7,887 nt of DNA from a virus (taxonomy: Duplodnaviria; Heunggongvirae; Uroviricota; Caudoviricetes): positions 1-7,887 of the IMG/VR virus record IMGVR_UViG_2695420565_000011; one strand, given 5' to 3'. The notes below the pieces were generated by a model that was given only the letters and a program-made list of their open reading frames with translations, made no database searches and was not told where the DNA came from. The translations under genes were made by a program, and so were the position numbers. Positions 1 through 7,887 of the stretch are shown here, one piece after another. Positions within the stretch are counted from its first letter, which is position 1. Every line of letters starts with the position of its first letter.

Positions 1-25
1 CCCCCCCGAAACCCCCCCCCCCCCC
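1..25. repeat. Homopolymeric C tracts (C7-GAAA-C15-GAAA) at the window edge; G-tracts on the minus strand
   Basis: Read directly from the sequence. Homopolymers this long are unusual in enterobacterial DNA. Confidence 0.9.
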
Positions 26-68
26 GAAAGGCTCTGTGGTTGGTATGCGCCGGGCGTGGCGCAGATAC

Positions 69-92
69 AAAAAAGGCCCGCAAAAGCGAGCC
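69..92 (-). terminator. Intrinsic terminator downstream of the tRNA cluster
   Basis: Minus-strand RNA folds as GGCUCGC-UUUU-GCGGGCC (7-bp stem with one G.U, 4-nt loop) followed by UUUUUU (plus 69-74 = AAAAAA). It begins 16 nt past the 3' end of the Arg tRNA. Confidence 0.55.
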
Positions 93-108
93 GGGAAAAT
101 AAGTGTAG

Positions 109-182
109 CGCGTTGTACTGGAGTCGAACCAGTGACCGATTGCTTAGAAGGCAATTGCTCTGTCCTGCTGAGCTAACAACGC
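109..182 (-). tRNA. argO: tRNA-Arg, anticodon UCU (reads AGA/AGG)
   Basis: Manual cloverleaf on the minus strand: acceptor GCGTTGT/ACAACGC (7/7), D stem GCTC/GAGC, anticodon stem ATTGC/GCAAT with loop CT-TCT-AA, T stem ACTGG/CCAGT with loop TTCGACT. The 3' CCA is not encoded (G-CUA). Symbol is by position in the ileZ-argN-argO order recalled for Stx-type lambdoid phages. Confidence 0.8.
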
Positions 183-195
183 AGAATACCGATAA

Positions 196-271
196 TGGAC
201 CACCACCGGGGACTCGAACCTCGCACACTCAACTTAAAGGGTTGACGCTCTTTCCTGATGGCTAGTGGCGG
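196..271 (-). tRNA. Atypical tRNA-like gene (76 nt with CCA); canonical positions give anticodon UUU with C33; possibly degenerate
   Basis: Acceptor CCGCCAC/GTGGTGG pairs 7/7 (one G.U); anticodon stem TCAAC/GTTGA is perfect with loop CCTTTAA; T loop is TTCGAGT. But the D stem has only 2 Watson-Crick pairs, the T stem has one A.C mismatch, and position 33 is C rather than U. It sits where argN would be in a Stx-phage layout, but the sequence does not give a CCU or UCU anticodon. Confidence 0.5.
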
Positions 272-272
272 T

Positions 273-348
273 TGGTGGCCCTTGCTGGATTTGAACCAGC
301 GACCTGGCGATTATGAGTCGCTCGCTCTCACCACTGAGCTAAAGGGCC
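273..348 (-). tRNA. ileZ: tRNA with anticodon CAU, most likely tRNA-Ile2 (AUA-reading after lysidine modification) rather than elongator Met
   Basis: Cloverleaf: acceptor GGCCCTT/AAGGGCC (7/7), D arm TAGCTCAGTGGTGAGAGC, anticodon loop CT-CAT-AA, T arm GCTGG-TTCAAAT-CCAGC, encoded ACCA 3' end. Overall sequence resembles E. coli ileX more than metT (from memory). Confidence 0.8.
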
Positions 349-450
349 GGGCGCAGGATAATAACGTTACGAAATCAATGTTGCAAGCATACAAAAATCA
401 CCCTTATCTCCTCCACCAGCGCATTCACCATGTCTATCCGAGATAAGTGG

Positions 451-479
451 CACAACAAAACCCGCTTGTGGGCGGGTTT
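451..479 (-). terminator. tR'-like intrinsic terminator closing the short transcript downstream of the Q-like gene
   Basis: Perfect inverted repeat AAAACCCGC / GCGGGTTTT (plus 456-464 and 471-479) with a 6-nt loop. Minus-strand RNA is CCCGC-CCACAA-GCGGG followed by UUUUGUUGU. About 70 nt downstream of the predicted start site. Confidence 0.45.
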
Positions 480-531
480 TGTTTGCTTTTGCCATCACGT
501 ACAAAATCGGCAAAATATCAGATTTGCATGA

Positions 532-560
532 AATATATGCCTTTCAATCTACTTTTGCAA
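532..560 (-). promoter_or_regulatory. pR'-like late promoter candidate overlapping the 3' end of the Q-like gene
   Basis: Minus strand: -35 TTGCAA (plus 555-560), 17-bp spacer, -10 TATATT (plus 532-537). A -10-like GATATT lies at about +12 to +18 of the predicted transcript, as expected for a sigma70 promoter-proximal pause used by Q proteins. Confidence 0.35.
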
Positions 561-1233
561 CACTTTGCTTTGAAAATGCCGCCTTTTGTTTTGAACGTGT
601 TCTCATTACAAATAATAAAGCCTCACTATCCAGTCGGTGAAAAATGTGTTTCATTGCAACCCAGTGACGAGTAAATGTTTTGGACCAGTTTTTAGTTGTC
701 ACTCCCGCCAGTAATGCCAGCTCCTGATATTCATAACCTTCCCCACCAAAAAGTTCTGCTTTTACTGCCTGCGCCGCCAGCCAGATTAATTTTTTCAGGC
801 GTTCCTGCGTTTTCCCAGCAATTTTTCTGGTACCGGATTGAGTATTAAATTCATTCCACGCCCACTGTGTTATCGCGATCTGATATTCCCAACAAATACT
901 CCCGCTGTAACACCACAACAACCAGGCTTTATGATGTTCTTCAAGAGACAGAACAGCCCGCCGCCACGATGATGTCGAAAACTCAACCGGACTGACCAGA
1001 GGAATTGACGTCACCTTCGCCAGCGATTGCTTTCCCGGGATTGGTGGATTATCCCGCGTTATCATTTTTCCAGTCACTTCATCGCGGTACCGGATTTTTT
1101 TTCGCCTGTAACGCCCTGTATCGAACATGGCATTCTCCTGCCAGGCTTCAAGCTGACCTTTTGTTGCCCCACTCAAATCAGCGGTGGCGATAATGAGCTG
1201 CTCACGCACAAACTGTAAATAGTGGTTATTCAT
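544..1233 (-). CDS. Q-like late-gene antiterminator (QuuQ/YdfT-type placement), 229 aa
   Basis: Position is the main evidence: directly after rusA with an ATGA stop/start overlap, directly before a promoter-terminator pair and the tRNA cluster. Start moved from the track GTG (1239) to the ATG at 1233 that overlaps the rusA stop. No zinc-finger pattern seen; family assignment is contextual. Confidence 0.5.
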   Translation of the reverse strand: MNNHYLQFVREQLIIATADLSGATKGQLEAWQENAMFDTGRYRRKKIRYRDEVTGKMITRDNPPIPGKQSLAKVTSIPLVSPVEFSTSSWRRAVLSLEEHHKAWLLWCYSGSICWEYQIAITQWAWNEFNTQSGTRKIAGKTQERLKKLIWLAAQAVKAELFGGEGYEYQELALLAGVTTKNWSKTFTRHWVAMKHIFHRLDSEALLFVMRTRSKQKAAFSKQSVAKVD

Positions 1234-1595
1234 GCGCACTCCCGTTCTGTGATTTTTATCCCCAGCCGCCCACCAGGAACGAGCTGACCGCGCACAATAT
1301 TGATTTCATCAAACTGCTCGTCGTCTATGAGAAGTCCGGCATGCGTCAGCACATCCAGTGGTGCTTTCAGGATATTGTCCAGGTCACGACGGCGCTTATC
1401 CGGTGGCTCTGCAATAATCTTTATCACCAGCCTTCCGGACAGGTTTAATTTCAGCCGCTGCTGGCGAACAATTAGCGCCACATCACGGCGATAACGCTTT
1501 CCGGCTTCCGAGATGAAATACGTATTGCCATGACGTCGCCAGTAGGTATTCACCGTCGGCGGGTAAGGCAAAACAAATTCTATCCGTTCAGTCAT
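1230..1595 (-). CDS. rusA: RusA Holliday-junction resolvase
   Basis: 121 aa. The segment PDKRRRDLDNILKAPLDVLTHAGLLIDDEQ matches the RusA catalytic region recalled from E. coli RusA (PDRRRRDLDN...DALTKAG...DD). The ATG abuts the stop of the upstream gene (TGA-ATG). Confidence 0.85.
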   Translation of the reverse strand: MTERIEFVLPYPPTVNTYWRRHGNTYFISEAGKRYRRDVALIVRQQRLKLNLSGRLVIKIIAEPPDKRRRDLDNILKAPLDVLTHAGLLIDDEQFDEINIVRGQLVPGGRLGIKITERECA

Positions 1596-2651
1596 TCATG
1601 CTTTCCACTTCAGGACACCCGAATTTCTCGCGTGCATTAAAAAACGAATCAGCAACAACAGCTGGCTGCCGTGTTTTTCTTCAAAATCTTTTACCCCAGC
1701 GTGCAGTTCGTTATGACATTTACGGCACAGCGGAATAACAAACAAATCATCAGCCTTTGTTCCCATCCCTCCCAGTCCATGACCAATGATGTGATGCGGA
1801 TCATCTGCCTGATTACCGCACGTCATGCATTTCTGCGTTTTTACCCAGCGCGTGTATACAGGCATCTCTTCCCGTTGTGGTTTCTGGCGCTGGAGATACT
1901 GAGCCGGTGACTCCGGATCAACGGCAATGCTGACCACCGTCTTTTCCTGTGGCGGGTTTTGCTGGTGGGCGTGAGGCAGCGGCGCAAGATTTTTTGTGCG
2001 CTGCTTCAGTATGATGGTGGCGGTCTGCTCTCCCGGTACGATGTCGCTTTCACGGTACATTGAGCGGATTTTTTCCGCACGCAACCCCAGCGAACGACGT
2101 AATACCGCTTCCGGTAGCGCGTCCGCCACCTGATTGCGGACCGCCCACCAGGATAATTCAGCCAGAGATAATTCACGCTCCTGCGTACCGCTTATTGCGT
2201 GACCGATGACGTCAATCATCCATGCTGACAGGTTTTGATGAGCAAGTTGCTCGAGTGATTCGGATGTCTGGTCACGCAGCTGGTTGTCGCAGTGCCAGCA
2301 CAACACCATTGCGCCGGTACCGTAACGGTGAATGACGGTTTCGCTGTGATGATAATCACCGTGTAGCCACTGGCAGGATTTCACGTGACGTAATAACCAG
2401 TCAGACAGTGCACCAGCGCCACCCGCAGCACGGCTCACCCGCTCATCGCTGAAAAATGGCAGTAGTGATTTATCTTCCGCCAGCGGCTGGTGAACGGCAG
2501 GTACAACCCCGGACGGCAGAGCTCGCATGCTTTTTGGTTCCGGCTCCACCAGTATTCTGCCGTTATGGAATGCTGACATTGATTCACGGCCTGGCTTAAC
2601 GATAACCAGACCGAGTTCCGGTACCAGAACAGGTCGAAGTAATACCCGCAC
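1596..2651 (-). CDS. ydfU: DUF968 / YdfU-like lambdoid protein with C-terminal HNH-like Cys/His cluster
   Basis: 351 aa from a GTG start preceded by GGAGG. C-terminal motif CMTCGNQADDPHHIIGHGLGG...LCRKCHNELH (C-x2-C ... C-x2-C-H). Same size and same position (upstream of the late-region Q gene) as YdfU of the K-12 Qin prophage, recalled from memory. Confidence 0.7.
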   Translation of the reverse strand: MRVLLRPVLVPELGLVIVKPGRESMSAFHNGRILVEPEPKSMRALPSGVVPAVHQPLAEDKSLLPFFSDERVSRAAGGAGALSDWLLRHVKSCQWLHGDYHHSETVIHRYGTGAMVLCWHCDNQLRDQTSESLEQLAHQNLSAWMIDVIGHAISGTQERELSLAELSWWAVRNQVADALPEAVLRRSLGLRAEKIRSMYRESDIVPGEQTATIILKQRTKNLAPLPHAHQQNPPQEKTVVSIAVDPESPAQYLQRQKPQREEMPVYTRWVKTQKCMTCGNQADDPHHIIGHGLGGMGTKADDLFVIPLCRKCHNELHAGVKDFEEKHGSQLLLLIRFLMHARNSGVLKWKA

Positions 2652-2652
2652 A

Positions 2653-2931
2653 TTACCTCCAGATCCGTTGCTGGAATGTGCGGGACGGACGCGGTGGCCG
2701 TTCGGAGTAAGGGAGCCTGACGGAGATTATCCAGTGACGGTAGTCGAGGCTAAGGGCTTTTTTAACCTCGCATCCGCGCCTGCGGTAACACTGAATGAGC
2801 CATTCGGCCTGTTCTTCAGTGCATGGGGGATGCTGGTACCAGTCAGATTTGAATGCGTGAAAACACCGTCCGCGCCTGCTGGCAAAGACGGCAGAATCAT
2901 CAGAATTGTATAATTTGGTATCGTGCGCCAT
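2653..2931 (-). CDS. Hypothetical protein, positional equivalent of rem in Qin-like prophages (92 aa from internal ATG)
   Basis: The track ORF starts at a TTG (3012) that lies inside the hok terminator hairpin, so the start was moved to the first ATG (2931). Cys/His-containing basic protein with no recognised catalytic motif. Confidence 0.4.
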   Translation of the reverse strand: MAHDTKLYNSDDSAVFASRRGRCFHAFKSDWYQHPPCTEEQAEWLIQCYRRRGCEVKKALSLDYRHWIISVRLPYSERPPRPSRTFQQRIWR

Positions 2932-3001
2932 CGGTTGTCTCTGCTGGCGCAGCAGGTGCCAGTTGTTCAGGCTGGCGTGCGAATTGTAAACCAGAATGCC
3001 A

Positions 3002-3030
3002 GGAAAAAACAAAACCCGCCGAAGCGGGTT
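3002..3030 (-). terminator. Intrinsic terminator of the hok transcript
   Basis: Minus-strand RNA: AACCCGC-UUCG-GCGGGUU (7-bp stem, UUCG tetraloop) followed by UUGUUUUUU. About 70 nt downstream of the hok stop codon. Confidence 0.65.
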
Positions 3031-3069
3031 AAGTGCGGGTGCGTTGAGGATGCCTGATTCATCAGAGGT

Positions 3070-3091
3070 GGCGAGGGATTTCTCCCTCGCC
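3070..3091 (-). other. Stable hairpin in the hok 3' UTR (9-bp perfect stem, GAAA loop on the RNA)
   Basis: GGCGAGGGA / TCCCTCGCC inverted repeat with a 4-nt loop, 7 nt after the hok stop. No U-tract, so it is not a terminator; likely an mRNA folding or stability element. Confidence 0.5.
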
Positions 3092-3098
3092 GGGTCTC

Positions 3099-3254
3099 TT
3101 ACTCCTCAGGTTCGTAAGCTGTGAAGACAGCGACCTCCGTCTGGCCGGTTCGGATTCGTACCTCGCAGAGGTCTTTCCTCGTTACCAGTGCCGTCACTAT
3201 GACGGTGATACAGATGACGATCAGGGCGATTAACATCGCCTTTTGCTGCTTCAT
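3099..3254 (-). CDS. hokD: Hok/Gef-family type I toxin (HokD/RelF-like), 51 aa
   Basis: Translation MKQQKAMLIALIVICITVIVTALVTRKDLCEVRIRTGQTEVAVFTAYEPEE: one transmembrane helix plus the conserved Cys-containing periplasmic tail, near-identical to K-12 RelF/HokD as I recall it. AAGGAG sits 9 nt upstream of the ATG at 3254. The 19-codon in-frame extension in the track ORF (to 3311) is rejected. Confidence 0.85.
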   Translation of the reverse strand: MKQQKAMLIALIVICITVIVTALVTRKDLCEVRIRTGQTEVAVFTAYEPEE

Positions 3255-3375
3255 AGCCTGCTTCTCCTTGCCTTTCGGCGCGTAAGAGGCTAACCTACAT
3301 ATGTCTAGCATGAAATTGGCCTCAGATTAATGTTAGGCGTCTTGCAGGACGCGTAATGTTAACTGGGGCTTTTCT

Positions 3376-3411
3376 CTGTCTGCCTTACGGTGGCATGCCC
3401 GAGGCAGACAG
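3376..3411 (-). promoter_or_regulatory. GC-rich hairpin at the predicted 5' end of the hok mRNA leader
   Basis: 9-bp perfect stem CTGTCTGCC / GGCAGACAG with an 18-nt loop that contains the palindrome GGCATGCC. No U-tract on either strand. Confidence 0.45.
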
Positions 3412-3429
3412 CCTCAAGCACCCGCAGCA

Positions 3430-3457
3430 ATTCTACTTAACTCTCGCTTTACCGCAA
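3430..3457 (-). promoter_or_regulatory. Candidate hok promoter
   Basis: Minus strand: -35 TTGCGG (plus 3452-3457), 16-bp spacer, -10 TAGAAT (plus 3430-3435). The predicted start is about 10 nt before the 5' hairpin, giving an mRNA of roughly 420 nt, similar to plasmid hok mRNAs. Weak -35; low confidence. Confidence 0.3.
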
Positions 3458-3470
3458 ACCGTTTTTACCC

Positions 3471-3490
3471 GATATGGGAATTCCCATATC
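3471..3490. repeat. Perfect 20-bp palindrome GATATGGGAATTCCCATATC (candidate dimeric-regulator operator)
   Basis: Exact reverse-complement symmetry read from the sequence. Located between the small peptide ORF stop (3500) and the candidate hok promoter. No flanking U/T tract, so not a convincing terminator. Confidence 0.6.
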
Positions 3491-3499
3491 GTAATGAAT

Positions 3500-3604
3500 T
3501 CAGTTCCCTAGTCGATCCATCAAAAACACAACCAGGCAGTAAACGCCCACAACAGCAATAACAGCCAGAGCACCTTCCATTGCCAGTGAAATATCATCCG
3601 ACAT
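3500..3604 (-). CDS. Small membrane peptide ORF, 34 aa (MSDDISLAMEGALAVIAVVGVYCLVVFLMDRLGN), below the ORF-track size cutoff
   Basis: ATG at 3604 is preceded by AAAGGAGGGAAT, a near-consensus Shine-Dalgarno. Acidic N-terminus, one hydrophobic helix, short polar tail. An AT-rich promoter-like stretch lies upstream. Confidence 0.4.
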   Translation of the reverse strand: MSDDISLAMEGALAVIAVVGVYCLVVFLMDRLGN

Positions 3605-3719
3605 ATTCCCTCCTTTGGTGTGAATCCCGGCGAACGTTTTTACCCCCACCGACAAATAACATATACTAAAAAATCAATAGCTATAGCAACGCCTGTAATT
3701 GCAAAGGCTTCAGGCCAGA

Positions 3720-4364
3720 TCATTGGCGCACCTCCTGCGGCGGTTCTGGTAGCGGCATCCAGTCGGTTACATTGCGGCTCTGTGTTTCGAAAAATTCATC
3801 ACCATTACGGACTACATCAAAAAACTCACCGTCTCGATATTGCGCATAAAGAACGAATGCGCCATCACATAAAATAATTACGTGCTGACCATCATCCGGC
3901 ATTCGCTCACTACAGCTTATCCAACCATCCGGAGTTACCGGATAGTTTGTTGACGTTTCCGAGATTTCCCGAAAATTATTGGTTGACGAACCCTTATTTT
4001 CCCGAAAGTTTCCAGCCTGAAGCATGGCGGCGCTGTCTGGCGGGGCAGCATATAGCGGCACGTATATTTCCGGTTCCTTATCAGCACCGGGTTGCTCTTC
4101 CAGTGAGAATGTCTTTCCGGTAAATCGATTCATATAAAGCACGGGCTCTGCTTCCAGCGAAGCCTGAGCAACAAGGGCCAGTGCTAAATCCAACTCAATT
4201 GCCTCGAGAGAATTTTTGAATACTGTCTGTTTTACTGCAAATTTCATCGCCTTTACATTTTCACTAACATGACTGATTAACTGCTCTTTTGTAAAAGTGG
4301 TCATCTCATTCTCCTTTGATGCGAATGCCAGCGACAATTGAAGCCTGATAGCTAATTCACTCAC
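3720..4364 (-). CDS. Phage protein with C-terminal DUF551-like domain, 214 aa
   Basis: GTG start at 4364 with GGAGG 7 nt upstream; an alternative ATG at 4304 also has a GGAG. The C-terminal segment DGWISCSERMPDDGQHVIIL...WMPLPEPP resembles the DUF551 signature as I recall it. Confidence 0.55.
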   Translation of the reverse strand: MSELAIRLQLSLAFASKENEMTTFTKEQLISHVSENVKAMKFAVKQTVFKNSLEAIELDLALALVAQASLEAEPVLYMNRFTGKTFSLEEQPGADKEPEIYVPLYAAPPDSAAMLQAGNFRENKGSSTNNFREISETSTNYPVTPDGWISCSERMPDDGQHVIILCDGAFVLYAQYRDGEFFDVVRNGDEFFETQSRNVTDWMPLPEPPQEVRQ

Positions 4365-4453
4365 AGTACCGCCTCCTGAAAATTGCCCTGATAGAACGCC
4401 AGTACACGCAGCATAACTTCACTCTTCCGGCACTCGCCACAGATTATGTTCTG

Positions 4454-4756
4454 TTATCTGTCGTAGCGGCGTATTTCTCCGTCTGGTAACTTTCGAATCA
4501 ATGTCTGGTCGGTTGCTTTCTCCGCTGCCTTACGCCATACGCGATACACCTGTTCTGATGTAAAAACACCGTATTTACCGGGCATGTATAAATCGCCACA
4601 AGCCAGTACATCCACAAGGCAACGTCTGACTGAATGCCAGCCTGCTCCCGTCGCTCTCTCCAGTTGTGATATCGTCATGCGTTCATTTTTGCGTACCAGC
4701 CCGATAATTCGGGCCTTCAGTTCTTCACGCTGTTCGTGTGTAAAAGGTTTCGCCAT
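4454..4756 (-). CDS. Hypothetical basic protein, 100 aa
   Basis: ATG preceded by GGAGG; starts 15 nt after the stop of the upstream gene, suggesting co-transcription. No recognisable motif. Confidence 0.55.
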   Translation of the reverse strand: MAKPFTHEQREELKARIIGLVRKNERMTISQLERATGAGWHSVRRCLVDVLACGDLYMPGKYGVFTSEQVYRVWRKAAEKATDQTLIRKLPDGEIRRYDR

Positions 4757-4771
4757 AAGCGCCTCCGGCTA

Positions 4772-5542
4772 TCACTTTTCCGATACAACACGGCGGGAAG
4801 AATCAGTAATCTGTCGAACAATATCCCGGTGCTTGTTCAGCTCCCGCAGCGCGGCGCAGACTCGCTCCCACTTCTGAACATCACTTTTCGCCCTGCGCAG
4901 CGCCAGGTTTGCCCTGCGCAGGGACGGAAAAATCAGCTCATCTGCTTGCGTTTCGGTAAACGATAGCAACGGCTGCACAATGTCCGCCACAGTTTCTGTT
5001 TTAATTTCTTCCTGTGTTGCGGCTTCCCGGACTGGTAACGCAGCACCTGCTGGCTGAGGAAAGGCCTTACCATCATTTTTCGTTACCGGCGCGGCTTTCG
5101 GATCTGCTGGTAAATTACCCCCCGACATGCAGTAACGAAATTTACCGTTCTGATTAACGCGTGCCAGCCGCCCCGTTGCGGTTACCACCGCCAGCGTGGA
5201 AGCAACCTTGCGAGTACTGACGCCGAACTTACCCGCCAGTTCCTCACACGTTTTAGCACCATCCTGACCGATAAACTCAACCATCATGTCTGCGGTAACT
5301 TTTGGAGCGACCTCTTCGGTTACCACATCCGGCGCTTCAGGTTGTAGTGCCTGCCCTTCGGTTACCCCGGCTTCACCTTCGACAGCCAGAAACCAGGTGT
5401 GACCCGTTTTATCAACAACGCCATTTTTTTTGAGTTCCCACAGTTCGTTAAGAACTTCTTCACGGCTGATATCAAGCCGCGCCGCCAGTTCAACAGAATT
5501 GGCTTTTCCCATCGCTTTCAGTGCATGCAATACAGTTTCCAT
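4772..5542 (-). CDS. Hypothetical protein with two winged-helix-like segments, 256 aa
   Basis: N-terminal MGKANSVELAARLDISREEVLNELWELKKNGVV and a second similar segment GAKTCEELAGKFGVSTRKVASTLAVVTATGRLARV, then a Pro/Ala-rich linker and a helical C-terminus with a short LRRA repeat. No enzymatic motif. Confidence 0.6.
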   Translation of the reverse strand: METVLHALKAMGKANSVELAARLDISREEVLNELWELKKNGVVDKTGHTWFLAVEGEAGVTEGQALQPEAPDVVTEEVAPKVTADMMVEFIGQDGAKTCEELAGKFGVSTRKVASTLAVVTATGRLARVNQNGKFRYCMSGGNLPADPKAAPVTKNDGKAFPQPAGAALPVREAATQEEIKTETVADIVQPLLSFTETQADELIFPSLRRANLALRRAKSDVQKWERVCAALRELNKHRDIVRQITDSSRRVVSEK

Positions 5543-5567
5543 CGAAAATTTACCTCGTCAAAAATTC

Positions 5568-6308
5568 TCACATACCCTGACGTCCAACGTTTGACCGCCA
5601 GCTCTCCCAGTTAAAATTCACCCAACGACCACCATTCATGGTCATACGGTCCATCACCCGATCTCCGAGGAGTGTGCTCATCGCTGCGTGATTCAGGTTC
5701 GTCAGCATTCCGACACTACGCATCGAAGCCGTTCTGCGGTCGACTATCTGGTTCAGCGTGACCTGCTCGTTGCGCGTATCCCGCTGCATGCCAATTTCAT
5801 CAAGGACCAGAAGGTCAACTCCACAAAGCTCCTGTAAAAATTTTTCCCCGGACTGGCCGTTGTCGTAGCCGTCATGCAACACGCTCATGACATCGGACAC
5901 GGTGACGATAATCACGCTTCTCCCCTTCGCCATCAGCCGATTGCCAATCGCTGCTGCCAGGTGATTTTTACCGGTACCAGGTTTACCGCTGAACACGAAG
6001 TTTGTACATCCGGTCATCAATTCATCGGCAATGGATTTCGCCTGGCTCAGAGCATGGCGCTGACCGTCGTTCTGCACCCGGTAGTTCCCGAATGAGCACT
6101 TCCTGTGAAGCGGCTGGATGCCCGCACGGTTCAGGATTTTTTCAACCCGCACCTGATGATTCAGGCGGTTAATCTCCTCGCTGCGTTTTCGTCCTTCAGC
6201 AAGTTGCCATTCCCGCCACTCCTCCACCGTCCGGTACGGTGGAACCGCCCCCTGTGGTGCAAGTCTGCGAATACGTTCAAGAACCCCAACTGCCGCAATG
6301 TTTTTCAT
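5568..6308 (-). CDS. DnaC/IstB-like AAA+ helicase loader (functional analog of lambda P; YdaV-like)
   Basis: Walker A GKPGTGKNHLAAAIG and Walker B LLVLDEIG. The start lies 6 nt after the initiator gene stop. Size is 246 aa. Confidence 0.85.
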   Translation of the reverse strand: MKNIAAVGVLERIRRLAPQGAVPPYRTVEEWREWQLAEGRKRSEEINRLNHQVRVEKILNRAGIQPLHRKCSFGNYRVQNDGQRHALSQAKSIADELMTGCTNFVFSGKPGTGKNHLAAAIGNRLMAKGRSVIIVTVSDVMSVLHDGYDNGQSGEKFLQELCGVDLLVLDEIGMQRDTRNEQVTLNQIVDRRTASMRSVGMLTNLNHAAMSTLLGDRVMDRMTMNGGRWVNFNWESWRSNVGRQGM

Positions 6309-6314
6309 GACACG

Positions 6315-7277
6315 TCACCCCCTGAATCCCGGCGGTATTTCAGTGTCCGGTTCAGAAATGTGATTCACGCAACGCTGCGCAGGCGAACGCCCCAGGCGGA
6401 TAACCAGTTCATCCCATTTTTCCCGGAGTTTTGCCGGACTCATGATGTTTTTTACCCAGAACGAATCCCGCTGGAGACGCCCAAACATTTCACAAATTTG
6501 TCTGTGAGTTCTGCCATCCAGCATCCGCATTGTGCGAACGTCATTGGCCCATGCTGTCCAGTTGGGTTCTTTCGGTCTAGTGATCTCGCCATCATCGCTG
6601 GCCGCCTGCTCGTAAAGACTCACGATTCGTCCCCAGATCCACTGTGCGCACACCAAATCTTCCTGACTTCCCCACTGGCGTTTTTTCGCACTGAACACAA
6701 CCGCGTCAGGGTGTCGGGTTAAAAAATCCTGTTCAGCCGTCTGCGGGTCCGGTTGCGAAGCGTCCGGACAAGAAGATCTTTTATCTGACGGATCAGGTTT
6801 TAATACTGACGGATCGGGGTCAATCATCGCCCCCCTAATCGGCAGTTTTTTATCAACAGTTGATCCATCAAAATTTGACGGGTCAACCGTTGAGGGGTCA
6901 ATATTTGACGGGTCAACTGTTAACGGGTCATTTTTTGCCGGGCTAATTTTTCTTTTCGGTTTATATGACTCACGCGCCGCCGCCGCAGCTGCTTCGAGTT
7001 TTTCCACATTAAGCCGATAGATATTGCTTACATTACGCCCACCGACCTTACGCTCTTCCTTCGTCAGCCAGCCCTCTTTCGCCAGTTCTGCAATAGCCGA
7101 TTTCACTGTGGATTCACTTCTTGCACCGATCTGACGCCGGATAGTTTCAATGGCAGGCCATGACACGCCCTCGTCATTGCTGTAGTCTGCAAGACGGGCC
7201 ATAACCGCCACCCTGGATAAGATCATGCCGGTGAAGGCGCACCCTTCCCAGACAAGACCATGAAGCTTGCTGCTCAT
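6315..7277 (-). CDS. Replication initiator (lambda O analog; YdaU-type placement)
   Basis: N-terminal helix-turn-helix-like domain, then a linker whose DNA encodes the iteron array (protein repeats DPSNIDPSTVDPSNFDGSTVD), then a C-terminal domain. Start set to ATG 7277 (GGGGG upstream) rather than the track GTG at 7292. Confidence 0.7.
   Translation of the reverse strand: MSSKLHGLVWEGCAFTGMILSRVAVMARLADYSNDEGVSWPAIETIRRQIGARSESTVKSAIAELAKEGWLTKEERKVGGRNVSNIYRLNVEKLEAAAAAARESYKPKRKISPAKNDPLTVDPSNIDPSTVDPSNFDGSTVDKKLPIRGAMIDPDPSVLKPDPSDKRSSCPDASQPDPQTAEQDFLTRHPDAVVFSAKKRQWGSQEDLVCAQWIWGRIVSLYEQAASDDGEITRPKEPNWTAWANDVRTMRMLDGRTHRQICEMFGRLQRDSFWVKNIMSPAKLREKWDELVIRLGRSPAQRCVNHISEPDTEIPPGFRG
6875..6934. 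repeat. Candidate replication origin: four 15-bp direct iterons (TTGACGGGTCAAYNN), each with internal dyad TTGAC-GG-GTCAA
   Basis: GGGTCA recurs at 6880, 6895, 6910 and 6925, an exact 15-bp period. Degenerate copies TGACGGATC lie at 6786 and 6807. AT-rich stretches flank the array (6842-6874 and 6931-6965). The array sits inside the initiator coding sequence, as in lambda ori. Confidence 0.6.
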
Positions 7278-7299
7278 AAAACCCCCGAACACCGTGCTT

Positions 7300-7725
7300 T
7301 TAGTGCATCACCACAGCATTCCCTGCCGGGCCGCCGCGATTCATCTGGTCATACAAAACAACCGCTGACGCAACAAAATCATCGACATCCTTCACCAGCC
7401 GATCCCTCCGTTCGACGATCTCACGGTAATATTCAGAACTGTGGCTGCGCATACGGGCCACCAGCAAAGGCGGCATCGCCTTTTCGATCGCCGGTAACAG
7501 AGCCTGCATTTTTTCAACAGCATCAGGGGTGTCTTTATCCAGCCAACGGAAAATTTTCTGGGTATTACGGGCCAGGGCTTCCGGATGGCTGTCGTCGTAC
7601 AGTTCAGGGAACGTCATCCCCAGTTCGAAATAAGTCCGGGCTATTTCAGCTGCAGGAACTTTCTCACCATCAGGGTATGCCCAGGCATTCATCGCCATGC
7701 GGATGTGCTCATGTTTGATTTTCAT
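7300..7725 (-). CDS. ydaT: YdaT-like protein (CII-analog regulator/toxin family of Rac-type prophages), 141 aa
   Basis: Length and the N-terminal MKIKHEHI match my recollection of Rac YdaT. It sits immediately upstream of the replication initiator, as ydaT does before ydaU. Confidence 0.6.
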   Translation of the reverse strand: MKIKHEHIRMAMNAWAYPDGEKVPAAEIARTYFELGMTFPELYDDSHPEALARNTQKIFRWLDKDTPDAVEKMQALLPAIEKAMPPLLVARMRSHSSEYYREIVERRDRLVKDVDDFVASAVVLYDQMNRGGPAGNAVVMH

Positions 7726-7799
7726 GAATCATTTGCCTCTTGATGCTTCGGGTATGATCGTTTTCGTCATTTGGTTGCTTCATCGACATATTCTGCGAA
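7709..7799 (-). pseudogene. 3' remnant of a cro/ydaS-like gene truncated by the IS insertion
   Basis: An open frame runs from the IS boundary (7799) to a TGA at 7709-7711, encoding ...SQNMSMKQPNDENDHTRSIKRQMIHENQT and overlapping the ydaT-like start by 17 nt. No start codon or N-terminal helix-turn-helix remains in the window. Confidence 0.3.
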
Positions 7800-7887
7800 T
7801 GAACCGCCCCGGGAATCCTGGAGACTAAACTTCCTGAGAAAGAGGTAAACAGGATGACTAAAAATACTCGTTTTTCCCCTGAAGTCC
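7800..7887 (+). mobile_element. Left end of an IS3-family insertion sequence (IS629/IS1203-like), truncated by the window edge
   Basis: Begins TGAACCGCCCCGGGAATCC (IS3-family ends start with TG). An orfA-like start at 7854 encodes MTKNTRFSPEV, matching the IS629 OrfA N-terminus from memory. Only 11 codons are visible. Confidence 0.55.

Follow-up and report, generated by a model that had tools for sequence, protein, structure and literature searches.

The window, by which we mean the whole 7,887-nt stretch of DNA analyzed here, carries the cII-like/O/P/nin/Q stretch of a lambdoid prophage, read on the minus strand; Q is followed by three tRNA genes. Over its whole length the window is matched best by a non-Stx prophage region of O157:H7 (95% coverage, 97.8% identity), and no single complete E. 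coli genome holds a full-coverage copy of the whole window. Among the prophage genes lies a small hok gene, and, as in the Qin prophage of K-12, the gene downstream of it is homologous to YdfU/DUF968 (78% identical). We are confident that the interval 3005–3458 around this gene is a complete hok/mok/sok type I toxin–antitoxin cassette of the HokD/HokW/HokC clade, a moron lying within the nin region of the prophage, and its regulatory mechanism can be assigned by homology with high confidence. The parts of the cassette are listed below, those on the minus strand in the order in which the predicted mRNA would run.

3430..3458, minus strand: candidate hok promoter, −35 TTTGCG (3458..3453), 17-nt spacer, −10 TAGAAT (3435..3430), putative +1 G at 3423
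3005..3423, minus strand: predicted full-length hok (mok-hok) mRNA of about 416–419 nt, from the 5' end GGGUGCUUGAGG to the U-run of the terminator
3412..3423, minus strand: predicted tac (translational activator), GGGUGCUUGAGG
3365..3373, minus strand: predicted ucb (anti-SD) box, AAAAGCCCC
3286..3323, minus strand: predicted Sok-target hairpin (mok SD/dcb stem), GAGGC ... GCCUC around the mok AUG
3099..3311, minus strand: mok frame from the ORF list, 70 codons, SD GAGG at 3323..3320, AUG at 3311..3309
3254..3099, minus strand: hok coding sequence, 51 aa plus stop, SD AAGGAG at 3269..3264
3070..3091, minus strand: 3' UTR hairpin of 9 bp, GGCGAGGGA-GAAA-UCCCUCGCC, present in both the full-length and the truncated folds
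3037..3049, minus strand: predicted fbi (fold-back inhibitory) element, CCUCAACGCACCC, pairing with tac in the MFE structure
3005..3030, minus strand: intrinsic terminator from the terminator scan, AACCCGCUUCGGCGGGUU plus U-run, 7-bp stem and UUCG loop at 3030..3013, then UUUUGUUUUU
3268..3296, plus strand: candidate Sok promoter, −35 TTGCCT (3268–3273), 17-nt spacer, −10 TAACCT (3291–3296)
3303..3379, plus strand: Sok antisense RNA, predicted 77 nt, ends mapped from the RefSeq ncRNA sokC (K-12 16952..17010)

The conservation of these parts was followed in 140 loci from IMG/VR and GTDB genomes, which reduce to 87 non-redundant full-length copies; the structure alignment comprises 43 diverse sequences. 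The 87 copies span Escherichia, Shigella, Kluyvera, Citrobacter, Pantoea, Erwinia, and others, with all elements conserved. In most relatives homology runs from about 20–45 nt upstream of 3423 to 3005–3011, and the flanks of 104 copies form 31 sequence clusters upstream and 16 downstream, combined in many ways, which is typical moron behavior. The cassette is also common. Of 5,426 complete E. coli genomes, 4,738 have a match to a 571-nt segment (at a median of two places per genome and a maximum of 11), and identity reaches 99% or more in 356 records, among them O103:H2 12009, O45:H2, and other STEC, where PGAP labels just "hokD". Phage records name it MokW, gef, host killer protein, or HokD. 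A 2025–26 preprint has cataloged 44,248 Hok homologs and finds them enriched in prophages (10.1101/2025.08.07.668861).

The toxin, its leader, and the antisense gene

The hok product, MKQQKAMLIALIVICITVIVTALVTRKDLCEVRIRTGQTEVAVFTAYEPEE, matches HOK_GEF (Pfam PF01848) over profile positions 1–42 of 42 at 83.2 bits (cutoff 22) and is identical to K-12 HokD at 50/51 residues, to HokW at 46/51, and to HokC at 42/51. Its matches to the NCBIfam Hok models lie under the curated cutoffs (48 bits versus 73 and 40 versus 89); we regard the Pfam and PHROG matches as decisive for family membership and leave the NCBIfam ones aside. In identical copies PGAP labels the gene "type I toxin-antitoxin system toxin HokD". 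The PADLOC protein models, which catalog anti-phage defense systems, return nothing for hok and its neighbors at E <= 0.01, and that library may hold no Hok model. A tblastn search of the window with the K-12 proteins detected neither RelB nor RelE (best E = 1.0 and 2.1), and the relBEF-type hokD arrangement, in which hok directly follows relB–relE without leader, mok, or sok, is not what the window contains. The preliminary description of this locus, made from the sequence alone, had called the toxin essentially K-12 RelF/HokD with no relB or relE upstream, and both halves of that statement stand.

The same description had given hok its own promoter, a roughly 170-nt leader, a 3' hairpin, and a tetraloop terminator, with an mRNA of about 420 nt, and each of these parts could be located. 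The promoter-like TTTGCG-17-TAGAAT was missed by a strict consensus promoter scan because its −35 is weak. Its TAGAAT aligns with the TATAAT of K-12 hokC and closes all 12 of the commonest promoter variants listed among the 87 relatives, and the sequence suggests that the promoter is active. With position 1 of Rfam RF01794 taken as the 5' end and the terminator as the 3' end, the mRNA would measure about 416 nt and begin with a leader of 169 nt (3423..3255, minus strand). The terminator is kept in most relatives, and the sequence diverges right after it. In the 43-sequence alignment the helix of the 3' UTR hairpin is 97.5% paired, with compensatory changes at three of its nine pairs; GC changes to AU at two pairs, in 15 and 17 sequences. 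A match to isrK on the hok 3' UTR (27.7 bits versus a gathering score of 50) was set aside as sub-threshold noise, as were isrK/OrzO-P matches at 454–527.

Upstream of hok, the mok frame runs in frame with it to a common stop codon. It matches PHROG 251, "MokW-like host killing", at 113 bits and is identical to MokC at 51/70 positions and to its counterpart ORF in Stx2 phage I at 62/70. The start, GAGG-N8-ATG, is present in 86/87 non-redundant relatives, and ATA replaces the start codon in one of the 87 copies. The preliminary description had reported no mok with a start codon, a claim that the GAGG and the AUG at 3311 overturn. Its narrower wording, that no separately framed mok exists, is literally true, but an in-frame mok is normal in this clade: K-12 mokC (16751..16960) and hokC (16751..16903) are likewise in frame and end at the same stop codon. 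The mok of plasmid R1 overlaps hok in another frame. Among the relatives mok is in frame with hok in 74/87 and out of frame in 12/87, the out-of-frame copies measuring 19 to 68 codons and occurring in Kluyvera, some Escherichia, Pantoea-like, and other genomes. By analogy, we propose that translation of hok is coupled to that of mok. The established view is that the translation of mok matters and not the Mok product (PMC9841398), and a conserved mok start combined with a free frame fits this view.

On the opposite strand, the hexamers and spacing of the Sok promoter are the same as in hokW-sokW of Sp5 and the Stx2 phages, with one substitution in the spacer, and the site aligns with the K-12 sokC promoter region. 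TAACCT is present in 68/87 relatives and TTGCCT in 70/87. In sokW, the mutagenic primer YO-421 changed TAACCT to GAGCCG and antitoxin activity was abolished (PMC8621323). The preliminary description had seen no convincing sok promoter, and a consensus promoter scan likewise returned no sigma-70 site on the plus strand within the leader; both passed over TTGCCT-17-TAACCT because it has just 7/12 consensus matches. We call the promoter by homology to the mapped sokC and sokW promoters, the thresholds of the scan being too strict for it. The predicted Sok RNA, whose ends at 3303 and 3379 are placed by homology, begins with a free 5' tail whose sequence complements the mok AUG and SD, continues into a long hairpin, and ends in a U-rich stretch. 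It folds at −33.9 kcal/mol (z = −5.35) and falls within 3251–3405, the window equivalent of the fragment that supplies sokW in trans. The sequence therefore points to a Sok gene that lies antisense in cis, has a promoter of its own, and is complementary to the region of mok translation initiation.

A covariance-model search, which the preliminary description had itself suggested, brought out a clear sok/mok homolog. Rfam RF01794 (hok/sok, "sok antitoxin") matches the minus strand at 3423..3249 with 114.3 bits (gathering score 59, E = 3.7e-26), spanning the full model (1–157 of 157) from the GGGUGCUUGAGG 5' end to a few bases inside hok. The model is in the sense of the hok mRNA, so that the match identifies a leader containing sok on its other strand and not a Sok transcript as such. 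The idea that the toxin is controlled by an unrecognized antisense RNA or by a different mechanism is not supported, as mok, the Sok promoter, the Sok RNA, tac, ucb, dcb, and fbi all align with hokC/mokC/sokC and hokW/sokW.

Predicted RNA switch and its conservation

The mRNA of plasmid R1 is modeled in three states: a nascent chain with a metastable 5' hairpin; a closed full-length mRNA, in which tac is paired with fbi and ucb masks the mok SD; and an open, 3'-truncated mRNA with tac and ucb joined in a stem, plus a mok SD/dcb hairpin that is recognized by Sok (PMC9841398). The MFE folds of the window reproduce all three as predicted structures. In the nascent first 30 nt, tac is predicted to pair with the next 11 nt in an 11-bp hairpin that sequesters it (−18.8 kcal/mol, z = −5.0). 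The full-length mRNA (419 nt) has an MFE of −176.1 kcal/mol (z = −7.63), and no shuffle folds as well. Here 3423..3412 pairs with 3049..3037 over 12 bp (tac/fbi), while AGCCCC of ucb pairs with GAGGC of the mok SD. Without its last 47 nt the RNA folds at −147.0 kcal/mol (z = −5.79), now with GGG-UGCU of tac paired to AGCCCC of ucb and with GAGGC...GCCUC surrounding the mok AUG. The Sok-target hairpin that arises in this truncated fold has a predicted energy of −11.5 kcal/mol on its own and is the third hairpin of the RF01794 consensus; its five outer pairs are kept in 42–43 of 43 sequences.

The sequences that take part in these exchanges hardly vary. The tac is identical in 86/87 relatives (as GGGTGCTTGAGG) and the ucb box in 80/87; the exact form of fbi, CCTCAACGCACCC, is found in 61/87, most variants being C-to-T changes that keep a wobble pair, and fbi is still present in the truncated K-12 hokD copy. 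In the structure alignment, whose 43 sequences are related to one another, the tac–fbi helix is 99.0% paired (11 wobble and 5 unpaired cells of 516) and the tac–ucb helix 99.7%. The closed structure is 91.2% paired overall versus 36–44% when partners are slid by 1–3 columns, paired-cell percentages that are inflated relative to the slid controls since the tested structure derives from the window's own MFE. Neither tac/fbi nor tac/ucb displays covariation among the 43 sequences: their sides are near-invariant, and the evidence there consists of conservation and wobble-compatible change only. Pairs changed on both sides number 37 in all, versus 24.9 ± 2.6 in shuffles (0/500 shuffles reach 37), and real compensatory changes are found in the 5' hairpin, the Sok-terminator hairpin, the coding-region hairpin, and the 3' UTR hairpin. 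As predictions, then, the nascent, full-length, and trimmed states are supported by both sequence and predicted structure and are conserved across relatives.

Proposed mechanism, alternatives, and possible role in the prophage

Taken together with the known systems, these elements suggest the following course of events. The weak hok promoter would give rise to a stable mRNA of about 416 nt, in which, during synthesis, the 5' tac would be locked in a metastable hairpin. At full length, tac would be paired with fbi and ucb would cover the mok Shine-Dalgarno, allowing neither translation nor binding of Sok. Slow trimming from the 3' end would then strip off fbi, upon which tac would move to ucb and the mok start would refold into the Sok-target hairpin. 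As long as the 77-nt Sok is supplied from its promoter on the opposite strand (TTGCCT-17-TAACCT), it would pair over the mok SD and AUG, so that translation of mok, and hence of the coupled hok, would be blocked and the duplex degraded. Once the supply of Sok ends, be it that the element is lost, that transcription is shut off, or that the prophage is induced, ribosomes would start at mok, reading would pass in frame from mok to hok, and the membrane toxin would be made. The toxicity of the window allele, the ends and processing of the cassette's transcripts, and the action of Sok on its mRNA are to be expected by analogy with R1 hok/sok, K-12 hokC/sokC, and Sp5 hokW/sokW.

Three other readings of the locus deserve to be weighed against a complete, regulated cassette. 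That hokD stands here without Sok and Mok, under an unrecognized antisense RNA or a mechanism not based on antisense at all, was suggested by the empty plus strand in the consensus scan of the leader, by the absence of an out-of-frame mok, and by the fact that PGAP marks just a hokD CDS in identical copies. We give this reading hardly any credence, considering that the covariance model matches at 114 bits, that the Sok hexamers are those of the mutationally validated sokW promoter, that the sokC annotation maps to 3303–3379, and that a conserved in-frame mok with SD and AUG is present, like K-12 mokC. A different matter is whether the intact cassette is a silent relic, too weakly transcribed or too poorly processed to kill, which hitch-hikes in prophages. 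The chromosomal hokA, hokB, and hokC loci gave neither post-segregational killing nor a rifampicin response, and post-segregational killing failed for the chromosomal hok loci of K-12, E. coli C, and ECOR24 (10.1101/2025.08.07.668861); an intact sequence is therefore no guarantee of activity. The weak hok −35 and the lack of a PADLOC model match point in the same direction. Nonetheless, every regulatory element of the window cassette is intact and visibly constrained across genera, and truncated or IS-disrupted copies, among which it does not belong, are easily told apart. In addition, hokW-sokW, 91% identical, is an active system with effects on lysis and on the yield of phage (PMC8621323), and 42/45 diverse Hok peptides were toxic in a study whose HokD control is among the previously characterized toxic Hoks (10.1101/2025.08.07.668861). 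We consider a silent relic unlikely.

Finally, hok might be expressed mainly by read-through of the early-right operon (pR, O, P, nin to Q), in which case it would behave as an induction-only gene. Every flanking gene, starting with the cII-like one (annotated "toxin YdaT family protein") and ending with Q, points the same way as hok, and among the relatives a crude ORF-based count puts hok in the orientation of its long neighboring ORFs in roughly three quarters of the distinct contexts (41/54 unique contexts upstream and 39/51 downstream). Moreover, HokW protein was seen only after RecA-dependent induction (PMC8621323). This reading sits poorly with the point at which homology begins across at least 31 upstream contexts, just upstream of the −35/−10, and with the invariant start GGGUGC; the documented switch also needs tac at or near a free 5' end, and hokW mRNA exists before induction (PMC8621323). 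As the principal mode of expression we judge read-through quite unlikely, but the two modes are not mutually exclusive and read-through can coexist with transcription from the cassette's own promoter.

We thus keep to the complete, probably Sok-regulated cassette, and ask what it may do for its prophage. By analogy with hokW-sokW, its most likely role, though a less certain matter than its identity, is to help lysis and phage release after induction. There, mitomycin C treatment makes Sok vanish and HokW build up in a RecA-dependent manner, and deletion of the locus halves phage release (PMC8621323). Stabilization of the prophage and exclusion of other phages are possible roles as well. The preliminary remark that hok modules of prophages have been linked to phage exclusion was imprecise: exclusion of T4 has been reported for hok/sok of plasmid R1 and not for a prophage copy, as cited in PMC8621323, and the prophage-borne hokW-sokW promotes phage release.

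A speculative extension, to which we allow a modest chance, is that transcriptional interference wires the cassette to induction. The N-antiterminated early operon runs in the direction of hok and meets the Sok promoter head-on, so that read-through after induction would oppose the Sok promoter; it might thus switch Sok off and at the same time supply hok RNA. If true, interference would explain the RecA-dependent disappearance of sokW RNA, and it would time the production of Hok, or of an in-frame Mok-Hok isoform of 70 aa, to let it help lysis in an accessory, holin-like way.

The value of this analysis is mainly corrective. Cassettes of this kind are already known, the closest relatives have been characterized experimentally, and near-identical sequences are present in hundreds of public genomes; the locus is a further allele of a cassette present in most E. 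coli genomes and otherwise holds no biological novelty. How induction removes Sok, and how the cassette benefits prophages, is already under study with hokW-sokW. Annotation pipelines, on the other hand, label such loci "hokD" and leave out mok and sok, a label that invites the wrong comparison with the truncated K-12 relBE-hokD and makes a textbook module look orphaned. By eye, too, mok and sok are easily overlooked: Sok promoters match the consensus poorly, and in this clade mok shares the reading frame of hok.

Comparison with known hok systems

The closest known system is hokW-sokW of Sakai prophage 5 and the Stx2 phages (Takada et al. 2021, PMC8621323), which is likewise prophage-borne, has the same architecture, and shares about 91% nucleotide identity over the mRNA. 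All of its published primers and probes fit Stx2 converting phage I (AP004402) exactly, save the mutagenic sokW-promoter primer. The tac, ucb, fbi, hok SD, and both Sok hexamers (−35 and −10) are identical to those of the window, the in-frame mok has 70 codons as well (62/70 identical), and the toxins agree at 46/51 residues. The window toxin ends in the HokD-type FTAYEPEE where HokW has VDYESEK, the 5' recognition tail of Sok differs at 6/30 positions, and the terminators differ. Moreover, hokW adjoins an EaA-like gene, whereas the window hok lies in the nin region. Experimentally, hokW-sokW has been shown to be a toxin–antitoxin system of type I: toxicity and antitoxin activity of Sok were demonstrated, the dependence on RNase III was partial, and 3' processing was left open (PMC8621323).

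The hok/mok/sok system of plasmid R1 (parB) shares with the window its set of elements, the three-state RNA switch, and membership in the same Rfam and Pfam families. It is plasmid-borne and serves in post-segregational killing, whereas the window cassette is prophage-borne. R1 Hok and HokW are just 44% identical (PMC8621323). For R1, 3' exonucleolytic activation, decay of the Sok/mRNA duplex by RNase III, and toxicity of Hok have all been shown (PMC9841398).

The chromosomal hokC/mokC/sokC (gef) of K-12, which is not prophage-borne, is homologous to the window over promoter, leader, and coding sequence as far as the stop codon (about 75% of nucleotides), with a toxin identical at 42/51 residues and, as in the window, a mokC in frame with hokC and sharing its stop codon. 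It differs in that IS186 cuts the locus after the 3' UTR hairpin, leaving hokC without the fbi and terminator that the window has, and in that the sokC hairpin is about 18 nt shorter than that of the window Sok. The mokC/sokC double-stranded RNA is cleaved by RNase III in vivo (PMC7373196).

The K-12 Qin hokD (relF, third gene of relBEF) has the most similar toxin (50/51) and 97% identity over the segment from SD and CDS through the 3' hairpin and fbi to the terminator. It has no hok promoter, tac, ucb, mok start, or Sok promoter and gene, and relE–relB are there instead; homology between K-12 and the window breaks just upstream of the hok SD, at the 3' end of relE. Copies of this type, namely K-12 Qin plus a small number of loci in E. 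coli, Shigella, and E. albertii, can be aligned with the window only from about 3268 onward. The reverse course, in which relBE would have been deleted from the window locus, was considered and rejected, as the leader absent from K-12 hokD is homologous to that of hokC and hokW. For that reason K-12 hokD is the derived form, and the window represents the complete, ancestral-type cassette, of which the relBE-hokD copy of K-12 is a truncated derivative.

Variation within the hok/mok/sok family

Among the 87 non-redundant full-length relatives of the hok cassette, the mok AUG is conserved, and the frame that it opens coincides with that of hok in 74 copies and differs from it in 12 (19 to 68 codons; L097-L099, L115, L118, L129 and others of the fetched hok loci). 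The start site is thus retained while the family alternates between an R1-like overlapping layout and a hokC-like in-frame layout.

The predicted 5' recognition tail of the antisense RNA Sok (3303-3332, plus strand) varies as well. It differs at 6 of 30 positions from that of sokW, taken from the aligned locus L144 (1777-1806), and at least two major alleles of the region occur among the relatives: 45 copies carry CCAATTTC and 15 carry CTCAATCC. The hok segment has a median of 2 and a maximum of 11 matching places per genome (counted in 4,738 of 5,426 complete E. coli genomes). With multiple cassettes per genome, such tail differences could lessen cross-talk between co-resident cassettes.

In the toxin itself, codon 47 encodes tyrosine (Tyr47, UAC, 3114-3116, minus strand) and lies within GCUUACGAA, in a UACG context. 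According to a preprint (10.1101/2025.08.07.668861), A-to-I editing by TadA of the hokC, hokD, and hokE mRNAs turns this tyrosine into the second cysteine. The site is kept in the hok gene of the window.

The search of genome contigs also returned five near-identical cassettes on short contigs or contigs of metagenome-assembled genomes (L088, L092, L120, L132, and L137), labeled as Veillonella, Xanthomonas, Acinetobacter, 'Scatousia', and Haemophilus. These are most likely contaminating or mis-binned E. coli prophage DNA, and the labels probably do not name true hosts.

tRNA genes and sub-threshold RNA matches

Downstream of Q, ARAGORN finds three phage tRNA genes on the minus strand (108-348):

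108-182, minus strand: tRNA-Arg (tct), also matched by the Rfam tRNA model
196-271, minus strand: tRNA 'Lys-ttt', the middle gene
273-348, minus strand: Met/Ile-type tRNA with a CAT anticodon, also matched by the Rfam tRNA model

The Rfam model matched the outer two only and gave no match to the middle gene. In the O157:H7 TW14359 prophage the equivalent position holds a tRNA-Arg, from which the middle gene is set apart by indels and numerous substitutions; this gene may be degenerate, or its anticodon may have changed.

Several further Rfam matches, all on the minus strand, stay below their gathering scores (50 for isrK, 60 for OrzO-P) and are treated as noise. At 3009-3090, a region shared with the 3' UTR and terminator of hok, isrK scores 27.7 bits. 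At 454-527, isrK scores 19.4 bits and OrzO-P 27.4 bits; this second region lies directly downstream of the Q gene, the site of pR' and its short leader transcript in lambdoid phages.

DNA upstream of the cassette

Two features lie just upstream of the hok cassette:

3470-3491: perfect 22-bp palindrome CGATATGGGAATTCCCATATCG, immediately beyond the cassette's upstream edge
3500-3604, minus strand: 34-aa hydrophobic ORF MSDDISLAMEGALAVIAVVGVYCLVVFLMDRLGN with a strong AAGGAGG Shine-Dalgarno sequence

The palindrome, of which 15 of the fetched loci carry a copy, could bind a protein or form a hairpin at which the upstream transcript ends. The ORF is annotated by PGAP as a hypothetical protein (WP_001278450.1) and has no match in Pfam, NCBIfam, PHROG, or PADLOC. 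Opposite it, the promoter scan places two promoter-like sites (3580-3607 and 3639-3667). A small membrane peptide opposite antisense promoters loosely resembles the layout of a type I toxin.

Follow-up and report, generated by a model that had tools for sequence, protein, structure and literature searches.

What occupies the short interval between the early genes of an Escherichia coli prophage and its hok locus, and do the occupants belong together? The window analysed here, a stretch of 7,887 nt of such a prophage, has in this interval two short open reading frames (ORF1 and ORF2) and, just past the second, a perfect palindrome (Table 1). A sequence-only reading had suggested that the ORF2 peptide and the palindrome may form one small regulatory or toxic module next to hok, the peptide having the size of a type I toxin or small membrane protein and the palindrome the look of an operator for a dimeric regulator. 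We examine these elements in turn, asking of each whether it is real, what it travels with and what it may do.

Table 1. Coordinates of the features between the early genes and hok, in positions of the window
Feature	Position	Strand	Remarks
hok (HokD-type) toxin CDS	3099..3254	minus	mok frame extends to 3311; terminator 3013-3030
hok mRNA leader and sok antisense region	3249..3423	minus	Rfam RF01794, 114 bits, E = 3.7e-26
Inferred hok promoter	3430..3458	minus	-35 TTTGCG 3453-3458, 17-nt spacer, -10 TAGAAT 3430-3435
Perfect palindrome, 22 bp, CGATATGGGAATTCCCATATCG	3470..3491		orphan copy of the KilA-N gene palindrome
ORF2, including stop codon	3500..3604	minus	34-aa single-pass membrane peptide gene; ATG 3604, stop TGA 3502-3500
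ORF2 Shine-Dalgarno AAGGAGG	3609..3615	minus	4 nt before ATG
ORF1, 27-aa hydrophobic ORF, MIWPEAFAITGVAIAIDFLVYVICRWG	3640..3723	minus	stop TAA 3640-3642; absent from RefSeq annotation
G5 run	3643..3647	minus	immediately before ORF1 stop codon
DUF551 gene	3720..4364	minus	directly upstream of ORF1; same early-operon string

ORF2, in an E. coli prophage, is a real gene, and it encodes a membrane peptide with a single helix. Its product, MSDDISLAMEGALAVIAVVGVYCLVVFLMDRLGN, has a net charge of -3 and one hydrophobic stretch, of 19 residues (GALAVIAVVGVYCLVVFLM; mean Kyte-Doolittle hydropathy 2.72), in agreement with the helix proposed earlier. The claim that its Shine-Dalgarno (SD) sequence is stronger than those of most genes in the window also holds: the anti-SD duplex (-12.1 kcal/mol) is the strongest among the gene starts tested, a comparison that leaves out the values for rusA and Q. 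In the predicted mRNA fold, which is unremarkable in stability (z = -1.0), most of the SD is free of pairing. The ORF had been called unannotated. It is indeed absent from the gene track then used, but RefSeq has it as a hypothetical protein, WP_001278450.1, and it makes up the C-terminal 34 residues of XECs145 of O157:H7 Sakai (Huecker et al., 2017; PMC5597208).

Conservation of the reading frame and ribosome occupancy, two of the checks proposed earlier for this ORF, both speak for a gene. Purifying selection acts on ORF2 in its own frame only. The changes among 15 nucleotide alleles are 16 synonymous and 14 nonsynonymous (dN/dS ~0.30, p = 0.001); the synonymous excess is found in frame 0 alone, the other two frames gain stop codons, and the ORF2 stop codon is kept, with TGA replaced by TAA in one allele. 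According to the published Ribo-seq, uninduced O157:H7 lysogens transcribe ORF2 and translate it heavily: in LB, XECs145 has a translatome RPKM of 346, an RCV of 4.35 and a coverage of 0.99, values whose reads may include multi-mapping among paralogous prophages or may originate in spontaneously induced cells (PMC5597208, S2 Table). The same study predicted an inner-membrane location and one transmembrane helix. The family is present in 671 of 5426 complete genomes and is restricted to E. coli prophages. Homologue searches, with the 51-aa upstream-extended frame as query and exhaustively with HMMER, returned near-identical E. coli sequences only and no distant relatives. In the literature, the only match to the peptide was the Sakai Ribo-seq supplement (PMC5597208).

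Does the peptide belong with hok? ORF2 adjoins hok in most loci, and an IS-flanked plasmid segment carries the ORF1-ORF2-palindrome-hok block together. Nevertheless, peptide, palindrome and hok are not one module, because each occurs without the others in related prophages and no type I toxin features were found. ORF2 and the palindrome are found with ibrBA instead of hok, the palindrome and hok with paa or an ORF6N gene instead of the peptide gene, and hok with neither of them, in loci where a KilA-N gene or relBE precedes it. The earlier remark that relBE occupies this slot in K-12 Qin is correct, though there the whole hok leader is replaced too; homology to the window sets in only at 3268, the position of the hok SD.

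The palindrome does lie upstream of the hok promoter, as had been said. It spans -47 to -68 from the Rfam leader start at 3423, with its centre 57.5 bp upstream of the hok mRNA start. The promoter itself is inferred from the sequence and from that leader start, and its placement partly follows the arrangement of the plasmid R1 hok promoter; a consensus scan did not call it. An operator dedicated to this promoter was considered and rejected. The distance from the palindrome to the -35 varies (11 nt in the window vs. 29 nt in the ORF6N arrangement), the palindrome is kept where hok is absent, and the same 22-mer occurs across many phyla. On balance, we lean to the view that the interval holds two independent features that are adjacent by chance: a translated membrane mini-cistron pair and an autonomous palindromic DNA element.

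The geometry of the second feature needs some correction. It had been described as a perfect 20-bp palindrome 10 nt past the stop codon. The 20-mer at 3471-3490 (GATATGGGAATTCCCATATC) is perfect, but it is the inner part of a 22-bp palindrome, and the gap from the ORF2 stop is 9 nt for the 20-mer and 8 nt for the 22-mer. The next pair outward, pair 12, is a C/T mismatch. When the window was simulated 300 times by a first-order Markov model, an 11-bp palindrome arm turned up only once. The window has no second copy, even with up to three mismatches allowed, and neither the window nor the 49-kb prophage region has second copies or half-sites. No regulator gene adjoins this single copy; YdaT of the prophage binds TTGATTN6AATCAA (PMC9986795).

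The exact 22-mer is far from unique to E. coli. It occurs 63 times in species-representative genomes of many phyla, against ~0.03 copies expected by chance, and at least 36 of the 63 lie inside KilA-N genes, at one fixed position. KilA-N genes with the palindrome are found in bacteria, phages and giant viruses. When KilA-N loci were scanned without fixed codons, the exact 16-mer was present in 58 of 97. The codons CCC ATA are used in 35 of 35 distinct KilA-N sequences vs. 1 of 10 non-KilA-N controls. The outer pairs of the palindrome covary, with 13 double-change cells vs. 2.2 expected (0 of 500 shuffles), a count in which several sequences were assigned to KilA-N rather than to the controls by eye. 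The symmetry ends at 11 pairs, pair 12 being symmetric in only 48% of KilA-N sequences. A second sample, collected by patterns flanking the motif, gave 21 distinct variants: 12 have at least eight symmetric pairs, and in 8 the symmetry is broken only at one central base. In one KilA-N variant M is replaced by T and I by V, and TACGGGAATTCCCGTA is retained. In a Bacteroidota subfamily of KilA-N the identical 22-mer stands at the homologous position but is translated in another frame, as RYGNSHI. These comparisons indicate that KilA-N genes preserve the palindrome as DNA: the choice of codons, symmetric compensatory substitutions at the cost of amino-acid changes and the use of a second frame all maintain it.

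The copy in the window is identical to the commonest 22-mer of KilA-N genes. It is an orphan, because it is intergenic, outside any PF04383 coding sequence, and because the annotation of the 49-kb region around the prophage in O103:H2 12009 contains no KilA-N gene. About 27 of the 63 genomic copies are orphans of this kind. The idea that orphans adjoin KilA-N genes was dropped, since a KilA-N gene was absent from the fetched locus at 31 of the 33 orphan loci tested. Unrelated phages also have orphan copies in their non-coding DNA, for example in an intergenic region of Dhillonvirus, and one orphan, in a cro-cII interval (L123/L278), looks like the relic of a KilA-N gene. Among sibling prophages, some have a KilA-N gene beside cI and others have one within the DUF551-hok slot; in one sibling the KilA-N protein is encoded directly downstream of a cI-like repressor. 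At two Alcaligenaceae contig ends the palindrome could be the variable arm of a tRNA; ARAGORN made no tRNA call there.

What might recognize such an element? Our best guess, from the sequence comparisons, is that the palindrome is a candidate double-stranded binding site for dimeric KilA-N-type (APSES-like) DNA-binding proteins. The earlier proposal of an operator would then survive as to the dimeric protein and be revised as to its identity, the protein being of the KilA-N type rather than a local regulator of hok or of the peptide. In the window, KilA-N proteins made by sibling or co-resident prophages may recognize the orphan site in trans, and their putative binding could, for example, act as a roadblock that separates hok from the early operon, or modulate the hok promoter. 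A wider proposal is that the 22-mer is the cognate KilA-N target, held within the domain's own codons, and that the orphans are nodes of trans control or of recombination between prophages; this is possible, and we offer it tentatively. If so, the KilA-N proteins of one prophage would here act on the early operon-hok boundary of another.

The only similarity of the KilA-N protein found in the PDB is to fungal APSES domains (1bm8, 1mb1, 1l3g; E = 0.3-0.5). Fungal APSES domains (Mbp1/Swi4), relatives of KilA-N whose structures are solved, bind short specific DNA sites, though the Mbp1 sites (ACGCGT) are unrelated in sequence to the KilA-N palindrome. No KilA-N-DNA complex was detectable in the PDB by sequence search, and our literature search found no report on KilA-N target sites or on this palindrome. 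It should also be said that symmetric covariation is equally compatible with a hairpin and with a dimer site.

This brings in the possibility that the symmetry serves RNA. The palindrome would then form a REP-like hairpin (9-bp stem, AAUU loop, 8 nt past the stop codon) at the 3' end of the ORF1-ORF2 transcript, where it could block 3' exonucleases, or pause or partly terminate read-through ahead of the hok promoter. This hairpin has a high predicted stability (-14.5 kcal/mol, z = -3.5), folding of the entire message shows it in the MFE and centroid structures alike, and it stays with ORF2 when ibrBA replaces hok. Another prophage has the same 22-mer 8 nt past the stop of a dinI-like gene, before a canonical terminator. 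The palindrome variants in E. coli comprise one loop change and three independent C>T changes that keep G-U pairs on the sense strand. All three stem substitutions are in the 3' arm and lean weakly to an RNA hairpin, but they are too few to decide (p ~0.125). Moreover, the palindrome is still upstream of hok where ORF2 is missing, and in KilA-N genes the sense-strand mismatches are as often C-A as U-G, so a sense-RNA hairpin gains no support there. An intrinsic (rho-independent) terminator was rejected because there is no U-tract: the sequence past the stem is GGGUAAAAACGG on the sense strand and GUAAUGAAUUC on the other, our terminator scan did not call it, and the Sakai study predicted no terminator for XECs145 (PMC5597208). 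We consider the RNA hairpin unlikely as an account of the palindrome.

Conservation can also be had without function. The palindrome could be a leftover or a recombination scar at the window position, for instance from exchange with a KilA-N gene in the same slot, and seem conserved merely from the youth of a nearly invariant ORF2-hok interval. The overall diversity of this interval is low, palindrome-bearing KilA-N genes do fill the DUF551-hok slot in other prophages, and module breakpoints fall at or within the palindrome: PPompW breaks in the last ORF2 codons, and strain JNE23 retains just the hok-proximal half of the palindrome. However, the flanks contain no KilA-N remnant. KilA-N-type loci show homology to the window from no earlier point than the hok -10, and on this ground the reading of the window copy as a relic of a KilA-N gene was rejected. 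Conservation in related prophages, proposed earlier as a check, is found even where the flanking genes differ; in four arrangements with both flanks different, a core of 20 to 23 bp is intact. The recurrence of non-coding orphans in unrelated phages (as in Dhillonvirus) also speaks against a local accident. As the palindrome persists while the genes on both sides are swapped, it marks a recombination joint, and we think it quite improbable that it is functionless in the window.

We return to the other of the two independent features, the mini-cistron pair. ORF2 starts 35 nt past the ORF1 stop, inside the operon string, behind an early gene string of replication genes, DUF1627, DUF977 and DUF551. 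The ATG of ORF1 overlaps the TGA of the DUF551 gene (ATGA), and its SD is AGGAGG at 3731-3736 (-11.6 kcal/mol); an SD is retained at three different upstream junctions. ORF1 is uninterrupted in 86 of 92 loci, with an in-frame 6-nt deletion in one clade; its commonest allele has an Asp in mid-helix. It shows no synonymous excess, which is why we call it only a probable coding gene. ORF1 and ORF2 would form a mini-cistron pair that closes the prophage early gene string, ORF1 being translationally coupled to the DUF551 stop and each ORF encoding one transmembrane helix. Both peptides are expected to insert into the inner membrane. They probably work as a pair, because rare alleles with six G's in the run before the ORF1 stop (G6) encode both as one protein, ORF1, linker and ORF2 being fused into 74 aa with two helices. 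The pair may be an accessory, moron-like membrane factor, not an antisense-restrained Hok-like toxin. Searches of Pfam, NCBIfam, PHROGs and PADLOC gave no match for ORF1, ORF2 or the fused 74-aa protein.

The G6 alleles could be given another meaning: ORF1 and ORF2 may be the halves of a decaying 74-aa two-helix membrane protein (G6>G5), or may be rejoined by phase variation of the G-tract or by a -1 ribosomal slip at G_GGG_G UAA. These alleles occur on two diverged backgrounds, each near-identical to G5 alleles, and encode the 74-aa protein without interruption. Judging by the sequence, exactly this fusion would result if tRNA-Gly slipped by -1 on the G run, and in the centroid fold a hairpin spans the G run and the ORF1 stop codon. 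The distribution of the alleles argues otherwise: G5 is found in 31 of 35 distinct haplotypes, among them those of all complete genomes examined and of the IMG/VR loci with one exception, and G6 was seen only in three metagenome or Logan contigs. ORF2 is under selection and retains an ATG of its own with a near-ideal SD. There is no X_XXY_YYZ slippery heptamer, and the linker has no coding signal (3 nonsynonymous vs. 1 synonymous change). In strain M18 the linker has A4 instead of A5, so that a fusion there would be out of frame. Given the haplotype counts and the M18 linker, joining by frameshift or phase variation was judged unlikely, and a split protein in any of these forms seems to us very doubtful.

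We can dismiss as most improbable that ORF2, alone or together with ORF1, acts as a type I toxin or belongs to a hok-tied toxic module whose operator is the palindrome: the peptide has the size and hydrophobicity of such a toxin, and its frequent place beside hok and the joint carriage on the plasmid segment are in favor, but ORF2 exists without hok and hok without ORF2, no toxin family in the four databases matches, Rfam at E<=10 over 3380-3800 matches only the hok leader (a novel antisense RNA is possible), plus-strand promoter-like and terminator-like sites are no more frequent than in shuffled sequence, the SD is open with no structured leader to hide it and lies within an operon directly behind a small ORF, the net charge is unlike that of most type I toxins, and translation at the level cited above, in healthy growing cultures, is hard to square with a membrane-killing toxin.

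Known systems place the two features in different company. Like the Hok/Gef toxins, ORF2 is small, hydrophobic and prophage-encoded, and it sits directly beside hok. It differs from them in having no sequence similarity, no antisense RNA, no SD-hiding long leader and no mok-like coupling frame, and in being abundantly translated in growing cells. A closer likeness is to the small single-pass inner-membrane proteins of E. coli that were revealed by ribosome profiling. These are shorter than 50 aa, with one transmembrane helix, a strong SD and Ribo-seq support, and are conserved within Escherichia; ORF2 is alike in all these respects. Unlike them, it is prophage-borne and acidic, stands behind a coupled mini-ORF and is occasionally fused to it.

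For the palindrome, there is precedent for cis sites inside the gene of the protein that uses them: the iterons of the lambda ori in gene O, the P22 pac in gene 3 and P1 oriL in repL. The window has a lambda-like case of its own, 15-nt iterons inside an O-like gene (6853-6942). The KilA-N palindrome is likewise conserved inside the coding sequence of a DNA-binding protein. The difference is that a single short and perfect palindrome is involved, which is conserved in many phyla as well as in giant viruses, is translated in either of two frames and also exists as orphan copies outside the gene; binding by the encoded protein is putative. REP-type or 3' stabiliser hairpins and the Rickettsia palindromic elements, the latter sitting in frame inside genes, offer a second comparison. 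Like these, the palindrome is short, lies between genes as well as in coding sequence, and is found at operon ends and recombination joints. Unlike these, it is present in one copy per prophage, forms no dispersed repeat family within a genome and, in KilA-N genes, holds a fixed homologous position rather than a randomly inserted one.

In closing, ORF2 joins the small membrane proteins that are expressed in lysogens, and its likely partner, ORF1, is missed by current annotation. KilA-N, a relative of the fungal APSES factors, ranks among the DNA-binding domains most widely found in phages, prophages and giant viruses. The palindrome kept at the DNA level in its genes would provide a concrete candidate for a KilA-N target site. 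The same element may help to explain some of the mosaic joints in lambdoid prophages, and it suggests a route of cross-talk between co-resident prophages in pathogenic E. coli.

The minus strand of the window has the layout of a Rac/Qin-type lambdoid early region: ydaT-like, O-like, dnaC-like, DUF1627, DUF977 and DUF551 genes come first, followed by two short open reading frames (ORF1 and ORF2) and a palindrome, and then by hok, a 90-aa ORF, DUF968, rusA, Q and tRNA genes. The iteron-like repeats in the O-like gene also make a 33-nt inverted repeat and, by analogy with lambda, are probably the prophage replication origin. We take the hok promoter to be the one in the table, an inferred assignment that leans partly on the plasmid R1 hok promoter. 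Rfam at gathering score calls just two of the three tRNA genes.

Features of the window around the short reading frames and the palindrome, with landmarks of the early region
Feature	Position	Strand	Description
ORF1	3640-3723	-	27 codons, hydrophobic, MIWPEAFAITGVAIAIDFLVYVICRWG; absent from annotation
G5 run	3643-3647	-	just before ORF1 stop codon
ORF2	ATG 3604 to TGA 3500-3502	-	34 codons, product MSDDISLAMEGALAVIAVVGVYCLVVFLMDRLGN
Palindrome CGATATGGGAATTCCCATATCG	3470-3491		perfect over 22 bp
hok/sok leader	3423 to 3249	-	Rfam model alignment
Inferred hok promoter			-35 TTTGCG, 17-nt spacer, TAGAAT; read from sequence and by analogy with plasmid R1 promoter
Three tRNA genes, downstream of Q	108-348	-	ARAGORN: Arg(tct), Lys(ttt), Met(cat)
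Six tandem 15-nt iteron-like repeats TCAAnnnTTGAnGGG	6853-6942		within O-like replication gene

ORF2 is a real gene, and one already on record. The sequence-only reading rightly saw a membrane peptide here but called it unannotated; RefSeq holds the product as hypothetical protein WP_001278450.1, and in O157:H7 Sakai ribosome profiling it is XECs145, with a longer non-canonical start called (Huecker et al., 2017; PMC5597208). The peptide, with a net charge of -3, has a single hydrophobic helix at residues 11-29; for XECs145, too, a single transmembrane helix and an inner-membrane location were predicted (PMC5597208). The Shine-Dalgarno (SD), AAGGAGG, lies 4 nt ahead of the ATG, and its anti-SD duplex (-12.1 kcal/mol) is the strongest among the window gene starts tested. 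The 221-bp interval is found at a coverage of at least 80% in 671 of 5426 complete E. coli genomes, and protein searches match near-identical E. coli sequences only. The 92 loci compared carry 15 nucleotide alleles, with 16 synonymous vs. 14 conservative nonsynonymous changes in the ORF2 frame (dN/dS ~0.30, p = 0.001), one allele having TAA in place of the TGA stop; the other two frames are without synonymous bias and gain stop codons. Ribosome occupancy, which the sequence-only reading had proposed as a check, is also on record: transcriptome and translatome RPKM are 79 and 346 in LB (ribosome coverage value 4.35, coverage 0.99), 121 and 150 in BHI (1.14 and 0.84), and 73.3 and 1.1 under cold plus salt stress (0.01 and 0.37; PMC5597208), figures to which reads from paralogous loci, of which O157 has several, or from spontaneously induced cells could have added. 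The product, a small membrane protein, is on record but uncharacterised, and its upstream partner has been overlooked.

The partner, ORF1, lies directly upstream, its ATG overlapping the DUF551 stop (ATGA). Its SD, AGGAGG, is the second-best in the window and is kept at three different upstream junctions. The frame is unbroken in 86 of the 92 related loci, and a 6-nt deletion in one clade keeps the frame. Because the compared alleles show no synonymous excess, we rate coding by ORF1 as probable, not proven. A predicted hairpin covers the G run and the ORF1 stop codon. In three metagenome or Logan contigs (L009, L010, L011) the run is G6, and ORF1 and ORF2 become a single 74-aa protein with two helices, joined by a basic linker of 13 residues. 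Since G5 prevails (31 of 35 distinct haplotypes, among them all the complete genomes examined and, with one exception, the IMG/VR loci) and the ORF1-ORF2 linker is 1 nt shorter in one strain, the split form is the norm, and joining by frameshift or phase variation is unlikely.

ORF2, the palindrome and hok had been proposed to form one regulatory or toxic module. They do not: each part is found without the others in related prophages. In eleven complete genomes, ORF1-ORF2-palindrome is followed by convergent ibrB/ibrA in place of hok. PPompW-type prophages have the arrangement paa-palindrome-hok, and others have an ORF6N gene, the palindrome and hok, with 29 nt from palindrome to hok -35 vs. 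11 nt in the window. One prophage retains solely the hok-proximal half of the palindrome, and in others a divergent KilA-N gene occupies the slot. In K-12 Qin the slot does hold relBE, as the earlier reading had it, but relBE there also takes the place of all that lies ahead of the hokD SD: homology of MG1655 Qin (L008, 1645119-1645872) to the window starts only at that SD (3268), so with the relBE cassette the hok promoter, the leader/sok region and the palindrome have all been lost. The proposed type I toxin fails on several counts, as the toxin and protein family libraries searched give no match to ORF2, its region has no RNA-family match, antisense promoter-like and terminator-like sites around it are no more frequent than chance, its message folds unremarkably with an open SD, and a membrane poison is disfavoured because ORF2 is strongly translated in growing cells. 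We also rejected a dedicated operator: the palindrome is single-copy in the prophage, whose YdaT recognises a different repeat (PMC9986795).

The ORF1-ORF2-palindrome-hok block also occurs on a 90-kb plasmid, pHX138.261ft_1 (L003, NZ_CP091840.1 58410-61630), between IS30, IS5 and IS1 copies and adjoining a ygiW/ydeI-family gene, with no phage context.

The palindrome itself is kept in related prophages despite exchanged flanking genes. Its symmetry runs to 22 bp rather than the 20 first read, and it begins 8 nt past the ORF2 stop codon rather than ten. When the window was simulated 300 times by a Markov model, an arm this long arose in only one run. It does lie just upstream of the candidate hok promoter, 11 nt from the inferred -35 and, as the Rfam leader starts at 3423, at -47 to -68 relative to the hok mRNA start.

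A scan of IMG/VR with the 16-bp core returned the E. coli loci and, besides them, many unrelated contigs whose copies are symmetric beyond the query. In one-genome-per-species contigs the exact 22-mer occurs 63 times vs. ~0.03 expected by chance, in genomes from, among others, cyanobacteria, alpha- and beta-proteobacteria, Dehalococcoidia, Clostridia, spirochaetes, Bacteroidota and enterobacteria. At least 36 of these copies lie inside genes for KilA-N (PF04383), a DNA-binding domain of bacteria, phages and giant viruses, all at one position (...RLKSTxxFxxELSxDMGIPISELIQxxKGGxxxxQGTWVHP...).

The pattern of change at this position shows that the DNA, not the protein, is conserved. When KilA-N loci were gathered by an MGIPI...GTW scan that left codons free, 58 of 97 had the exact 16-mer, and CCC with the rare ATA codons was used in 35 of 35 distinct sequences vs. 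1 of 10 non-KilA-N controls. The three outer pairs covary (D/S, V/T, N/L and S/D being GAT/ATC, GTT/AAC, AAT/ATT and TCT/AGA), with 13 double-change cells vs. 2.2 expected, a number that none of 500 shuffles reached; symmetry ends at pair 11. A second sample, gathered by patterns flanking the motif, gave 21 distinct variants, of which 12 keep at least eight symmetric pairs and 8 lose symmetry solely at one central base. One KilA-N gene (L443:390-420) reads DTGIPVT in place of DMGIPIT: a T>C change paired with an A>G change replaces two residues (M>T and I>V) and preserves the palindrome as TACGGGAATTCCCGTA. In a Bacteroidota KilA-N subfamily the identical 22-mer, at the homologous position but offset by one base, is read in another frame, as RYGNSHI (EE-RYGNSHIA vs. 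S-DMGIPIS; L235, L259, L223, L277, L218, L255). Giant-virus KilA-N genes have the 16-bp core with co-varying outer pairs.

The palindrome is an autonomous element that is conserved as DNA and sits at the joints of modules, and the window copy is one of the orphans outside KilA-N genes. Others lie between cro and cII of a Siccibacter-type prophage, in the decayed remains of a KilA-N gene; 8 nt after a dinI-like gene; in Xenorhabdus repeats; and between genes of Dhillonvirus phages, which are lytic phages of E. coli (e.g., MZ501097.1; L111 about 6800-6950). The Dhillonvirus copy is flanked by direct repeats GGCAACCAATGCGCGCA and adjoins a helicase-primase gene and other short repeats; the region may be an origin or control region. 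Different palindromes that share GGAATTCC or GGGAATTCCC as their centre are clustered within tens of bases of the 22-mer in sequences from Alcaligenaceae, from Tolypothrix and from a proteobacterial MAG, and in a high-GC viral contig (L231 about 2600-2700, L267 about 4440-4500, L256 about 7850-7990, L196 about 13850-13910). Two Alcaligenaceae MAG contig ends (L241:1-70, L271:1-70) share their first 22 nt, then the palindrome and a tRNA T-arm-like sequence GGTTCGAGTCCCGC before they diverge; ARAGORN calls no tRNA in them.

What would use such a site? The main rival to a protein-binding site is that the palindrome acts as an RNA hairpin where the ORF2 message ends (3′). Its fold is stable, and the three substitutions that E. 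coli alleles carry in the stem all allow G-U pairing on the sense strand; however, three such changes amount to p ~0.125 only, no U-tract follows, and the palindrome persists without ORF2. We prefer the view that the palindrome is a candidate binding site of dimeric KilA-N-type proteins, because all gene-internal copies have the KilA-N domain, and nothing else, in common, symmetric half-site co-variation is expected of a homodimer site, and cis sites within the gene of the protein that uses them are common in phages, the iterons inside the O-like gene being an example in the window. A structure search found no KilA-N-DNA complex. Against KilA-N binding, no KilA-N gene was found in the window's prophage, nor near most orphan copies. 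It is plausible that KilA-N proteins, such as that of a sibling prophage, would act on orphan sites in trans. A sibling with the same DUF1627-DUF977-DUF551-ORF1-ORF2 string has its KilA-N gene directly behind that of a cI-like repressor and 5.6 kb from the orphan site. In sibling L098 (4228-5734), whose cI-like repressor has HTH_3 and Peptidase_S24 domains, the KilA-N gene comes immediately downstream of the repressor gene, in a rex-like slot that lysogens express, and the palindrome inside it has one central base changed.

In sum, the palindrome belongs to a widespread KilA-N-linked DNA motif, of which our literature searches found no description, and this motif is the part of the finding worth pursuing.

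Follow-up and report, generated by a model that had tools for sequence, protein, structure and literature searches.

The window, the whole stretch of 7,887 nucleotides (nt) that was analyzed, is Escherichia coli contig CYCZ01000098.1 and belongs to a lambdoid prophage of the Rac type. At positions 3720-5542 three open reading frames (ORFs) follow one another, all on the minus strand, with a helicase-loader gene on their 5′ side and a hok/sok locus on their 3′ side, in agreement with an earlier note that had placed three genes between the replication module and hok. The features of this region are as follows.

3099-3423, minus strand: hokD toxin gene (3099-3254) and the overlapping sok antisense RNA locus (3249-3423)
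3720-4304, minus strand: DUF551-domain gene, most likely 194 aa from ATG 4304 (Pfam DUF551, E 6.7e-21; phrog_60, E 1.2e-45)
4361-4453, minus strand: untranslated remnant of the DUF977 gene, whose read-through translation is identical to the intact 131-aa protein
4454-4756, minus strand: DUF977 / LygF / Ren-like gene, truncated allele of 100 aa (Pfam DUF977, E 1.3e-58; phrog_142, E 1.5e-24)
4772-5542, minus strand: DUF1627 / YdaW-family gene, 256 aa (Pfam DUF1627, E 1.9e-98; phrog_630, E 5e-130)
5568-6308, minus strand: DnaC/IstB-like helicase loader, YdaV-like (Pfam IstB_IS21, 1.5e-19; phrog_50 'DnaC-like helicase loader', 1.2e-81)

Strong family matches, together with a Shine-Dalgarno-like purine-rich sequence 5′ of each of the three start codons, indicate that the three ORFs are real genes and not chance ORFs. 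The helicase-loader gene is their immediate upstream neighbor in the operon and an O-like initiator lies further upstream, so that the order on one strand reads YdaT/CII-like, O-like, DnaC-like, DUF1627 and DUF977; in the RefSeq annotation of a 99.9%-identical prophage, racR, a ydaS-like gene and ydaT are found upstream. The block is the post-replication segment (the 'ren position', at the start of the nin-like region) of the early rightward operon, and the DUF977 gene lies in that operon, 3′ of the replication genes. At the other end, hok was recognized by Pfam HOK_GEF (2.3e-23; RefSeq name hokD) and sok by Rfam (114 bits versus a gathering score of 59), and this locus forms the downstream boundary of a variable cargo slot. 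Promoter-like and terminator-like sites within the block were no more frequent than in shuffled sequence. A domain search gave no catalytic domain in any of the three proteins, as the earlier note had judged from the absence of a recognizable catalytic motif. That note had also called the proteins uncharacterized and the block the likeliest place for an undescribed function. Experimental characterization is indeed lacking, but all three are classified, as DUF1627, DUF977 and DUF551 in Pfam and, for DUF977, as 'Ren-like exclusion protein' in PHROGs, and profile searches identified them as ordinary lambdoid homologs (YdaW/DUF1627, Ren/LygF/DUF977 and DUF551).

The 256-aa protein covered positions 1-155 of the 155 in Pfam DUF1627 (PF07789) with 327 bits against a cut-off of 28.1. 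The two winged-helix-like segments noticed earlier were recovered as two HTH/wHTH profile matches at aa 3-52 and aa 87-134, and the protein consists of a first winged helix (aa ~2-52), an acidic linker, a second winged helix (aa ~84-137), a Pro/Ala/Glu-rich linker and a basic helix (aa ~197-255). This layout (wHTH, wHTH, variable linker, IPSFT-like motif and basic C-terminal helix) is kept in an alignment of 37 relatives of 21-86% identity, and the second HTH (HTH2) is basic as well as the C-terminal helix. Against the PDB, the DUF1627 profile matched wHTH proteins of the AspA, ArsR, MarR and Zalpha types, and generic winged helices apart, sequence and profile searches of that database found no relative with a solved structure. 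The profile matches included ADAR1, ZBP1 and PKZ; when the Zalpha contact residues (Asn/Tyr of helix 3 and the wing Trp) were inspected by eye, none was conserved in HTH2 and HTH1 kept only the wing Trp (W50), and a Z-DNA-binding reading was set aside as generic fold similarity. An origin of DUF1627 as a duplicated Ren was suggested by a phrog_142 match at aa 86-137 (5e-6), but the comparison of the DUF1627 and DUF977 profiles reached a probability of only 31%, and this idea was also dropped.

The DUF1627 gene starts 25 nt after the helicase loader in the window, and it was directly 3′ of a helicase-loader gene in all 72 IMG/VR loci (72/72), irrespective of whether the loader was DnaC-like (29 loci) or lambda-P-like (43 loci). 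The same adjacency was found in genome loci of 5 other genera.

The middle gene matched Pfam DUF977 (PF06163) with 197 bits versus a cut-off of 22.1, and its product is basic (pI 9.8), as had been noted before. The earlier note was right that a gene lies here, but the length of 100 aa is that of an amber-shortened form of a 131-aa protein. At position 4456 the window has A where its 99.9%-identical relatives have G (a single A/G difference versus NC_013353), which changes codon 101 from CAG to TAG (4454-4456) and removes the last 31 residues. The window allele therefore reaches profile positions 1-100 of 134, and the intact allele covers positions 1-134. In the intact allele, 4361-4453 encodes QQNIICGECRKSEVMLRVLAFYQGNFQEAVL followed by the stop codon, and this block, which lambda Ren shares, is better conserved among the DUF977 allele classes than any other part. 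Since the amber stop cuts off the most conserved C-terminal motif, the window product is, judged from its sequence, probably non-functional. None of 5426 complete E. coli genomes had the amber allele; about 10 contigs, which come from independent assemblies, did.

Comparison of the intact allele with lambda Ren gave a BLASTP value of 2e-6 and an hhalign probability of 94.9% (E 4.6e-8), and phrog_142, the PHROGs family named 'Ren-like exclusion protein', matched both lambda Ren (1.6e-41) and the intact allele (1.7e-43). At the sequence level DUF977/LygF is thus demonstrably homologous to lambda Ren. For the name 'LygF' no functional literature was found.

For the third gene, Pfam DUF551 (PF04448) matched over positions 1-68 of 68 with 75.4 bits versus a cut-off of 22, which supports the DUF551-like tail described earlier. 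The domain is C-terminal (aa 147-210 in 214-aa numbering), the N-terminal region is helical and the protein is acidic (pI 4.5). The length of 214 aa given before fared less well: that form starts at GTG 4364, 20 codons 5′ of ATG 4304, and the product is most likely 194 aa, because RefSeq and the matching PHROG profiles begin at ATG 4304. The exact 194-aa sequence was present on 418 contigs. A ubiquitin-like segment in this protein is probably a chance match, as its E-value was significant only versus poly-ubiquitin chains, for which the score sums over the repeats, and was 0.9 versus single ubiquitin. We regard the DUF551 protein as a putative binding module at most.

Structure models of the two longer proteins were of low confidence. 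Mean pLDDT of the AF2 model was 45.8 for the DUF1627 protein (alignment of 37 sequences, 81-100% identity), in which the C-terminal helix 197-255 was seen at low confidence, and 36.8 for the DUF551 protein (alignment of at least 96% identity); the best 120 matches of the homolog searches behind these alignments were near-identical E. coli copies only. Owing to the low pLDDT, the models provide no structural support and no fold comparison.

The earlier note had treated the three genes as one tightly spaced cassette. Tight spacing holds for DUF1627 and DUF977 (15 nt) but not for DUF977 and DUF551, between which the amber stop leaves 149 nt untranslated. Of the 5426 complete E. coli genomes, 4396 matched parts of the block and 377 had the three-gene arrangement in full. 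The DUF1627-DUF977 pair occurred in 78 of 80 IMG/VR loci, a sample of close relatives only, which suggested an obligate pair; a scan across species and the phage collection both made this less likely. DUF977 is next to DUF1627 in Escherichia and absent from that position in Serratia, Salmonella, Buttiauxella and Enterobacter. Among sequenced phages, DUF1627 was found in 24 records, DUF977 in 24 and both in 12, while DUF551 was found in 375, and no phage record covered at least 80% of the three-gene block. As each gene is found without the others in sequenced phages and in other Enterobacterales, the three genes are not one cassette.

The accessory nature that the earlier note had ascribed to the region after the replication genes was evident in 48 related loci, where the interval from DUF977 to hok varied from 1.1 to 4.7 kb and contained different small genes. 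A DUF551 domain was present in this slot in 20 of the 48, and in a prophage of E. ruysiae it is occupied by a STAND/ORC-like ATPase of 689 aa. Cargo genes at this site between DUF977 and hok are many and interchangeable, and the DUF551 gene is one of them. The three genes are independent, very common prophage accessory genes of catalogued families and not a new three-gene system.

The explanation that we prefer for the block as a whole, with a probability of roughly 0.6, is that these are common Rac-type accessory genes, of which DUF1627 and the Ren-like DUF977 would act as early-lytic counter-exclusion or DNA-binding proteins and DUF551 would be interchangeable cargo. The three genes would be transcribed together with the replication genes, and only upon prophage induction or infection. 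The DUF1627 and DUF977 proteins would be non-enzymatic binding proteins that help the phage to evade abortive infection or exclusion, whether the system responsible belongs to the host or to a resident prophage. DNA binding in the manner of accessory regulators may be a further activity. We infer the counter-exclusion role from two observations: Rex exclusion is countered by lambda Ren, and RcaT, the toxin of retron-Sen2, was blocked when YdaW was overexpressed. In the classical genetics of Toothman and Herskowitz from 1980, lambda ren mutants were reportedly Rex-sensitive.

In a two-hybrid assay Ren and Rex proteins interact, and ren is non-essential in lambda and transcribed from pR along with O and P. 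In a preprint describing an overexpression screen, which provides the sole functional lead for YdaW, ydaW appears in the list of prophage genes that act as 'blockers' of the toxicity of RcaT; 11 blockers were re-tested, a set in which ydaW may be included. These hints would point to counter-exclusion on the side of the phage, the opposite of defense. A more far-reaching version is tentative, and we would consider it possible rather than expected: DUF1627 and DUF977 may represent a widespread class of early non-enzymatic counter-defense proteins that bind and neutralize Abi effectors, with the amber allele as a natural knock-out of the Ren-like half. Under such a scheme, the position of the genes directly after those for replication would follow from phage replication being the trigger of Abi systems such as Rex and retrons.

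The winged helices of DUF1627 and DUF977 are just as compatible with plain factors of transcription or replication. If there were an association with replication, which we consider rather unlikely, the targets of DUF1627 and the Ren-like protein would be DNA or replication proteins at the phage origin or close to it; phage replication would be modulated or that of the host shut down, with DUF551 proteins acting similarly on host initiation. That DUF1627 invariably follows the helicase loader as the next gene, with either type of loader, is what this would predict, although operon position is weak evidence of function, and the basic HTH2 and C-terminal helix of DUF1627 are compatible with it. 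One source calls Ren 'likely involved in DNA replication', and Ren was grouped with O in two-hybrid tests; lambda ren is nevertheless dispensable for growth and for replicative killing. Moreover, distant DUF1627 loci lack the DUF977 partner, as do half of the phages with DUF1627. As for DUF551, overexpression of yfdQRST of K-12 CPS-53 inhibits initiation at oriC and YfdS carries DUF551, but the DnaA-binding protein in that work is YfdR and not YfdS.

Less probable still is a role in transcription, in which DUF1627 and DUF977 would regulate genes of the phage or the host through their winged helices, for instance by modulating the transition from delayed-early to late expression, with DUF551 as unrelated cargo. 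YdaW is listed among the predicted transcription factors of E. coli of unknown function, DUF977 winged helices in fusion with Fic domains have been recognized, and there were many weak matches to the HTH families of ArsR, MarR, DeoR, Lrp and MntR. None of these, however, was a family-level HTH match at the curated cut-off, no target sites are known, Ren is not known as a regulator of transcription, and the winged-helix fold also serves protein binding.

The earlier suggestion of an undescribed anti-phage function, read here as a cassette for defense or superinfection exclusion whose three proteins would jointly protect the lysogen, is very improbable: although the region is a cargo hotspot (as the STAND/ORC-like ATPase of the E. 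ruysiae prophage illustrates), the complete arrangement is kept in 377 E. coli genomes and DUF977 bears database names of the 'exclusion protein' type, that label derives from Ren, which shields the phage from exclusion and excludes nothing itself, the proteins have no enzymatic or effector domain, there is no promoter excess that would permit expression in the lysogen from this early lytic operon position, the genes are separable in phages and other genera, the middle gene has a premature stop in the window, and none of the three proteins had a significant PADLOC match (in PADLOC-DB v2, only wHTH-level matches to the CRISPR-associated regulators Csa3, CasR and CARF, over ~45 residues with a best E of 1.2e-5, and zero matches for the DUF551 protein).

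The discovery value of the block is small, and its interest lies mainly in annotation: thousands of genomes have these genes annotated, and their families are already catalogued. K-12 'YdaW' is a truncated DUF1627 protein, the homology of DUF977/LygF with lambda Ren is a link absent from Pfam, DUF1627 reliably marks where the replication module ends, with any helicase loader, and the slot between DUF977 and hok, with a STAND-like ATPase in one relative, is a variable cargo site worth mining. If true, the counter-defense idea would explain what lambda ren, long an enigma, and two DUFs that are very abundant in prophages do.

Among known systems, the Rac prophage of K-12 is the nearest for DUF1627. 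Its YdaW (b1361) belongs to the same Pfam family, occupies the same position after ydaU and ydaV, and is 58% identical to the window protein over aa 1-154, that is, the two winged-helix domains. An internal deletion of Rac cuts K-12 YdaW after about residue 154, leaving a truncated protein without the C-terminal helix and ending in a foreign C-terminus, whereas that of the window has its full length of 256 aa. Phage Rac-SA53 has the same ydaU-ydaV-ydaW-lygF order, and its full-length YdaW (ALP46883.1) is 67% identical to the window protein over the full length. By sequence comparison, the window gene is the full-length form of K-12 YdaW.

DUF551 is known from more varied settings. YfdS of CPS-53, variant V2 of Ea22 and EaA-type proteins carry the same acidic C-terminal DUF551 domain on variable N-terminal regions, and the N-terminal part of the window protein differs from those of other DUF551 proteins of lambdoid and Stx phages. 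Many other DUF551 genes are located in the exo-xis region, unlike that of the window, which is downstream of the replication module.

Lambda Ren (NP_040633.1) and the window DUF977 product are both small, basic winged-helix proteins (pI 9.9 versus 9.8), and their genes come after those for replication in the pR operon. The lambda ren gene is the immediate 3′ neighbor of P, whereas in the window DUF1627 separates the loader from DUF977. DUF977 proteins are ~35 residues longer than lambda Ren, with an insert that includes SEQxxxxW...LPDGEIRRY, and lambda Ren is below the reach of the Pfam DUF977 model. Lambda Ren and the intact DUF977 allele have the C-terminal motif ECRxSxxMxRVLAxY in common, and the window allele differs from both in lacking it, the motif being encoded at 4361-4453, past the amber codon.

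The three ORFs of the block (3720-5542, minus strand) are ordinary, heavily catalogued prophage genes, and the window stands apart only in the premature stop that its Ren-like gene carries. Every long ORF of the 7,887-nt window lies on the minus strand, in the following order of transcription.

7725-7300, minus, YdaT/CII-like gene, first in transcription order
7292-6315, minus, O-like replication initiator
6308-5568, minus, DnaC/IstB-like helicase loader
5542-4772, minus, DUF1627 gene, 256 aa
4756-4454, minus, DUF977 gene, 100 aa (truncated)
4364/4304-3720, minus, DUF551 gene
3604-3500, minus, 34-codon membrane ORF
3423-3099, minus, hok and sok RNA
2653-2931, minus, 92-aa ORF, flanked by hok and the DUF968/HNH gene
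Downstream of the 92-aa ORF, minus, DUF968/HNH gene, then rusA, Q antiterminator and three tRNAs

The 256-aa protein matched Pfam DUF1627 (E 1.9e-98) and phrog_630 (E 5e-130), the 100-aa protein matched Pfam DUF977 (E 1.3e-58) and phrog_142, 'Ren-like exclusion protein' (E 1.5e-24), and the third carried DUF551 within its C-terminal 64 residues (E 6.7e-21). RefSeq already lists the genes under these names, and we hold their identities as YdaW/DUF1627, Ren-like DUF977 and DUF551 with high confidence. Each start codon lies behind a Shine-Dalgarno-like sequence. The earlier note had placed the three ORFs exactly, and was also right about the two winged-helix segments of the 256-aa protein, the basic 100-aa protein (here pI 9.8), the DUF551 tail and the want of a catalytic motif, as no catalytic domain was detected in the three proteins. 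Its view of them as unassigned does not hold, since all fall into named families and none is an orphan. As far as homology goes, the confident matches to lambdoid proteins conserved in this region speak against the undescribed function that the note proposed. Partial matches to the 2.3-kb block occur in 4396 of 5426 complete E. coli genomes; the arrangement is complete, at a single place, in 377. The 256-aa DUF1627 sequence recurs unchanged in at least 1000 contigs, and the 194-aa DUF551 sequence does so in 418. In E. coli O103:H2 12009, a 99.9%-identical stretch has a ydaS-like gene and racR on its upstream side, indicating that the window belongs to a Rac-type lambdoid prophage. The window corresponds to contig CYCZ01000098.1 in E. 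coli assembly GCA_001283765.1.

The genes share a single orientation, with gaps of 25 nt (loader-DUF1627) and 15 nt (DUF1627-DUF977), and promoter-like or terminator-like sites in the block were not in excess over shuffled sequence. Further along the strand, the 34-codon ORF encodes a small hydrophobic product, MSDDISLAMEGALAVIAVVGVYCLVVFLMDRLGN, which is 'hypothetical' in RefSeq, gave no match in a family search and lies beside hok in 20 or more related loci. The 92-aa ORF is conserved in the operon and matches phrog_1212, of unknown function (E 1.1e-35); it has no Pfam family. The tRNA genes just downstream of Q (108-348, minus) were called by ARAGORN as Arg-tct, Lys-ttt and a CAT-anticodon tRNA (Met or Ile2), and Rfam at its gathering threshold reported the two outer ones only. 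Stx-type lambdoid prophages are known to carry tRNA genes downstream of Q.

The 100-aa ORF is present as proposed, but it is a truncated allele of a 131-aa protein. Position 4456 is A in the window and G in relatives, which changes codon 101 from CAG to TAG, and translation through the TAG gives the common 131-aa protein exactly. This A is absent from all 5426 complete E. coli genomes (best matches 70/71). About 10 contigs, belonging to three isolate assemblies and three metagenomes, encode the 100-aa product in constant context; a sequencing error is thereby ruled out, and the amber allele is real and rare. Lambda Ren and intact DUF977 both match phrog_142 (1.6e-41 and 1.7e-43), align directly (E 2e-6), and are linked by a profile of DUF977 alleles (94.9% probability, E 4.6e-8), so that the middle gene is a homolog of lambda Ren. 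PHROGs joins the two families; Pfam holds no link between them. The block that they share most strongly lies at the C-terminus (NIICxECRxSExMxRVLAFY in DUF977, NLVFKECRQSAAMKRVLAVY in Ren). Three DUF977 allele classes adjoin DUF1627, with overall identities of 49-100%; in them this block and the LPDGEIRRY ahead of it are near-invariant, and the N-terminal winged helix is divergent. Because the amber codon precedes the block, the window product lacks the best-conserved element of DUF977 and is probably defective. At the junction with the preceding gene (4757-4774, minus), the DUF1627 stop and DUF977 start are in frame (TGA TAG CCG GAG GCG CTT ATG). Both Pfam domains lie in a single ORF in two metagenome proteins from ENA (P0080, 403 aa; P0124, 372 aa), which may be rare natural fusions or artefacts of assembly or gene calling.

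The 214-aa ORF likewise exists, but a 194-aa product is likelier. Its GTG overlaps the stop of the intact DUF977 gene (GTGA), whereas RefSeq and the matching PHROG profiles start 20 codons further on, at an ATG behind a strong AAGGAG. Moreover, the 56-nt junction that follows the stop of the intact DUF977 gene (4305-4364, minus) is conserved ahead of unrelated genes in other prophages, which favors the downstream start; this junction has the appearance of a mosaic recombination joint bringing the ribosome-binding site of the next gene. It translates to a constant pseudo-leader, 'LAIRLQLxLAFASKE', before the likely ATG. DUF551 has been described as a portable acidic domain, occurring in Ea22 variant V2 and YfdS; the AF2 model of the protein was too poor to use (pLDDT 37). 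Residues 55-111 of the 194-aa form (3972-4142, minus) weakly resemble ubiquitin in two segments (FTGKTFSLEEQP ... PPDSAAMLQAG against LTGKTITLEVEP ... PPDQQRLIFAG), probably by chance, as E was 0.9 against single ubiquitin and 7e-6 against poly-ubiquitin chains only.

Among 80 IMG/VR loci with close DUF1627 relatives, all Escherichia-type, DUF977 starts at offset +786 in 78, with allele identity of 49 to 100%; the contigs of the other two stop too early to judge. An obligate pair, suggested by this count, is weakened by two broader samples. When a single genome of each species was scanned, DUF1627 homologs turned up in E. albertii, E. ruysiae, Serratia, Salmonella, Buttiauxella and Enterobacter, and DUF977 adjoins them in E. 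albertii only, the other loci having Lar-like or unknown small genes in its place. Sequenced phages have DUF1627 in 24 records, DUF977 in 24 and both in only 12, and no record covers 80% of the block, which speaks against the single cassette of the earlier note. In E. ruysiae (locus L084, 6004-8073, plus), a 689-aa P-loop protein with weak ORC-CDC6-like, nSTAND3 and AAA_16 matches (STAND/ORC-like ATPase) directly follows DUF1627, occupying the slot that DUF977 has elsewhere, and is a candidate defence-type cargo gene. DUF1627 comes immediately after the helicase loader in 72 of 72 loci (DnaC-like 29, lambda-P-like 43). The DUF977-to-hok interval ranges from 1.1 to 4.7 kb over 48 loci and holds DUF4406, Ead/Ea22-like, DUF7167, HNH, QueH and other genes, with a DUF551 domain in 20; this domain is carried by 375 phage records, where it often lies in the exo-xis region. 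The block is thus best seen as having three parts: a gene fixed in place behind the replication genes, a Ren-like gene that frequently accompanies it, and a slot for variable cargo.

DUF1627 is a small family (161 clusters at 50% identity among 1.84 billion representatives). Its 37 aligned members, with identity down to 21%, keep one layout: a well-conserved N-terminal winged helix (METVxDALKAMGKA...W), a variable acidic linker, a second, basic winged helix, a Pro/Ala/Glu-rich linker, an IPSFT-like motif and a basic helix (EIRRxKxxLxxLE...). The low-confidence AF2 model (pLDDT 46) is concordant in secondary structure. A DUF1627 gene with 78% protein and 83% DNA identity to the E. coli gene lies in Actinobacillus phage vB_Apl-pPE4 (PP818812.1, 10084-10806), recorded from Actinobacillus pleuropneumoniae, where a prophage gene of Escherichia type would not be expected.

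The ren gene reportedly guards lambda against Rex exclusion, according to classical genetics (Toothman & Herskowitz 1980). It is non-essential, and a Ren-Rex interaction was seen in a two-hybrid assay; an overexpression screen in a preprint lists ydaW among the prophage genes that blocked the retron-Sen2 toxin RcaT. Because of these hints we favor, with low confidence, a phage-side counter-exclusion role for the DUF1627 and DUF977 genes. All three genes of the block would be delayed-early and share a transcript with the replication genes once the prophage is induced, their products acting through binding rather than catalysis. A replication-accessory role is the first rival. The genes may otherwise be plain transcription factors; against PDB, the DUF1627 profile found generic winged helices only (AspA, ArsR, MarR and Zalpha types). 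The anti-phage cassette of the earlier note fares worst, as none of the three proteins significantly matched known defence proteins.

By its annotation and direct comparison, K-12 YdaW (b1361, 186 aa) shares 58% identity with residues 1-154 of the 256-aa protein and then breaks off at the Rac deletion joint to rzpR; the window gene is the full-length form. The intact phage Rac-SA53 carries ydaU, ydaV, a 253-aa ydaW and lygF (DUF977), and the order in the window is identical.
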